Positions 1 through 64,000 of a stretch of DNA of 64,000 nt are shown here, piece by piece; positions within the stretch are counted from its first letter, which is position 1, and the number at the start of each line of letters is the position of its first letter. Location of the stretch: IMG/VR virus record IMGVR_UViG_3300009136_000001, positions 15,024-79,023 of that record; one strand, given 5' to 3'. The position numbers and the translations under genes were made by a program. The DNA comes from a virus. A model generated the notes under the pieces. It did not search any database. It was not told where the DNA came from and was given only the letters and a program-made list of their open reading frames with translations.

Positions 1-1
1 T

Positions 2-961
2 AATAGTGAAGTCGATGAACTATTCCAAGGCACAACGTTTGGAATGGAGTACGACTGCCCTGAGGCTGATCGAACGGTTACGCTACCAGATGGTAACCAG
101 TTCTGCACCCGAGAGTATTCCACTCACAGCATCCATGGCGTAGGTACTGACCCACTCGGAGAATTTAACCTCTTCAGTGGGGAACTACAAATCAAACCCT
201 GCAACTCAGAAGAGTTGCTTCTCTCCGAAATAGATAAAGTCCTTCGAGTAGCTTGTCCCGGTGATCGTGCTGGTTGGCACACCAGTATTCACATGCACGT
301 ACGCATCCCTGCTCTGATCGAGCAGGTGGATCTGTTAAGACAAATCTCCGCATACACATCAGCTCACTGGCACTTGGTTCACCCTTACTTGTTCAAAATG
401 GAAGAAGTTGAAAACGATCCATACTGTAAATGGGTTCGGGATTCAGCTGTGGCTATCACCGGGGGAGTGTATGATGAGGCAGCCCTATGGCGGGGATCGT
501 ATGCAGAGACTTCCAAGGATTTAGCATTAGCCATGCACCTGCGTCATGAGGGTGATCATGTGGAAGCCTGGAAGAATGAATTCTCCCTCCACAAGGGTAA
601 CGTGCAGAGACCTGCTGTCAATTTCTCCCACCTGGCTATGCCGTTACAGACGATTGAGTTCCGGTGCTTCACTGCTACGTTTGATCGAAGCATACTTCGG
701 AATATTATCGAGTTTCCTCTTCAATGGATTCGAGCTGCTCTCATGTTCGACCCTGATCCGGCGAAGATAGTCCGGGGAAAGCAATGGCAAGATCGTGTCC
801 ACATGCCAACTTCAAATAAGATCATTGCTGAACGCACTACGCTGTATCACAATGACCGTGAACAGGTATGCCGGAATATCGAAGCTCAACTAATCTCAGG
901 CAATCTCACACTTGCTGATTTAAACTACCCAAAATACTGGATCGATAAAGGCTATGAATAA
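2..961 (+). CDS. Putative amidoligase (COOH-NH2 ligase type 2), 5'-partial
   Basis: The frame is open from base 2 (NSEVDELFQGTTFGMEYD). TFGxEx, SGELQ, SIHMHV, AVNF and TIEFRCF match the amidoligase_2 motif order. Confidence 0.7.
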   Translation, partial: NSEVDELFQGTTFGMEYDCPEADRTVTLPDGNQFCTREYSTHSIHGVGTDPLGEFNLFSGELQIKPCNSEELLLSEIDKVLRVACPGDRAGWHTSIHMHVRIPALIEQVDLLRQISAYTSAHWHLVHPYLFKMEEVENDPYCKWVRDSAVAITGGVYDEAALWRGSYAETSKDLALAMHLRHEGDHVEAWKNEFSLHKGNVQRPAVNFSHLAMPLQTIEFRCFTATFDRSILRNIIEFPLQWIRAALMFDPDPAKIVRGKQWQDRVHMPTSNKIIAERTTLYHNDREQVCRNIEAQLISGNLTLADLNYPKYWIDKGYE

Positions 962-1010
962 TAACTAAAGTCTGCTATACCCCTCTAATCACTATATAAA
1001 TAGGTTCGTT

Positions 1011-2198
1011 ATGAGTTTACAAGTCTTGCTGGAAACAGGTCGTGAAGTAATCACCCCGAAACAAGAAGAGTACATCGAAAAGATTATCGCTTGTAACGGC
1101 AACAAGCAGGAAGCTGCCGACCAGTTAGGCGTAAGCCGGAGCACAATTCGGTCAGCCATCAAAAGCGCTGAGAAGCGTGTTGCCAAATTCGGATATCATC
1201 CTAAGTCTGGATTGAACAATCCGGCAGCACCCGGCTTCGGAATGAAGGGGTACTCCCATATTCGCCGGGACGAAGAAGGCAAGATGATAGGCTGGGACAA
1301 ATACGTTGTCGACTCGGCTACTGTCGAAGCCATGATGAAACTTGCCATGGAAGAGATGGTCAAGGACATCCCGAAAACCAAACCTCTCAAATTACAAACC
1401 AAGAAATCGGATCCAGATCTTCTCAATCTTTATGTGGTGACGGATTATCACTTGGGTATGTTGGCATGGGAAGAAGAGACCGGAGCTGATTGGGATCTCG
1501 AAATAGCAGAAGATCTGTTGGTAAAATGGTTCCAGGTCGGTATCGCTCGATCGCCAAATGCTGAGACTGCGGTCTTTGCCCAACTGGGAGACTTCCTACA
1601 CTTCGACTCACTGGAAGCTGTGACGCCTACAAGCGGACATCTCCTTGATGCTGACACAAGGTTCCAGAAACTCGTTAGAGTCGCTATACGGGTCATCAGG
1701 AGGATCCTGGCTATGCTTCTGGAGAAGTATCCGAAGGTTGTAGTCCTGATGTGCGAAGGTAACCATGATCTGGCATCATCTGTTTGGCTCCGGGAATGGC
1801 TTGCAGCCTTCTATGATGATGAGCCTCGCATCGTTGTCGATCAATCAGTCGATCCCTACTACGTTTACGAGCACGGATACACCTCACTCTTCTTCCACCA
1901 CGGTCACAAACGCAAGGTAAACAACATTGATACAGTGTTTGTATCTAAGTACCGTGAGATCTTTGGACGCACGAAGCACAGCTATGCACACATGGGACAC
2001 CTTCATCACGTAGACATGAAGGAAACGAACCTAATGATTGTGGAACAGCACCGTACACTGGCTGCACCGGACGCTTATGCGGCACGAGGTGGCTACGGAA
2101 GCGGTCGAGACAGCTCTGTAATCAGTTATCACAAGCAATATGGGCTTGATTCCCGAATTATTGTCACTCCAGAGGCTGCAAATGCTCTCGTGTTCTGA
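1011..2198 (+). CDS. N-terminal HTH plus calcineurin-like metallophosphoesterase
   Basis: HTH (QEAADQLGVSRSTIR), then TDYHLG, LGDFLH, EGNHD, FHHGH and MGHLHH motifs. Confidence 0.85.
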   Translation: MSLQVLLETGREVITPKQEEYIEKIIACNGNKQEAADQLGVSRSTIRSAIKSAEKRVAKFGYHPKSGLNNPAAPGFGMKGYSHIRRDEEGKMIGWDKYVVDSATVEAMMKLAMEEMVKDIPKTKPLKLQTKKSDPDLLNLYVVTDYHLGMLAWEEETGADWDLEIAEDLLVKWFQVGIARSPNAETAVFAQLGDFLHFDSLEAVTPTSGHLLDADTRFQKLVRVAIRVIRRILAMLLEKYPKVVVLMCEGNHDLASSVWLREWLAAFYDDEPRIVVDQSVDPYYVYEHGYTSLFFHHGHKRKVNNIDTVFVSKYREIFGRTKHSYAHMGHLHHVDMKETNLMIVEQHRTLAAPDAYAARGGYGSGRDSSVISYHKQYGLDSRIIVTPEAANALVF

Positions 2199-2240
2199 TA
2201 TACACGAGGTTCAGACTATCAAAACTCAGAGAATCATAGC

Positions 2241-2513
2241 ATGGCAAAGAACAAAACCACCCTTATCGGGGTAGCAGCAGAACTCCAGAAGCGAAAGGGT
2301 AAAGTCAAAGAAGCTCTGGGCGAACTTCCGAAAACCAAACCGCACCGTGAAGATACCGGCAAAGGTAATGGGGCTGGGAAAAAGAAGAATAAGCAGTTCT
2401 TGAAAGATAAGGCTGCTCTTGCTGGCAAATCAAAATCGGATATCGAACGGATACGAGCCGAGCTTAAGCGGAAACGTTTAGCGAAAGAGAAAAAGGCTGC
2501 AGGCGGCAGCTAA
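2241..2513 (+). CDS. Small Lys-rich basic protein
   Basis: 90-aa highly basic ORF in the operon. Confidence 0.6.
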   Translation: MAKNKTTLIGVAAELQKRKGKVKEALGELPKTKPHREDTGKGNGAGKKKNKQFLKDKAALAGKSKSDIERIRAELKRKRLAKEKKAAGGS

Positions 2514-2545
2514 CATCAACCACTATAACAACAGGTACACCCAAA

Positions 2546-2896
2546 ATGAAGTTAGGCGAAATCGTTAATGCACAACCCACTCTGCAAAAGTTGACTCAAG
2601 TTGAGTTACCTATTGCCACTGCAATTGCTGTACTCAAGATCTGCAAGGATACCGCCGATCATGTCCAGGTATTTCAGAAGAAGCAACGTGATTTGTTTGA
2701 AAAGCATGGCAAGCAGGACGAGGAAAAGGATCAGTTGGTTATCCCGAAAGAGGATGCTGAGAAGTTCCAGAAAATCATGCAGAAGTTGATGGACACTCCT
2801 GTCGAATTGGATTTCAAGACACTGCCGATTGAATCCTTCGGTGACGTAAAACTCACCGTCAGTGAAGTAAGCCAAATTTCCTGGCTGCTTGTCTGA
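2546..2896 (+). CDS. Hypothetical phage protein (DUF1617-like)
   Basis: 116-aa helical ORF with a CAGG RBS; resembles common small phage late proteins. Confidence 0.55.
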   Translation: MKLGEIVNAQPTLQKLTQVELPIATAIAVLKICKDTADHVQVFQKKQRDLFEKHGKQDEEKDQLVIPKEDAEKFQKIMQKLMDTPVELDFKTLPIESFGDVKLTVSEVSQISWLLV

Positions 2897-3033
2897 TGGA
2901 CGGGTTGACCGAAGACCAGATCGCTGAATTAGAGCGAAAATGGAAAGGCGACAATAAGGACTCCTCGGGTGAAACCGAGGGGGAATATAGTCGCTATCAG
3001 GACGAAGAGCCTGAGGAACTGGATTTCGGATGA
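2896..3033 (+). CDS. Small acidic hypothetical protein (45 aa, not in ORF track)
   Basis: MDGLTEDQIAELERKWKG...ELDFG, coupled by a TGATG overlap upstream and an ATGA overlap downstream. Confidence 0.5.
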   Translation: MDGLTEDQIAELERKWKGDNKDSSGETEGEYSRYQDEEPEELDFG

Positions 3034-3305
3034 CGCTAAGCGATATCGGTATTGTATTCAGCATGTGCTTCTCCCTTGCGGGAGCAGGCTCAGTAGGTGG
3101 TGCCTATTACATGGAGCACGAACTATCTGAATACGTACCGATATCCCAACTACAAGAAATTTTTGATGGTCGTGATATCAAGGAGCTTCGTGAAAAGATC
3201 AGCTCTCTTGAATGGGATCGTGATCATGGTGGGCTGTCTGAGAAGGAAGAGTGGCAGCTCAAGCAATATCAAGACGCACTGAAAGGATTACTGAAAGATG
3301 GGTGA
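3030..3305 (+). CDS. Membrane-anchored hypothetical protein, lysis-associated
   Basis: N-terminal hydrophobic segment; overlaps the endolysin start. Confidence 0.55.
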   Translation: MTLSDIGIVFSMCFSLAGAGSVGGAYYMEHELSEYVPISQLQEIFDGRDIKELREKISSLEWDRDHGGLSEKEEWQLKQYQDALKGLLKDG

Positions 3306-3738
3306 TTTGAGTCAACGGCTAAGCCGACACGAGTTTGCCTGCAATTGTGGTTGTGGATTCGACACGGTGGATTATGAACTGGTAAGCAACCTTGAACAGA
3401 TTGCCAACCATTTCCTTATGATGGATACCGATGTGGTGCGTACTATTCTCCATATCAATTCCGGGAATCGCTGTGTAGCCCATAACGACGAAGTGCTGCT
3501 GAAATACGACTCAGATTACGTACCGGGGTCAAGCCGGTCGCAGCACTTGCACGGAAGAGCATCAGATTTTCGACTTAGTGCTGTCAAGGAGGATGGTACT
3601 ACTGTTATAATTTCCCCTAATGTGGTAGCTGATTATCTGGAAGAACGCTACCGAGGGGTTCACGGGATAGGCCGATACAATGGGCGTACCCACTACGACA
3701 CACGCACTAACGGGCCAGCCCGTTGGGATACAAGATAA
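3298..3738 (+). CDS. Endolysin, peptidase M15A (Zn peptidoglycan peptidase)
   Basis: EFACNCGCG, INSGNRCVAHN, SQHLHGRASD, GIGRY...THYDTR...ARW. Confidence 0.9.
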   Translation: MGDLSQRLSRHEFACNCGCGFDTVDYELVSNLEQIANHFLMMDTDVVRTILHINSGNRCVAHNDEVLLKYDSDYVPGSSRSQHLHGRASDFRLSAVKEDGTTVIISPNVVADYLEERYRGVHGIGRYNGRTHYDTRTNGPARWDTR

Positions 3739-3941
3739 TGATCAGCAAGAAAGTATTTAACCCTAAGTCCAAGACCCATTGGGTTAACGGCATTGCCATG
3801 GGCGCAAGTGCTGGACTATTGGTGCTCCCCGGATTGAACGGATCGATTCACCCGGAAGCGTACCCCTGGGTTCTTGCTGGATTTGCAGGTGTGAATCATG
3901 TCCTGCGTAATATGACCACCAAGTCGATTGACGACAAATGA
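3738..3941 (+). CDS. Putative holin
   Basis: Small protein with two TM segments, KSKTHW N-terminus and LRxxTTKSI C-terminus typical of phage holins; lies between the endolysin and spanins. Confidence 0.7.
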   Translation: MISKKVFNPKSKTHWVNGIAMGASAGLLVLPGLNGSIHPEAYPWVLAGFAGVNHVLRNMTTKSIDDK

Positions 3942-4204
3942 TCAATCCTCTTACCCTAATCCCGACAGGCATCCTCGGCAAGCTGAAAATTGCTGCCGTG
4001 GTTGTCGTTGGTTTCGTTGTCACGATCCTGTATGCTTTGCTCCAGCGCTCAGAGAAGAAGCGCGAAGTATTCAAAGCCAAGGTCGCTGAGAAAACTCACC
4101 AAGTCAAAGAGAAGGCTTCTCAAGCCCTCACTGACGGTCTGCAAAAGGAATCAGTTAAACAAGCTGAGCCTGTAGACACTACTGATAGGAACCACTTCGG
4201 ATGA
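3938..4204 (+). CDS. Putative i-spanin
   Basis: N-terminal TM followed by a charged coiled coil, upstream of a lipoprotein. Confidence 0.65.
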   Translation: MINPLTLIPTGILGKLKIAAVVVVGFVVTILYALLQRSEKKREVFKAKVAEKTHQVKEKASQALTDGLQKESVKQAEPVDTTDRNHFG

Positions 4205-4446
4205 AACCTATTCTGTACGCTGCAATAATGTTCACACTTTTGGGATGCGGCACCAAAGAGATTCCGGTATCTGCAGCATTAAGCTGCCCTGACCCTCTCG
4301 TATTAGCAGCTCCGTCTGCTGACGAGAAGTCGAAGATCCAAACCATGGATGCCGAACTTTATGAGTACTTTGTCAGACGAGATCGAGCAAATACTGCTCG
4401 ACGCGAAACACTCCAAGCCATCTGCAGGTCGACCCACAGTGAATGA
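4201..4446 (+). CDS. Putative o-spanin (lipoprotein)
   Basis: Signal peptide with LLGC lipobox, Pro-rich segment and extra Cys residues. Confidence 0.7.
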   Translation: MKPILYAAIMFTLLGCGTKEIPVSAALSCPDPLVLAAPSADEKSKIQTMDAELYEYFVRRDRANTARRETLQAICRSTHSE

Positions 4447-4963
4447 TCCAGCCACATTAGAATTGATGATGCAGACGATCATCACGAACCAAGAGCAAAT
4501 GTCTCGTCGCCAGGAATCGCAGGCGGAAGATATAGCCACTATCAAAGATAGTATGGTTCAAATTGTGCTGATCGAGGAACGTCAAACAAACCAGAATCAA
4601 TCTCTCCAGTTATTGCGTACTCAGATTTCGGATCATGATGATCATCTTCATTCCCATGATCTGACATTGCAAACCCTGGTCGAGAACAACAAGAAGAACA
4701 CTGCGAAAGGCACATTGATTGCCAGTGCCATTGCAACTGCTACCGCTGGGTTATTCCTGCTGGTTGCCCAGTTCTTCTTCATCCCAACAGCCCAAGCAGA
4801 TCACCAGATTGAATTTGTAGGTCAACAACTTGATGAGGATTTCATGGGGATTTGTGCTGTACCCAAAGAGGATGGAAGTACGATCTGTGCTGAAGTCCCA
4901 ATATCCACTTTCCGATTTTGTAAATGGAATGATGGCACCCTATCTTGCGAACCAGGTATATAA
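4439..4963 (+). CDS. Coiled-coil + TM + Cys-rich protein (possible holin/antiholin)
   Basis: GTG start overlapping the o-spanin; Gln-rich coiled coil, one TM, then a 4-Cys tail. Confidence 0.5.
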   Translation: MNDPATLELMMQTIITNQEQMSRRQESQAEDIATIKDSMVQIVLIEERQTNQNQSLQLLRTQISDHDDHLHSHDLTLQTLVENNKKNTAKGTLIASAIATATAGLFLLVAQFFFIPTAQADHQIEFVGQQLDEDFMGICAVPKEDGSTICAEVPISTFRFCKWNDGTLSCEPGI

Positions 4964-4969
4964 TAATTA

Positions 4970-5299
4970 ATGAGCGCACCCATACTGCAGTCAAGCCAAG
5001 CCAATTGGGTTCTTGGTAAAAATAATGGTCAGTGGACTTTAGCTGACGACAAAGGTAACCCTCTTTTCCTCTTCCCCGCATGTCTGAGTGACGCCAAGGA
5101 AGTTAATGCCATCAAACGTATGGCAATGTTGTACGAGCAAAGAGCTTATGATGAGGGCGTCGAAATGGGAAAGGCTGCTATGCTAACTGCCAATTCAATT
5201 CGAATGCAAGAAATGCACGATCAGATCCTTCTGCTTGAGCATATGAATGAAGACTTGGCATCAAAGCTGACCAAGTTCTTCGAGGACGTAGAAGAATAA
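4970..5299 (+). CDS. Hypothetical protein
   Basis: 109-aa ORF coupled to the next gene (TAATG). Confidence 0.6.
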   Translation: MSAPILQSSQANWVLGKNNGQWTLADDKGNPLFLFPACLSDAKEVNAIKRMAMLYEQRAYDEGVEMGKAAMLTANSIRMQEMHDQILLLEHMNEDLASKLTKFFEDVEE

Positions 5300-5682
5300 T
5301 GTTTACAGTTGCCATCACATTGTCAACCATGGAAAGTGAGAACCAGTGGGATTATATGCTGACTCACTTCCAGCCGGATCATATTGTCCTTTTAAATGAT
5401 TACCAACCATCCGGACAAATACTAAAAGGTGCTCTTCGTGAGTTCCCTGACGACAGCCCTAAAATCTTTTTCACACCCAAAGATGCATACCGGATTTCCG
5501 GAGAGATCTCATTGGTTGACTTCGTGCATCCGGAACATGCGACCTATATCTTTGGTTCAGACCACCAACACACTCTTGAAATGGTGTGTGACCAGAAAGT
5601 GTATATCCCCTTGGACGATAAATGTGAGATGTACTCCTGGACAGCAGCTGCAATAGTTTTCTGGGATAGACTACATGGCTGA
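5299..5682 (+). CDS. Minimal SPOUT (SpoU/TrmH/TrmL-like) RNA methyltransferase
   Basis: YIFGSD...CDQKVYIP...MYSWTAAAIVFWDR follows the SPOUT trefoil-knot pattern (FGxE...DxxVxIP...SLNxxxAxAIxLY). Confidence 0.65.
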   Translation: MFTVAITLSTMESENQWDYMLTHFQPDHIVLLNDYQPSGQILKGALREFPDDSPKIFFTPKDAYRISGEISLVDFVHPEHATYIFGSDHQHTLEMVCDQKVYIPLDDKCEMYSWTAAAIVFWDRLHG

Positions 5683-7339
5683 TTCAATTACTGACGGACG
5701 GACGCTGATTGATGATGCGGAAGCCGTAACACCTTATGTCGACCTTGGTGGTACAGGTGCTGGTTCTTTAGACGACGAAATCTTCTTCGAGAATGCCGGG
5801 TCTATCGGTTTAGACATTGGCTCGACATTGGATGGTATTTTGTATGATGCTGGGTCGGCTCAAGACTGGTCAGACAACACATTCTACTTCCTGATCAACT
5901 GCGGTATCGTAGGTCTACTTGCTGCGAAAGCCAGCGGTGGTTTCCGTATTCGTTTCTGTGGAGCCACAGTTTCTAATTGGTTTGAAGTATACGTTGGGGG
6001 GAATGATTCCTGGCCTGCATCTTTCGCCGGAGGTTGGTCACTGTTCGTAGTTGATATTGAAACAGCTGCAGCAGAAGCAGCGACTAATGGTTGGGAGAAC
6101 GGAACAGTTCCAGCAACCAGTGCTATCCAATATGTCGGATGGGCTGGTATCACAGGCGGAACCATGCCTCGAATGGTTGACAATACCTGGATGGATGCTA
6201 TGTACCGTCTACCTGATGGTACTGCGGCAATTATCATCCAAGGTGATAATACTGCTGCCGATTGGACTTGGGATGATGTACTTACCGAAATGGCTGCAGT
6301 CGATAGCCCCGTTGCTCGTCTTGGCTCAGGTGGTGCGATTACCTTATCCGGGCCAGTTAGCGTCGGTGCCAATGATTCGGTAACGCATAGCTTTATTGAT
6401 ACCAACAGAATCATCCTCTGGGATGATCAAGAATTCATTCCCGATGACCTTTACACGCTGTCAGCTATAGGCAATGCTGGGGGTACGACTACTATTGAGA
6501 TGGGAATCAAAACTGGTACAGGTCTTACAGCGAGTGGTGCTCAAGGTTGTACTATTGCTGCAGCGGCTTTAGGTGGTCGTTGGAACATGGACTTTGACGA
6601 TCCTAATATTGATACCGTTGGATTCTACGGATGTAGTCTTCAGCACATTGAAGATGCTCAGCTCGATGACGCCGCTGTAGATATCATATCCAGCTTGGTA
6701 ATCGATTCGACTATTCTGACATTACCCAATGCCAACTTTTTAAAGAACAAAATTATTACCCCGAACACTATTGCTACGGAAGCTGCAATTGCTGATGGGG
6801 GTGTCCTTGATGATATCCTGGTTGGTGAATTCGTATCTGGTGGTAATGGCTACGCTGTTGAAATTTCTGTATCAGCCACAGAAGCGCAAGCTTGGGATGC
6901 TATCCACTCTGGCTATGCTGGCACAGATGGTTCAACAGGTAATGAAACTATTCTGGTGAACATCACTTCACCTGATGTACTCACCATTAACGTATCCGAT
7001 TTCGGGGCTACTCCGACTATCCACAAAGTGGGTACTGGTACAGTCACTGTAGTCGCTGGACAGAAAACATTCAAATTTACCGTTAACCCGTCAATTACCG
7101 CATATGAATGGCGGATATACGAGGATAGTGGTGTGCCAGGGGAACTTGGTACCGTCGAACTGGACGGAGAAGAGTCTGCAATCGCAGATAATCAAACTTA
7201 TACCTATTCATACAGCTCAGATACAGCTATAGTAGTTCAGATAATCGCCGAAGGTTATGAAGAGTATACTCATTACGATACTTTACTGAACGGCAACAAA
7301 GATCTAACATTTAATTTAACAGTTGAGGATAACACCTAA
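5675..7339 (+). CDS. Virion structural / tail appendage protein
   Basis: 554 aa, acidic, G/T/D-rich beta composition, in the tail gene block. Confidence 0.6.
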   Translation: MADSITDGRTLIDDAEAVTPYVDLGGTGAGSLDDEIFFENAGSIGLDIGSTLDGILYDAGSAQDWSDNTFYFLINCGIVGLLAAKASGGFRIRFCGATVSNWFEVYVGGNDSWPASFAGGWSLFVVDIETAAAEAATNGWENGTVPATSAIQYVGWAGITGGTMPRMVDNTWMDAMYRLPDGTAAIIIQGDNTAADWTWDDVLTEMAAVDSPVARLGSGGAITLSGPVSVGANDSVTHSFIDTNRIILWDDQEFIPDDLYTLSAIGNAGGTTTIEMGIKTGTGLTASGAQGCTIAAAALGGRWNMDFDDPNIDTVGFYGCSLQHIEDAQLDDAAVDIISSLVIDSTILTLPNANFLKNKIITPNTIATEAAIADGGVLDDILVGEFVSGGNGYAVEISVSATEAQAWDAIHSGYAGTDGSTGNETILVNITSPDVLTINVSDFGATPTIHKVGTGTVTVVAGQKTFKFTVNPSITAYEWRIYEDSGVPGELGTVELDGEESAIADNQTYTYSYSSDTAIVVQIIAEGYEEYTHYDTLLNGNKDLTFNLTVEDNT

Positions 7340-9369
7340 TGGCACTTATTGACCTTTCAAACTTTGGCGACTTGTTGGTTCAATCCACATTAAGTCGTTC
7401 TGGCGCAGTAGACGGCAACATCTTTTTTGATGTGGCTAACGGACGTATCGAACTTGTCACCGTAGGCGAACTCGCTACTTTGAATCTTCATGCTGGCGCA
7501 ACTACCGGCAGTGTCACTATCGATGCTGATGTATCGGGTACTCTGACATTGAGTACTGGTACCTGGCGCGAGACTCATGGTATCTGGAAGATCGGTGCTG
7601 CCATAACTATTGCCGGGTATACCGATACTGACATAAACGGAGCCAATACCATTGCTGCTATCTCAGCAGACGGAACAGTCCTGACAGTTGGTGATAACAC
7701 TGCCTGGTCTACCGAAGCTGGTGGTGGTGATGAATCTGTAGCTTCCGCTACAGAAGCCAACCCCCTTATCGAAGATGACGGGATCAAGATGGAAGCCCTC
7801 TACGGTTTCGAACGCCAAGAGCGTCGAGTCGATGAAACTCTCCGTCAATATGACTTCTATTTCAAAGGTACGTTTAAGTTCGGTGGTGCATACGAGCTGG
7901 TGAACGGACGTAAGTTTGACGATGCCGATGGATCCGCTACTTCTGATACTACTGATGACCGATTCAAGGTACGTGGTTCAGGCTGGATCGAGCGTAACAC
8001 TGCTGGTGCAATTGGACGGATCTGGTACGGAGTCAAGTCCCTGGGTAACATCGAAGCCTTATCTCAGCCGTATTACCAGCTGGGCGACGGTGATGCTCCC
8101 GTAAACTTTGACAAGGACGGGCCTATCGATGAAGCCATTCAAGTGTACGGGGACAATGCTGTTGACGCTAATGCATACACTACCACTACAGCTACTGCAG
8201 CCTCACAAACCATCACAGTTGTTGCCGCAGCTCGAACCTTTACTCGATCCGCTGGCAGCTATCTTACTGACGGATTCCTTGTGGGTGAGCGATTTACTGC
8301 TGCAGGTCTCGCCTCTAATACTGGCACTTACACTGTTGAATCTGTAACTGCTCTGGTAATCACGGTCACTGATGATCCGAACAACCAGACTACCGATGAT
8401 ACTGGTGATGCTGATGAAGTTCTGACAGTAAACGGTATCGACACCAGGATCTTCCTGTCGAACAAAGTCCGTACCTACGGTCAGAACTACGATGAGAAGC
8501 AACTGGGTGACTCAGGTGTAACTCAAATGGACGGTTACGCATCTGGTTTCGCACTCGGCGAATCAGTTCACTTGACCTCCGGTAACTACACTCTGGCTGA
8601 CGTTTATACCGCTCAGGTATCTCCGTTCACAGGTTTGAGCTTGAAATCATTTGCTTCAGGTCAGGACAAGTCAGGCGAAAACTTTACTGATGGCACAGGT
8701 ACTACCGAGTTCACCTGGATCCTTGAGAACACTCTTGCAGCTGATCTTGATGAATGTGTCGCCTTCCTTGATGCGTTGGCTCAAACCGACGATGACATCG
8801 ACGAAGGTACTGGTACTGTAAACGGCAAGCGAGTCGGTGTGTGGTACAGCTATAACGCTGCTGGTAAGGTTTTGCCGGTAGTAGGAACTGGTGCAGCTGG
8901 TGAAGGACTCTTCATTGACGGCTTACTGGGTACTGACAAGAACCGGGTCATCTTTACTGATGATTCCAGCACTGTCCGTGAATACCCGGCATACCAGAAC
9001 ATTACTGTATTCGTCGGAGCTGACGCTGTTGCAGATGCTAACGCATGGTTCCATGCCTTCTTCGAAACAGGTATTGGCGCACAAGCTGGCAACGACTTCG
9101 GTACTGCTACTGCAATCACTATCCAGGAACCTGATACCACTCTCGTCAAAGGTGACGTAGATGGTACTGGTCTCAGTGTTGGAAACAACATCTTATTCGA
9201 GTTCGACTACATTGGTGACACCATTGGTGGTACTGCGAATTCCGCGAAAGACTGCGTATTCGAATGTGAGGGTGATGGTGGAGTAACTGCTGCAAAGACA
9301 ATCTTTGCATTGACTACCGCTGCAGAAATCTCAGCTACTTGCCAGCCCGCTGTCGAAACCAACGTATAA
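7339..9369 (+). CDS. Virion structural / tail protein
   Basis: 676 aa, acidic, beta-rich, with two similar inserted beta-domains. Confidence 0.6.
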   Translation: MALIDLSNFGDLLVQSTLSRSGAVDGNIFFDVANGRIELVTVGELATLNLHAGATTGSVTIDADVSGTLTLSTGTWRETHGIWKIGAAITIAGYTDTDINGANTIAAISADGTVLTVGDNTAWSTEAGGGDESVASATEANPLIEDDGIKMEALYGFERQERRVDETLRQYDFYFKGTFKFGGAYELVNGRKFDDADGSATSDTTDDRFKVRGSGWIERNTAGAIGRIWYGVKSLGNIEALSQPYYQLGDGDAPVNFDKDGPIDEAIQVYGDNAVDANAYTTTTATAASQTITVVAAARTFTRSAGSYLTDGFLVGERFTAAGLASNTGTYTVESVTALVITVTDDPNNQTTDDTGDADEVLTVNGIDTRIFLSNKVRTYGQNYDEKQLGDSGVTQMDGYASGFALGESVHLTSGNYTLADVYTAQVSPFTGLSLKSFASGQDKSGENFTDGTGTTEFTWILENTLAADLDECVAFLDALAQTDDDIDEGTGTVNGKRVGVWYSYNAAGKVLPVVGTGAAGEGLFIDGLLGTDKNRVIFTDDSSTVREYPAYQNITVFVGADAVADANAWFHAFFETGIGAQAGNDFGTATAITIQEPDTTLVKGDVDGTGLSVGNNILFEFDYIGDTIGGTANSAKDCVFECEGDGGVTAAKTIFALTTAAEISATCQPAVETNV

Positions 9370-9404
9370 CTCGGGGGTATAACCCCTGGGTTAAGTAGTT
9401 TCAC

Positions 9405-11246
9405 ATGACTATCATTGCAAGCATTGATGGGCCGAATCGACTAATCCACCTTCACGCTGATACCGTGGGGGTGGACTTACATCCTATTGATGTATACAAG
9501 GAGATGCGGACTCTTCGTCGCAGTACCGAATCCCTTCGCAAGTATGATCGGTTTCTCGATGCTGCGGGTAATGTTTCCAAAGGTGGTGGTAAATTCACAG
9601 AACGTTATGTCATCGAGATCGATGGCACTCGCATTGTTCCTTACGACCAAACCCAAACACTCAACGTTATTGGCGTAATCATAACCGACGATGGGCAAGA
9701 AGGTGTTGCCTGCTTTGATCGTACTCCTATTACCGCTACAGTCGATATCAACTACGTTCCGCCTCAGGTGGAAGTAATCACAGTAGTCGGAGGTTCTGGT
9801 CTCGACGCTACGCAAAACGCATTACTAATCTCCGCTGAATTCCATTCTCGATACAATGGATCTGTTTACTATGATTCTGCTCTTGGCTCTGGGGGAGATG
9901 GTACAAAAGCTGATCCTTACGGTGTATTGAATGACGCAATTGATTTCGCTGAAGCCAATAACATTACTGAGATTCGTTGTTTTAATGATGTCACTCTAAC
10001 CCGGCAAGTAAAAGGGTTCACGATCACAGGTGTCGGAGCGAATCTACCAACCATCGATATCAACGGACAAGATGTTACTGGATCCAGGTTTTACCAGGTT
10101 CAGCTTGAAGGTGTTTTAGTGGGAGCAGTAGTTGCCCAAGAATGTCGTATGTTGACTGCATCAATCAACGGGTACTATGACCGTTGTGCATTTACTGCAG
10201 ATGTCACTTTAGTGGGTAACTGCCATATCGTCAATGGCTTTTCAGAAGTTGCTGGTGACGGGTATATGAGCTTTGTAGTCGGTGCTTATTCACTCCAAGT
10301 CTCCCAGTGGACACGCTCATTGGGTATCAAAGGTATGACAGCAAATACTCATACCGTCCATATGGTAGGCGGGCAATTTCATGCAGACGTTACTTGTACT
10401 GGTGGTGCTGTATCCTTGCGCGGTAACTATAGCGCTTTGCCTGATGATGCCAGTGATGGGACAACTATTTCTGACCAGACCGAGCACCATGCTACTTCTC
10501 ACGCAGTATGGGACGAGCCTATGGCAGATCATATCGCTGTTGGTTCAACTGGTGCGAAGCTTAACGATGGTAGTGCTCTGGACGTTGACAGCATTGCTGA
10601 TGCAGTCTGGACGGAACTCCTTGCACCTCACGTATCAGGCGGAAACGCTGCAGCTTACATGGTCTCGGTCAATGCGATCGATACAGCAGCCCTGGTCGAT
10701 GCGATCTGGGACGAAGAAATGTCCTATCATACGAATGCTGATAGCGCAGGCTTGTATATGGGCAGTGGTCTGGTAGCAACCACAGACAACGCAGCGATAG
10801 CTGCGGCAGTCTGGGATACGCTCTTAGCCTCTCACGTTACCCCTCTGACCTTTGGTACCCTACAGGATGGACTCAGTTCAGCAGCCATTGCAGCAGCTGT
10901 CACAGCTGACATGGACTTGAACTCTAACCTGCTTTCAGTTATACGTACAGCTGTAGAGACTGATATCCCAGCAACATTAGCAGGGTTGAATGACTTTGAC
11001 CCAGTTACTGACGAAGTTATGTTGGTCAATACTGTCACCACGAACACTGATATGCGCGGTACTGACAACGTATGGGACGCTGAGACTATGGTTACAGCAC
11101 TCCATGCAGTTGAATTCAATGCACGCAAGTATGATAAGGTTCTACAGAAAGTAACCGTGTATGATGGAGCATTATTGACTGATCTCGTGTTATATGAGTG
11201 GAATACTGTAACCAATGCTGCCCTTACGACCATGGAGCCGGTATAA
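9405..11246 (+). CDS. Tail fibre/spike-like protein with AVW repeats
   Basis: Beta-helix-like middle (GDGTKADPY..LNDAI) and four ~33-aa (I/V)xxA(V/I)WxxxxxxH repeats. Confidence 0.65.
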   Translation: MTIIASIDGPNRLIHLHADTVGVDLHPIDVYKEMRTLRRSTESLRKYDRFLDAAGNVSKGGGKFTERYVIEIDGTRIVPYDQTQTLNVIGVIITDDGQEGVACFDRTPITATVDINYVPPQVEVITVVGGSGLDATQNALLISAEFHSRYNGSVYYDSALGSGGDGTKADPYGVLNDAIDFAEANNITEIRCFNDVTLTRQVKGFTITGVGANLPTIDINGQDVTGSRFYQVQLEGVLVGAVVAQECRMLTASINGYYDRCAFTADVTLVGNCHIVNGFSEVAGDGYMSFVVGAYSLQVSQWTRSLGIKGMTANTHTVHMVGGQFHADVTCTGGAVSLRGNYSALPDDASDGTTISDQTEHHATSHAVWDEPMADHIAVGSTGAKLNDGSALDVDSIADAVWTELLAPHVSGGNAAAYMVSVNAIDTAALVDAIWDEEMSYHTNADSAGLYMGSGLVATTDNAAIAAAVWDTLLASHVTPLTFGTLQDGLSSAAIAAAVTADMDLNSNLLSVIRTAVETDIPATLAGLNDFDPVTDEVMLVNTVTTNTDMRGTDNVWDAETMVTALHAVEFNARKYDKVLQKVTVYDGALLTDLVLYEWNTVTNAALTTMEPV

Positions 11247-11473
11247 TGTTTAACTTTGTATTCGATCTTGAATGCACTCCTCCCGACGTTTCACATATGA
11301 TGTCGCCGGAATTAGTAGTTGCGCTCAGTGAAGAATACGAACTGGTTACGCTGGAGGACGATACCAATTTGGTTTGCGCCCTGGCTACTGAAAATGAAAT
11401 GCTACTGGTAACCTCAGAACAAGATCTGTCGATCCAGAGCGAACAGGTAATCCTTTATGATAAAGAAGACTAA
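11246..11473 (+). CDS. Small acidic hypothetical protein
   Basis: ATG coupled to the upstream stop (TAATG), with a GGAG RBS. Confidence 0.5.
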   Translation: MFNFVFDLECTPPDVSHMMSPELVVALSEEYELVTLEDDTNLVCALATENEMLLVTSEQDLSIQSEQVILYDKED

Positions 11474-11816
11474 CAGAAACGCTACCACTGTACGGGTAGG
11501 CGATACGTCGAACATCTATTACATGTCGCCGTTTGCCGATGGTAACGGTGGTGCGAGTAATCTGACCAACACAGCGTATACCTGTCGTACGATTGTCGTA
11601 GCAGCTCTGGGAGACACTCCCATCGTTGACGTTACGATTACCAATACCTCCACCGACCTGATGTATTTCCAGGTTGTACTTGAGCCAGCTGATACAGCTC
11701 TCCTCGCTGAGGGCAATTACATCTGGATTACCGAGGTTTACAATGCTTCAACTGATCCGATCTTCCGCAAAGAGAAGCACATCGATCTTTCTGTCCTCCC
11801 ACAGGGTATCACTTAA
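11457..11816 (+). CDS. BppU-N-like tail adaptor domain protein
   Basis: RVGDT...LEPADTALLAEGNYIWITEV pattern typical of Ig-like baseplate/adaptor domains. Confidence 0.5.
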   Translation: MIKKTNRNATTVRVGDTSNIYYMSPFADGNGGASNLTNTAYTCRTIVVAALGDTPIVDVTITNTSTDLMYFQVVLEPADTALLAEGNYIWITEVYNASTDPIFRKEKHIDLSVLPQGIT

Positions 11817-12283
11817 TGGCATCGGAAATTTTCCATGTAGTAAAAGGCGAATGGCGTACGCTGGTTGATAACGTCATAGCAGGTAGTCCGACTAACTCTC
11901 GGCTGTTTGTTGCGTACTATAAAGCAATTGAAGCAGATTCCACTCTCATTACCCGGACAGATAAAGCTGACCTGGAAGCAGAAGCTGGTAATACCATCTG
12001 TGACTTCGACAACTATTCGGAGCCGCACAACTTAGCCAGCGTCACGATCAATGACAGCTCCGGGGAAATCTGGGCTGACGCTGCTGACATGACCATCTCT
12101 GCTGCTGGATCTGCAGGTGGTGGTACGAATAATACAATACTGAAAGCAGTGTTATACTACATTGCTGATCATACAGGTTCGCTTACCGGCGCTATCCCGA
12201 TCGCATACTACGATTTTGATATGCTGACGAACGGTACTGACCTGAAGTTTCAAATTCCAACCTCGGGCTTATGTCGCATTTAG
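11816..12283 (+). CDS. Virion structural protein
   Basis: DAADMT...PIAYYDF..TNGTDLKFQIPTSGL resembles small tail-associated beta proteins. Confidence 0.55.
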   Translation: MASEIFHVVKGEWRTLVDNVIAGSPTNSRLFVAYYKAIEADSTLITRTDKADLEAEAGNTICDFDNYSEPHNLASVTINDSSGEIWADAADMTISAAGSAGGGTNNTILKAVLYYIADHTGSLTGAIPIAYYDFDMLTNGTDLKFQIPTSGLCRI

Positions 12284-12543
12284 ACATTGAGTGTCGAGCG
12301 TTCATCGCAGAAGGTGGGCGGATATTTTATTATTGGGATGCTGAGTTACAAGGCATCTTCATTTTATGGTTATCGACTGACGGTAAACCAACGAAGGAGC
12401 ACATAAGGCTCTTCAAACGATTCCTGGATAATCATCAGGATGAAGACATTTATTTTAGTACGGCAGACGTAGCGTACATACAAAACCATGTGGACTTCCA
12501 CGGGTACTACGGACATAAGAAGGTTTACAAATATGCAAAGTGA
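12271..12543 (+). CDS. Hypothetical protein
   Basis: 90-aa aromatic-rich ORF overlapping both neighbours. Confidence 0.5.
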   Translation: MSHLDIECRAFIAEGGRIFYYWDAELQGIFILWLSTDGKPTKEHIRLFKRFLDNHQDEDIYFSTADVAYIQNHVDFHGYYGHKKVYKYAK

Positions 12544-14638
12544 AGACCAGACCACAGTTCCTGTCGTAGAGCAGAAGCCCCTGACTGAGTGGGCTAATGA
12601 GCCAAGTTTGGCTACTCTGAAAACGAACCTCAAGGATTCGAACGACGAACATAATAAGCAAACTGGTATCATCGATCGATATATCAAGAACCTCAATGGT
12701 GAGCCGAACTTCGTTGTCCGGAAAGGCAAGTCCAAAGTTGTACCCAAAACAATTCGCAAGCAAGCTGAGTGGCGTTACGCTGCACTGTCTGAGCCATTCC
12801 TGAGCACAGATAGCCTGTTCGAAGTTGAGCCGGTTACCTGGGAAGATAAGCAAGCTGCTGCACAGAACAAGCTGGTACTCAACAACCAGATGAATCAACG
12901 CATCGATAAGGTAGATTTTATCGATGAGTACGTCAGAACCATCACCGATGAAGGAACAGTAATAGTCAAAGTTGGCTGGAAGTTCGAATCTGAACTCAAG
13001 ATGGTCGAGCAGGATGTCATGGAAATGCAACCTGTTCTGGATAACCAGAAAGCTCAGATGATGATCCAAGCAGGCCAGGAACCACTGGAGCCGGTAAAGG
13101 TCGGCACTGAAATGGTTGAACGTGAGGTCATCATCTACAATCAGCCTACGCTGGAGATCTGTGATTACAACCATGTGATTTTGGATCCAACAGCCAAGGG
13201 CGTATTGTCCAAAGCTCAGTTTGTCATCTACCGCTTTGAATCCACGATCTCCGATCTGAAGAAAGACGGACGTTACCAGAATCTGGATGATATCCGGCTT
13301 GACGGTACAGAAGATGCTCAGCATGAACTGGATACCGAAAACAGCGACAGCGTTACTTTCACCTTCGAAGACGAAGCCCGTAAGAAAGTCTGGGTTTACG
13401 AATACTGGGGTTTCTACGATTACAATGAAACCGGCATCGTTGAACCCTTTATTGCGGCATGGGTCGGCAATGTCAAAATCCGTATGGAAGAGAATCCCTT
13501 CCCGGATAAGCAACTTCCTTTCATCAATGTCCAATACCTGCCCGTACGTAAAAAGAACTACGGTCAGCCTGATGGCTACTTGCTGGAAGAGAATCAGAAC
13601 ATCGTTGGTGCTGTCACCCGTGGCATGATTGATATCATGGGCCGAAGCGCTAATGCTCAACAGGGCGTACGCAAAGATGCTCTGGACGTAACCAATAGTC
13701 GTAGGTTCGAGAACGGTGAAGATTACAAGTTCAACACCAATGTCGATCCTCGCCAAGCTTTCCATATGGGTACCTACCCCGAGATCCCCAACTCAGCTAT
13801 GCTGATGATCAACCATCAGTCTAATGAGGCGGAAGCGCTTACGGGTGTCAAAGCCTTCTCGCAGGGCATCACAGGGGACTCCCTGGGTGCGAATGTCGGT
13901 AACGCTCGTGGTGCACTGGATGCAGCTTCAAAGCGTGAGCTGGGCATCCTGAGGCGTCTGGCATGGGGTATCGTACAGATAGGGCGCAAGTTCATCAGTA
14001 TGAATTCAGAATTCCTGAGTGATGTCGAAGTAGTTCGTATCACCAATGAAGAGTTTGTCGAGGTTCGTCGTGACGACCTGGCTGGTAAGTTCGACCTGAA
14101 ACTGTCGATCTCTACCGCTGAGTCAGATAACGAGAAGGCTCAAGAGCTGGCATTCATGCTACAGACAACTGGGCCGAGTTCTGATCCGGGCGAAACTCGT
14201 ATCATCCGGGCAGAGATAGCACGCCTACGTAAGATGCCTGCACTTGCCAAGCGCATCGAGGAGTACCAACCGCAACCTGATCCCTTGCAGCAGAAGAAAG
14301 CACAGCTTGAAATTGCTTTACTGGAAGCTCAGGTGTTGAATGAACGCGCCAAGGGACAAGAGAACGCAGTCGATGTACAGCTCAAGTCTGCTAAGACTCA
14401 GACTGAGGTTGCCAAGACTCGTAACCTTAACTCAACGTCTGATCAGCAGGATCTGGACTTCGTTGAACAGGATCAAGGTATCAAGCACAATCAAGCGATT
14501 GACCTGAAAGAACTTGATGGTAAGATCGATTTGGACAGCAAAGCAGCTGATAAAATGCTCGAAAGTGGTGATACTGAGCAAAATACTGACACTCCGGAGG
14601 CACAAGACACTTCTTTTCTTGAAGAATTTCAGATATAG
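12533..14638 (+). CDS. Portal protein (N4 gp59-like)
   Basis: LTEWANEPSL, KSKVVPKTIRKQAEWRYAALSEPFLS, GAVTRGMIDIMGRSANAQQG, EAEALTGVKAF; start at ATG 12533. Confidence 0.93.
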   Translation: MQSEDQTTVPVVEQKPLTEWANEPSLATLKTNLKDSNDEHNKQTGIIDRYIKNLNGEPNFVVRKGKSKVVPKTIRKQAEWRYAALSEPFLSTDSLFEVEPVTWEDKQAAAQNKLVLNNQMNQRIDKVDFIDEYVRTITDEGTVIVKVGWKFESELKMVEQDVMEMQPVLDNQKAQMMIQAGQEPLEPVKVGTEMVEREVIIYNQPTLEICDYNHVILDPTAKGVLSKAQFVIYRFESTISDLKKDGRYQNLDDIRLDGTEDAQHELDTENSDSVTFTFEDEARKKVWVYEYWGFYDYNETGIVEPFIAAWVGNVKIRMEENPFPDKQLPFINVQYLPVRKKNYGQPDGYLLEENQNIVGAVTRGMIDIMGRSANAQQGVRKDALDVTNSRRFENGEDYKFNTNVDPRQAFHMGTYPEIPNSAMLMINHQSNEAEALTGVKAFSQGITGDSLGANVGNARGALDAASKRELGILRRLAWGIVQIGRKFISMNSEFLSDVEVVRITNEEFVEVRRDDLAGKFDLKLSISTAESDNEKAQELAFMLQTTGPSSDPGETRIIRAEIARLRKMPALAKRIEEYQPQPDPLQQKKAQLEIALLEAQVLNERAKGQENAVDVQLKSAKTQTEVAKTRNLNSTSDQQDLDFVEQDQGIKHNQAIDLKELDGKIDLDSKAADKMLESGDTEQNTDTPEAQDTSFLEEFQI

Positions 14639-14701
14639 TCTGGAACTATCAGTAAGTAAATACTTATTGACATAACTAATATAACAACAGGACAACCCAA
14701 A

Positions 14702-15052
14702 ATGACTGACGTAGCAAGCAACGAGATGGATGCCATCCAGATGGAAATTGAAATGGCGCAGGACATGATCAAAGCCCGTGACGCACTGGTTCGATTGACC
14801 AGCAACGCGGATTTTAATCTGGTATTTACCCAGGGATATTTCGAGAAGGAAGCTTCTCGATTGGTTTTGCTCAAGGCGGAAGCCAGTATGGAAGATGAGC
14901 AGAAGCAGAAGAACGTTGATGACTCGATCATCGGTATTGGTCAGTTGTACCAGTACTGCCGCGCAGTGATGGCTCAGGGACAACAGTGTGATGCTGCTGT
15001 CGCCGATTACGAGCAGGAACTCGAAACCATGCGCGCTGACGAGTTAAGCTAA
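14702..15052 (+). CDS. N4 gp58-like protein
   Basis: ALVRLTSNADF..VFTQGYFEKEASRLV; syntenic between portal and gp57. Confidence 0.75.
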   Translation: MTDVASNEMDAIQMEIEMAQDMIKARDALVRLTSNADFNLVFTQGYFEKEASRLVLLKAEASMEDEQKQKNVDDSIIGIGQLYQYCRAVMAQGQQCDAAVADYEQELETMRADELS

Positions 15053-15053
15053 G

Positions 15054-16373
15054 ATGAGTGTACCTGCAGAGACTATGGCTGCCGATCCAGCCCTCGCCGC
15101 TCCAGATGCTGCCATTGAAACCACTGATACTACTACGGTAGACAGTGACCGAGCAGCCGAGAACTCTGACAACGAGATCCAGACTACGGAAATTGACTTC
15201 CTGGATCTCCCCGATGATGAGGTAGATGCTTACTTCATGAAGGAGTTGGAAAAAACTCCTGAGGCGGAAGACTCTGCAGGTACTGATGATCCACAATCTG
15301 ATGAGGCTGCTGCGGCAGCCGCTGATGATCCGAAAGCCGACGATGACGAGGACGGTGAAGATGACGGAGAAGCTGCTGCTACTGAAAATCTGGATAGCGG
15401 TGAAGCTGCTTCAGACGATGATTCTGATGCTGGCGATGATACAGCCAGTGATGACAAAGCTTCCGGAGATGAAGCTGAAGCTGAAGAAGGAGATTCAGCT
15501 GGTGACGAAACTGAAGGACAAGACGATGATATTGTCACAACGGCTCTTGAGGATCTTGAAAAGATTTTAAGCCCGTTCAAGGCGAACGGAAAAGACATTC
15601 AAGTAGAGAATGTCGACGATGCAATAACCCTCATGAAGATGGGTGCGAACTACAACAAGAAGATGGCTGCACTTAAGCCTAACCTTCGGTTCGTTAAAAT
15701 GCTCGAACAAAATGATTTGTTGGATGAAGGTAAACTTACTACGCTGATCGACATCAGCAAGAAGAACCCTTCAGCTATCGCCAGGTTCGTAAAGGACAAT
15801 GCGATCGACACCGACGAAATACTCGCAGAAGACGCGAGTGAAAATTATTCACCAGGAAAGTACGAAGTAAATGACTCCGAAATAGAGTTAGACCAAGTGC
15901 TTGATGGTATCAGGGGAAATGAATCATTCTCCCGAACCATAGACGTAGTGAGCAATCAATGGGATGCGAAGAGTAAGCAAATTATCTTCAACGATCCGAA
16001 TATTATCACTGTAATTGATTCACAGATTGCGTCCGGAGTATTTGACAAGATTGTCAACCGGATGGAAACTGAGAAAATGTTAGGCAAGTTGAATGGTGTG
16101 TCCGACATTGTAGCGTATAAGCAAATAGGTGAAGCATTAGCCGCTGCAGGTCTCTTGGAACCAACCCAAAAGGGCAATGGTGAACAGACACAGACGACCA
16201 CAACACAAGCCGAAAAGCCGGTAGACAAGGCACGCAATTCCAAACGGAAAGCAGCTGCGTCCACCAAACAAGCAGTCGCAAGCAAGAAGAAGACTGACTT
16301 GGACAATCTCAATCCGTTGAGCATGTCCGACGATGATTTCGAGAAAGTAGCGGCACAAACATTATTTAAGTAA
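15054..16373 (+). CDS. N4 gp57-like protein (scaffold/'tape measure')
   Basis: Acidic disordered N-half, PFKANGK...LMKMGANYNKKM, C-terminal NPLSMSDDDF. Confidence 0.85.
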   Translation: MSVPAETMAADPALAAPDAAIETTDTTTVDSDRAAENSDNEIQTTEIDFLDLPDDEVDAYFMKELEKTPEAEDSAGTDDPQSDEAAAAAADDPKADDDEDGEDDGEAAATENLDSGEAASDDDSDAGDDTASDDKASGDEAEAEEGDSAGDETEGQDDDIVTTALEDLEKILSPFKANGKDIQVENVDDAITLMKMGANYNKKMAALKPNLRFVKMLEQNDLLDEGKLTTLIDISKKNPSAIARFVKDNAIDTDEILAEDASENYSPGKYEVNDSEIELDQVLDGIRGNESFSRTIDVVSNQWDAKSKQIIFNDPNIITVIDSQIASGVFDKIVNRMETEKMLGKLNGVSDIVAYKQIGEALAAAGLLEPTQKGNGEQTQTTTTQAEKPVDKARNSKRKAAASTKQAVASKKKTDLDNLNPLSMSDDDFEKVAAQTLFK

Positions 16374-16391
16374 TTACAGAGGTAATATCTC

Positions 16392-17807
16392 ATGGCTTTC
16401 GAAGACGCGAGAATTTATGGCCCAGAGTCGGATGGTACCAGTTCAAGTATCGGTGCATCGACTCAAATTAATCCAATTTGGTTCTGGAAAAAAGCCCTTG
16501 TCGAAATCGTCAAGGAACAGTATTTCGGTCAGCTGGCTGACGTACGCTCTATGCCTAAGCATATGGGTAAAACAATCAAGCAGCACCACTACCTGCCTTT
16601 GCTCGACGATCGGAACACTTCTGATCAGGGTATTGACGCGGCTGGTACTGCACTTACCGTTACTGGCAAGTGGCACGTATTCGACGGTGGCATAATTGTC
16701 CCCGACGCAACTATCGCTACGAACGCCGCTGGTTTCGCAACTAAAGCTCTTGCCGTCGCTGCTATGACAGCTCCCGCAACTCAAGGCGCAGTCCTGGGTT
16801 CTGGTGCTCTGTACAGCTCAAGCAAGGATATCGGTTCCATTACCGCTCGTCTGCCTGCTCTTTCTGAGTCTGGTGGTCGTGTAAATCGTGTTGGTTTTAC
16901 TCGTAAGACCATCGAAGCCACTATCGAGAAATTTGGCTTCTTCGACGAATACACTCAAGAGTCAATGGACTTCGATACCGATGCTGACCTCATGATGCAC
17001 ATCTCTCGCGAGTCTACTCGTGGTGCTTCTGAGATCACTGAAGACATGCTCCAGATCGATCTGATCAATGGCGCAGGTAACACCTGGTTAACTGGTGACG
17101 CATCTGCGTTGTCTGATATCGGTACCGCAGCTGGTGCTGGTAACGCTGTTGACTGCCTGGTTACCTACGACGACCTGGTTCGCATGAGCATCGAGCTTGA
17201 CAACAACCGTTGTCCGAAGCATACCAAGCTGATTTCTGGCTCACGTATGATCGATACCAAGACCATCAACGCAGCTCGTTATCTGTACTGTGGTTCCGTC
17301 ATGCTTCCGCTGTTGAAGCAAATGAAGGACTACCATGGCGAGAAAGCATTCATCTCTGTTGAGAAGTATGCCGCTGCTGGAAACGTTGCCTTCGGCGAAG
17401 TTGGTTCTATCGATAACTTCCGCATCATCGTTGTCAACGAAATGGTTGAGTGGGACGGTGGCGGTAACGCTAACGCAACTCCTGGAACTACTGACTTGAT
17501 CGACACTACTACTGCTGGTACTCCTGGCTTTGGTCTCCCCGTCGGTTCTGTCCTTGCCTCTAACGGTGTTGACTTCAACGTCTACCCGCTGTTGGTTGTC
17601 GGTTCCGGTTCATTCACTACCATCGGTTTCCAAACTGACGGCAAGTCAATGAAGTTCAAAATTCATCACAAGGCACCGGGTCTTGAGATGGCGGATCGCA
17701 ACGATCCGTACGGTGAGATCGGGTTCTACTCGATCAAATGGTACTACGCTTTCATGGGCTTGCGTCCTGAGTGGATCACCATTGGCTACACTGGAGCAGT
17801 CCAGTAG
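16392..17807 (+). CDS. Major capsid protein (N4 gp56-like)
   Basis: YLPLLDDRN..QGIDAAG, LPALSESGGRVNRVGFTR, DPYGEIGFYSIKWYY. Confidence 0.95.
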   Translation: MAFEDARIYGPESDGTSSSIGASTQINPIWFWKKALVEIVKEQYFGQLADVRSMPKHMGKTIKQHHYLPLLDDRNTSDQGIDAAGTALTVTGKWHVFDGGIIVPDATIATNAAGFATKALAVAAMTAPATQGAVLGSGALYSSSKDIGSITARLPALSESGGRVNRVGFTRKTIEATIEKFGFFDEYTQESMDFDTDADLMMHISRESTRGASEITEDMLQIDLINGAGNTWLTGDASALSDIGTAAGAGNAVDCLVTYDDLVRMSIELDNNRCPKHTKLISGSRMIDTKTINAARYLYCGSVMLPLLKQMKDYHGEKAFISVEKYAAAGNVAFGEVGSIDNFRIIVVNEMVEWDGGGNANATPGTTDLIDTTTAGTPGFGLPVGSVLASNGVDFNVYPLLVVGSGSFTTIGFQTDGKSMKFKIHHKAPGLEMADRNDPYGEIGFYSIKWYYAFMGLRPEWITIGYTGAVQ

Positions 17808-17832
17808 GCTAAGCTGTAAGCAGTAACTAAGT

Positions 17833-17861
17833 CTCCCCCCAAATGGGGGGAGTCTTTTTTT
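17833..17861 (+). terminator. Rho-independent terminator after the capsid gene
   Basis: CTCCCCCC-AAAT-GGGGGGAG followed by a T tract. Confidence 0.85.
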
Positions 17862-17892
17862 AACCATCAGAACTAAAACAGGAATCATAAAC

Positions 17893-18498
17893 ATGTCTGA
17901 TATACCTAACGACCCCCAAGTCGAAACTGAAGTAGAAACCCCAGCTGAAGCTCCATCCAGACTGGATACCCTCAAACAACGTGCTGATATGCTCGGTCTT
18001 AAATACCATCACAAGATTGGTGAAACCAAACTTGCGGAGCAGATCGCTGCACACCTTGCCGACGATGTACCGGAAGAGCCTCAACCAGCCAGGGAAGTTC
18101 CCAGTGCTGCTGTAGCCCGTTCGACTCAGCTTGCTGAGAAGAAGAAGAAGGCTAACAAGCTTGTCCGTGTACGTGTTACCTGCATGAATCCTAACAAACG
18201 TGAATGGGAAGGCGAGATCATCGCTTGCGGTAACCGATATTTCGGCAATATCAAAAAGTACATCCCGTTCGATAACGCGGAAGGCTGGCACATGCCATCT
18301 ATCCTCGTGGATCTGTTGAAGTCAAAGAAGTGCCAGATCTTCGTGGAGCGTCGGAACGAGCGTGGTGAAAAATACAAGCAAGGACGACTCATTCCAGAGT
18401 ATAATGTCGAGATACTTCCCGACTTATCTCGTGAGCAATTGGAAGAGTTAGCCAGGAAACAAGCGTTGAGTCATGCGATCGACTCAAATGCCCCGTAA
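17893..18498 (+). CDS. N4 gp55-like protein
   Basis: LKQRADMLGL, KLVRVRVTCMNPNK.EWEGEI, KKYIPF...GWH. Confidence 0.85.
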   Translation: MSDIPNDPQVETEVETPAEAPSRLDTLKQRADMLGLKYHHKIGETKLAEQIAAHLADDVPEEPQPAREVPSAAVARSTQLAEKKKKANKLVRVRVTCMNPNKREWEGEIIACGNRYFGNIKKYIPFDNAEGWHMPSILVDLLKSKKCQIFVERRNERGEKYKQGRLIPEYNVEILPDLSREQLEELARKQALSHAIDSNAP

Positions 18499-18504
18499 CA
18501 AATA

Positions 18505-18549
18505 ACCCAGTTTGGGTTTGGCTCGGACATAGCGAACCGGGTCTTTTTT
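18505..18549 (+). terminator. Probable terminator
   Basis: Imperfect stem ACCCAGTTTG...CGAACCGGGT followed by TTTTTT. Confidence 0.5.
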
Positions 18550-18579
18550 ATACGAACCGTATAGAAAACAGGACACATT

Positions 18580-19380
18580 ATGGTTGATATTACAGTAGCA
18601 GATCTGACGAATACCGATGACCCGAATGAGAATACGGGTACGGCAATCTTCGATACCCTGATGTCTGTGGTTGAAAGCCATATAGAGAACCAGTTTCAGA
18701 AAGGTCGCCTCAAGGGGACTGACTACGCAACGGTTTATCTCGGATCTTTACAAGCAGTCTTGTCACAGTCTGTGCAATTCTTGCTGCAGGAACAAGCAGC
18801 TGGAAAGCAAGGTGACCTGATTGATGCTCAAATCACTGAAGCTGCAGCGACAACTATTCGAAACGATAGTTTAGCTGCGGCGGAAGTATCCCTCAAGGAA
18901 GCACAAGAGCTTGATGTCGAGTACGTCACTGCGAACCATCGTCCCGAACAAACTGTCCGGCTGCAAGAAGAAGTAGATCTACTGCAGTCGCAAGACCTGA
19001 CTGAGCTGCAGAAAGGTCTGACTGAAGTCAAGCAGACTCTCAAGGTACAAGCCGAGGTTGATCTGTTGGCTCAGAAGGAACTGACTGAACTGGCTCAAAC
19101 CAGTGATACCGATGCCGTCAAGTACGGTGCTGGTGGAACAGCTCTCACAGGTGTCTTGGGCGCACAACAGTCGCTATACAATCACCAGGCAGCTGGATTT
19201 AAAGCTAAGCATCACGTTGATACTGTTAAGCAGTTGGCTGATGTATGGTCAGTTGCCTACGCCATCACGGATGGTGCATCTCCGAATCTCCCGATAGCAT
19301 TGACTGCCCTTGCTGGTGTGGATGCTACTGACTTCGATGTCGAGATCACCGAGATGCAAGCAGCCTTTGATAACATCTAA
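18580..19380 (+). CDS. N4 gp54-like structural protein
   Basis: GTAIFDTLM...HIENQFQKGRLKGTDYATVY, GVLGAQQSLY..QAAGF. Confidence 0.8.
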   Translation: MVDITVADLTNTDDPNENTGTAIFDTLMSVVESHIENQFQKGRLKGTDYATVYLGSLQAVLSQSVQFLLQEQAAGKQGDLIDAQITEAAATTIRNDSLAAAEVSLKEAQELDVEYVTANHRPEQTVRLQEEVDLLQSQDLTELQKGLTEVKQTLKVQAEVDLLAQKELTELAQTSDTDAVKYGAGGTALTGVLGAQQSLYNHQAAGFKAKHHVDTVKQLADVWSVAYAITDGASPNLPIALTALAGVDATDFDVEITEMQAAFDNI

Positions 19381-19640
19381 TGGTCAACAGGCGTGTATCT
19401 CAAGCCATTAATGCAATCCTCAAACAGCTAAACGCTACTACTCTCCCCCCGTACAAAACTCTCGGAGAGCTGACATTGGATCATGCAGGCTACCTCCTCT
19501 TTTTCATGCACCTGCATTTGAAGTTCAGGTGCTTTCCCTTGTCATATGTAGAATCTATTGAAAACCTGGATTCTATTAGCGGGCAGGACATCATAGAACG
19601 TATCAATGAAAACGTATCCATCGATAGTCTTCGCAACTGA
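19380..19640 (+). CDS. Hypothetical protein
   Basis: Coupled ORF (TAATG). Confidence 0.45.
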   Translation: MVNRRVSQAINAILKQLNATTLPPYKTLGELTLDHAGYLLFFMHLHLKFRCFPLSYVESIENLDSISGQDIIERINENVSIDSLRN

Positions 19641-20055
19641 GGACGACATACAGCTCGATTTCTCAGCTCTCATTGAGGATTACGAGGATTGTAACGGCAC
19701 TGGGATGTCAGTCCCAGAAGCGAAGTACTTCGTCGAGCGTATGCAGCTATCTGTGAAGCAACGGATGGCTTACCGCATGAAAGACAGCTTTATGTATATT
19801 TGTTACGAACCAAAGGACATACGTATCTTATCTTTGGGGTTAAATGATACCCCTATCAACGATGCCTATTTTCTGGCGTCATTGCTCAAGAAGCATAAAC
19901 CCTATAGCTTCATGCCGTTGGGTCGAGATATCCGCAAATTACTGCCTTTTCTGAACCGTGTGAGCCATAAAAAATGGTTCCACAATCATACCCCGAGCAT
20001 CAAGCTACTGGGTTACGAGCAGCTGGACGATCTACTGGAGTACCTCGATGTCTGA
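19606..20055 (+). CDS. Hypothetical protein
   Basis: 149-aa ORF overlapping the gp53 start. Confidence 0.5.
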   Translation: MKTYPSIVFATEDDIQLDFSALIEDYEDCNGTGMSVPEAKYFVERMQLSVKQRMAYRMKDSFMYICYEPKDIRILSLGLNDTPINDAYFLASLLKKHKPYSFMPLGRDIRKLLPFLNRVSHKKWFHNHTPSIKLLGYEQLDDLLEYLDV

Positions 20056-22714
20056 CGCACTCGGTAGTATTTGGGATGCGTTTAGCGATCTTGTAGCTGA
20101 TGCGATCGATGTTATCGGTTCTGTCGTAGAGGCTCTATGGAAAGAAATCGTAGCTCCGATTTTTGAAGAGATCATGAACTGGCTGGGGTTTGAAGACCAG
20201 ACCCTTGTCAACGGCTTCGTTGTCATCAACCGAACCATGACGGAAACATGGCAGCATCCGTACAAGCAAGCTGTCATCAGTAAGGTTACCAATGATACTC
20301 AGATCCGTGATGAGATCATGAACGTGTTCCTCACCGGGTACCAGCAGCGCATTAAGCATTACATGAACTATGGTGAGAACACTTACTACTATGGTTTACC
20401 CACTGCCAGCTTTGCCATTCTGTCCGTCAAGGAAAGTGTGGTCAAAAGTATGATCGAGGCTGAAGAGGGTTACTCGATTGTTATCAATAACCTGACACTG
20501 AGCAGCGCTAACGAAGATTTCCATGTCCACCAATGGATGCAGGATAACCTGGTTGGAGCCAGCCCGTATCGATTCACTGGTGGATTCAATTACATTACCG
20601 TTGTTGCAACAGGACAAATCCATTACATAACAGATATCGTGTGGGATGCTACATCGATGAAGTACGATGTGGACACCTACTACTACACTGAGTACTCCTA
20701 CGGGATTGAGACAGCGGTGAACTCACTGGTAACTGTGAACGATGACTACGACATGAGCTATGTGGTTTCCACTGCGCTCCTGCAACCCCTGTCACCGTCC
20801 TCTACGTACAGCATGGATGATGTAAGCGATCCTCAGGTCGGTATAGTTGATACTGCTGTGCACAGAGAAACTCCCTCTCTGGCAGGCGAATCTGTAGGTA
20901 TCGTCACCACTGCTATCGTAGACGCTATCCCGACTGTCCCAGCGGGAACAGGCTGGGATCATGGGCAAGTGTCCCAGACCTTTCAGGATATGATCGATCC
21001 GATGCCTGCAATCGGCAGAGGGTACGAAGTAACATACGTTCCGGTCAGTGATCAGTCTACCGGGGCATTGCGCTACTGGTCATACACGCTCTACAGCGGT
21101 GATACAGATAACCCATCACTATACGATACCACTCCATCTGTCGGTACTGACATAGCGAAGATCCTTCCCGTGGTTCCGCTCAAGATCAATAACGTATTCC
21201 AGGAAGCCGGTCATGGGATATCCCCCACAACCAAATACACTACTTCCAAGACCCTCCTGAAGAAGGTCAACATGCAGATGCCTGATCTGATCCAGGGCTT
21301 GAAGGATACGGTACTGGCAGAGAATACTGAGATCAAGGATGCATTCCTTGTCTTCGGTGTTGACCTATCCATCGCTGGATCCAGTGCCACCAATAAATAC
21401 CTGTATGAATTCGTTAACGAGACCATTGTCGGTATTGGTGGAACGTGGGCAAATTACCTGCTAATTAAAGCCGACCTGGATGACATCAATGGTGGTACGG
21501 GGAGCCAAGACGACATGCTCGATAAGTACATCGGTAACGGTTGGGAGACTCGGGAAATACCAGCGTACGTTACAGCATGGATGGATTACTATCAGTCCGG
21601 GCCAAATCATGATGCATGGTCAGACTATTACGATGAGCTACGATTGGGATTAGTCACACGAGTCAGTAAAGAAATCAACAGCATCTATGGTTCCTCTAAG
21701 GTCAAAATGCTTGTGAAGGAAGACGCATACAATGTGAACTTCTCATTCCAAGCCATTGAAGACAGCATAGTTAATGGCGTCATTGGGGCTGTCGGCACGT
21801 ATACCAGTTCTCGATCAGCTACGAATTACAAGCTCACATTACGTAAGCAGATCAACGGTACTCAGTACGGACAGATTATTGTTTACCTGGTTCAAGGCAT
21901 GACTGTTTTGGATCTGCCTGGTAACGAGGTGCAGCTCTCCAAGCTGGACTTTGTTGGTTCCGATAACGGTGGCACGAATGTCAAAGACAATATGCTCCTG
22001 CCTATGTCATGGGGGATCATAAAAGATCACTTCGGCCCAATTGAGATGAAGCAGCTCATCTACGAGACAATGCACCTCAACATCTTCGGGATCCAAGTCA
22101 CTAAGCTTCGGTATTATGAAACTGCTGCATTCCAGGATTTCTTAAAAATCGTAGTGTCCATCGTAGCAATCGTGTACATCGCATTCACCCGTGATGTTAC
22201 AGGTGCTGAGTTTCTCTGGGCATTGGCTACCAACTACGCTTCCGCTATTGCTATTGAGTATGTAATTACTCAGATTGTTCTGACTAACCCAGATAGCAAA
22301 TTAGCTATCGCACTGGCTACAACCTTCGCAATAGTGGCTGCAGCATACACTGGACAGGGTGTAGAGACTGCAATTGACACAGCTTTGCTGTCAATTAACG
22401 CAATGAGTCAAGTTTCTACTATATATGTTGATGTAAAGTCTGATATATTGCAGGATGAAGCATCGGATTTTTTAAAGACCTCAGCTGAGAAGCAAGAGGA
22501 GCTGGACAACAAGTTTGCAGAGATACAGGAACACCAGGACTATATTAATTCGATCAAACGTATTATCATTAACAAGTTCGAAACATCCGATGAATTTTAC
22601 CATCGTACCGGGAACGTAGAACTTCCTGAAGAGATGCTCGATCTTGACCGACTATTGAAGCTCGACATGTTTTTCGAAGCTCCAATTGTAAACACTACCG
22701 AACAGGAAGCATAG
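20048..22714 (+). CDS. N4 gp53-like virion protein
   Basis: YYYGLPT, LPVVPLK, DAFLVFGV, NKYLYEF, C-terminal TM helices; matching synteny and size. Confidence 0.8.
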   Translation: MSDALGSIWDAFSDLVADAIDVIGSVVEALWKEIVAPIFEEIMNWLGFEDQTLVNGFVVINRTMTETWQHPYKQAVISKVTNDTQIRDEIMNVFLTGYQQRIKHYMNYGENTYYYGLPTASFAILSVKESVVKSMIEAEEGYSIVINNLTLSSANEDFHVHQWMQDNLVGASPYRFTGGFNYITVVATGQIHYITDIVWDATSMKYDVDTYYYTEYSYGIETAVNSLVTVNDDYDMSYVVSTALLQPLSPSSTYSMDDVSDPQVGIVDTAVHRETPSLAGESVGIVTTAIVDAIPTVPAGTGWDHGQVSQTFQDMIDPMPAIGRGYEVTYVPVSDQSTGALRYWSYTLYSGDTDNPSLYDTTPSVGTDIAKILPVVPLKINNVFQEAGHGISPTTKYTTSKTLLKKVNMQMPDLIQGLKDTVLAENTEIKDAFLVFGVDLSIAGSSATNKYLYEFVNETIVGIGGTWANYLLIKADLDDINGGTGSQDDMLDKYIGNGWETREIPAYVTAWMDYYQSGPNHDAWSDYYDELRLGLVTRVSKEINSIYGSSKVKMLVKEDAYNVNFSFQAIEDSIVNGVIGAVGTYTSSRSATNYKLTLRKQINGTQYGQIIVYLVQGMTVLDLPGNEVQLSKLDFVGSDNGGTNVKDNMLLPMSWGIIKDHFGPIEMKQLIYETMHLNIFGIQVTKLRYYETAAFQDFLKIVVSIVAIVYIAFTRDVTGAEFLWALATNYASAIAIEYVITQIVLTNPDSKLAIALATTFAIVAAAYTGQGVETAIDTALLSINAMSQVSTIYVDVKSDILQDEASDFLKTSAEKQEELDNKFAEIQEHQDYINSIKRIIINKFETSDEFYHRTGNVELPEEMLDLDRLLKLDMFFEAPIVNTTEQEA

Positions 22715-22715
22715 C

Positions 22716-23315
22716 ATGGCACAACAGCAGACTTCATTTCTCCCTACTGATTTCGGAGCAAATGCGAATCTTAACCTTGGCAACCAGCAGACTCCGTTTG
22801 GTATACCAGACTTTGCTGCCAATGGCGGAGCACAATCAACTCTCTCACCGCTGAACTATCAGGTACCGACAAATTACATGGATGCTGCTGGAGCAGACTT
22901 CACTGGTCTCAGTGATATCCCCGGTCAAGGTGGGCCTGGAGGAGATTTACCTGGATTCAATTTTACTGACTTCCTCTTCGGGAAATCTGAACAAGGTGCA
23001 GACGGTGCTGTTATGAATACCCCCGGAGCACTCAAACCGATATCCAGTGCACTTGGATCAGTAGCTAATATCTACTTCGGTATGAAGAGCCTGAACATGG
23101 CTGAAGACCAATTCGATTTCCAGAAGGAAGCGTTCAACAAGAACTTCGACGCCAATGCTCTATCCTTCAACAACCAGGTTCAAGGCCGGTCAGACGCGGT
23201 AGCCAACGCTACCTCAAATGCTGATCTCGGTATCGCCAATGATGCGACTCCTGCACAGCGAGCAGAAGCGGAAGCTGCATTCTCTAAACAACGCTCAGCA
23301 GGGAAGACCCTCTAA
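22716..23315 (+). CDS. N4 gp52-like ejection protein
   Basis: IYFGMKSLNMAEDQFDFQKEAFNKNF...FNNQ motif. Confidence 0.8.
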   Translation: MAQQQTSFLPTDFGANANLNLGNQQTPFGIPDFAANGGAQSTLSPLNYQVPTNYMDAAGADFTGLSDIPGQGGPGGDLPGFNFTDFLFGKSEQGADGAVMNTPGALKPISSALGSVANIYFGMKSLNMAEDQFDFQKEAFNKNFDANALSFNNQVQGRSDAVANATSNADLGIANDATPAQRAEAEAAFSKQRSAGKTL

Positions 23316-24589
23316 TGCCTGAATTCGGAAATACATTCCGCCCAGTAGCGGTACAGTTGAATGACCCGACTGCCGGTATTGCCCGAGCAGGACAGTTGTT
23401 CGATCGAGCAGTTAAAGGTTTTGGTAGCATCCAAGATGATGTGACCGCTAACCGTGATGCCAACGTTGCGAGTCAGACCGAAGCCAACACTGCCAAAATC
23501 ATATCTGAGATCCAAGGTAACCGTGATCTTGATTCCGTGGATCAATCCTCAGCTGACATCATCTCCGGCCTGTCCGGTCGATTCGATGGTGACGTTAACA
23601 CTGGTGGCTTTGATCTCAAAGCTATCAATCAGGCTGCCAGCGATCACCGTGCTGAACTGCTGGATACCAAGACCAGTGAAAGTGCGTTGGTCACTGAAGG
23701 CTTAAAGCAGCAGAACGAACAGTTCGATGTGGATAACAACCAGAAGCGATTGAATTCTACTCTCGCAGCACAAAGTGCTCAGGTAGCTTCGTCCAATGCA
23801 CAGACTGACCTGTCCAAGCTGAACACTCGTATTGCCACTGCACGTATGGACAAGGTTGAGTCTGACGTTGCACACACTGAAGCCCTGTCACAAACATTCC
23901 TGAACTTCCCGATATTGACCGGGGAGAACAAGACTGCCACTACCAAGGATTTCGCTCAAGCGATGAGTCGATTCCGTGCTTCCGCCCTGAAAGCAGGTAC
24001 TCCTCCGGACGTACTGAAGAAGTTCTTTGAAGACACTGGTTTGATCGATCCTTCTACTGGTTCTGCAAGTGCCTCTGGTCTCCATCGTGGTATCACTCTC
24101 CAGAATAAGAACCTGGAAGCCATTATCGATGAAGACCTGAGTACCATGGATGGGTTAAATGGTAAGGGAGAAGACTATGGTTCTAAGGTAAATGAGGTTA
24201 TACTCCGTCAAGCAGGTGGAGATCTCGACGACGATGAACTTATCGGATTCGCTGGCGAAGACGTACTCCCGGAATTTCTGGAGATCATGAGTGATCTGAA
24301 CAGCAAGCTTCCGGTAGATAGCAAGAACCAGTTCACCATGCAAGATGTATACGCAGCAATGACCTCAGAAGATGTCGGTTTCTCCGCTGATCTCATTGGA
24401 TCAGGTGGTTCAATGGACGGGGATAAGATGAGGTCTGGACTGAAGAAAGCAGGTGAGAAGCGTCATGCAGCAAAGGCGAAGCTCCAAGCTAAAATAAAAG
24501 CGAACCAGGCACAACAAAAAATCCTGGCAAATCAACTCATTACCCATGCGTATCAGCAAGCAGGAGCGGGTAACCCTTTAGGTCAATAA
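23315..24589 (+). CDS. N4 gp51-position ejection protein
   Basis: Helical, Cys-free, immediately before the vRNAP. Confidence 0.6.
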   Translation: MPEFGNTFRPVAVQLNDPTAGIARAGQLFDRAVKGFGSIQDDVTANRDANVASQTEANTAKIISEIQGNRDLDSVDQSSADIISGLSGRFDGDVNTGGFDLKAINQAASDHRAELLDTKTSESALVTEGLKQQNEQFDVDNNQKRLNSTLAAQSAQVASSNAQTDLSKLNTRIATARMDKVESDVAHTEALSQTFLNFPILTGENKTATTKDFAQAMSRFRASALKAGTPPDVLKKFFEDTGLIDPSTGSASASGLHRGITLQNKNLEAIIDEDLSTMDGLNGKGEDYGSKVNEVILRQAGGDLDDDELIGFAGEDVLPEFLEIMSDLNSKLPVDSKNQFTMQDVYAAMTSEDVGFSADLIGSGGSMDGDKMRSGLKKAGEKRHAAKAKLQAKIKANQAQQKILANQLITHAYQQAGAGNPLGQ

Positions 24590-24592
24590 CCC

Positions 24593-27500
24593 ATGGCTTT
24601 TAGTACGAACTTTAAGGCAGTTAACTCTGCCTTTTTGCAGATAGGTAAGTCAATAGAGTTAGCTGAAGGCACGGAACGAAAGAAAGCTCAGCTCGACTTC
24701 AAAACTGAGAAACTGTCGCTCGATAAAATTATCGATGGCGATACTGTCCTCATCACCAATCCTGACGGGACTACCCGTAAGATGCGCCTTGCCAATGGCG
24801 GCACAGGTCGCTCCCTGGATACCTACGAAACATTTAAAGATCTGGAGACCATGGATCCGGAGATGCGGGTTCGCATGGAATCCAAACTCCTCAGGCAACG
24901 TGGTGCACTCGCCAGAGAGCGTGGCGTAGATCTGGATGATGTCACCAACGAGAATGTATTCGAGCAAGGTGAGAAAGGCAGAGCAGCCCTGTACCAATCT
25001 TTATTGGATGGGCAGAACCCAGAAGATCTGGGTGGGCCACATGATACATCCCCCCTATTTGAATACGCTGACCTTGGTACCGAAGGTAAGTACAAGCGTG
25101 CGCTCGGGCTGACCCGGAACAGATCCGGTGTCATATCCAACCTCGCTCTCAATACTCCTGAGCTGAATGCCGCATACGGCAGTGACTACAATGCTGTCGG
25201 ACGGCAAGCATACTCTCAGGCGATCGAAGAACAGGAACGAGCCGCTGCAAAGCGACGGGCTGAAACTGGACTGTCAGACGAATTCGCTGCCACTGGTGTC
25301 GGAGCGGTCGTTGATACTACAGGTAGACTCGCTGCCGGAGCGCAGCACGTTATCGGTATGGTTGCTGATCTACCGTTGGCTGGGATTGAGTGGATGGCTG
25401 ATGGTCTTGAGCCTAATCCAGAGCTTGAAGGCACAGATGGTTACAATGAGCTGGTACATAATATTACCCAGTTCAAAAAGCAAACCAAAGAGAATCGCTC
25501 AGCAGTCGCTAAGCTATTTGAGGGTGGTACCAAATTCTGGAAGTCGTTCACCAACGATAAGAAAGTTGAAGAGACCATGGCTTCGCTGGAGAAAGCCTGG
25601 GATCACGATCGATTTGCATCTGACTTTGCCGGTATCCTGGTTGAGAACCCCCATGCTACTTTGCAGTTCCTGGGTGAATCCATACCGTTCATGTACACAG
25701 CTGCCAAGAAGGGAGCTGCTCTGCCGTTTGGTGCAGCGTTCACTGGTGAGAATTATAAAGCTGGTGTAGAGCTGTATGAAGCCACATACGACAAAGCTCC
25801 CGAGACTGAAGAGAAGGCTTTGATCCTTGCTGGTGCCGGATTCATTGCCGCAATGAACAGTGCTGCATCCAAGTACGTAACCGGCGAAGAAGGCATGAAG
25901 ATCATGCTTCGTAAGCTTGGTTTCAAAGGTATGAATTCTTTCATGACTCAGACAGCTGCTAAGCTGGGTGCCAATATCCCTGCTGGTCGGTTGAAGAGCA
26001 TGAGCGAGATGCTACTGAAAACCTCAGTCACTGCACTGACGCCAGCTGCACAGCTTGCTACCCGAGGTGCTGTTGAATTTGTACAGGAAGGATCTGAAAG
26101 TCTGATCACTAAAGGTTCAGTGTTCCGTGATTTCAGTCAAACCTTCACTGATTCTAATCTGAAAGAGGCAGCCGTATCTGGTGCCATTGGTTTCGGTACT
26201 GGTGCGACAGCTGGCCCCACGTTCCAAGCAGCAGGGGTGGTGAAGCTCGCCGGGATAGTAGGCAAGCAGACAGTCGAGAAAGGTGTTAAAGCCGCTGAGA
26301 ACATCCCCTTCAATCGTGACGTAGCGAACTTCCGTGTTGACCAAGGTGATGAAGTTGTCAGTGGTGGTACCGCTGAATCCCTGCTCCGGGAAATCAATGA
26401 AGAGTTTGCTGTCTTTGAGAGCGAAGCAGAAGCCAACGAGTTAGCCAACAATCCTCAGGAATTCGAAAGACGTTCAGCTCAACTGATGGCGAAGACCATG
26501 GATCTTGCTACCCATCTCCAAAAGATGGATAAGAAGACTCGTGCCAAGAATCCTGAAATGCAGGAAGCTGTTAACAAAGTTGTATCAGCTATCAATCTGC
26601 AGAGTGCCGCCGATGCTAACGCGAAGGTGGAACAAATTGAGAACCTACTGGCTTCGGAGAACGTCGATGAACAACAGCAGGGTATTGACCGGGTACTGGG
26701 ATCGAGTGAAGAGGCTCTTTCGGTCTCCACCGAAACGATCGATAAAGCAATCGAAGTATCCCCGAATGAAAGTGTCACCCAACAACTCAACGAGATCAAG
26801 CGAAAGAAAACTCTCGAAGAAGTAGCGGAAGACGTACTCCGTGGTAAGCCTGGATCTGGTTTCATCGGTGTGAAGAATCGTCAGTACATCGCAGAGCGTT
26901 TGCTAAAATCAGGCGATATTGACGGAGCCAATGAGCAACTTGCAGAAATACGCAGATTCCGGGAAGTACATGGTGAGAAAGCCACCACTCTGATCAATGC
27001 TCAGAAGCAGTTCAAGGAAACTGGTCGAGGACAGACGGTAGAGATCGGTGGGCAGAACTTCTTTGTCGATGCCAGGTCGAAGAAATTAATCAACCAGGTC
27101 AGAGCTGAAGTCTTTGCCTTGAATGAAGTCGGTATGGCTTTGAAGAAAACCATCGCTGATGCACAGGTGAACACTCCTGAAGTAGAAGAGACCCAATCTG
27201 AGACCGAAGAGACCCAAATTGAGACCCCTGTCACAGCCCCTGCTGCTGTACAAGGGCTTGTAGTTCCTACTGCCAGCGATATTAGCACTCAGCTTAAAGA
27301 GGCTCGTAAGGGCAGCACAGACGCTCTCAAGCGCTTGCAAGAGCAGGCTGAAGTATTAGCCCAAGCTGGGAATAAGAAAGTTGCCAAGAAAATAACCGAT
27401 TCTATTAAAAAGATCGAGGAAGCAGCGACTGCGGAGCGCGAAGCAGCGGAGCAGGAAGCGGCTGACGAGGCGATCAACGACTCCATTCCAGATTCTGGAA

Positions 27501-30500
27501 TACAGAATGAACTTGAATTGAAGCGAGGTGATTATGAATTACTGGACGTACTCGAAACAAGTAAATCCAACAAGCGTACTCCGTTGGATGTACCGGCAAG
27601 CAACAAGCTTATACAAGCATTTAATTTTACCAGGGTTACATTATCTACATTTTTTAGCCGCAGTGCTAAAAGCAAAGCTAATGAAGCTCAGGAACCGATA
27701 GACGAGACTGATGCTGAGCACCTTGAACTCCTGAATGAGCAGTTCAAAAAGTACAGAAATATAGCCAAGCGTTTACCGAAGTTGGTCGGCAAAGAACTGA
27801 AAGCATTGCAGACGTTCACCAACAAGCAGGGTAAGCAGGTGAAAGCTGGTGGTCATGGTGATGACATCATGATGGACATGGCTGCACTACTGCTGGAAAC
27901 TGACAAAGATGGTAACCTGATGTTACCTGATGACGTTATCCTTGCCTCATTTATGGGCGCGATGAACTGGATGACTCACCAGAGCAAGGCTACCCTGTGG
28001 AATGACGACAAGCTGATAAACCAGCAGCTCTCACAAGCACCGAATTCTACTCTCACCAGTGAGCAGAAGCGTTTAATGAGGGAGCGCGGTAGCAAGCGTG
28101 ACTTCGTTGCCAAGACAATCGGTACTGACATATTTAATTCCTTGGCATTGAAAGCTGATACTTCTCAGCCGCTCGCCAGAGAGAAGATGATCATGTCCCT
28201 CGGGCTGTTCGCCACCAAAGTAATGTCCGCCATGGAAGAAGATGGTGACAAGTGGTTGACCGAAGATAGCGTATTATTGGAGAATCTTGCCAATGTATCC
28301 AAGTCCTCAGAAAAAGTACAGGAGAAAGCAAGCCAAGTCTTCTTCATGCGGATATCCCCGGACTCAAAGAACAATCTGCAGGAAGCCCCTGGTCTGACGA
28401 AAGTGATCGACCAGTTTTCTGCAGCTATGCCGACAGCCCGTAAGCTGTTCAATCTGGAGAACTACGAGCGTAAGCCTCGATCGAAGCCCAGCAAGAAAGT
28501 AAATGATGCTCCTCGGGGTAATTTATTCAAAGCTGGAGCTACTGCTCTGGCTCGGGTACTGCATCTGCAGCAGGTACCGTGGACTATGAATGCCACTGGT
28601 GACCTGACAGCCAAGTTGTCTGATGGGTTACTGAAGTCCATCTCTGGATATACGGAAGATGTTGCCACCACTGTGCACATTACACAGCAGGGTGCTGTAG
28701 CAGCGGTCAATCGCCAGATTGATGATGGTATTAAGTACGCCAAGGAAATGCGGGAAGCTTTAGAAGACCCGGCATCCGGATTTGAAAATGGCGAACTGTT
28801 CTTTGATTACGAGATCTGGAGTAACAGCCGGGTCGGTATGACCAGCAATACCTTCGATCCTCAGAACAGCAAGTATCACCGACACATTGTATCGCCGAAG
28901 AGCCACAAGACTACGGTGAACAGCAAGCGTAGGTTAGCAAACTTTAAGCGAGGCATAGCACTCGCATTTGATTACTCGGACAAAGGAGCCGCAGATGACT
29001 TTAAAACTGGTGCACAGCTCGAAGGAACCCTTAGTTCAGTCGAAGAAGAATTCGACCGGATCATCCACGACCCCAAGGTTCGCGCTGCGATCAGTGCAAT
29101 CCGCGAAGTGCAAGCCCAGGAAGGTGCCGCATCCGAAGCGCAAGAAAGGATTATCCTTTCAGCAGTCGGGGATTCCGACACCAAGTTCCACGGACTTGAA
29201 GCGCTTGTGGAATTATCATCAGCGCTCGGTACTCGGTTCGGCCTAAAGAAATCTTTCACTACTACCCTGTCAGTTGAGACTGATGGCGTAACGTCTGGGG
29301 TTACACTGGGTCTGATGCAGGCTCCGATCGTAAACAATATCCAGACCTGGCTGGCTCGGGGTGGAATATTCCTGAACGGGAATTTCACTAACCTCGGTGA
29401 CGCACGGGAAGCTATCCCAACCGACTCCTACCAGCAGCTGGTTCTCGATGCAGTCAAAATGCTGGAACAGGTGAACCCTGCCGGACTCGAACAGGTTGAA
29501 GCGATTCTGGGTAAGCTGACCGAAGATGGGGCAGTGACCAGCGTAGGTCGTAACCTGATGAAGAATCCTCTAATGGTTTACTCCTACGGAGCAGGTGAGT
29601 TCGCAATTAAGCGACATATGGCGGGAGCAATCCAGACAGCTCTGTATGAGAAGCTGGCGGAAACAAACGGTGACAAGGAAGCAATGGACGAGTTGTCGCA
29701 AACCGTTTCTGCACTTATGCGACAAAACGTTGTCTTTGAAGATCACCTTACTTCCGAGTTCAGCAAGTCTGAGCAGGAAGCATTCGACAAAGCAATCTAC
29801 GATTCGATCGGTGATGCGACTGTATCTTCCCTGGATCATAATTTTAAAGAGATGGCTGACCAGCGCAAAGTTCTGCTGCAGGCATTGAGTATCAGTTTCC
29901 ATACCTTCGAGATGAAGTACATCGAGGCAGTCCAGAAGTACAAGGACTCCAATGGTATCACGAGTCAGTTCCTGAGCAAGGAGCAGAAGAAAGAAGTCCT
30001 GAACCGGCCTGATGTTAAACCGTTCATTCCTTATTTCAATAGCCCGTACGGAACCAAGAACCGGGAATCTGCGGTCTCAATACTCGCCGAAGAGATTGTA
30101 CGGGGCATCATTAATGACGAGAATCGTGGAGCATCTTTCTTCACTCCGACGGTCAGTAATCGAATTCCATCGTACACAAGTGACACTTCTGGCTCACAAG
30201 TCGGTCAATCTGGTCAATCTTCCTCCGCTCTTGTTAAGAATAAGCGCTACCGGGTAGACGGTGTAGCAGCCCTGCCGAAGATGATTCACACTTTGGATAG
30301 TACACTCATTCTGGATACCCTGAACAAGTTTGATGGGCTGAACATTCATGATGCTGGCATGTACAGTGTCGACAGTGTGGACAATGCTACCAAGCTGTAC
30401 AATCAGAAGGTATTCGAGACAGGTCGGAACTACTCGTTGATCGGTGACATAACCCAGATGGTTACAAACCAGACCAGCAAGCTGACCGAGGAAGAAAAGG

Positions 30501-33500
30501 TCAAGGTACTGGAAGGCACCATAGCCGAGGAAGATGCCCGGATCAAGAATGAAGAGAGCAAGCAGGATATCAATACTGATACTACTGACTTTGACGATCG
30601 GATTAAATTCCTGAACAAGATCTCTCAGGATATCCAGGCTGCCAAGGAGAATCTGTTTGAAAGCATCTCGCATGTTCACCAGGCAGCGTACCCGTCACAG
30701 TCCAGCGTATACAGCACCGGGCAGGAAAAAGAATACAGCCCGATGTGGATCGACTTCGAATACCACCCCGGTGAGTATGATGCTGTCGAGATTCCGATGC
30801 AGACCCGAGAAGAATATTCCGAAGGCGTGCTACAAAGCAGCCAAGACTCCCTATCCAATTTCGAGGCAAGTTATGAGAATGAAGCTACTGCAGAGACTTC
30901 GCAACAAATTTTTGATGTCCTATCTAAGTTTGGTCATGTACGAGAGAACGGTCAACACCAGCGTCATCTACGCGGGATCCTGGATACAATTATAAACAAG
31001 GCTCTGAAGCCTGCTCAAGAATTCATTATCCAAGTTGGTGATGATGCCAAGGCGAGAAACGTCGGGCAGATTTCGGGTAAAACGATCCAGATACAGCTCG
31101 GTAAGTACCGTCCTGATCTATCCTTGAACCAATCCGCCGAGGAGATCTACATCCACGAACTGTTGCACGGCATAACAGCGAACGAACTGGATAGCAATTT
31201 TGCTCTGCGCCAGAAACTGGCTAAGCTATTCGAGACAGCGAAGAAGCACATCACTCCAGCCGATCTGATTACCCCAGCGGTAACCCAGACTCGTACTGTC
31301 ATGATGGATCACGTTGAAGCTCTGGCAGCTCAGGCACGCTACGACTACATCTTTAACAATCGGAATGCTACCGGAGGCTCAGACGGGCTGCATGAATTCC
31401 TGGCGTTTGGATTATCCAATGAGACCTTCGTCAAGAAGCTGGCAACTATCCCCTTTAAAGTTCCCAGGGAAAAAGCAACGAACGTGTTCGAAGCGCTGAT
31501 CAACCTGTTCCATAAGATATTCGAAGCAGTCGCATCTAAATACCACGGCAAAGTAAATGTCGGTAGCGATGTGTACTCACAGCTGTTGGATCTGACCAAG
31601 GATTTAACTGCCATCAATGAAGGCTGGCGTTTCCCAATGTCCGGCATGTTCGGAGCCATAAATGATCGGAAGCAATCTTTCGAGAATTCTGTGTATTCCA
31701 AAGGTGACGCACTTCGTAAGAAGCTGAACACCATGATCGATGCGGATAGAAGCGCAGTGCACCGCAAAATGTTCACCTTGGTTAACACCCTGAAAGCAGT
31801 ATCTCATGAGAAATTTGGTAAGACCCTTATCCAGTGGCTCCAAGACCACACTGAGGGCGACAGCTTCATGGGAGTCCTATGGAGAGAATTAGCAGGTGGC
31901 TCTGAACACTTCCGTAATTGGTTACCCCTGCTGCGGTACAGCAAGCAGCGGATCGATACTGCCCGCTTAGCAGCCAAGCAGAACATCATCCGAATTCTGG
32001 GCGAGACATTCGTCGAGGAAGCTACGGACGAAGAGAAAGAAATGCTGCATGATGCTTTGCTGAAAACTGACCTGGCAGCTCTCCTACCCCAGAACCCAAC
32101 CAACCGGGATATCCGGGAGATCATGAAACTCTTCAGTGACCCGGCTGAGATCGATGCCGCAATCAATGAGATCATGAAGAAGATCGGCAATGTGAAGCAG
32201 AAGACCTACTATCAAAAGCAGGCTAATAATCTGGGTTACTTCATGGCTACCGGCAACAACTCGCTGGAGCACGCCAACCTGAATGCATACAACATAGCTC
32301 GCCTGAGCTTAACCGATCGGGTGAATAACGATCTGGCTACCACGGATACCGTTGCTCTGATTGATCAACTGGCTTCCCTGTACGCAATTAAGTACACTTC
32401 TTCAGATGCGAAGGTATTATTTACCGAGTATGTTACCCGTACGTTAGCCACTGACTCCAAGACCAATGCTATTCGATTGATCCTGAACCTGCAGGCTGAC
32501 CATAAAGATTTCACCAGGGATAACCTGTTCAAGGATGAAGCTCACAGCGTCATCAAAGGTTTCACCAATGAGCTGATCGACCAGAACATAGCGGTCAAGG
32601 TCGGCAAAGTATCGGATGAAGCGATACTGGCGAAGCAGGGATTCAAGATAGCTTTCAAGATGGATAGCTTAGCTGATGGCGAGAAGATGGCTTTCTACAC
32701 AGCGATGAACGGAGCAGCCACAACCTACACCCGTACCATATTCAGTACAACTGCGGAAAATGTGAAGGGTACCACTCTCACAGCAGCGTTCATGAATGAT
32801 AACCCACTGGTAGGACGCTCCGAAGCGAAGCTGGCGCAGAATGCTCTGCGTAAGCAAGCAATGGAGAATATGAATAAGCAGTTCACCGGGAAGGTTCCTG
32901 ACCTGAGCCAAAGATCCACCAGGCAGAGAAATCCCCTGATCCCATTGGTTAACGCCAAAGGCGAGAGTTACGAGTACCGTCAGATCCTGAATCACCAGAT
33001 GAGGAAGGAGCACCTGAACGAGGACAGACGTATCGATGAAGTACTGGGTGCGATGTACGGAGCAATGAAGGACAAGCTGAATACTCGCAAGAATAATCAG
33101 ATCGTTATCGAGAACCTCTACAAGGATTATCAGGACAATTACGACAACGAGCCTGATCAGTTTGTCCGGGTAGGTGTGAATGGTGACTACGGTGACGTAT
33201 GGGCGGTAATCCCAGAGCAATCCAAAGAACACATCAGGAGCCTCACAGGAGTCCGTGAGATCTACATCCGGGCCGAAGTGGTAGATCTTGTCATGGGTTA
33301 CAGAAAGTTCTCCCTGAGCGATACCAAGATGGCTAAGCGGGTACTCCCCCCACAAGTTCGACACATCATGGATATCAGTGGAAAGGTTTGGCAGGAGATA
33401 GTTGCCCTTGGTGCTGTGCAGATCGTCGTGAAGACGCCTCAGGTGCTCGTAGACAACGTTCTCTCTAACACGATCATTCTTATCAGGGACGGATTAAATC

Positions 33501-34300
33501 CCACTGACATCGTTCGTAGGCACCTTGAGGGGATCGCTGCGCTGAACCAATACGAATTGGACATCTCTGAAGAGCAGAAACTGGTACTTGAACTCCAACA
33601 GGATGCTAATAATCACCGAAAAGTAGCAAAATTGGCAAAGGTTAGGGAATCAATCAAGAGAAATCCTGTCACTGAGCTTGTTACAGAGGGTATATTCCAG
33701 AGTATAACTGAGGATATTAACGTAAATAAGTACACGAGTGCGTCAACGATAGCCAATACCCGTGTAGGTAAGGCTGTCCAGAACAACATGCCAGGGTTTA
33801 TGACCCCTATATTTCAGCACGTATTCATGACTAAAGATACGTACCTGTTTAAACAGTTCCTAAAAGCAACTCAATACAGTGATTTCCTTGCTCGATACAC
33901 ACGGTATGCATTCCTGAAGGAGAAGGAAGGTCTTGATCAATTGGAAGGTGATGCTTACAGGCTGAAGAAAAATGAGATTCTTGCTGACCTGATTGAAGAT
34001 TACGTGAACTACGATGTGCCACAGCACAAGATGCTGCAGTACGCTAACGATATGGGGATGGTTCGTTTTACGAAGTATTTCTTGAGAACTCAACGAGTGA
34101 TCGTTAAGAAGTGGAAGCAGCAGCCAATCAATAACATGGCGTCAGTATGGTTACAGCAGGTGGTAGGTGATCAGCCAGATATCAATGACAGCTTCATGCC
34201 CTTTATGAGTCCAATGGATAAGGTATCTATCTTCGATGTTATATCTGATGCGACAGATCCGAAAGGCTTGGAACTGGCAGGTGGGTTGTTCGGACTATAG
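24593..34300 (+). CDS. Virion-encapsidated RNA polymerase (N4 gp50-like)
   Basis: 3235 aa; motif A ETDGVTSG, motif B RNLMKNPLMVYSYG, motif C IHDA; C-terminal HELLH; no Cys seen, as in N4 vRNAP. Confidence 0.95.
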   Translation: MAFSTNFKAVNSAFLQIGKSIELAEGTERKKAQLDFKTEKLSLDKIIDGDTVLITNPDGTTRKMRLANGGTGRSLDTYETFKDLETMDPEMRVRMESKLLRQRGALARERGVDLDDVTNENVFEQGEKGRAALYQSLLDGQNPEDLGGPHDTSPLFEYADLGTEGKYKRALGLTRNRSGVISNLALNTPELNAAYGSDYNAVGRQAYSQAIEEQERAAAKRRAETGLSDEFAATGVGAVVDTTGRLAAGAQHVIGMVADLPLAGIEWMADGLEPNPELEGTDGYNELVHNITQFKKQTKENRSAVAKLFEGGTKFWKSFTNDKKVEETMASLEKAWDHDRFASDFAGILVENPHATLQFLGESIPFMYTAAKKGAALPFGAAFTGENYKAGVELYEATYDKAPETEEKALILAGAGFIAAMNSAASKYVTGEEGMKIMLRKLGFKGMNSFMTQTAAKLGANIPAGRLKSMSEMLLKTSVTALTPAAQLATRGAVEFVQEGSESLITKGSVFRDFSQTFTDSNLKEAAVSGAIGFGTGATAGPTFQAAGVVKLAGIVGKQTVEKGVKAAENIPFNRDVANFRVDQGDEVVSGGTAESLLREINEEFAVFESEAEANELANNPQEFERRSAQLMAKTMDLATHLQKMDKKTRAKNPEMQEAVNKVVSAINLQSAADANAKVEQIENLLASENVDEQQQGIDRVLGSSEEALSVSTETIDKAIEVSPNESVTQQLNEIKRKKTLEEVAEDVLRGKPGSGFIGVKNRQYIAERLLKSGDIDGANEQLAEIRRFREVHGEKATTLINAQKQFKETGRGQTVEIGGQNFFVDARSKKLINQVRAEVFALNEVGMALKKTIADAQVNTPEVEETQSETEETQIETPVTAPAAVQGLVVPTASDISTQLKEARKGSTDALKRLQEQAEVLAQAGNKKVAKKITDSIKKIEEAATAEREAAEQEAADEAINDSIPDSGIQNELELKRGDYELLDVLETSKSNKRTPLDVPASNKLIQAFNFTRVTLSTFFSRSAKSKANEAQEPIDETDAEHLELLNEQFKKYRNIAKRLPKLVGKELKALQTFTNKQGKQVKAGGHGDDIMMDMAALLLETDKDGNLMLPDDVILASFMGAMNWMTHQSKATLWNDDKLINQQLSQAPNSTLTSEQKRLMRERGSKRDFVAKTIGTDIFNSLALKADTSQPLAREKMIMSLGLFATKVMSAMEEDGDKWLTEDSVLLENLANVSKSSEKVQEKASQVFFMRISPDSKNNLQEAPGLTKVIDQFSAAMPTARKLFNLENYERKPRSKPSKKVNDAPRGNLFKAGATALARVLHLQQVPWTMNATGDLTAKLSDGLLKSISGYTEDVATTVHITQQGAVAAVNRQIDDGIKYAKEMREALEDPASGFENGELFFDYEIWSNSRVGMTSNTFDPQNSKYHRHIVSPKSHKTTVNSKRRLANFKRGIALAFDYSDKGAADDFKTGAQLEGTLSSVEEEFDRIIHDPKVRAAISAIREVQAQEGAASEAQERIILSAVGDSDTKFHGLEALVELSSALGTRFGLKKSFTTTLSVETDGVTSGVTLGLMQAPIVNNIQTWLARGGIFLNGNFTNLGDAREAIPTDSYQQLVLDAVKMLEQVNPAGLEQVEAILGKLTEDGAVTSVGRNLMKNPLMVYSYGAGEFAIKRHMAGAIQTALYEKLAETNGDKEAMDELSQTVSALMRQNVVFEDHLTSEFSKSEQEAFDKAIYDSIGDATVSSLDHNFKEMADQRKVLLQALSISFHTFEMKYIEAVQKYKDSNGITSQFLSKEQKKEVLNRPDVKPFIPYFNSPYGTKNRESAVSILAEEIVRGIINDENRGASFFTPTVSNRIPSYTSDTSGSQVGQSGQSSSALVKNKRYRVDGVAALPKMIHTLDSTLILDTLNKFDGLNIHDAGMYSVDSVDNATKLYNQKVFETGRNYSLIGDITQMVTNQTSKLTEEEKVKVLEGTIAEEDARIKNEESKQDINTDTTDFDDRIKFLNKISQDIQAAKENLFESISHVHQAAYPSQSSVYSTGQEKEYSPMWIDFEYHPGEYDAVEIPMQTREEYSEGVLQSSQDSLSNFEASYENEATAETSQQIFDVLSKFGHVRENGQHQRHLRGILDTIINKALKPAQEFIIQVGDDAKARNVGQISGKTIQIQLGKYRPDLSLNQSAEEIYIHELLHGITANELDSNFALRQKLAKLFETAKKHITPADLITPAVTQTRTVMMDHVEALAAQARYDYIFNNRNATGGSDGLHEFLAFGLSNETFVKKLATIPFKVPREKATNVFEALINLFHKIFEAVASKYHGKVNVGSDVYSQLLDLTKDLTAINEGWRFPMSGMFGAINDRKQSFENSVYSKGDALRKKLNTMIDADRSAVHRKMFTLVNTLKAVSHEKFGKTLIQWLQDHTEGDSFMGVLWRELAGGSEHFRNWLPLLRYSKQRIDTARLAAKQNIIRILGETFVEEATDEEKEMLHDALLKTDLAALLPQNPTNRDIREIMKLFSDPAEIDAAINEIMKKIGNVKQKTYYQKQANNLGYFMATGNNSLEHANLNAYNIARLSLTDRVNNDLATTDTVALIDQLASLYAIKYTSSDAKVLFTEYVTRTLATDSKTNAIRLILNLQADHKDFTRDNLFKDEAHSVIKGFTNELIDQNIAVKVGKVSDEAILAKQGFKIAFKMDSLADGEKMAFYTAMNGAATTYTRTIFSTTAENVKGTTLTAAFMNDNPLVGRSEAKLAQNALRKQAMENMNKQFTGKVPDLSQRSTRQRNPLIPLVNAKGESYEYRQILNHQMRKEHLNEDRRIDEVLGAMYGAMKDKLNTRKNNQIVIENLYKDYQDNYDNEPDQFVRVGVNGDYGDVWAVIPEQSKEHIRSLTGVREIYIRAEVVDLVMGYRKFSLSDTKMAKRVLPPQVRHIMDISGKVWQEIVALGAVQIVVKTPQVLVDNVLSNTIILIRDGLNPTDIVRRHLEGIAALNQYELDISEEQKLVLELQQDANNHRKVAKLAKVRESIKRNPVTELVTEGIFQSITEDINVNKYTSASTIANTRVGKAVQNNMPGFMTPIFQHVFMTKDTYLFKQFLKATQYSDFLARYTRYAFLKEKEGLDQLEGDAYRLKKNEILADLIEDYVNYDVPQHKMLQYANDMGMVRFTKYFLRTQRVIVKKWKQQPINNMASVWLQQVVGDQPDINDSFMPFMSPMDKVSIFDVISDATDPKGLELAGGLFGL

Positions 34301-34516
34301 TCCCCGGTTCTCTATCCCTGTCCATGGGTGAGCATCAGGTTTATTCGGCAACTCTCGTGGTTCCCAAGATAGGATTGTTCCAGCTCCAGTGCCTGAATAA
34401 AAATCAAACAGAACGATACCCGGTTCATCTTCGCTATGGCATCCTATGACTGTTACGATTTCATCCATGTAGAGAATTTCTGCAGTAATGGGTTGTCCAG
34501 GTGTAGGGAGTTCCAT
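34295..34516 (-). CDS. Hypothetical protein
   Basis: 73 aa with a GAGGA RBS, convergent with the vRNAP. Confidence 0.5.
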   Translation of the reverse strand: MELPTPGQPITAEILYMDEIVTVIGCHSEDEPGIVLFDFYSGTGAGTILSWEPRELPNKPDAHPWTGIENRGL

Positions 34517-34535
34517 GCGTGTATCCTCTAAGGGT

Positions 34536-34604
34536 TGGGGTGAGGCGGGGAATCGAACCCCTCCCCACGAGTCACAGTCGTAGGTCTTCCCTGAAGTACC
34601 TCAC
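34536..34604 (-). tRNA. Atypical tRNA-His(GTG)
   Basis: GTGAGGT/GCCTCAC acceptor + C-CCA, anticodon loop CT-GTG-AC, T-loop TTCGATT; D-loop only 3 nt. Confidence 0.65.
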
Positions 34605-34613
34605 AGCCGAAAT

Positions 34614-34684
34614 TGGTAGCGGGAATGGGAACTGCCCCCACCTGCCACAGGTTATGAGCCTGGGCTTCTCTATTGAACCCCGCA
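34614..34684 (-). tRNA. Atypical tRNA-Met(CAT), initiator-like 1:72 mismatch
   Basis: TGCGGGG/TCCCGCT + A-CCA, loop CT-CAT-AA, non-canonical T-loop GGCAGTT and reduced D-arm. Confidence 0.6.
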
Positions 34685-34690
34685 CTAAAT

Positions 34691-34765
34691 TGGCTCCAGA
34701 GGCTGGGATCGAACCAACGACAAGCGACTTAACAGGCCGCTGCTCTACCGCTGAGCTACACTGGA
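34691..34765 (-). tRNA. tRNA-Asn(GTT)
   Basis: Canonical cloverleaf: TAGCTCAGCGGTAGAGC, GCGGC-CTGTTAA-GTCGC, GGTTCGATCC, CCA. Confidence 0.95.
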
Positions 34766-34767
34766 AT

Positions 34768-34844
34768 TGGTTGTCAGAGCTGGACTCGAACCAGCGACCC
34801 AGCGCTTATCGAGCGCTTGCTCTACCAAACTGAGCTATCCGACA
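34768..34844 (-). tRNA. tRNA-Ile(GAT)
   Basis: Canonical cloverleaf: AGCGC-TCGATAA-GCGCT, GGTTCGAGTCC, CCA; C at position 33. Confidence 0.92.
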
Positions 34845-34849
34845 AAAGC

Positions 34850-34897
34850 GTCAACGAGATCTGCGGTGCGGGCTTCACCCGTTGACTATGCACCGCA
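34850..34897. ncRNA. Candidate pseudoknotted RNA abutting the tRNA cluster
   Basis: Crossed stems GTCAAC/GTTGAC and TGCGGTGC/GCACCGCA with a nested GGG-CTTCA-CCC hairpin. Confidence 0.45.
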
Positions 34898-34974
34898 CGT
34901 AGGTATGAAGTACTGTAACCAGTATCCCATGTTAAAGCAAAAGAATCCATACAGATTGATAATTATTATTATTC

Positions 34975-35415
34975 TCATTTTCGCATGAACTCCCTGATAA
35001 ACGTTTTGTAGTGCGTCCACCCGTGCCAACGGTAACCGTATTCTCGGATCCGTGGGCCTGTTAGAAACAGTGTCCAGGCAGTGTCAGTTGTGAGGATTAA
35101 GCGATGCATCATTCTGGGGTTCCGAAAGTAAGGTATACCCCTGTGGAGTACTCGACTGACTTCGATACCTTCAGCATTCTCATACAATTCGGTAAGTCCG
35201 CCTTTCAACTTAAAGCTCACATTCCACCAAGGGTGGTCATGCAACGCTCCAGCAAAATCACTGCCCCGGAATCGGTGCAGATAGATGTTGAAATATTTAT
35301 TCCGAGGAATGATATACCAGCGGTCTAAGTAGTTACGACCGATTGTACGCATGTACGGAGTGGATCTGTCTTTTCCGTTATCTTTCATCATTGCCTCGTA
35401 TGAACTATCGTACAT
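34975..35415 (-). CDS. Cupin-fold (cysteine dioxygenase-like) protein
   Basis: NIYLHRF..SD...LHDHPW....LKGG..E...HR...WTLFLTG. Confidence 0.7.
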   Translation of the reverse strand: MYDSSYEAMMKDNGKDRSTPYMRTIGRNYLDRWYIIPRNKYFNIYLHRFRGSDFAGALHDHPWWNVSFKLKGGLTELYENAEGIEVSRVLHRGIPYFRNPRMMHRLILTTDTAWTLFLTGPRIREYGYRWHGWTHYKTFIREFMRK

Positions 35416-35449
35416 TATTTATGAACTTTCATTAATAATGGACAGAGAT

Positions 35450-35518
35450 AAAAAATGAACGCCCTACGCTTCGGCGATACTGCACGGTCAGGAAACCAAC
35501 GGTGGGCAGGGCGTTCAA
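35450..35518 (-). terminator. Multibranch hairpin/terminator or ncRNA
   Basis: TGAACGCCCT/AGGGCGTTCA 10-bp closing stem with internal hairpins, followed by a T tract on the - strand. Confidence 0.5.
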
Positions 35519-35542
35519 CTACTACATAATCCTTGGGTAGGA

Positions 35543-35725
35543 TTATTCTTCGACAGTTTCCCCTTCTGGAACGGAGGATACTGTTTCTTCTTCACTCACT
35601 GGATCACACGCTTCCTCTGCAGGAGGCGGGTTTAACCCAAGCTGATCTCTCAGCGATTCGTTCTCAGCTTCGAGAGCGATATTACGTTGCTTCAAGCGAA
35701 CGTTTGCTTCTTCTAACGAGGGCAT
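35543..35725 (-). CDS. Hypothetical coiled-coil protein
   Basis: 60 aa with an AGGA RBS. Confidence 0.5.
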   Translation of the reverse strand: MPSLEEANVRLKQRNIALEAENESLRDQLGLNPPPAEEACDPVSEEETVSSVPEGETVEE

Positions 35726-36059
35726 ATTATGTCCTATGTTGTGGGTGAATCAATTCTTTCACAGTAAGCTTCAACTGATTGCTTACCGTATTCGGGTCTT
35801 CCTTTCACAGCCCAGGCTCGCATAAGCTGCCTGACTTGCTTTCGGAATTCCCAAGGTGATCTATTACAATGCTGACACTCGTAAACGAAGTCATGGGAGT
35901 TCTTCATTATCCCAGGATATGTCCAAACAGGAATATAGCAAAACATTGCCACGGGTAGTTACCCAGGATGAATTCGAGACCTTCCATTAGAACAGGGCGA
36001 ATCCGATTAATATTCCGACAGGGTAAGCCAGAGCTGCGGCAAGATACCACAGAATTGTG

Positions 36060-36281
36060 TCAGTAGTCATTAGCGCATTCCTCGCAGGTACCATCACCTG
36101 AGTCTTCGTGAATTTCACACCACCAACCGCAGTCTTCGCAGTTGAAGATCCATTGATCGAACTCATTCGCAAACTCGGAATCGGATTCTAAAAAGTCCCG
36201 ATCGTCATCGCTGAGGCATTGGCATGTACCTTGGTACATTTCGACCATGGTGTCGATGCGTGCGTTATCAAACTGGTTCAT
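36060..36281 (-). CDS. Small Cys-rich (zinc-finger-like) protein
   Basis: CEDCGWWC...CEEC. Confidence 0.55.
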   Translation of the reverse strand: MNQFDNARIDTMVEMYQGTCQCLSDDDRDFLESDSEFANEFDQWIFNCEDCGWWCEIHEDSGDGTCEECANDY

Positions 36282-36571
36282 GCGATTGCTACTTCTTCGA
36301 TCCAGACGATTTCCTTACGTCCACTGACACTGTTCTCACGACGGAGACCTGAGTCACGGATTAAACCTTTGCGTACCATGGGTCGCCATCTTGGGCTGGT
36401 AGCATTTGCTAAGCGTCCGAGCATAGTTGCTGCTTCGGTATTGGTGATGCCTTGACTACCAGCATTCTGAACCAGGGTTAAGCATTCCTGCTCACCTTTG
36501 TTAGCGCGAACGGCATTCGCTGCGTCAACTGAGGTATCGGGATCGTTAATTCGGTATTGACCATTACTCAT
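36278..36571 (-). CDS. Winged-HTH DNA-binding protein
   Basis: DPDTSVDAA, GITNTE, SPRWRPMVRKGLIRDSG.RR...SGR...VW. Confidence 0.7.
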   Translation of the reverse strand: MSNGQYRINDPDTSVDAANAVRANKGEQECLTLVQNAGSQGITNTEAATMLGRLANATSPRWRPMVRKGLIRDSGLRRENSVSGRKEIVWIEEVAIA

Positions 36572-36771
36572 GAGTCTATTTCTCCGTATTTGCGGGGGTT
36601 GTTAAAATTGGGAACTACGCCAGTGCGTTGTTCAGTAATCTTGATATCTTTGAGTCCCAGGGTGCGTAGATACACAGCCATTTGTTGTTTGGCATCATCA
36701 TGGTTCTTCGCCGGGAAGCGCTTCATGATTGTGGCTTCGACCTTGGCTTGTACATCAAATTTCTTATCCAT
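36568..36771 (-). CDS. Hypothetical protein
   Basis: Coupled ORF. Confidence 0.5.
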   Translation of the reverse strand: MDKKFDVQAKVEATIMKRFPAKNHDDAKQQMAVYLRTLGLKDIKITEQRTGVVPNFNNPRKYGEIDS

Positions 36772-37105
36772 CGTTACCTGCCAGGGATTTAGTTAGATCG
36801 GACATGCGTTCACCCTTCTCTAAAGAGATACAGTAGCCTTGTTCGGTCATTGCCCAGAATAGGCCAGTACAGGTTTCACACATATGGAAATCTGCCATTG
36901 CAATTTCGTCACCGTGGATCCTTTCCTCGATGTCTGTTTCAGTTCGTCTGGTTTTCCCGAAGGTGCCGCAATCATCACCAATTTTAATGACTTCTTTGCA
37001 GCTGAAGCAACGCTTGTTTCGTGAAGTGTTGAGGGGAGCGAAGTCGATGGGTGCTGTGTAGTACCAGCCATAGTCTCCGAAACCACAATCACAGGATACG
37101 CTCAT
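36764..37105 (-). CDS. Cys-rich hypothetical protein
   Basis: CDC, CFSC and CETC motifs. Confidence 0.6.
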   Translation of the reverse strand: MSVSCDCGFGDYGWYYTAPIDFAPLNTSRNKRCFSCKEVIKIGDDCGTFGKTRRTETDIEERIHGDEIAMADFHMCETCTGLFWAMTEQGYCISLEKGERMSDLTKSLAGNDG

Positions 37106-37275
37106 TAGTCATCTCTCACGGATAGAACATTCAGGTTGTAGGAAGCACAGATAGACCAATCAAAGATTTCGGACAGGGATAGTTGCTCAGCCTGGTCGGT
37201 AGCATCTTCATCGGTCTCGGCGTTGATCGGTACTTCAGTATCGAATTCGATACTAACGGTCACCCACTTCTTCAT
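37105..37275 (-). CDS. Small hypothetical protein (56 aa, not in ORF track)
   Basis: MKKWVTVSIEFD..., GGAG RBS, TAATG coupling. Confidence 0.5.
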   Translation of the reverse strand: MKKWVTVSIEFDTEVPINAETDEDATDQAEQLSLSEIFDWSICASYNLNVLSVRDD

Positions 37276-37393
37276 AAGTGTAGCTCCTCTATTGTCCAGA
37301 TGTAACCAGGTGGAAAGCCTTGAGTGCGTTGACGCGCTGAAGAGTAATTCGTTGCACGGAATACCATCTCTTGACGGTTACCGTTAAAGATTT

Positions 37394-37936
37394 TTATCTT
37401 CCACCAGCGCATAACAGTTCCTCATATGGCATATTGTGTTCGTTGATGACATTCCAAAGAGCCATGTCTTCCCAATATTTCTCTTGGATCTCATCCTCTC
37501 GGTAGGTCGAGATGGGAAAGAAATCCCACTTTGAAGAAGCATTTATGTTTCTTTTGGATTGCTTGAAGGGGGAAAAGTCCACTTTTTCAAATAAAGCAAC
37601 ATATGTGGGCATAAAGAATGTGCCGTACCACCATTGATCTATCTGTGGCTTCCAGAGATCGACATCTTTTGAGTCTTCATCACTGAGTACACGGTCAATA
37701 TACGCTTCCCAGGATATTGTGGGCCTATCTCCTGCAGCGTATATGACATTGTTTAGCATGTAGTAGGCACTGTGTAGCCTCCTAATGGGATCTCTCAACC
37801 AAACTACACGATTGGGTATGCTGAGTGCTTCGTCCGCTGTAATCGATCTACGGAAGGTCGAGGACAGTAGTTTGGACGCATTCCGGCGAATCTGCATGAT
37901 GCAGGTATCCGGAGCAACCATTGTCCACTTGTTCAC
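37394..37936 (-). CDS. Sulfotransferase family 2-like protein
   Basis: RRNASK (5'-PSB-like KxAS), LRDPIRRLHSAY (3'-PB RxPxxRxxSxY), WKPQ, N-A-S, Y.EDMALW. Confidence 0.65.
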   Translation of the reverse strand: MNKWTMVAPDTCIMQIRRNASKLLSSTFRRSITADEALSIPNRVVWLRDPIRRLHSAYYMLNNVIYAAGDRPTISWEAYIDRVLSDEDSKDVDLWKPQIDQWWYGTFFMPTYVALFEKVDFSPFKQSKRNINASSKWDFFPISTYREDEIQEKYWEDMALWNVINEHNMPYEELLCAGGR

Positions 37937-38511
37937 TTAGCGCGATCTCCGTAGTACTTGTTGATGATTTCGTCCATGTCTACTTTGGGGTTATTTAGAT
38001 CACCCCACATGAGCATTTCGCTGTTCCATACTTCATCAGCGATATCTGATTGCTTGGATTCGACAATCATACGTTCCAGAACAGCCAGGGCATTCCAGGC
38101 AAGGTGAGCTTGATGGAGCAGATCGGTATCCTGATCTGACATTTCTCCCATCTTGTCCTTCATCCAGTGGCGGAGTAAGGCGTCATCGTAGCGCTCAAGT
38201 CCGTTGGGGACATCTTGCCAGCCGTTGTCGCTGTATTTGTTGGCACCATAGGTACCGATTTCGCAGACAGCCCAGAGTGCATGTGCAAATGCGCCCAGTA
38301 CTAATGAGGGACGGATCTTGCCAGAGTCCAGTTTGGCTCCTGCTTCATGTGCTCCTCGGCCTGTGGGATCTGTTTCCATACCGGGTGGGATATGGTATTC
38401 CACTGCGTCGTCGATAGGGCCAAAAGTGGTGGTGTTGAATTCGTCATCAGGTGTGACTTCGTGCTTGATCATGCTATACCTCGTTGCAGTATTTTTCCCA
38501 ATCGATGACAT
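37933..38511 (-). CDS. dATP/dGTP diphosphohydrolase (DUF5664-like)
   Basis: GAKLDSGKIR, YGANKYSDNGW, RYDDALLRH, HQAHLAWNAL. Confidence 0.85.
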   Translation of the reverse strand: MSSIGKNTATRYSMIKHEVTPDDEFNTTTFGPIDDAVEYHIPPGMETDPTGRGAHEAGAKLDSGKIRPSLVLGAFAHALWAVCEIGTYGANKYSDNGWQDVPNGLERYDDALLRHWMKDKMGEMSDQDTDLLHQAHLAWNALAVLERMIVESKQSDIADEVWNSEMLMWGDLNNPKVDMDEIINKYYGDRAK

Positions 38512-38682
38512 TATTCTCAGCGAGGTGGGTAAGTAAAGTGGTCATTGCGTATTGCAATTGAGTGATGCTGGCCCGTAATTGTTCCAGTTCACCTTGGTGG
38601 TAATCCATGTAAGGTTCTACGATATTCCAGTCACGGATAGCTCTTTGGATTTCATTGCGATCTGGGTTTTTAATTTCGTCAG

Positions 38683-38982
38683 TCATACTGGGATTCCTAC
38701 GTCTCTGCGCCAAGCGCAATAGTCAGTTGATCCATCCATGATCTCAGACCATGGGTTAGGGAGGTCAATCTCAAAGCAGTAGCGTGCAGCACTGGAAGGG
38801 ATTAAGTTGATTTGATGGATATCCGTGGTTCTGCTTACGGAGCCATCATCGTTGAATACTTCTCTGGCAACAAATACACCAGTGCCATGTGGCAAGTAGT
38901 AGCGTCTACCAAGCTCAAGCGGCGACATCGTAGATTCGAACCAGGGTTGTACCCATGCGTTGAAAGGTCGCTTTGCCAGCAA
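38683..38982 (-). CDS. Hypothetical protein
   Basis: ORF in the middle operon; start uncertain. Confidence 0.4.
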   Translation of the reverse strand: MLAKRPFNAWVQPWFESTMSPLELGRRYYLPHGTGVFVAREVFNDDGSVSRTTDIHQINLIPSSAARYCFEIDLPNPWSEIMDGSTDYCAWRRDVGIPV

Positions 38983-39137
38983 TGATTACAGGCTTGGGAC
39001 GGTGTTGAAACAGGGAGTACATGTTACCGCGATGGGTAAAGCGCTTACCCTTGGAGATACATACTCCTTTGAAGAAGTTGATTACGCCAGTGTGACGGTT
39101 CCTTGAAGAACGCTTGTTCTTTTTGGTACGACGTAAC

Positions 39138-39362
39138 TCAATCGGCTTGTCGATCCTTTCTTGTTTCTGTTGGCGCATCATGTCCCTCCAGGGGTGGAGC
39201 ACGGTGATATGAAATGATTAAATAAAGGCAGAAGAACAAGAACACTACTGCAAGAACAGGAAAGATAAACAGACTGAATAACACGCTAAATGTGATTACT
39301 GCTGTGATCGCCGCTGCTCCGAGCAATGTCCATGCTCTCTGCTTCCAGCTGAGGTGTTGCAC
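39138..39362 (-). CDS. Small membrane protein
   Basis: Long hydrophobic segment. Confidence 0.55.
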   Translation of the reverse strand: MQHLSWKQRAWTLLGAAAITAVITFSVLFSLFIFPVLAVVFLFFCLYLIISYHRAPPLEGHDAPTETRKDRQAD

Positions 39363-39574
39363 TACTCGTGATCGGCGAAGTTCAGCGGGCCTCGGTCAGG
39401 TTCGGACTTCTTTGCAACTTTGGGTAGCATTTCGATGTTGGCTGTAACTTCACCAGACTTACGAGCCTTGGTAAAATCAACAGTGCAATCGAAACTCTCT
39501 ACGTCGAATCCTTGGGATCCAATGTAGGATACTACTGCAGCGCGTACGTCTGCGTCTTGAAGAGATATTTTCAC
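39362..39574 (-). CDS. Conserved N4-like small protein
   Basis: MKISLQDADVRAAVVSYI...VDFTKAR...TANIE, adjacent to the resolvase. Confidence 0.55.
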   Translation of the reverse strand: MKISLQDADVRAAVVSYIGSQGFDVESFDCTVDFTKARKSGEVTANIEMLPKVAKKSEPDRGPLNFADHE

Positions 39575-39589
39575 GGATGGTACCTGTTG

Positions 39590-40066
39590 TTAGTGGGTTA
39601 TTGCGTAATGCGCTATCATTAGTGCATCTGACTTACCATCTTGCAATCCGCCGAACTTACCGTGGATTACAACGTCAGGGTAAAGAGCCTTGCAGCGTTC
39701 AGCTACAAGTTGTTTCAGGATTTTCTGTCGGTCTTTTTTTATATCTTTTGGAAGGACAGCTCCAATATGTGCTTGCCAGACTTTCGGCGTGACATAGTTG
39801 AGAGTTGCCCCGGTACAATTGATAATGGTTTCCGACACACCAAGGTTCCGTCCAAATTGGAAGTTCGATTTTGCAGACATACCGTACAGGCTGTGCACAT
39901 CCTCGATATAGATCTTTGGATCCCGTTCGATCACTAAAGGACGAAGGGTATGGTACAGATCATATGCTTGGGTTTTGTTGGCGAAGAATGTTGCTTCACC
40001 AGTATCCGGGGACAGGACACAAATGTATCCTGTTGCCCCCGGATCTATACCGACAGTGCGGAGCAT
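39590..40066 (-). CDS. RuvC-like Holliday junction resolvase
   Basis: VGIDPGATG, IEDVH, NFQFG, VTPKVWQ, DGKSDALMIA. Confidence 0.88.
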   Translation of the reverse strand: MLRTVGIDPGATGYICVLSPDTGEATFFANKTQAYDLYHTLRPLVIERDPKIYIEDVHSLYGMSAKSNFQFGRNLGVSETIINCTGATLNYVTPKVWQAHIGAVLPKDIKKDRQKILKQLVAERCKALYPDVVIHGKFGGLQDGKSDALMIAHYAITH

Positions 40067-40779
40067 TAGCTGAACAGGCTACTTGTAGCTTGCCCTGCGT
40101 CAGCAGCGCTTGCAACTCCTGGATCACCAGCAACAGATACTGTACGATCTTTGACAGTGCCAGTGTTCTTGGCAGCCCACTTTTCAGCAAACTCACCTTT
40201 TGACAGGCCAGCTTTCTTTTCAACAGTGGTGCATCCGGTACCGTGTTCGAAGAACTTGTCGATAACCAGTTGGTCACGGGTTTCAGCGGTGGGAACGTAA
40301 ACACCTTCGGCATTCTTGACGTTCTTGTTGACAGTTTCCTTGATGACACCGACAGCGATTTTCTTGCCGATCAGTGAAGTCAGAACCTGCTTGCTCTGAA
40401 GAGTTTCTTTCTTCAGGTCGAAGTCATAAACGGGGATTTCACGAGCTTCAGGGACGATGCTTGCCAGTTCTTCACCAGCAGCGAGTTGAGTCAGCGATGC
40501 TGCGACAAGGTAACCAGGAAGGTATTGCTTGTTGCCGTTGCGGTCGATGTAGAAGTTTTTCTTGCCCTTCTTCACGCCACTGGTCATCCATAAGGTGTTA
40601 CGGATGTTGCGACCATCGCTTGTTGCCAGGGACAGGATCAGTCCCAGAGCGCCACCTTGTGACTCTTCGACATAAGCCATTTCAATGGCAGTATCGTAAA
40701 GACCGGAGTCAGGCATTCCACCACCAAGGCGATCTGTTTCATCAGCGATTTCGCTGTCTTTCTGTAAATTTTCAAACAT
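40066..40779 (-). CDS. ssb: Single-stranded DNA-binding protein (N4 gp45-like)
   Basis: ETDRLGG..DSGLY, LWMTSG..KG.KNFY, YLPGY, IDKFF, C-terminal SSLFS; start at ATG 40779. Confidence 0.9.
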   Translation of the reverse strand: MFENLQKDSEIADETDRLGGGMPDSGLYDTAIEMAYVEESQGGALGLILSLATSDGRNIRNTLWMTSGVKKGKKNFYIDRNGNKQYLPGYLVAASLTQLAAGEELASIVPEAREIPVYDFDLKKETLQSKQVLTSLIGKKIAVGVIKETVNKNVKNAEGVYVPTAETRDQLVIDKFFEHGTGCTTVEKKAGLSKGEFAEKWAAKNTGTVKDRTVSVAGDPGVASAADAGQATSSLFS

Positions 40780-40827
40780 GAGTTTTTGTCTCGTTGTTGT
40801 GATTGATGTTTCGCCCTCTCGCAAGGG

Positions 40828-41535
40828 CTATGCGTAGTACTCTTCCAAGCGTTTCGTAACAAACAGGATGTCGTTATCGATGTACTTTTCGTTGTCAGCC
40901 CAGAGACCCATGGAAGATCTCATTTTGTCATTGACGGTATCCTTGTCGATAAACGTTTGGAAGACATATTTGAAGCCGAGTTCCTTTTCTCGGTCGGTGA
41001 TATTGAGAAGGTCATTCTCCATCGTCAGCTTGGTCAGAGGTATTTTCTTGCTTCCGATGATGGTTGTGAAGTCAGCTTCGACTCCAGTGGCACCAACAGA
41101 TCCTTTGACCGGAACTTTGATTTCGGTGACCATCTCACTTTCGTTGTACACATCCTTGGTATGAGCAAAGATGATGTAATTCTTCGTGCCAGCTTTGATG
41201 GCGTGCATGAACTGCTTGTAGAACTGGGCATAGTTACCCCAAGCTTTCATGGTATTGGTTGCTTTCTGCACGTACTGAGTTTCGTACTGATCCATGAGGA
41301 AAGTCATGGTATCCAGGACGACAGTTTCCATTGCGTCGTTGGCTTCGATTTCAGCGATAGCTTGATGGATGATCATCGGATCGGTGATCTTCAGTTCAGT
41401 GAACTTTGCACGGAAGGGGAGATCCTTCAGGTCAGTGTTCAAATAAACCAGACTGTCGTCATTAGCTGCTTTCAGCAATGAAGTTGATTTGCCAGAGGCA
41501 GGTTTGCCCGTGCATAATACAATGCGATTATTCAT
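40828..41535 (-). CDS. Sak4-like AAA ATPase (N4 gp44-like)
   Basis: Walker A GKPASGKST, VVLDTMTFLMD, VPVKGS, DND. Confidence 0.88.
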   Translation of the reverse strand: MNNRIVLCTGKPASGKSTSLLKAANDDSLVYLNTDLKDLPFRAKFTELKITDPMIIHQAIAEIEANDAMETVVLDTMTFLMDQYETQYVQKATNTMKAWGNYAQFYKQFMHAIKAGTKNYIIFAHTKDVYNESEMVTEIKVPVKGSVGATGVEADFTTIIGSKKIPLTKLTMENDLLNITDREKELGFKYVFQTFIDKDTVNDKMRSSMGLWADNEKYIDNDILFVTKRLEEYYA

Positions 41536-41597
41536 AGAGTATAGGTTCCAGGGTTAAGGAGTACGTTGGAGCAGCGTAGCTGCGTAAACGTGCGACG

Positions 41598-43742
41598 TTA
41601 AGGAGACTTCTGAGCCTCTTTCTTCGCAATGGTGATCATGATAGTAGAACTAATCTCTTGATCAGAGAGAGGAGTTTCCAACTTCTCGTTAAAGCCATCG
41701 ATCATTGCACGGATTGCTTGCAGTGGGTAACCGTTGTCTACGAGTACAAGACCATACTTCAGCAGCATGTTCGAGCGATTGCCTTCTTCAGTCTCACGAA
41801 TGAACCACTTTTCCAGAGTGGACAGGGAATCATAATTTGCGAACACAGCACTTTGCTCTTCTGCTTTCTTGGTCTTGGGAATGAAGAGAGTTGCGTCGAC
41901 CAGCTCACCATTATTGTAGTGGATTTCACCAGCGTGACTTTCCCACTTACGGGCAATGTCTTTGGCAGATTCATCTACTTCAAATGGCAGCCATTGAAAT
42001 ACGTTGGTCATGTAGCGTGAGTGATCACGAGCATCCAGTTTGATGTGGTGACTCAACGGCAGGATAATACGAAAGCGATTCTTCATAGCAGTATGGCGCT
42101 TTGTAGTAGCCATCAGGTACGTATAATCTTCCAACAGGGACTGAGCTGTGTCCAGTTGGGTACCATCGTCAACGTCAAGGATCAGCAGATTGAATCCACG
42201 GATCACTTTGTCCGAGTGACGGTACTGGTCAATGAAGTGGTGGCTTGTGTAATGATAGCCAGATTGGAGTACAACCTTATCCAGTGAAGCAAAGGGTACA
42301 CTCTCCGGAATGAATCCAGTAGTGATGTCTTGGCTATATGACAGGGTCATCTGATTGGTATCGGTCTCCTGTAGGGATTCTCCTTTCAGGAATTCGATGT
42401 TGTCCAAGTAGCTACGTTGGATGATGATGTTGTTCTTGTAGCCATAGGCGACAGCCAGCGACATGAGTTCACGCTTGTGATTCTCACTACCACGATAGAA
42501 CGGAAGCTCTTCAACGAGATCGACCTGCGTGACCTCACGACCTACATCAGCAATGTAGTTAGCTAACCGGGCGTAATTCCGTTCACGGGTCATCAGCTTC
42601 GTGAAGCTATCTCCGGAATTCTCCGCAAGGAGAATAGCAGATTCCAGGTGCTCACGTTCGATGGTGTTTGCTCCGTCAACAAAGGCATACGCCCCAGCCA
42701 GTTTAAGTGCTTTGTAATACCGATGAGCTGCTTCCGCCTTTTGCACTTCTTGGTGATCACGAAAGTTGTGAGCTTTGGCGTCACCGTAAATTTTATATTC
42801 CAGGAGCAGCAGGGCTACGTCCTGACTCATGGTCAACGTCTTATTGAAGTTGGATGTGAGGCTGAGGTTCATCAGCTTGTTGCCCAGGTCTTCCATTGAC
42901 TTACCGAGATCGGAAGCTGTGAGCATGTCGTACAGAGCCTGTGGATCTTCTACAGCAATGTGCTTGCTGTCACGACTGTAACCAAAGAATAGGCGACGAG
43001 CGTAACCAGTTTCCAGCATGGTAACGAATTCCTGCTCTGTCTTGTCACCATCCAGCAATTTTGCGGGAGTTCCGAACAGCATCATGTTACAGGGGGTCTT
43101 ACCCTCGATCTGCTTGTTACGGGTGTTTTCCTTGGTATTTTTGATCAATTTAGCCTTGATCTTGCCGACATCGTACAGCTCCAGGAAAGTGTTCAATGCT
43201 TCGTTGTTCCCGAGTAGATTGGATCCAACCTCATCCATTTCAAATGCCATTGATCCAGCACCTGCCATGAGCAGCTTGTGGCGCAATTGCTTGATAGCTG
43301 GGCCAGTGCCTGAGTCAAATGAGAATACCATCTCTCCTGCTTCAGCGAACTCCTTGTCTACCTTTGCTTCTTCCTCATCAGCGTCAGTGTCGTGCTCATC
43401 ACAGCGCTCCAGAGTGATCTTGGCGAGCTGGATAGTGGACAGGGACGGGAAGGTATTGTTCAGGAAGTTGTCCTGGAATTTCTGAGTGATGTGCTCTTCC
43501 ATGACGTTCGTGGAATAGCCTTTACCGGAACCGGAAGGCATCAGATTCAGTGCATACATGTTCACCGGGATTACTCCACGGTCATGCGTCTTGATATTCG
43601 TACGCATCATGGAAGCAAGCTTCGAGAAATAATAGGCAGTCAAAATCCGGAAGAAATGAAGATTGGTGCTTTGGGTCTTTTTTGACATAACGTCAACGAG
43701 TTCTTCACTGGTTGAGTTGTGCTTATAGTTCGAAAAATCCAT
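41598..43742 (-). CDS. DNA primase (N4 gp43-like)
   Basis: IPVNMYALNL.PSGSGKG, FSFDSGT.PAIKQ, LDVDDG, TTKRH, GNRSN. Confidence 0.9.
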   Translation of the reverse strand: MDFSNYKHNSTSEELVDVMSKKTQSTNLHFFRILTAYYFSKLASMMRTNIKTHDRGVIPVNMYALNLMPSGSGKGYSTNVMEEHITQKFQDNFLNNTFPSLSTIQLAKITLERCDEHDTDADEEEAKVDKEFAEAGEMVFSFDSGTGPAIKQLRHKLLMAGAGSMAFEMDEVGSNLLGNNEALNTFLELYDVGKIKAKLIKNTKENTRNKQIEGKTPCNMMLFGTPAKLLDGDKTEQEFVTMLETGYARRLFFGYSRDSKHIAVEDPQALYDMLTASDLGKSMEDLGNKLMNLSLTSNFNKTLTMSQDVALLLLEYKIYGDAKAHNFRDHQEVQKAEAAHRYYKALKLAGAYAFVDGANTIEREHLESAILLAENSGDSFTKLMTRERNYARLANYIADVGREVTQVDLVEELPFYRGSENHKRELMSLAVAYGYKNNIIIQRSYLDNIEFLKGESLQETDTNQMTLSYSQDITTGFIPESVPFASLDKVVLQSGYHYTSHHFIDQYRHSDKVIRGFNLLILDVDDGTQLDTAQSLLEDYTYLMATTKRHTAMKNRFRIILPLSHHIKLDARDHSRYMTNVFQWLPFEVDESAKDIARKWESHAGEIHYNNGELVDATLFIPKTKKAEEQSAVFANYDSLSTLEKWFIRETEEGNRSNMLLKYGLVLVDNGYPLQAIRAMIDGFNEKLETPLSDQEISSTIMITIAKKEAQKSP

Positions 43743-43785
43743 TAGGAGTCCTGTGGTTTGGGGTTAATATCTCGCCGTCTAACGA

Positions 43786-44775
43786 TCAGTCTAAGTTGGC
43801 TACGCCTTGCTCGATGAACATCGCTGCCTGGTCGCAGATACCTACGACTGAGCAATACTTGCAGCGTTTTACTTGTCCTTCTACAGTGTCGATACGTCCA
43901 ACACCACCTTGATCCATCATGTAAGATTCTGCAGCCAATTTGTCACTGAAATTTTTGGTTGCACGCGATACGTTCTGTGGGTTCTTGAAGTACTTGTACA
44001 CATCATCAGTCTGCCACAATTCCTCTTTTGTGCATTTCGGGAGTTGGAGTTGTTCCAGTGGTAGGTTTCGGGATACTTCTTTCAGCCGGTTACGAATCCA
44101 CTCTTCAGTTTCATCGTACGAGAACAGCGGGTAGGTAGCTGTCAGATATTTAGCTGCTGGGTAGTCGGGTGACTGCTTAGCTTTCACAGCAGACCAATCC
44201 GTAAAGATGTACTGAATCTCGATGGTTTCCTTGGTGATGATTTTCGGGTTAAGCCAGCGATAAATGCTACCTTGTCGGCGATAGTCATCGATGTTGGAAC
44301 CGTACACGTATCCCCATACGGAAGTACTCTTGTAGTCAGACAGTTGACCACCGTATACGATATCGTATTTTCCTGAGACAATGAAATCTTCGATCGCTTT
44401 TTCAGATCGGTTTTCCAGATAGACAGGAATCATTCCAGGCGGAAGATCACCGAGGTTATCCGGGTTGACTACAATACGATCTTCAATGCCGAGCATTCCT
44501 TTCGCTTCAAGAGCGTTGTGGATTGCTTTTGGGTCACGCCATGCTTCCTCAGCTCCGTCATGGATAGAGCTACCCATCCGTGAGGATATCAGCTGAGAGA
44601 TGTCGATGACCTTATCAAGGTCTTTGTTCTGCCGAGCCAGTACGATCTCTCGTATGGGTTTCATCAAGCTGGTAGCGCTGATGGTATGAGGATGTGAGTT
44701 GTAGTCATACTTGTCATGGCAGAGATACACTGCGAGGGGTAGTGAGATATTGAATTTATCTTGATATACAAACAT
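43786..44775 (-). CDS. PD-(D/E)XK exonuclease (N4 gp42-like)
   Basis: ISATSLMKP, SGKYD...DYKSTS, QGSIYRWLNP, CKYC...C. Confidence 0.85.
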   Translation of the reverse strand: MFVYQDKFNISLPLAVYLCHDKYDYNSHPHTISATSLMKPIREIVLARQNKDLDKVIDISQLISSRMGSSIHDGAEEAWRDPKAIHNALEAKGMLGIEDRIVVNPDNLGDLPPGMIPVYLENRSEKAIEDFIVSGKYDIVYGGQLSDYKSTSVWGYVYGSNIDDYRRQGSIYRWLNPKIITKETIEIQYIFTDWSAVKAKQSPDYPAAKYLTATYPLFSYDETEEWIRNRLKEVSRNLPLEQLQLPKCTKEELWQTDDVYKYFKNPQNVSRATKNFSDKLAAESYMMDQGGVGRIDTVEGQVKRCKYCSVVGICDQAAMFIEQGVANLD

Positions 44776-45881
44776 TAGATTTCACCTAATAAAGTTTCGA
44801 TGTCTTCAACGGAAGCATCGTTGGGAATGGTATGCATCTTGTCCCATGATTTGCCAATGTCCAGTTCAGCACCAAGAGGCACTTCTGTGGATTGGATCTT
44901 TGGATCTTCTTGCCAGCTCATCTCAGGAATGAGGTTCTGATTTAGCCAATGAATAGTCTCTGCATCTTTCCGGGCGAGGAAGTATGCCGCATCATGAATC
45001 GTATTGCACATGATAATATCATTTGCGAATTGCGAATTGCGAATAAGCTTCTCTGTTGCAATCAGAGATCGATTGATCAGTAATCCCCAGGACTGAGTTA
45101 CGGCATTGTTCGCAGACCTTCCTTCGGAAACGCAGTCATATGGGCGATAGCATGATTGATTGGGGAGGGACGACAATGCGGGGGTTCGGAGCCGAAGACC
45201 AAAAGCGCATTCGACATATCCATTATCGATAGCAAAGTTGATATTGTCTTGTGAGAATTCCGCAATTCCTGCGTAGAGGGTATTGTAGGAATCTTCGATT
45301 GCATTGGCATCTTCTTCTGAGAGACCAATGTTTTTAACAAGCGTATAAGCTGTGCCTCCATACTGTAGAGCAAACGATGGAGTTTTCGCATCTTGTCTCC
45401 ATTTCGGATGGAGCTTGGCAATAGAGTTAATTGAATCCGGATCGTCGCTATCATATGCTCGCAATTCAATATGAATTGACGGGGAGTAGAATGCATGTGC
45501 TCGGAGTGAATGACCATCAAACCCACGAGAGAACTCTTTAATTTTGTTCGGGTCATTGGAAAGGATGGCTCCCACGCGGTCTTCAAGTGCATTTTCATCT
45601 GCTCCACAGAATACCCAGCCTTCAGGTGCTACGATAATAGACTTTACAGCCTTACCGTATTTACTGTTTGCTGGTAGGTTTTGTAAATTAGGGTCAGAGC
45701 TGGCTAATCTGCCAGACTGAGGGCCGAACTTTAAGTTACCACACAGGTAGAAAGTCCCGTCGTGCTCGAAAGAGTTTTCTCTGAACGAGGTAATGAAGGT
45801 ATCCAGTATGATTGATACTTCACTGATACCGATAAGGGCTTTCAGCACCTTAGCGATTTCAATAGCTTCAGCTCTATCCAT
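44775..45881 (-). CDS. DNA polymerase family A, C-terminal polymerase subunit
   Basis: SGRLASSDPNLQN, motif A GADENALEDR, motif B RQDAKTPSFALQYGG, motif C IHDA; ATG 45881 with a GAGGA RBS. Confidence 0.9.
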   Translation of the reverse strand: MDRAEAIEIAKVLKALIGISEVSIILDTFITSFRENSFEHDGTFYLCGNLKFGPQSGRLASSDPNLQNLPANSKYGKAVKSIIVAPEGWVFCGADENALEDRVGAILSNDPNKIKEFSRGFDGHSLRAHAFYSPSIHIELRAYDSDDPDSINSIAKLHPKWRQDAKTPSFALQYGGTAYTLVKNIGLSEEDANAIEDSYNTLYAGIAEFSQDNINFAIDNGYVECAFGLRLRTPALSSLPNQSCYRPYDCVSEGRSANNAVTQSWGLLINRSLIATEKLIRNSQFANDIIMCNTIHDAAYFLARKDAETIHWLNQNLIPEMSWQEDPKIQSTEVPLGAELDIGKSWDKMHTIPNDASVEDIETLLGEI

Positions 45882-47394
45882 CGATGTCCTCATCTGTGAA
45901 ATCAAATTGGGTCTTCAATCTCGTGAGGAGTTTGGTGAGAGTTTTCTTTCCAACAGCGGGAGCACCTGTGTCTGTAGTATCAATAGGCTCAAGCCCAAGC
46001 ATCTCGTACAGAAAATACTGCTTCTGGGGATCGGAGCCAGGGTTAAAGCGAACATGGCTAAAGTCACGTAGGGATTTGAATTTCTTTTTGAGCTTGTTGT
46101 TCTTTTTTCGCTGCTCAATAAGACGGAGGTCAAAGTTGAGCATAGCATAGAGGGGAGAGCGCTGGATAATTTCGAGATAATTTTTTAATGCCTCTTCTAA
46201 TTGGGCTTGAACCGTATCCACCTGTTTTGGGTCGACAGGAAGACCTACTAACATCATTTTGAGTAGTATGCCTATGGATGGTTGGAAGAGGTTATTATAC
46301 AGGACTTGCTGTTTATCTGCGACCATTATCGGCTTAAATTTCTCTAATACGTACAACGTACAGCAGCAGTCAGTCAGGTTATATTCCAGTAATTCTGATG
46401 TAGGAATTTTGGTGATATCTTTGATATCTTCTTGGGCATAATTGCCAGCGAACTCGTATGCATTGGATTTCAAATCCAGCTTAACCATGCTGGTTGAATT
46501 CTTGGAAAGGAACGCCATGATTTGTGTACATTCGACATTTGCAAATGCATCGAGTCCTTTGTGCATGAGATCCATGTCATACACTCCTCGCATGAAAACT
46601 TCATATATTAGTATCTTGCAATCGAAAAGTGCATTATGGAAGTAGAGAATCCCACCATCAGCGCAGTAGTTCTCGAAAAACCATTGCAACATATCGTAGA
46701 TGGCGAGCATTTCATTTCGTGAGCGGGAGTGGGTGACATCGATGGCTATGCCGTTGTGTTTGTCCCAGGCAAACGCTATGGTACCTATCCCGGCTTCGTT
46801 GAAGCGTAATCCATAGGTCTCAATATCACAGGCGAGGTGAGGGTGTTCCCAGAGATAGGTCAAGGCTACGTGGATATCTCGAAGAGTTTGTGGTACGGAC
46901 ATACTTTCGATTACTGGTTTGTTGAAGAGGGAATCTTCGAACAGGTAATGACGAGCGAATGAGCTGAGGGATTGGGAAAGCTGCTCTGACATGTCAGCAT
47001 TGTGTTTGATAGCCATGTAGTTAATGGACATGTACACTTTGAATTGTTCATAGCCAGGGAAGACGCCCTGCTTGACTTCTCCGTGCATATTTGTAGTTTT
47101 CGTGACCTTCACAATGTACTTATAGTATGAACCGTCAGCGACAATGAGATGCTCTACCCCGGACTTTTCGAGGGTATCGAGGCAGTCAGTGAGGTTCTGT
47201 TTGGCGACAGCTGCTGGGATACGCTTGGTATATCCGGGTAGAGCGAAGAGGATGATTTCTTCCTTGGGGATTCCTTTCTGGATGAGTGGCTCCACATAGA
47301 ATTTGTGTAGCTGTGCACCGTCGAAGTGATCCTCTTTGATGAGGATAGCGATCTTGAAGGTTTGAGCCGTAGAGCTGTAGATTAGATGTTGCAT
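45874..47394 (-). CDS. DNA polymerase family A, N-terminal/3'-5' exonuclease subunit
   Basis: ExoI ACDIET, ExoII FHNALFD, ExoIII YNLTD, thumb FNPGS. Confidence 0.9.
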   Translation of the reverse strand: MQHLIYSSTAQTFKIAILIKEDHFDGAQLHKFYVEPLIQKGIPKEEIILFALPGYTKRIPAAVAKQNLTDCLDTLEKSGVEHLIVADGSYYKYIVKVTKTTNMHGEVKQGVFPGYEQFKVYMSINYMAIKHNADMSEQLSQSLSSFARHYLFEDSLFNKPVIESMSVPQTLRDIHVALTYLWEHPHLACDIETYGLRFNEAGIGTIAFAWDKHNGIAIDVTHSRSRNEMLAIYDMLQWFFENYCADGGILYFHNALFDCKILIYEVFMRGVYDMDLMHKGLDAFANVECTQIMAFLSKNSTSMVKLDLKSNAYEFAGNYAQEDIKDITKIPTSELLEYNLTDCCCTLYVLEKFKPIMVADKQQVLYNNLFQPSIGILLKMMLVGLPVDPKQVDTVQAQLEEALKNYLEIIQRSPLYAMLNFDLRLIEQRKKNNKLKKKFKSLRDFSHVRFNPGSDPQKQYFLYEMLGLEPIDTTDTGAPAVGKKTLTKLLTRLKTQFDFTDEDIDG

Positions 47395-47765
47395 TAAGCA
47401 TCCGGTTTGATGGTGTGGTTCATACGACCCATAGCATATTTCGCAGCAGGTAAAAGTGTCAGTTCCATTTCCTTGTCTGTTGGCTTGACGCGCACATCAT
47501 CTCCGTAACCTTCCAGTTCTTCTAATCCAGAAGTGGCAAGGATTTTGAAAAGTTTCATACCTTCTTTGTACGGAAGAATGTACGTAGTGTATCCGATTTT
47601 TACACATACTCGTGGTGTAAGGGCAGCTTGGTTAGCCTTTCGATTAGCCTCTACCAGATCTCTGCCGGTAGTGCACGGTTGATCCAATTGTGCCAGTGAA
47701 TTGAGGTTCGCCATGATTGATCCATAAAATGTTGTAAGGTTTTTTAGTTGTGATGTCGTCTGCAT
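47394..47765 (-). CDS. Hypothetical protein
   Basis: Coupled to the DNA polymerase N gene; start uncertain. Confidence 0.45.
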   Translation of the reverse strand: MQTTSQLKNLTTFYGSIMANLNSLAQLDQPCTTGRDLVEANRKANQAALTPRVCVKIGYTTYILPYKEGMKLFKILATSGLEELEGYGDDVRVKPTDKEMELTLLPAAKYAMGRMNHTIKPDA

Positions 47766-48792
47766 CCTCGATCTCTAAATCGGTGAAATAGATCAAGAGA
47801 TCAGGTTTATGTTTATCGCAGTACGCCTCAACAGGCTTGTACGATGTGCCTCCTCCACCAGCCAATTCTAAATCCAAAATCTTACGATTTGGTTTCACAA
47901 TATGGATGTTGTGAATGTCGGTATCACAATCTAATACGGTTAATTTTTTAGGGTGGTACTTCCGGCGAAGACTTTCTATCTCCGTAAGCATTTCCTTTTG
48001 CTGATCGTCTTCGACAGAACAGCTGAGGTCGATTGCTACAACGACATCTCCGAGAGTCCTGGAACGCATAGAGGGTAGGTAGTAATCGGGAACGAATCGC
48101 TTGTTGGGTTTCCTCCAAGTAAATCCACCCTGTACTGATGCGTTGAGGTAACGATCGACAATGCGTTGCCATGGTAGTATTGGATTCAGCAATTGATCCA
48201 AGACACGTAGGACTTCTCCTGGGACTTCACCTGGGAGATTGCCCCCGGACATCTTCTGAATTACAGTGGCTCGGTGAACGATCGTCTTCACTGCATCGAT
48301 ATCTTCCTGGGTTGGCTTGTCGCCGGGTTCCCCGTCACCGTCACCGAAGATGATATCAGCGAGAGCGTCGAAGTCATCATCAGGTTCGCCTTCGTTAATG
48401 AGAATGTCATATACCTGCTCGGTAGACATCCCCCCAAACCGAACGTCATACAGTCCGATGTGAGGCATTGTGAAGCCCGCTGCGACGAGCATGAAGTTAA
48501 TCACATAGTCACATGCTTTGTTCCAGATAACAGGGTTACGGTCACCACAGCGTATGTTGTGCATGAATGCAACGTGACCTATCTCATGTGCGATCAGAAA
48601 GACTCGCATTGCATGAGTCAGAGCCATGAAAAATGAGGTGTTGTATTCGAAGCTGCGGTAGTTTGTCCTTGCTGTCGGAATGTTATCGTTCCACTTGAAC
48701 GGGAGTTGTAATCCAATGTGAGCGAAAAAGGGCATCTTGCCCATGATTTCGATCTTGGCAACTCGCATTGCCTGGTCGGTATGATGTGACAT
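47644..48792 (-). CDS. vWA-domain metallopeptidase (N4 gp25-like)
   Basis: AHEIGH, WNKACDYVIN, AIDLSCS (MIDAS-like), GGGGT, YFTD. Confidence 0.9.
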   Translation of the reverse strand: MSHHTDQAMRVAKIEIMGKMPFFAHIGLQLPFKWNDNIPTARTNYRSFEYNTSFFMALTHAMRVFLIAHEIGHVAFMHNIRCGDRNPVIWNKACDYVINFMLVAAGFTMPHIGLYDVRFGGMSTEQVYDILINEGEPDDDFDALADIIFGDGDGEPGDKPTQEDIDAVKTIVHRATVIQKMSGGNLPGEVPGEVLRVLDQLLNPILPWQRIVDRYLNASVQGGFTWRKPNKRFVPDYYLPSMRSRTLGDVVVAIDLSCSVEDDQQKEMLTEIESLRRKYHPKKLTVLDCDTDIHNIHIVKPNRKILDLELAGGGGTSYKPVEAYCDKHKPDLLIYFTDLEIEDADDITTKKPYNILWINHGEPQFTGTIGSTVHYRQRSGRG

Positions 48793-49835
48793 TAGACAAA
48801 CAATTCAATTGCGTGCTTGGCTTTCCAGGTTTGGATGTGGGGATTGCTGAACATGCCCGGATCTTTGTGGACGATATCTTTGATGGTGAATACTTGGAAC
48901 TCTTCTTGCATCCGTTCCATGTAGGTAACCAGATCCTCTATGTTACTACTATCACCTTTGTTGGCGATGAGTGATCCGATAGCACACTGTACGTCCAGCT
49001 TGTCGCTGATCGGAGCGTTCTTCGGATCCTTGATGATCTCATCAATAGTGATCAGGTCTTTGTAGACAGCGCAGTAGGTGATGAATTCGTGGGTAACAGC
49101 ATGTCCAATTGTACCATTCATTACCAGACGTTGGACGTTGGTAAATTCAGCGACGTTACCCCAGCGCTTCAGGAATTTGCTGTGGAAGTAGTACGTACGA
49201 GGACACGCGTAAGTGAAGTCATCATGATCGGGATCAAAGCTGTGAAGCAGGTCAGGACGAAAGTTCAGGAAGCCTTTGATACGGTAATCGATATCATTGG
49301 CACCAGCCCATTTCTGGAATGCTTCGGTATCCACACGGACTTCGAAATGAATGAGGCGTGATTGCATTGCGGTAGACAGCCCGTTGACAATTGCATTGTC
49401 TCCAGCCAGGTTACCGGAACATGCCATCACAGCACGAGGATGAATTTTGGTTTGGTTGATCATTTTGTCCAGCAAGACTTTGTAGCAGGCGACTTGCATT
49501 TCATCACGACAGGAAGTGATCTCGTCGAAATGAATGTACCAGCCATCGTAGCCATCAGGGATAGCTTCGCCTTCCAGTGGGAACAGTTCAGTAGGCAGGA
49601 AGCCCATCTTTCCGTTGGCATGATCAGGCCAGGGGAATCCACTGAGATCAGTGACATCATGTGTCGGCAGGCGGATATCAACAAACAGCAGTTTGAAGTG
49701 TTCAGCGATAGCCCGGTGCATTTCGGTCTTACCGATACCTGGGCTACCTACTGTGAGTGGTACGCAACCGACAGAGATGCTATCGATTACTCCTGCGCGT
49801 GCTTCGTCAATTGAAGCGGACATGATGTCAGTCAT
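48792..49835 (-). CDS. MoxR-like AAA ATPase (N4 gp24-like)
   Basis: GSPGIGKT, DLSGFP, HFDEITS, STAMQSR, CPRT. Confidence 0.9.
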   Translation of the reverse strand: MTDIMSASIDEARAGVIDSISVGCVPLTVGSPGIGKTEMHRAIAEHFKLLFVDIRLPTHDVTDLSGFPWPDHANGKMGFLPTELFPLEGEAIPDGYDGWYIHFDEITSCRDEMQVACYKVLLDKMINQTKIHPRAVMACSGNLAGDNAIVNGLSTAMQSRLIHFEVRVDTEAFQKWAGANDIDYRIKGFLNFRPDLLHSFDPDHDDFTYACPRTYYFHSKFLKRWGNVAEFTNVQRLVMNGTIGHAVTHEFITYCAVYKDLITIDEIIKDPKNAPISDKLDVQCAIGSLIANKGDSSNIEDLVTYMERMQEEFQVFTIKDIVHKDPGMFSNPHIQTWKAKHAIELFV

Positions 49836-50122
49836 TAGAAATGTTCCTCAGAATTAGTGCCATAAATAAAATCAAGGACACCCATGAGGAATTCATGTGG
49901 CTCTTCCTCAGTGGCACCTTTGTCAGCATGGATACGCATTAAGCCATCCATCTCCCTCTCGACTTCGCGTCGATCAGAGTGGGTGTTGACTGAGAGTGTC
50001 AAACCAGCGTTCAACTCTTTGGTAGCGTAGCTGCAGTCGTAGGAATCAATAAACAGACGCCAATCTTCAGCTGTGAACTTGGCTTTGATTTTGAATGTTC
50101 GAATAATATCGAGATTGTACAT
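49835..50122 (-). CDS. Hypothetical protein
   Basis: Coupled ORF. Confidence 0.5.
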   Translation of the reverse strand: MYNLDIIRTFKIKAKFTAEDWRLFIDSYDCSYATKELNAGLTLSVNTHSDRREVEREMDGLMRIHADKGATEEEPHEFLMGVLDFIYGTNSEEHF

Positions 50123-50352
50123 TAGTGAACTCCTCCTTCGTGTTCATTTAAAAACTTGTGTTGCATTTCGTCAGTAACATCTTTGATACGATCTTCGTTG
50201 ACGATTAGCTCAGGGATTTCGGGTGGGTTCAGTTTGTCAGCCACAGCTCGTAGCACAGTGGATACGTGCAGGATTACTTCCTGTTGGCTTAGCTCTGCCC
50301 CCTGTTGGTCGACATGCAATTTGCGTGTCTTGGTGTCCAGGGTTACTATCAT
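50122..50352 (-). CDS. Hypothetical protein
   Basis: Coupled ORF. Confidence 0.5.
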   Translation of the reverse strand: MIVTLDTKTRKLHVDQQGAELSQQEVILHVSTVLRAVADKLNPPEIPELIVNEDRIKDVTDEMQHKFLNEHEGGVH

Positions 50353-50582
50353 GATTCAGGGGTTTCCTCCCAGCCTTTCTTCCGTGCTACACGGTTGTAG
50401 GTGGTACGTTTAAAAGGATGGTTCATACCGGGACGGTGAACCGAGTCAGCTGATGTGGAGATGATCCTTTCATCAGACCAGCCTCTTGCGATACGCGATC
50501 GTATACAGGAAACGGATAGTTTGTGGGGTGACTCTGCCATGCAATGTTCGAGTCGTTCTTGTTTGGTGCGAGTGTCTGTCAT
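50349..50582 (-). CDS. Small DNA-binding-like protein
   Basis: IRSRIARGWSDER, typical of phage HTH-like small domains. Confidence 0.5.
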   Translation of the reverse strand: MTDTRTKQERLEHCMAESPHKLSVSCIRSRIARGWSDERIISTSADSVHRPGMNHPFKRTTYNRVARKKGWEETPES

Positions 50583-50797
50583 GCGAGTGCTCTTGTAAGT
50601 TGGGCTTCTGCATCATGTAATTCATCCGTGTAAGCATCCACTTCACATTTCAGTTCATGGATTAGTTCGTCCTTTTCTACAATTTGCAGTAACAATTTCC
50701 TCATGATACTGGAAGCCAAAGGATCAGAATGAATACTTTGGTTGTATGCACGAGCGCGTTTTTGTACTGAGATTGGGTCTTCTTGATTACGTGCCAT
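50579..50797 (-). CDS. Hypothetical coiled-coil protein
   Basis: Coupled ORF. Confidence 0.5.
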   Translation of the reverse strand: MARNQEDPISVQKRARAYNQSIHSDPLASSIMRKLLLQIVEKDELIHELKCEVDAYTDELHDAEAQLTRALA

Positions 50798-51333
50798 TAG
50801 TACTCTCCGAATTCAACTTGAAATACTGTTACATCATTACGACGAAACATTTCTGTTACGCCTTTACGGTCTTCAAATACGCCAATCAATCGAGTACGAT
50901 CCATGGGTAACATGTTATCGAGCATCTCTTGCTTGACGACGTAATCTTTGCGGTGATCACCAGTCCTACGCATGACTAATTGGCAGTCTTCGACGACATC
51001 TGGGTCAACGAAGTGATTAAGCCACTCGACGGTTTTCGTACGGGTATCTTCTTGGCGACCTGTGAAGAACCAGATATCGTTGGTCTGTGCCAGGTCAAGG
51101 AGCAGTGATATGACATTGCTTTTGGGGAGGTCGAGATGACAATCGAGATAGAACCTCTCCCAGTTGGGTTTGAACTCCATATCTTGCCAATGGTCGTTGC
51201 CACTGGGCGGGACGATCCAGTGCAGTCGATGACTTGCGTCTGCCAGAGTGCCGTCAATGTCAAAAATATACAGCCCACGCGAAGCAGTATATTGCCAGCG
51301 GTTGTCCAAGATTGAGTTTTCAAGATCACTCAT
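50797..51333 (-). CDS. HAD phosphatase, T4 Pnkp 3'-phosphatase-like
   Basis: IFDIDGTLA, FFTGRQE, MRRTGD.R.D..VK, FEDR..V..M.R; no kinase domain. Confidence 0.85.
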   Translation of the reverse strand: MSDLENSILDNRWQYTASRGLYIFDIDGTLADASHRLHWIVPPSGNDHWQDMEFKPNWERFYLDCHLDLPKSNVISLLLDLAQTNDIWFFTGRQEDTRTKTVEWLNHFVDPDVVEDCQLVMRRTGDHRKDYVVKQEMLDNMLPMDRTRLIGVFEDRKGVTEMFRRNDVTVFQVEFGEY

Positions 51334-51536
51334 CCTAATCTACCTGGGATGAAGTCACGCAATGTAACTCTCTTTTCATAGTAGCGACAGTTGTTATCAC
51401 GATTGTCTTCTTCCATGACTGCGTAAATATTTTTCTTTTGCATGGGAGTATCAACTTGTCCTACCACATAGTCACAGGAAGAACCCCAATCAGAGGAGTA
51501 CAACCAGCGACAGTTTTCGCAGTAAACTTTATCCAT
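51330..51536 (-). CDS. Small Cys-containing protein
   Basis: CENCRW...C...CRYYE. Confidence 0.5.
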   Translation of the reverse strand: MDKVYCENCRWLYSSDWGSSCDYVVGQVDTPMQKKNIYAVMEEDNRDNNCRYYEKRVTLRDFIPGRLG

Positions 51537-51868
51537 TAGAATTCGTACCTCAGGTAAATGCCGATGTGATCGACAGAGCTTTCTTCACCACTACGAAATG
51601 GTTGAGCTTCGAACCATTGGCTCAGGTGGATGTAGTGAACGCCAACATATTTCCATTCGTAACCACCACGCATGTAGGCACCGAGAAATTCAGCACCTTC
51701 GTCATTCCAGCATTCATCAGTGCAACCATAGGCATTGAAGTTGTATCCGGTACCACCTTCGATGAAGAGAGTGCCGTCCGGAATTTCGATAGCTTCTGCG
51801 TTTTTCCAGTAGCCAACTAATAAGGCAATGATGCACATGCCTATTGCGAGTTTGAAATATGGAGTCAT
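51536..51868 (-). CDS. Exported small beta-strand outer-membrane-like protein
   Basis: Signal peptide (AEA), amphipathic strands, HLS motif, C-terminal YLRYEF. Confidence 0.55.
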   Translation of the reverse strand: MTPYFKLAIGMCIIALLVGYWKNAEAIEIPDGTLFIEGGTGYNFNAYGCTDECWNDEGAEFLGAYMRGGYEWKYVGVHYIHLSQWFEAQPFRSGEESSVDHIGIYLRYEF

Positions 51869-51994
51869 GATTTTTCCTCTTTAGGGGATGGGTTATACAA
51901 TTGCTTTAGGATCACATAGCCGTATTCTTCGACTTGCTGATCGAACCAATTGTCATACTCAACCCCTCGGAATTTATCACTCCGGGGATATCGT

Positions 51995-52381
51995 TTAGCG
52001 CTTGACGCTTCCGTAGACTTGGGCATAAGTTTCGTGATCCATCCAGCTTGATCCAGGGGTTTTGAATCCCCAATTGCGTACTCGTCTGCCGGTAATGAAT
52101 AAAGTCCAGCAGGTGTCCGAGGTTAGCTCGATACGGTGCAAAGCCCAGGGATTACGTACATAGGGTAGCATCCAGCGAATAACTCGCTGACGACCCATAG
52201 GAAGATGCTCAGTGATGCTGCCTTTGAGCTTGAATGATACGCTCCACCATGGGTGATCGTGCAGTGCTCTATCGTCGTCACTGCCTTCGAATCGATGAAG
52301 GTAGATATTGAACCACTTGTTACGTGGAATGAGCCACCAACGTTTGAGGTAGTTGATGAGGTGTAGGTCAGGTATACGCAT
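51995..52381 (-). CDS. Cupin-fold protein, paralog of 34975-35415
   Basis: YLKRWWLIPRNKWFNIYLHRF.GSD...LHDHPWW.VSFKLKG. Confidence 0.7.
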   Translation of the reverse strand: MRIPDLHLINYLKRWWLIPRNKWFNIYLHRFEGSDDDRALHDHPWWSVSFKLKGSITEHLPMGRQRVIRWMLPYVRNPWALHRIELTSDTCWTLFITGRRVRNWGFKTPGSSWMDHETYAQVYGSVKR

Positions 52382-52547
52382 TAGTCATTACCGTAGTGAA
52401 GGTCTTCGTAGCAGCCACAGCTGAGATAAGGATCCCAGGGTGCGCCACAGACAGGGCAATCTTGTGCTTCGTGGATGTCCTCTTCATCGAGATCTCTGAT
52501 ATCGAAGTCAGGACGCTCATCCAGAGCCAGGGGAGTAGGGTCAGACA

Positions 52548-53129
52548 TTATGATGTCCACTTCCCGTCAGGAGTTTTGAAGGTATGCTTCTCGTAGCGAC
52601 GACCTCTGTGGAACCATACGATGACACCTTCTGGAGTCCAACCATTTTGATGGGCTGTCCTTTCCAGTGACATCATAGTGAGGTCGATTGTATCGGTATG
52701 TAGCGGCCCCTCGTAGAGCAGGGGTACTACGTCACAACAATCAGGACGGTTGGGGTTGTCTGGATTCCAGCGGGCAGTGTTGAACAAAAAGAGCTTACGT
52801 CCAACCACATTGTGGTGATTCTTTTGGATCCCTTCACCAGCCCATTCACCGTAGTGATATCCCTCTCCTAATTGGAGCAGGTCAACACTGTTAGTGTCAA
52901 CCCAGTTAGCGAAACCGAAGTTGTCATCCCATGGGGTGATCAATCGTTTACGTGATTGAACTCCAGAGATGTACAACTGTCCTGTGTCTTCCATCTTGTC
53001 GACGATGATACAGGCATTGGTACCATCTATCTTTTCAGATATGCTGATGGTTTCGTTTTGACCACGGGGAATTTTGGGCCATTCAACAAAGCGGGCTTGA
53101 GTCTCTGGATCCGTTCCGGGTATATACAT
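52548..53129 (-). CDS. RNA ligase, Rnl2-like adenylyltransferase domain
   Basis: Motif I EKIDGTNA, QSRKR, YGEWAG.GIQK, LFN, VVPLLY.G, PEGVIV. Confidence 0.88.
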   Translation of the reverse strand: MYIPGTDPETQARFVEWPKIPRGQNETISISEKIDGTNACIIVDKMEDTGQLYISGVQSRKRLITPWDDNFGFANWVDTNSVDLLQLGEGYHYGEWAGEGIQKNHHNVVGRKLFLFNTARWNPDNPNRPDCCDVVPLLYEGPLHTDTIDLTMMSLERTAHQNGWTPEGVIVWFHRGRRYEKHTFKTPDGKWTS

Positions 53130-53406
53130 GAGGAGTTCCTGTGATTTTGAGTGTTTGAATTGCAGCTGCACATGCAGCTTCGACAGTTGGGAAAAAATCC
53201 TGAGTCAACGACACATATTTTTCATCGGTGTCATTGACCGGGATCCACATCGAGCACAGGTACTGTCCTTCCAGTGGGAAGTATGTGCACCAGGCTCGAC
53301 CATTATGTAACTGTTTTGCGACCTTACGTAATTCATCCCTGGCATCGTCCCGACTCTTCCATATCGCAGCAAGCTCGCTGTCAGGACAACCGTTATACAG
53401 TCGCAT
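53083..53406 (-). CDS. Hypothetical protein
   Basis: MRLYNGCPDSEL... ORF in the operon. Confidence 0.5.
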   Translation of the reverse strand: MRLYNGCPDSELAAIWKSRDDARDELRKVAKQLHNGRAWCTYFPLEGQYLCSMWIPVNDTDEKYVSLTQDFFPTVEAACAAAIQTLKITGTPHVYTRNGSRDSSPLC

Positions 53407-53412
53407 GGTTAC

Positions 53413-53841
53413 TCAGCACTTTGTTTCCCATGAGAAGCAGTTCCCTGTTTCCCATCCACCTTCTCCGCCGGACGCAGAGCCGCCGTTATTTCCAGAACCG
53501 TTGCCATTACCAGATCCACCACCAGACGAACCAGAGCCAGAACCAGAACCACCAGAGCTGCCAGACCCAGAACCGCTTCCACCAGAGGATCCATTGCCGT
53601 TACCAGAACCGTTACCAGAACCATTGCCGCCGCTGTTGCCGTTACCGCTGTTGCCACCATTGCCATTACCGTTGTTTCCGCCATGAGTGCCTCCAGCGTT
53701 ACCGTTTGAGCTATCGTTGCCTTGGTTTCCGGGGCCAGAGTTGCCAACACCGTTACCGTTGTTGCCATCACCTTTGCCAGCGTAAGCAGTGCTTACACCA
53801 AGGAGGATTGTGAGAATTGCTACGATTAATGCATTTTTCAT
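53413..53841 (-). CDS. Secreted Gly/Asn/Ser-rich low-complexity protein
   Basis: Signal peptide (AYA), ~100 aa of GN/GS repeats, C-terminal C-x6-C. Confidence 0.7.
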   Translation of the reverse strand: MKNALIVAILTILLGVSTAYAGKGDGNNGNGVGNSGPGNQGNDSSNGNAGGTHGGNNGNGNGGNSGNGNSGGNGSGNGSGNGNGSSGGSGSGSGSSGGSGSGSGSSGGGSGNGNGSGNNGGSASGGEGGWETGNCFSWETKC

Positions 53842-53859
53842 GATATTGTTCCTGTTATT

Positions 53860-53966
53860 AAAAAAGTAAACTGGTCTGCAGACTTCAAGGCATTGATTTT
53901 ACAGTCCCACCTTTCTCAGGTAGTTCCCCGACAATGAAATAAAGGATACGGGGTGAGAGTACCAGT
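53860..53966 (-). ncRNA. Candidate multibranch structured RNA
   Basis: ACTGGT/ACCAGT closing stem with three internal hairpins, followed by a U tract. Confidence 0.35.
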
Positions 53967-54039
53967 AAGCAGTTTTTCCGATACCAGCGGATCGGCTAAA
54001 GGAGGGAACCAACCTTCCAAAAAACTTTTGAAAGTTCCA

Positions 54040-54366
54040 TTAGCGGGCTACTCGGACAGCGATATGTTTTATATGCTGCGCGTCTGGGACATCGGGAATC
54101 CCATTCTTGAACGAATGCTCTCTATCATAATCGATACGAGAATCCGTTATCTGGATGCCATCATCAACACTGATGTGCGCCCAGTACTCACCAGCGACAC
54201 GAGATACTTCAACTCGTCCGCCAGGGAATTTGATTGCTCCCAAGCTGGGTTCCGGCTTGGAAGGATTACCCTCGAATACCATGGTGCAGGCATCCTGGGA
54301 ATGAATAATGTTTCGCAATCTCGCCATTGTAGTTACCAGGTTATAGGGCGTGCTTCGACGCCGCAT
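54040..54366 (-). CDS. Hypothetical phage protein
   Basis: FEGNP.KPEP...IKFPGG.VEVSR...YWAHI; start uncertain. Confidence 0.55.
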   Translation of the reverse strand: MRRRSTPYNLVTTMARLRNIIHSQDACTMVFEGNPSKPEPSLGAIKFPGGRVEVSRVAGEYWAHISVDDGIQITDSRIDYDREHSFKNGIPDVPDAQHIKHIAVRVAR

Positions 54367-54650
54367 GAGGTTAAAAATTCATCGAGTCCGTATGGGCCAG
54401 TTGGATCATCTCGTCCTTGTCCGTAACTCGCGTAATAACAAAGGTCGTGGAGTTTATACTTTTCTTTGCTAAAAAGATAGGGGTGGTTCTTCTTGGCTTC
54501 CAGTGCTTTATCCAGATCGATTTCACCACGGTAGTTACGGCACTCGACTATGTAATCGTAGTTTGGGCCGCCACTAAGATGAATACTCATTGGATTAACT
54601 CCGTTCGTATTTGAAGTGGGGTTTACAGATATCGGGATCAGGGTTAGCAC
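54333..54650 (-). CDS. Hypothetical protein
   Basis: Likely start at MSIHLS with a GGAG RBS. Confidence 0.45.
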   Translation of the reverse strand: MLTLIPISVNPTSNTNGVNPMSIHLSGGPNYDYIVECRNYRGEIDLDKALEAKKNHPYLFSKEKYKLHDLCYYASYGQGRDDPTGPYGLDEFLTSCGVEARPITW

Positions 54651-55402
54651 GTTGTAGAGCTACCACTAATTCGAGATTGGTGATGCATATGCCTTCAGCT
54701 CTGTTTTGGCGTGTATGACCCATCATAAACACAGGTTGTCCACACCAGGAACAATAGTAACCTTGGCAGAGTTTCCCATTAGGGCGTCGATGTTCGGCAG
54801 GCATTACTGACGCCTTGACAGTTTTTGGTTGTCTTCAATAGCCTTCGCTAAATCTAAGAATTCACCGTGGACTGTAACACAACCTATTTCGTCAGCGTAC
54901 AGCCGACAGCAATCATTAGGAGCATTTTCAATGCCGATAATGCGTAGAGAGTCGATTGCGATCGTGCGATCGTTGCCTTGTTTGAATATCATCATTTTTT
55001 GAGTCCTTGTCCGTATAGACGACGACCAGATCGGATGCTATCGTGCTTCGCACTCGCATCCTCTTCTGGATCGTCGAGCATGAGAAGAGTAGGTCGAAGA
55101 GATCTTTTGGTAGACTGGTTTTTAGCCCTTTTTTTAGACCTAATTCTGTTCTTGTTGCTCATTTGCTAAGTCGATGTGTGTATGGGTTCTGGCATAATCT
55201 GCTAAGTCCGCAGATCCATTTTGTGGATCACCAATGTATTTGAGAGCATCATTGGCATAGGTAAATTGAGCTTGGGATTCATCCAGGCGATTTGCTATGC
55301 AGTTGATGAAAAGGATTCGGATGAAGTCCGAGTTGGGTAGTGCTGCTGCTTGCTCACGTAAGCTGGTTATCAGCTCAGGTAAGGGCATACTGTTCATGTC
55401 GC

Positions 55403-55657
55403 TCATTGCCATGCATCCTCTGAGACCTGCCATTGACAGGTGATTTGAATTGATTCTTTACCATCAGTATTACGGATGGTGGCTTGTACTTTCGTACCGG
55501 GTTTACTACATCGACCACTTACAGTATCGATGGTGTCTGCTACACTGGGTTGAAATAGTGAGCATCCACTAACAAGGCAAATCCCGGTCATCATTATTAC
55601 GATCCAGACGGTCTTCATAACGTTGTTCTTCCTCCTCGATCTGTTGCTCGTAAGCAC
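55403..55657 (-). CDS. Putative lipoprotein
   Basis: MKTVWIVIMMTGICLVSGC, with a VSGC lipobox. Confidence 0.55.
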   Translation of the reverse strand: MLTSNRSRRKNNVMKTVWIVIMMTGICLVSGCSLFQPSVADTIDTVSGRCSKPGTKVQATIRNTDGKESIQITCQWQVSEDAWQ

Positions 55658-55857
55658 GATCTTTCATTTGTTCGTAAATCCAATCACCATAGTCACCTGG
55701 GTCTGCAGCGTCATCGCTGTCGAAGTCCAGGGGTTCGTCGTAGAAGGGTGATTGGGGATGAGCGTCGTAGTTCCTGATATCATCTGGATAGTTATCCATG
55801 GATTGAGGGCTACCAGTGAGTTGGTGGCTCAGTGTTTTAATTCCAAATCGGTTAGTG

Positions 55858-56163
55858 CTATAGCTTGGCATTGCTTTCTCCTCTGTTACGGGCGTATTCG
55901 ATACGGTCGTCAAGTTCGTCTTGTGCGGTGATGTTGCTATCCCACCATTTGGGTTGTTCGGCCAGCCTATCCAGCACAGCATTGAGGTGTTCGTTTTTCT
56001 CATAGAAGACTCTGCACTTTTCCTCAGCTAATGATTGTGTGGTCTTCTTTGATTTCTCCAGCTCCTTCACCCTCGCTTGCAATGCAGTCACGATTCGCTT
56101 GGCTTGTGCCAACGATGTTAAATTTTCAGCATCAATCATCACTTTCTCCTCTGTTACGGGCAT
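55858..56163 (-). CDS. Modular coiled-coil hypothetical protein
   Basis: Shares DNA modules with neighbouring ORFs. Confidence 0.55.
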   Translation of the reverse strand: MPVTEEKVMIDAENLTSLAQAKRIVTALQARVKELEKSKKTTQSLAEEKCRVFYEKNEHLNAVLDRLAEQPKWWDSNITAQDELDDRIEYARNRGESNAKL

Positions 56164-56548
56164 CTTTTAACTGCTGGGCGTGAGCACGGCATTGGTCTCT
56201 TAAAGCTCTACTAACGTTTCTACCTGATGCCGCAGGTGGTGGCTTTTTACACCATCTTTGATGGGCCTTGTGATATTGCTCGGCCTGAGATTCCCATTCT
56301 CTTATCAGTTCCTCTATACGGCATACAGGGCAAGGTGAATCAGGCCGTATGATGTGGTCAATACAACTACGCCAACCATGTACTGAGTCAGCCTCCAGCG
56401 CAATAATCTGTTCCTTAAACTTAACAATGGTGGAATGTTGGTTGCTAATGCGATCATCTTTCGAGTGCATTTGTTTTTCCAGCGCAGCGATAGTGTCTTG
56501 CAAAGCCTCGATGCCCAAGTCATTACCTGTGATATATCTACTCATCAC
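56132..56548 (-). CDS. Modular coiled-coil hypothetical protein with CxxH/CPVC
   Basis: Coupled ORF that shares modules. Confidence 0.55.
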   Translation of the reverse strand: MMSRYITGNDLGIEALQDTIAALEKQMHSKDDRISNQHSTIVKFKEQIIALEADSVHGWRSCIDHIIRPDSPCPVCRIEELIREWESQAEQYHKAHQRWCKKPPPAASGRNVSRALRDQCRAHAQQLKDARNRGESDD

Positions 56549-56793
56549 TCATCCCCCTCTGACTTCCAGTTCATGGCTGCAATTCGATTGACCTGATCTT
56601 TAATCTTAAAAGGGTTCATTGCTATGTTGGCGTAGTAGATGTTCTTACAGATGTCCTCGTACTTCTCCAGCTCCTCCACCCTCGCTTGCAGTGCAGTGAT
56701 CTTTTCTTCGCTGGCAATAAATTTGCATCGATAATACTCTTCCCATCTTTGATTTAGTTTATCTTTATGTTCACTCATGGTTACGGGACTCAA
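56545..56793 (-). CDS. Modular coiled-coil hypothetical protein
   Basis: ITALQARVEELEK module. Confidence 0.55.
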   Translation of the reverse strand: MSPVTMSEHKDKLNQRWEEYYRCKFIASEEKITALQARVEELEKYEDICKNIYYANIAMNPFKIKDQVNRIAAMNWKSEGDE

Positions 56794-57130
56794 GGATAAT
56801 TCTCTGAACAGATTTATAATCCATATCCCCCATTAGCAATGTATCCAGCACAGCATTGAGGCGGGTATTCTCCTGCTTTAGTAGCGCAGCAATCTGTTCT
56901 TTTACAGCCTCCAGCTTATCTCTGAGTAGCTGTAGTTTGGTGTTCTCGATACCATATTGGAATACACTGTCCTCCAGCGTAGCAATCTGTTCTTTTAGTG
57001 ATTTGATTTCAACGTGCTGCAATGCCCACTCGCCGTAAGTTGGAGTCTTCTCCAGCACAGCAATCTTGGCTTCCAACTCTTTGATGCGCTTGTTACAACC
57101 AGAACCACATACACAATGTAAATCATTCAT
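56771..57130 (-). CDS. Modular coiled-coil hypothetical protein
   Basis: Two KEQIA modules and an LNAVLD module. Confidence 0.55.
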   Translation of the reverse strand: MNDLHCVCGSGCNKRIKELEAKIAVLEKTPTYGEWALQHVEIKSLKEQIATLEDSVFQYGIENTKLQLLRDKLEAVKEQIAALLKQENTRLNAVLDTLLMGDMDYKSVQRIILESRNHE

Positions 57131-57133
57131 GTT

Positions 57134-57631
57134 TTATATTGCCTTCTTCCATGTTGCAGGGTAATACACATGTATAGCACGTTCTTCCATGAGTTCTTTC
57201 CACCCTTCCAGGGCAAGGTTATAAACTGGGATATGAAATCCATGAGCCATCCGGACTGATTGTCCAGTGCCTCCAGTGATTTCACCTTGGGGAGTCCAGC
57301 ATACTACGAAATCAACTGGGTCGTTGAGTTCCTGTCCTAACAGGATCATGGCATTGCGTCCATGGAGCTTACGCACGTAGTCAGAGCAGGCACCCCAGTT
57401 GGGATGATACTCTTCAGCTACGTCCATAGCATCGTCAGTGCAGTCTTGTGCTCGGAAGATCTGCTTACGATCATTGTCTACGCCGCACTCAAATGCACTG
57501 TCAGCACCTTTCGCTCCGCCTGAGCGTAGTATGTAGCCTTCAGTTTCAAGGGCAGCAGAGATGATACACATCTGCGTGAGTACAAAGTCAGGTGTTGCTC
57601 TGGCTCCAATGCCAGCATATAGTTCGTTCAT
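57134..57631 (-). CDS. SLOG/DprA-Smf-like nucleotide-binding protein
   Basis: YAGIGAR.TP, LRSGGAKGADSAFE, RN..ILLG, VVCWT, GGTGQ. Confidence 0.8.
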   Translation of the reverse strand: MNELYAGIGARATPDFVLTQMCIISAALETEGYILRSGGAKGADSAFECGVDNDRKQIFRAQDCTDDAMDVAEEYHPNWGACSDYVRKLHGRNAMILLGQELNDPVDFVVCWTPQGEITGGTGQSVRMAHGFHIPVYNLALEGWKELMEERAIHVYYPATWKKAI

Positions 57632-57635
57632 ATAC

Positions 57636-57980
57636 CTACTCCGGGAATTTGTAGTTGATGGATTTGAGTAATGCTTCAGCAGCTGCGTTGGTGTCCTCTG
57701 TGTACAGACATCCTGTCATGGTATACAGTTCATCGGTGAGATGGCGGATAGTATCCCGTTGGTGATAGATCCTTGGGTCTGTCCAATCCACATCACAGCA
57801 GCATTCACGTTCACAATAAGCATTACACTCACAACCCTCACCAGCTGGAGGGTATTCGTTGCCTAAAGTAACCATGGGGACTTCCAGCTCATCAACACGA
57901 ATTTGCAGGTCTGAAATGGCACCTTTCAATTGTGTGATAATTCGATGGGCCTGTCCCCGTGATACAGGTCGATTACTCAT
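57636..57980 (-). CDS. Hypothetical protein with Cys cluster
   Basis: CECNAYCERECCCDVDWT. Confidence 0.55.
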   Translation of the reverse strand: MSNRPVSRGQAHRIITQLKGAISDLQIRVDELEVPMVTLGNEYPPAGEGCECNAYCERECCCDVDWTDPRIYHQRDTIRHLTDELYTMTGCLYTEDTNAAAEALLKSINYKFPE

Positions 57981-58348
57981 ATGCTGTATTTGACATCACT
58001 CAGGGTTTCGAGAGCGTCAGCAAATCCACCGACCAGCTGTTCACAGTTCGTCAGGTATGTAGCGAAGTCAGGTGCTCCAGCTTCACGGGCATATGCTTCC
58101 CAGTATGGCAGGATGAAACGAGTGAATATCTCTCGTCCTTCTTCACCAGCTCCACCAAATGACATCAGCATTGTGGTAGCTGACATGCATTCACCAGCTT
58201 CGACAGATTTGAGCATGAGTTCTTTAACGTCTGCAGGTGATGGGGAAGCTTTGGCAACATTTGGTACTATCACAGTCAGTGCGATAACCAGGGCGATAGA
58301 TCCGAGGATCTCAACAGTGGTGCTTTTGATATCTTGTAACTTAATCAT
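57977..58348 (-). CDS. Exported/membrane-anchored hypothetical protein
   Basis: N-terminal TM/signal (AKA). Confidence 0.55.
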   Translation of the reverse strand: MIKLQDIKSTTVEILGSIALVIALTVIVPNVAKASPSPADVKELMLKSVEAGECMSATTMLMSFGGAGEEGREIFTRFILPYWEAYAREAGAPDFATYLTNCEQLVGGFADALETLSDVKYSI

Positions 58349-58369
58349 GGGTATTACCTCTTAGGTGGG

Positions 58370-58639
58370 TTAAAGCATATCCTTATGCCAGAGTTCAAAG
58401 TATTCGTGACAGTCGACCCATTGTGGTCGATCCAGTTTATCTCCTCCCCCTTCACTGGGGAAGAATGTGTTGCAGGATAGCATTGATAGCAGTCCATGGC
58501 TGGGTGCATGAATGAAGAGATAGGGATCATTGAATTCTCCCTTGCAATACGCTGAGTAGCGTATGTAAATATGCCCAGGGATCCAGGCATGGTTTTCTGT
58601 ACCCTGTTCGCATTGTGCTCGTGGTGTAACAATCTTCAT
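58370..58639 (-). CDS. Hypothetical protein
   Basis: ATGA-coupled to the upstream gene. Confidence 0.45.
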   Translation of the reverse strand: MKIVTPRAQCEQGTENHAWIPGHIYIRYSAYCKGEFNDPYLFIHAPSHGLLSMLSCNTFFPSEGGGDKLDRPQWVDCHEYFELWHKDML

Positions 58640-59037
58640 TTGATCACCACGTTGTGCTTCTTGAGCGTAGCCTTCTTCACGCCCTTGAGCGTCTTCTTCA
58701 TTACAGCAGTGTCCTGGTCTTTCTGGACATCATCAGCAATGCGTTGATCCCATTCGTTCATTTGTTCCCATGAACTGGTAGGCACCATGGATACTATCCA
58801 TTTGTACTTCCACTGGACATCCATGCTGATCTCTCCAGCCTCAATAGCTTCCTCGCATACTTTACAGATGGTCATGCCATTGCTGGGAGTGTTGACTACG
58901 AGGTAGGTATCAGGCAGGTGGGAGTCGTACCATGTCTTGTAGTGGTAGACTTTGCTGGATCCTTTGAATCGAACAGCCACAAGCTTAACCTTGTTGACTT
59001 TCTGGATTGCATTGATGATTTTATTGATCGAGGTCAT
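58636..59037 (-). CDS. Conserved phage hypothetical protein
   Basis: VAVRF....VYHYK...VVNTP....YKWIV. Confidence 0.6.
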   Translation of the reverse strand: MTSINKIINAIQKVNKVKLVAVRFKGSSKVYHYKTWYDSHLPDTYLVVNTPSNGMTICKVCEEAIEAGEISMDVQWKYKWIVSMVPTSSWEQMNEWDQRIADDVQKDQDTAVMKKTLKGVKKATLKKHNVVIK

Positions 59038-59354
59038 GTTTTTGCTCCAAATAGTAGTTTACCCATCTTGTAATTGTTAACAATTGCCTTGGTGGGTGGT
59101 GGACAAGTGGTTGAATTCATCACCATATCGATTGATATGCCTTTCATGCGACAATACGCTTGTAACTGTATGATTGTCAAGCCCCTAAACAAACAGTTCC
59201 TGAATTGAGCAGAGTAGAAGAAGCAATGACGCTCATCACAATGTTGAACAAATGTGCTGTGTCTCAGCTTATCCATCTCCTCGTCGACAGTTGCTTGCTT
59301 CGCCTCAGGTATAGGTTTACTGTACTGTCCCAGTGGGTCATTCGGTGTGGACAT
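59034..59354 (-). CDS. Hypothetical protein
   Basis: Strong AGGAG RBS; first gene after the terminator. Confidence 0.55.
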   Translation of the reverse strand: MSTPNDPLGQYSKPIPEAKQATVDEEMDKLRHSTFVQHCDERHCFFYSAQFRNCLFRGLTIIQLQAYCRMKGISIDMVMNSTTCPPPTKAIVNNYKMGKLLFGAKT

Positions 59355-59438
59355 ACACTTCTCCTGAGGCTGTCTTAGGGTAAATCGAGGGATTTTGATG
59401 AAATCAGTCTTAAGTATTACATCTCCCTCTCGTATGAA

Positions 59439-59476
59439 TAAAAAAATGACCTACCCTCCGTAATGGAAGATAGGTC
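59439..59476 (-). terminator. Terminator after RNAP II
   Basis: GACCTA...TAGGTC stem followed by a T tract on the - strand. Confidence 0.6.
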
Positions 59477-59494
59477 GAAAAAGTGTTTTAAGGT

Positions 59495-60505
59495 TTAGGA
59501 TAACATGTAGCGAGAATTCCTGATAGAATCACCAAGATATTCGGTAGTCTTGGTTATCATGATTTTCTTGCCAGTTATTTCGGATAAGATATCTGATAGC
59601 AGAGTGCTTTCAGCGATCTCAGCCATAATATCCCGGTACAATTGGCATGTTTCCTCGAAGTAATTGGGATGGAACATGAAGCAGTCATGAATATGGCATA
59701 GCTCGTAGCCTTGTTGCTTGGCTCGGCGTACCATCTCGCGTGCAATGTAACCATCAATGCTGTGAATCACGTTGGGTGCCAGGGAACGGTAGTTGTGGTT
59801 CCCCTCGTTCACCCAGTAAACGTAGTCCAGGTCGATATCATACTCAGGTATAAACGAATTGCCATGTTTATATGTCATGGTTCTCACTCGTGATACATGA
59901 CCATCAGGTAAAGTCCATTGATGACTTAATGCTGAGCTATCCCAGCACTCGTTGATGGCTTGCATGACTTGTTCAGCCCCTTCGAAATTGGCTTCTAACA
60001 CTTGATAAAATGCATCCAGCTCCTCTTTGTTCAAATAGATACGAGGAGTTTCTTTGCTGTTGTAGTAATGGGTCATCACTGGCTTTTTGACCTTTGCCCG
60101 ATGAACTTCATGACCTGTTATATCACCCATCTCGGTGGCTACAGTTTGATACAAATCCTTTCGTACCAATGGTTCGACCATGTTTACTTCATAAGCTGTG
60201 TTCCTACAACCTGATAAAGCAGCCATGATTTGAATACCACTCGCTGTGGCATCCAGTTCACATAAATACCCACTCATATGCCCTTGGATGGCATCTGTGT
60301 AGGCGATAAGCGCTTTAGCCATGAGGATTGGCTTGTCCGCTTCAACAGGAACAGTGATTTCACCAAATCGATCGATCATTTGCTCTTCCGTATGGTAAAA
60401 CCAATCTATCCTTTCTTCGAAAGTGAGGCGATCATAGCCATAATGATTAGCGACCATGATCTTTACTGCGTTAATACCATTAAGACTTTGGCTCATAACA
60501 TTCAC
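59495..60505 (-). CDS. RNA polymerase II subunit 2 (N4 gp16-like)
   Basis: YGYDRLTFEERI.W, motif A LDATASGIQ, motif B RAKVKKPVMT.YY, LAPNVIHSIDG, motif C IHDCF. Confidence 0.92.
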   Translation of the reverse strand: MNVMSQSLNGINAVKIMVANHYGYDRLTFEERIDWFYHTEEQMIDRFGEITVPVEADKPILMAKALIAYTDAIQGHMSGYLCELDATASGIQIMAALSGCRNTAYEVNMVEPLVRKDLYQTVATEMGDITGHEVHRAKVKKPVMTHYYNSKETPRIYLNKEELDAFYQVLEANFEGAEQVMQAINECWDSSALSHQWTLPDGHVSRVRTMTYKHGNSFIPEYDIDLDYVYWVNEGNHNYRSLAPNVIHSIDGYIAREMVRRAKQQGYELCHIHDCFMFHPNYFEETCQLYRDIMAEIAESTLLSDILSEITGKKIMITKTTEYLGDSIRNSRYMLS

Positions 60506-60701
60506 TCTTGGGTTCAGTGTATCGTGCTATGGGAGCAGCACGAAAGCCCTTGTTCCACCAACGATCAGCGGCATCCAATACTTCTTCGGTGAGTGCTCTA
60601 TCACAATCAACACCGAAATGTGTACAGTCCTTTGCAGGACAGAAGGTCATATCTTTATAGTGGATCATAATACCCTCCATACGATGGCATATAGCGCCCA
60701 A
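60480..60701 (-). CDS. Small Cys-rich protein
   Basis: YKDMTFC...C...CDRAL. Confidence 0.55.
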   Translation of the reverse strand: MGAICHRMEGIMIHYKDMTFCPAKDCTHFGVDCDRALTEEVLDAADRWWNKGFRAAPIARYTEPKSECYEPKS

Positions 60702-60865
60702 AGTGTTGATCCTATCCCAGTACCCAGGATGTAGAATGAATACACGTACGTCCAGTTGGCTTTGTTAGCATTGAAATCAGCTAACGTCATAGCACTACTG
60801 ACTAAGAAATACCAGATAGCAGCTATTACTACGTTGGTGATGACGATTTGATCGATTAAAGTCAT
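60665..60865 (-). CDS. Small membrane protein
   Basis: Two hydrophobic helices, ATGA-coupled. Confidence 0.5.
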   Translation of the reverse strand: MTLIDQIVITNVVIAAIWYFLVSSAMTLADFNANKANWTYVYSFYILGTGIGSTLWALYAIVWRVL

Positions 60866-61539
60866 AACAATATCTCCTCTTTATGGTGTAAGTTAAGCAA
60901 AGCTTTCTTGTACTCATTGCCTTGCAATTGAATGTCATAGCCTGTGCTATAACAACGACCTCGCTTATCGTATTTCCACTCAAAGCGAAAGGGCTTACCA
61001 AGCAGTCCAGCTATCATATGGTTAAACTGTTCAGTCTCGAACAGCTCAACGTCCTTGTAGTGGGTCAAGATATCAGCATCTATCTCGAATTCAATGCCCT
61101 GTAACGTATTCAGGACATCAACAGCTTGTTTACCCCAATGGTGATTGCCTCTGCCGAGTATCACCTTATCACCCTGGTGTCGATGCTTGGGTGAGTACCA
61201 TTTGTAATCAGGCTTATTGATTTCTTCGAACACATCATCTTCAAGCTTGTAACAGCTCTTGATGCTTAAGCCTTTGCCCTTACGGATCTCGAATAGTCCT
61301 ATCTCTCTCAGCTTGAGCAAGCAACGACTGCCATACTCAAATGCTTCATCAGGACGATCGACAAGCCCAGCTGCATTGCCAAGTTGCATGGCTAATGACT
61401 GATAGGCTATTGGCTTACGGGTTGTAAGCAGGTTAAAATACAGTGAACGTACTGCATCCATGTTTTGGCACACGTTCCACACATCGAAGTACATGTTATC
61501 AAGTGGAACTTTCTTCATTACGATATCAATGGTTTTCAT
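60862..61539 (-). CDS. RNA polymerase II subunit 1 (N4 gp15-like)
   Basis: ILG..NHH...AVDVLN, KYDKRGRCYSTGY..QLQGNEYKKALL; ATG 61539 with a GAGG RBS. Confidence 0.88.
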   Translation of the reverse strand: MKTIDIVMKKVPLDNMYFDVWNVCQNMDAVRSLYFNLLTTRKPIAYQSLAMQLGNAAGLVDRPDEAFEYGSRCLLKLREIGLFEIRKGKGLSIKSCYKLEDDVFEEINKPDYKWYSPKHRHQGDKVILGRGNHHWGKQAVDVLNTLQGIEFEIDADILTHYKDVELFETEQFNHMIAGLLGKPFRFEWKYDKRGRCYSTGYDIQLQGNEYKKALLNLHHKEEILL

Positions 61540-61576
61540 GGCTACTATCCTCTGGCTGGGTAATGAACGGAGCTGA

Positions 61577-61616
61577 CAAAACATATGTACTACACCATGG
61601 TTAGATGTAGTACATA
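61577..61616 (-). terminator. Early-region hairpin/terminator
   Basis: TATGTACTACA...TGTAGTACATA 11-bp inverted repeat, followed by TGTTTT on the - strand. Confidence 0.55.
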
Positions 61617-61625
61617 CGTAGGGAC

Positions 61626-61817
61626 TTAGAACGCCGCGAAAGGGTTCTCGCTTGCTTGAGCTTCAGCGTGCTCAACAATCATGTCCTTGCTGCCGTTAAG
61701 CAACGCACCAACCTGTTCCTGGGTGACAGTGATGTCTTTCTTCAGGTTCAGATAGCCGATGAATACGCCCTTTGCATTCTTCAGGACGTAAGAGTTACTG
61801 TTGTCATTCTTCTGCAT
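61626..61817 (-). CDS. Small early protein, possible N4 gp1/gp2 (Drc)-like ssDNA-binding RNAP II cofactor
   Basis: GGAG RBS, IGYLNL core, ENPFAAF tail, positioned upstream of RNAP II. Confidence 0.4.
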   Translation of the reverse strand: MQKNDNSNSYVLKNAKGVFIGYLNLKKDITVTQEQVGALLNGSKDMIVEHAEAQASENPFAAF

Positions 61818-62127
61818 GATATTCTCCGGATTATCACAGGGCAATATTACCCAATCACAAGAGAACAAACAGACCAATACCCGCAACAATCCCCACAAAT
61901 ACCCACACCCCCAGACCGAAGCCGGGAACGAGGTGTCTTGAGCAAGAACAAGCAAGAGATATAGTGATAATTAACGAAGGGAAGGAGTTGTGTCAATAAA
62001 TGTAGAGGCACCCGGTTAAGAGTGCCTCATTGTTATTTATAAATGAACTGCGATTAACGTGATATCGGCAGCATGGTGATACCTCCTGTTGGTAGTTGAC
62101 GGATGTCTAACAAGGGTAGATATATGA

Positions 62128-62310
62128 TCACCTCCGAAGGTCAGGGTACTTGTCCCTGATACGATGTATGTCGCTGATTGGATCGATCTGTGCTCTGACT
62201 GCCTCCACAGTCTCTTCCCACTGTTCTTGGTTCATGTACAACAGGGCTTGCCCATATGCTCGGCTCACCCTGTCCTTGCAGTATAACGTGATGAGAGATG
62301 AGTCGTCCAT
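62128..62310 (-). CDS. Early hypothetical protein
   Basis: ORF in the early region. Confidence 0.45.
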   Translation of the reverse strand: MDDSSLITLYCKDRVSRAYGQALLYMNQEQWEETVEAVRAQIDPISDIHRIRDKYPDLRR

Positions 62311-62492
62311 TACTCATCATCCTCATAGGTGACTGCACCCTTGTTCTCCCACTCCATGATGAGCAGGATAGCGATTGCAATGATTGCGTACCACATGGTT
62401 AGTTCCTCTTGGATACCAGCAGTGCCAGGAAGTATGGCACGACTATGGCGATTGAAAAGATGGCAATGAGCGTATATTTCAGCATGTCCATA

Positions 62493-62789
62493 TCACTGCT
62501 CCAGGGCTGTTGCAGGACACTCCAGCACTGATACATCTGTGCCATCAGCCTGCTTCACGGTTACACCACTGAGCACACGTTGCCCACTGGTGATGTAATT
62601 GACGTTGCCTTCCAGCATATGGCACAATACATTGGCATAACTACGATTGATGATGTGCTCATAAGCACGCTTACTGGTGCTCTTGGGGAACATGCCACCA
62701 TCGTAGATACGAGTGGTTTCAAAGACAGTCCAATCTTCTGCGTCTTTCATTTGTCCTACATGGTAGGATGTAAAGGTCATGGGTTCCAT
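62493..62789 (-). CDS. Early hypothetical protein
   Basis: AGGAG RBS. Confidence 0.55.
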   Translation of the reverse strand: MEPMTFTSYHVGQMKDAEDWTVFETTRIYDGGMFPKSTSKRAYEHIINRSYANVLCHMLEGNVNYITSGQRVLSGVTVKQADGTDVSVLECPATALEQ

Positions 62790-62843
62790 GATTATCTCCT
62801 AAGTTGAATGATAGCCCAGCTATGTAAGCCTGGGCTGTTGTCC

Positions 62844-63116
62844 CTACGCCTTGTAGGATGGGATGCCATTGAAGAACCGTTCAATACGGTCACTGGCGTA
62901 TCTCGGAAGCCTGTTGTTGGCTTCGATAACACTGTTGAGCACTGACTGCTTGGTTTCAAGGGTGATCTCTTCCAAGGGCAGTTCATCTACCACGATACGT
63001 GGCAATGTAGCTACTTCGATACTGTGCATTGGATAATGCTTATTCATGAGTATACTCCTGAGTTGATGAAATTGAGGTGCAGAGGCGCAGATAGGTATTA
63101 ACGGCACTATTCTCAC
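62844..63116 (-). CDS. Early hypothetical protein
   Basis: Likely start at MNKHYP with an AGGAG RBS. Confidence 0.5.
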   Translation of the reverse strand: MRIVPLIPICASAPQFHQLRSILMNKHYPMHSIEVATLPRIVVDELPLEEITLETKQSVLNSVIEANNRLPRYASDRIERFFNGIPSYKA

Positions 63117-63549
63117 ACCAGCGTTAGGCTGTATGAGTCACGTGCGGTTTAGCAGAGGTCACAGAGGACGTACATTATACTGTCAAGGGCTTACACCAAC
63201 CACAAGAGAACACCCACTCAGAGGGTACACACAAGCTCACAGGAAGAGAACTTGTCCATTGAGCGTCAATGTCCATGTTATGTGAACAGAGCTTAGGAGT
63301 GTACACAGAGCCTGTGAGAGGCATAGTTGTTAAGACTATACTTAGGCTGTCTACTATAGACTGAGCCTATAGATGACCAGAGCCTGTATTCAACAGGTCA
63401 ATACAGTTGACCTTATGTGATAATAGGTCAATGCACATGACCTATATGATGGACTACTGAGGTACTACTCAGAGACCTAACAGTTTACTCACTGGTGAAT
63501 AGTTCTTTCTTTCATATCCTTACTATCTTAGTGTTTATGTTGTGTCAAT

Positions 63550-63580
63550 GAAAAGCCCCTATACCCGAAGGTATAGAGGT
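63550..63580 (-). terminator. UUCG-capped hairpin/terminator
   Basis: Minus strand reads CCTCTATACC-TTCG-GGTATAGGGG-CTTTT. Confidence 0.6.
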
Positions 63581-63849
63581 AGTGATTACTTCTTTGGAGT
63601 CTTGGTAGGCTCCTCGTTTAACTCATTGACTAAGCCCTGTACGGACTTATCGAATAGCTCTGCAAGTAGAACAAAGCCATGCAGTACGTGAGTGAGTATG
63701 GTCTTGATTGATGACATAGTATGTCTCCGGTAGTTGGAAGGATATCCAAACACAAAAGAATCCTTTATCTACAGGTATAGGGGGGGTACTTACTAGTTGA
63801 GAGATAGGGTACCTATAGTGAGCTACTCTGATAAGTACATTATGCATCT

Positions 63850-64000
63850 GGATAATGTTTTTAGAAATTATAAGTTTTAACTTATTATTTTAGGTCTAAA
63901 TTATAAGATATACCTTATAGGGTATATTTTTACTTTATACCCTTTAGGGTATAAATATAGCTTTACATATATTATATATTTATATATATTCCCTATACTG
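63850..64000. other. AT-rich palindromic region, probable genome end/terminal repeat
   Basis: Very AT-rich and ORF-free, with two TATACC...GGTATA palindromes, upstream of the early genes. Confidence 0.45.

What the first reader, a model, noticed from the sequence alone, without database searches (positions are those of the whole stretch)
34536..34684. Two degenerate but CCA-ending tRNA-like genes (His-GTG, Met-CAT)
Both keep the acceptor stem, discriminator, encoded CCA and a proper 7-nt anticodon loop, but both have lost the conserved D-loop. His (69 nt) has a 3-nt D-loop and T rather than G at -1. Met (71 nt) has no D-loop GG, a T-loop of GGCAGTT and a 1:72 mismatch. Keeping the stems while losing the elbow in two adjacent genes looks more like selection than random decay. 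Inference: they may be decoys for anticodon nucleases or tRNA-modifying toxins, or mitochondrial-style minimal tRNAs.
Basis: partly seen in the sequence, partly recalled or inferred. Interest (0 to 1): 0.7.

Follow-up and report, generated by a model that had tools for sequence, protein, structure and literature searches.

The report
Two compact-core phage tRNAs (His, initiator-Met)
The two odd tRNA-like genes are not decaying relics: each belongs to a shrunken tRNA design, one for histidine and one of initiator-methionine type, that unrelated phages keep intact through compensating mutations and that the standard tRNA model misses.

Summary
An N4-like phage contig carries four CCA-ending tRNA genes on the minus strand. 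Ile-GAU and Asn-GUU are canonical at 61.7 and 60.3 Rfam bits. A 71-nt CAU element (34684-34614) gets no Rfam match. A 69-nt GUG element (34604-34536) scores 21.1 bits, below the 29-bit threshold.

"Degenerate" is the wrong word. The His element folds cleanly as 7 bp / 1 nt / 4 bp with an AGG loop / 1 nt / 7 bp anticodon stem / 2 nt / 4 bp T stem. Six unrelated IMG/VR phage contigs carry tRNA-His genes of this same build. In all six it is the only tRNA-His that ARAGORN or the pattern finds in the stretch of the array held. Across the seven, 96% of cells pair and 11 pairs change on both sides. A model built without the window scores the window's element at 84.1 bits.

The CAU element has an initiator-type acceptor stem with a U1·U72 mismatch. 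It fits a set of 23 other distinct compact initiator-like phage tRNAs that show strong T-stem and anticodon-stem covariation. Metagenomic relatives keep both genes.

They are most likely working tRNAs with a tRNAPyl / mt-tRNASer(UCN)-like core. Charging, and any role in evading host defence, are untested. This scan has noted compact-core phage tRNAs before on other DNA.

The parts
34768..34844 (-). Canonical tRNA-Ile(GAU), first gene of the cluster, CCA encoded
   Evidence: ARAGORN. Rfam RF00005 61.7 bits. One low-depth, near-identical metagenomic contig lacks it (X5 record 25 skips 34765-34843).
34691..34765 (-). Canonical tRNA-Asn(GUU), CCA encoded
   Evidence: ARAGORN. Rfam RF00005 60.3 bits.
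34614..34684 (-). Compact initiator-type tRNA-Met(CAU), 71 nt. It has U1·U72, G2-G7 as in E. coli tRNAfMet, a weak 2-3 bp D hairpin without GG, and a 6-bp anticodon stem with one C·U mismatch. The variable loop is 4 nt, the T stem is 5 bp and the T loop is GGCAGUU. A73 and CCA follow.
   Evidence: Found only by ARAGORN -mt. No Rfam match at E<=10. Aligned to E. coli metY and metU. Family of 24 distinct compact initiator-like phage tRNAs counting the window. The nearest look-alike, L060, has T loop GGCGGUU. Kept in metagenomic relatives, where G44>A turns a G·U pair into A-U.
34536..34604 (-). Compact tRNA-His(GUG), 69 nt. The build is a 7-bp acceptor, A8, a 4-bp D stem with an AGG loop, 1 nt, a 7-bp anticodon stem, loop CUGUGAC, a 2-nt variable loop, and a 4-bp T stem with loop UUCGAUU. 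C73 and CCA follow.
   Evidence: ARAGORN. Rfam 21.1 bits, below the 29-bit threshold. The minimum-energy fold is this cloverleaf at 53% of the ensemble. Six compact relatives were found in IMG/VR. Covariation: 96.4% of cells paired, 11 pairs changed on both sides, 0/500 shuffles as high. Scores 84.1 bits on model R1, built without it.
34605..34605 (-). Position -1 of tRNA-His: U where bacterial tRNA-His genes encode G-1
   Evidence: Sequence. Alignment with E. coli hisR. In the compact family -1 is G in L084. It is T in L086 and L088. In L089, L094 and L097 it is G followed by a U1·C72 mismatch.
34845..34900 (-). Leader upstream of the cluster with one hairpin. Its role is unknown, and it may not be part of the feature.
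   Evidence: Fold -17.6 kcal/mol, z = -0.41 against shuffles. No Rfam match. No promoter-like or terminator-like site in this leader (34845-34900) in a simple scan.
34295..34516 (-). 73-aa ORF that starts 20 nt after the His gene, the last gene of the minus-strand unit. It is not required for the tRNAs.
   Evidence: ORF list. Nine homologues at 63-71% identity. Their held loci have no adjoining tRNA. One metagenomic relative replaces 34285-34537 with 19 nt and still keeps both compact tRNAs.

Best explanation
Both elements are maintained phage tRNA genes built on a compact core, not decaying copies. The cluster Ile-Asn-Met-His lies on the early/middle (minus) strand of an N4-like phage.

Inferred steps, not shown here:
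- The cluster is transcribed as one unit.
- Host tRNA-processing enzymes cut out each tRNA. Every gene already encodes CCA.
- Host HisRS charges the His tRNA, mainly through GUG and C73.
- Host MetRS charges the CAU tRNA through CAU and A73.
- The CAU tRNA, with its unpaired 1:72 and initiator-type G2:C71 and C3:G70, then serves as an initiator.

The compact build takes the place of the usual tRNA core. It consists of a one-nucleotide (or no) linker, a tiny D hairpin and a 6-7 bp anticodon stem; the variable loop is 2 nt in His and 4 nt in Met. tRNAPyl and mammalian mt-tRNASer(UCN) use the same kind of build and still fold into an L shape.

Why phages keep this build is not shown. My best guess is that it changes the surfaces that host tRNA-cutting defences or tRNA-modifying enzymes read, while staying usable by synthetases and the ribosome.

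Shown here: the anatomy, membership of two conserved compact classes, covariation, and retention in close relatives. Inferred: expression, processing, charging, use in translation and the selective reason.
For: (1) Context. The two elements lie in tight phase with two canonical tRNAs, and all four end in CCA.

(2) Fold of the His element. Its minimum-energy fold is a mismatch-free cloverleaf of 22 pairs, at 53% of the ensemble.

(3) A compact tRNA-His class exists.
- An IMG/VR pattern scan found six other tRNA-His genes of the same 69-71 nt build, on unrelated contigs of 24-182 kb.
- In all six, ARAGORN or the pattern finds no other tRNA-His in the stretch of the tRNA array held.
- Across the seven sequences 96.4% of cells pair, and 11 of 20 pairs change on both sides. 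These include the 6th and 7th anticodon-stem pairs. No shuffle of 500 reaches these values, and slid controls give 41-55% paired.

(4) Membership test. A covariance model built from the six others scores the window's element at 84.1 bits (E = 1.6e-17). It is the only hit in 64 kb.

(5) Origin of the Met element. It shares G2-G7, C67-C71 and GGCUCAUAACC with the E. coli initiator metY, not with the elongator metU.

(6) A compact initiator-like class exists.
- A scan requiring a shortened D region found 29 loci, giving 23 distinct sequences, or 24 with the window.
- All 24 have T stems with 4-5 of 5 pairs. Pairs T1-T3 and AC3-AC5 beat every one of 2000 shuffles, and AC6 beats all but 3.
- Positions 1:72 are unpaired in 20 of 24, and U·U is the commonest state, 10 of 24.
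- The window's odd T loop GGCAGUU recurs as GGCGGUU in a 210-kb phage contig, with a compensated first T-stem pair.

(7) Close relatives in coral-reef and sediment metagenomes keep both genes.
- One lacks the downstream ORF and one lacks tRNA-Ile.
- One change in the Met T stem turns G·U into A-U.
- A diverged His allele, seen in two runs, carries two single-base insertions that together add a U:A pair to the anticodon stem.

(8) The build matches the description of tRNAPyl and type I mt-tRNASer(UCN) in PMC7609411.
Against: - No expression, processing or charging data exist for this phage.
- The His gene has U, not G, at -1, and no Thg1-like gene was found in the phage. By established knowledge G-1 is the main HisRS identity element in bacteria, so charging could be poor.
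- Two close relatives have one C fewer in the 3' C-run of the His gene, so the encoded C73-CCA is not strictly kept.
- The Met element is the weakest member of its class. It has only a 2-3 bp D hairpin, a C·U mismatch in the anticodon stem, two rather than three G:C pairs next to the anticodon loop, and a T loop without T54-psi55. Only one other contig shares that T loop.
- Both family scans used patterns derived from the window's own sequence. Similarity in the acceptor stem, the anticodon loop and, for His only, the T loop is therefore partly built in. Only the D arm, the outer anticodon stem and the T stem are free evidence.
- The His covariation rests on seven sequences.
Confidence: 0.65

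Rival explanations
1. Non-decoding tRNA mimics. The RNAs are made and folded but act as decoys or sponges for host tRNA-targeting toxins or tRNA-modifying enzymes, or as regulators, rather than carrying amino acids to the ribosome.
For: - U at -1 should weaken HisRS recognition (established knowledge of tRNA-His identity).
- The Met element lacks the canonical elbow sequences.
- Phage tRNAs are known to counter tRNA-cutting defences (PMC10264068; PMC11464382 and PMC11555353, listed).
- In arrays the compact Met sits beside a canonical Met(cat) gene (L060 and L080).
Against: - In all six other contigs the compact His is the only tRNA-His that ARAGORN or the pattern finds in the stretch held. 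A decoy would be expected beside a working copy.
- Anticodon loops remain canonical 7-nt loops with U33 and A37. These parts were partly fixed by the search patterns.
- Acceptor stems stay intact, with CCA encoded in about half of the compact Met genes (CCA was fixed by the His pattern).
- An initiator next to an elongator Met gene is the normal pairing, so it does not point to redundancy.
Confidence: 0.17
2. Pseudogenes. The two elements are tRNA-His and tRNA-fMet genes that lost function through deletions and are drifting.
For: - Rfam scores are below threshold or absent.
- G-1 is missing.
- The Met anticodon stem has a mismatch.
- The length of the 3' C-run of His varies among relatives, and one diverged His allele carries about 15 substitutions and 3 indels in 127 nt.
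Against: - The same unusual build recurs in unrelated phages, with compensatory changes and no mismatches in the His stems.
- Shortening of the D arm goes with gain of two extra covarying anticodon-stem pairs. Decay does not produce that.
- Relatives that lost the neighbouring ORF or tRNA-Ile keep both genes at about 96% identity.
Confidence: 0.08
3. Processing signals. The tRNA-shaped RNAs serve mainly as RNase P / RNase Z cutting sites that separate and stabilise the end of the operon, including the 73-aa ORF message. This would resemble mitochondrial tRNA punctuation.
For: - The His gene ends 20 nt before the 73-aa ORF.
- The scan's earlier notes describe tRNA-shaped cutting cassettes in other phages (unchecked here).
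Against: - A relative lacks the ORF but keeps both tRNAs.
- In other phages the compact His and Met genes lie inside ordinary tRNA arrays or stand alone.
- Conserved anticodons and anticodon loops are not needed for a cutting signal.
Confidence: 0.05

Closest known systems
tRNAPyl (Methanosarcina barkeri, Desulfitobacterium hafniense, Methanomethylophilus alvus types; review PMC7609411)
   Same: - One or no nucleotide between the acceptor and D stems.
- A D loop of 3-5 nt.
- An anticodon stem of 6 or more bp.
- A variable loop of 2-3 nt (His element).
- In the Met element, joint absence of D-loop GG and T-loop T-psi-C, as in M. barkeri tRNAPyl.
   Different: - The anticodons are GUG and CAU, not CUA.
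- The acceptor and discriminator are those of bacterial tRNA-His and tRNA-fMet.
- No PylRS is involved.
- The His anticodon stem is 7 bp and its T stem only 4 bp.
- The genes are phage-borne.
Mammalian mitochondrial tRNASer(UCN), a type I mt-tRNA (PMC7609411)
   Same: For the His element: a single linker nucleotide, a small D loop that still holds GG, a T loop that still holds T-psi-C, an extended anticodon stem and a short variable loop.
   Different: It is used in an organelle with its own adapted translation factors. Here the tRNA must work with an ordinary bacterial system. The D loop is even smaller (3 nt) and the anticodon stem even longer (7 bp).
Bacterial initiator tRNAfMet (E. coli metY, L051:714-790)
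   Same: G2-G7 with C67-C71, unpaired 1:72, A73-CCA, anticodon loop CUCAUAA and the two G:C pairs next to it.
   Different: - 1:72 is U·U, not C·A.
- The third G:C pair of the anticodon stem is A:U.
- The D arm is shortened by about 6 nt and has no GG.
- The T loop is GGCAGUU.
- The 7:66 pair is G·U.
Bacterial tRNA-His (E. coli hisR, L052:1010-1086)
   Same: GUG anticodon, G1-U2-G3 start, 3' end CAC-C73-CCA and T loop UUCGAnU.
   Different: - It has U instead of the encoded G-1.
- It has a compact D arm.
- The anticodon stem is 7 bp, the variable loop 2 nt and the T stem 4 bp.
Phage tRNAs that escape host tRNA nucleases (anticodon-loop variants, PMC10264068; T5 tRNA-Lys against PARIS, PMC11464382; tRNA-Tyr against retron effectors, PMC11555353)
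   Same: They are phage-encoded tRNAs whose departures from host tRNAs are thought to be selected. This is a possible functional analogue for the unexplained compaction.
   Different: Those cases involve point changes in the anticodon loop or stem of otherwise canonical tRNAs. Here the whole core is rebuilt and the anticodon loops are canonical. No link to any defence system was tested.

Membership tests
Canonical tRNA (Rfam RF00005) | Score at or above the 29-bit gathering threshold | tested here: not met
   His element 21.1 bits. Met element has no match at E<=10. The neighbouring Ile and Asn genes score 61.7 and 60.3 bits. Compact relatives in other phages also fall at or below threshold (32.3 bits, 29.0 bits as tRNA-Sec, or unlisted), while their array neighbours mostly score 40-74 bits.
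Canonical tRNA (Rfam RF00005) | 7-bp acceptor stem, discriminator, and a 7-nt anticodon loop with U33 and purine 37 | tested here: met
   Read directly from the sequence and from ARAGORN drawings.
Canonical tRNA (Rfam RF00005) | Two-nucleotide 8-9 linker, D loop of 7 or more nt with G18G19, 5-bp anticodon stem and 4-5 nt variable loop | tested here: not met
   His: 1-nt linker, 3-nt D loop (GG kept), 7-bp anticodon stem and 2-nt variable loop. Met: 0-1 nt linker, no GG and a 6-bp anticodon stem with one mismatch.
Compact-core tRNA architecture (tRNAPyl / type I mt-tRNASer(UCN), as defined in PMC7609411) | Single or no linker nucleotide, D loop of 5 nt or fewer, anticodon stem of 6 bp or more, variable loop of 3 nt or fewer | tested here: met
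   All four are met by the His element, and the extra stem pairs covary in the family. The Met element meets the linker and the stem length (6 bp with a C·U mismatch). Its variable loop is 4 nt and its D hairpin is ill-defined, so it is only partly met.
tRNAPyl proper | CUA anticodon, G73 and G1:C72, and a partner PylRS | tested here: not met
   The anticodons are GUG and CAU. The discriminators are C and A. The resemblance is one of architecture only.
Bacterial initiator tRNA | Unpaired 1:72 with G2:C71 and C3:G70, plus A73 and CAU | tested here: met
   U1·U72, G2:C71, C3:G70, A73 and CAU. 1:72 is unpaired in 20 of 24 compact family members.
Bacterial initiator tRNA | Three consecutive G:C pairs closing the anticodon stem | tested here: not met
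   G:C, G:C, then A:U. In the compact family the third pair is G:C in only 10 of 24.
Bacterial initiator tRNA | Formylation by methionyl-tRNA formyltransferase and use in the ribosomal P site | not testable with these tools
   This needs biochemical assays.
Bacterial tRNA-His | GUG anticodon and C73 | tested here: met
Bacterial tRNA-His | Genome-encoded G-1 opposite C73 | tested here: not met
   Position 34605 is T on the minus strand. No Thg1-like gene was found in the phage. Within the compact class, -1 is G in 4 of 7 members and T in 3 of 7.
Compact phage tRNA-His class (defined here: 7/1/4(3-5)4/1/7(7)7/2/4(7)4, 69-71 nt) | Significant match to a covariance model built from the other members | tested here: met
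   84.1 bits, E = 1.6e-17, full length, and the only hit in the window. Caveat: the seed sequences were retrieved with a pattern taken from the window's 3' half.
Compact initiator-like phage tRNA-Met class (defined here) | Initiator acceptor stem and CUCAUAA loop, a D region at least 4 nt shorter than canonical, a paired 5-bp T stem and an extended anticodon stem | tested here: met
   The window's element has all T pairs formed and AC1-4 and AC6 paired, with U1·U72 as in 10 of 24 members. Its D hairpin and T loop are atypical for the class, and only L060 shares the T loop. No model-based test was made, because MAFFT misaligned the 5' ends.

The most novel reading that the evidence does not exclude
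Compact-core tRNAs are a phage-specific 'stealth' design. By rebuilding the D arm, the elbow and the length of the anticodon stem, phages make histidine and initiator tRNAs that host synthetases and ribosomes still accept. Host tRNA-directed defences, such as anticodon nucleases, anticodon-arm-cutting OLD/PARIS-type nucleases, Schlafen-like enzymes and initiator-cleaving VapC toxins, would no longer recognise them. The phage's own host shut-off might likewise spare them. A compact initiator carried as the only tRNA found in the held stretch of many phage contigs would then be a dedicated way to keep translation initiation going under attack.
Probability: 0.22. Interest if true: 0.85.

Novelty: new variant of a known kind. 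Interest (0 to 1): 0.6.

Why it matters
Textbook bacterial translation is thought to need the canonical tRNA core. Compact cores are known from pyrrolysine tRNA and from mitochondria, which have adapted partner proteins.

Two conserved, covarying compact classes on phages, a tRNA-His and an initiator-type tRNA-Met, have three implications:
- Ordinary bacterial synthetases, RNase P, initiation factors and ribosomes probably tolerate a much smaller core than assumed.
- Phage tRNA content is under-counted. Rfam's tRNA model and default gene finders miss or under-score these genes.
- There is an unexplained selective pressure on the shape of phage tRNAs, possibly linked to tRNA-targeting immunity.

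The compact designs could also serve as natural scaffolds for orthogonal tRNAs.

I found no description of these classes in four full-text searches.

Tried and rejected
DNA around the Logan and ENA homologues of the 73-aa protein could not be fetched.
- Relatives through flanking proteins gave nothing useful. The 146-aa ORF gave 39 non-syntenic loci. The 73-aa ORF gave 1 IMG/VR locus and 4 JGI loci with no adjoining tRNA; the IMG/VR locus has a lone tRNA-Asn about 1 kb upstream. The vRNAP C-terminus gave 4 loci at 28-33% identity without the cluster. IMG/VR holds no close relative of this phage.
- GenBank phages by blastn matched only the canonical Ile and Asn genes. The two elements alone gave only a T-arm-like fragment in Synechococcus phage S-RIP1 and a canonical tRNA-Met in phage Myrna.
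- An exact 21-mer from the Met T arm gave 0 IMG/VR hits.
- The T-loop subclass pattern found only L060.
- Sequencing runs: no RNA holder was listed, so nothing can be said about expression.
- Read laying printed only part of its list of differences and is capped at one call. The diverged His allele could therefore not be reconstructed or tested for covariation. Stretches without cover in some runs are not interpreted.
- No Thg1-like gene was found in the phage.
- MAFFT alignments of the compact Met family put terminal gaps in the acceptor stem. I counted pairs from fixed anchors in a script instead and built no model for Met.
- Codon usage of the phage shows nothing special for His, Met, Asn or Ile.
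- Pfam on nearby genes shows an ordinary N4-like replication module and no tRNA-related enzyme.
- tmRNA or another structured RNA spanning both elements: no ARAGORN or Rfam support.
- The Met-then-His gene order recurs in L061, but that His gene is canonical, so the shared order is probably incidental.

Full report
**What the window is.**
The window is bases 15024-79023 of a 79,023-bp IMG/VR virus record rated complete. A 3235-aa ORF at 24593-34300 (+) matches the N4 virion RNA polymerase helical domain. The minus strand downstream carries an N4-type primase, a split family-A DNA polymerase, an AAA_24 ATPase and a DUF5664 hydrolase. This is an N4-like podophage. Its late genes are on the + strand and its early/middle genes on the minus strand, and the two sets converge near 34300.

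**Checking the observation.**
- Four tRNA-type genes lie head to tail on the minus strand, 2-9 nt apart, and each ends in CCA.
- They are Ile-GAU (34844-34768), Asn-GUU (34765-34691), a CAU element (34684-34614) and a GUG element (34604-34536).
- Rfam's tRNA model gives 61.7 and 60.3 bits to Ile and Asn. It gives 21.1 bits to the GUG element, below the 29-bit threshold, and nothing to the CAU element.
- ARAGORN finds the GUG element in standard mode.
- That mode also gives 11 other hits in the window, so on its own it proves little.
- One point is wrong. The His D loop is AGG, so it keeps the GG, and its T loop UUCGAUU is canonical.

**Anatomy.**
- The minimum-energy fold of the His element is a cloverleaf without a single mismatch.
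- Its layout is a 7-bp acceptor stem, A8, a 4-bp D stem with a 3-nt loop, 1 nt, a 7-bp anticodon stem, a 2-nt variable loop and a 4-bp T stem. This fold makes up 53% of the ensemble.
- The element has not simply lost D-loop bases. It has gained two anticodon-stem pairs at the expense of the variable loop.
- The Met element folds similarly. Its anticodon stem is 6 bp with one C·U mismatch, its T stem has 5 good pairs, and its D hairpin is a weak 2-3 bp.
- Aligned with E. coli genes, the Met element shares G2-G7, C67-C71 and GGCUCAUAACC with the initiator metY, not with the elongator metU. It keeps an unpaired 1:72.
- The His element has the bacterial tRNA-His 3' end CAC-C73-CCA, but U where G-1 is normally encoded.
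- The build is a single linker nucleotide, a small D loop and a long anticodon stem, with a short variable loop in the His element. A review gives exactly this as the hallmark of tRNAPyl and mammalian mt-tRNASer(UCN), which still form an L shape (PMC7609411).

**Relatives of the phage.**
- Flanking proteins and blastn found no close relative in IMG/VR, JGI metagenomes or GenBank phages.
- Logan contigs of four runs from two studies (coral-reef and marine-sediment metagenomes) do hold close relatives.
- One sediment contig joins the end of the polymerase gene directly to the His gene. It replaces the 73-aa ORF with 19 nt and then runs through the His element and nearly all of the Met element (to 34678) with 5 differences in 141 nt. 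Its polymerase part has 23 differences in 313 nt.
- A near-identical but low-depth contig lacks tRNA-Ile and keeps the rest.
- One reef contig and the sediment contig that cover it both change G44 of the Met element to A, which turns the first T-stem pair from G·U to A-U.
- Two contigs from two runs carry a diverged His allele with about 15 substitutions and three indels.
- Two of those indels are single-base insertions at mirrored places in the two strands of the anticodon stem. Together they add a U:A pair.
- Two relatives have one C fewer in the 3' C-run of the His gene, so the encoded CCA register is not fixed.
- I could not see the full list of differences, so this is suggestive evidence for structure-keeping evolution and not a formal test.

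**The decisive evidence: the same builds in unrelated phages.**

*His class.*
- A pattern taken from the 3' half of the element, with spacing too short for a canonical tRNA, found 15 IMG/VR loci.
- Six of them are tRNA-His genes of 69-71 nt with the window's architecture. They are L084, L086, L088, L089, L094 and L097, from contigs of 24 to 182 kb.
- In each of the six, ARAGORN or the pattern finds no other tRNA-His in the stretch of the tRNA array held.
- Counting pairs on the seven sequences gives 96.4% of cells paired and 11 of 20 pairs changed on both sides. No shuffle of 500 reaches these values, and slid controls give 41-55% paired.
- The sixth and seventh anticodon-stem pairs covary (A-U, C-G, G-C), so the long stem is a selected feature.
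- A covariance model built from the six others scores the window's element at 84.1 bits, E = 1.6e-17. It is the only hit in 64 kb. Rfam's tRNA model gives the same element 21.1 bits.
- Rfam gives the other compact His genes 32.3 bits, 29.0 bits (as tRNA-Sec), or no listing. Their array neighbours mostly score 40-74 bits.

*Met class.*
- A pattern requiring the initiator acceptor stem and anticodon loop, with a D region at least 4 nt shorter than canonical, found 29 loci. They give 23 distinct sequences, or 24 with the window.
- Most have a single A8, a 3-4 bp D stem with a 3-5 nt loop that often holds GG, and a 5-8 bp anticodon stem.
- Counting from fixed anchors, pairs T1-T3 and AC3-AC5 beat all 2000 shuffles, and AC6 beats all but 3.
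- 1:72 is unpaired in 20 of 24, and U·U, as in the window, is the commonest state.
- In about 13 of the 29 loci this compact gene is the only tRNA found in the stretch held. In arrays it lies beside a canonical Met(cat) gene.
- The window's element is at the edge of this class, with the weakest D hairpin and a non-canonical T loop. Its T arm GUGGG-GGCAGUU-CCCAU recurs as CUGGG-GGCGGUU-CCCAG in L060, a 210-kb contig. That copy also lacks GG in its D loop.

*Caveat for both classes.* The patterns came from the window, so the acceptor stems, the anticodon loops and, for His, the T loop are alike by construction. The D arms, the outer anticodon stems and the T stems are independent evidence.

**Interpretation.**
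- Decay does not explain mismatch-free stems, extra covarying pairs, recurrence across unrelated phages, or retention while neighbouring features are lost. I therefore read both elements as maintained tRNA genes with a compact core.
- That they decode is an inference, from three observations: the compact His gene is the only tRNA-His found in the held stretch of each of the six other arrays, the anticodon loops stay canonical, and the identity elements are intact (GUG and C73; CAU, A73 and the initiator acceptor stem).
- The main doubt for His is the missing G-1, and the phage has no Thg1-like gene. Within the class, -1 is G in four members and U in three.
- The main doubts for Met are its weak D arm and odd T loop.
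- Why phages compact these tRNAs is unknown. Escape from tRNA-directed host defences is an attractive idea, given published cases of phage tRNAs countering such systems (PMC10264068; others listed). Nothing here tests it.
- Decoy, pseudogene and processing-signal readings are kept as rivals with lower odds.

**Novelty.**
- Four full-text searches found no description of compact-core tRNA-His or initiator tRNAs in phages.
- This scan has noted compact-core phage tRNAs before on other DNA: CAU, His, Thr, Ala and Arg examples. Those notes are unchecked leads.
- I tested the CAU lead directly through. I did not test the phiCbK claim.
- This window adds an N4-like phage that carries two such genes side by side, a formally tested compact tRNA-His class, and a rare initiator subclass with a GGCRGUU T loop.

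Noticed in passing
window 34285-34537 and 34765-34843: Metagenomic relatives differ by whole features. One sediment contig replaces the 73-aa ORF with 19 nt. Another near-identical contig, at low depth (2.5), lacks tRNA-Ile exactly. The tRNA cluster seems to be built from movable single-gene units.
   Followed up: partly
window 34510-34636: A second His-region allele occurs in two reef metagenome runs. It has about 15 substitutions and 3 indels in 127 nt. If the 354-nt contig that carries the same three indels is the same allele, the adjoining 73-aa ORF differs far less (19 differences over 353 nt). This could reflect allele replacement or fast evolution of the His gene. The full sequence could not be retrieved.
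   Followed up: partly
window 34295-34516 (-): The 73-aa ORF belongs to a small conserved family, with nine homologues at 63-71% identity and invariant motifs DFYSG and PRELPNKPDAHPW. It has no Pfam or PHROG match itself. One homologue carries a precomputed PF04448 label.
   Followed up: partly
window 34845-34900 (-): The leader hairpin upstream of tRNA-Ile was flagged elsewhere in the scan as a possible HDV-like pseudoknot. Its fold is no better than shuffles (z = -0.41) and no Rfam ribozyme matches it.
   Followed up: partly
window 5299-5682 (+): The 127-aa ORF noted by the scan as a SPOUT methyltransferase has no Pfam match at E<=0.01.
   Followed up: partly
L100:872-945 (Pseudomonas phage phiPsa374, NC_023601.2, about 28625-28698): A 74-nt tRNA-His(GUG)-like gene with a non-canonical D arm lies unannotated inside the tRNA cluster of a cultured phage. 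Only ARAGORN's mitochondrial mode finds it. Over 100 Pseudomonas phage records matched the query; the 16 listed share this stretch at 80% identity, and only phiPsa374 was inspected.
   Followed up: partly
L054, L058, L059, L064, L069, L076, L081 and others: In about 13 of the 29 loci the compact initiator-like tRNA-Met is the only tRNA ARAGORN detects in the stretch held. This hints that supplying an initiator tRNA has special value for phages.
   Followed up: no
L088:8777-9253 and 6227-6519; L094:11719-12177: Two of the contigs with compact tRNA-His also hold GOLLD-like RNAs (133 and 119 bits, below the 150-bit threshold). L088 also holds a permuted tmRNA (117 bits) inside its tRNA array.
   Followed up: no
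L089, L094, L097 (5' ends of the compact tRNA-His genes): Three compact His genes start G-U-U-G, meaning G-1 opposite C73 followed by a U1·C72 mismatch. The window, L086 and L088 start U-G-U-G, with no G-1 and a G1:C72 pair. These are two alternative 5'-end solutions in one class, and they are unexplained.
   Followed up: no
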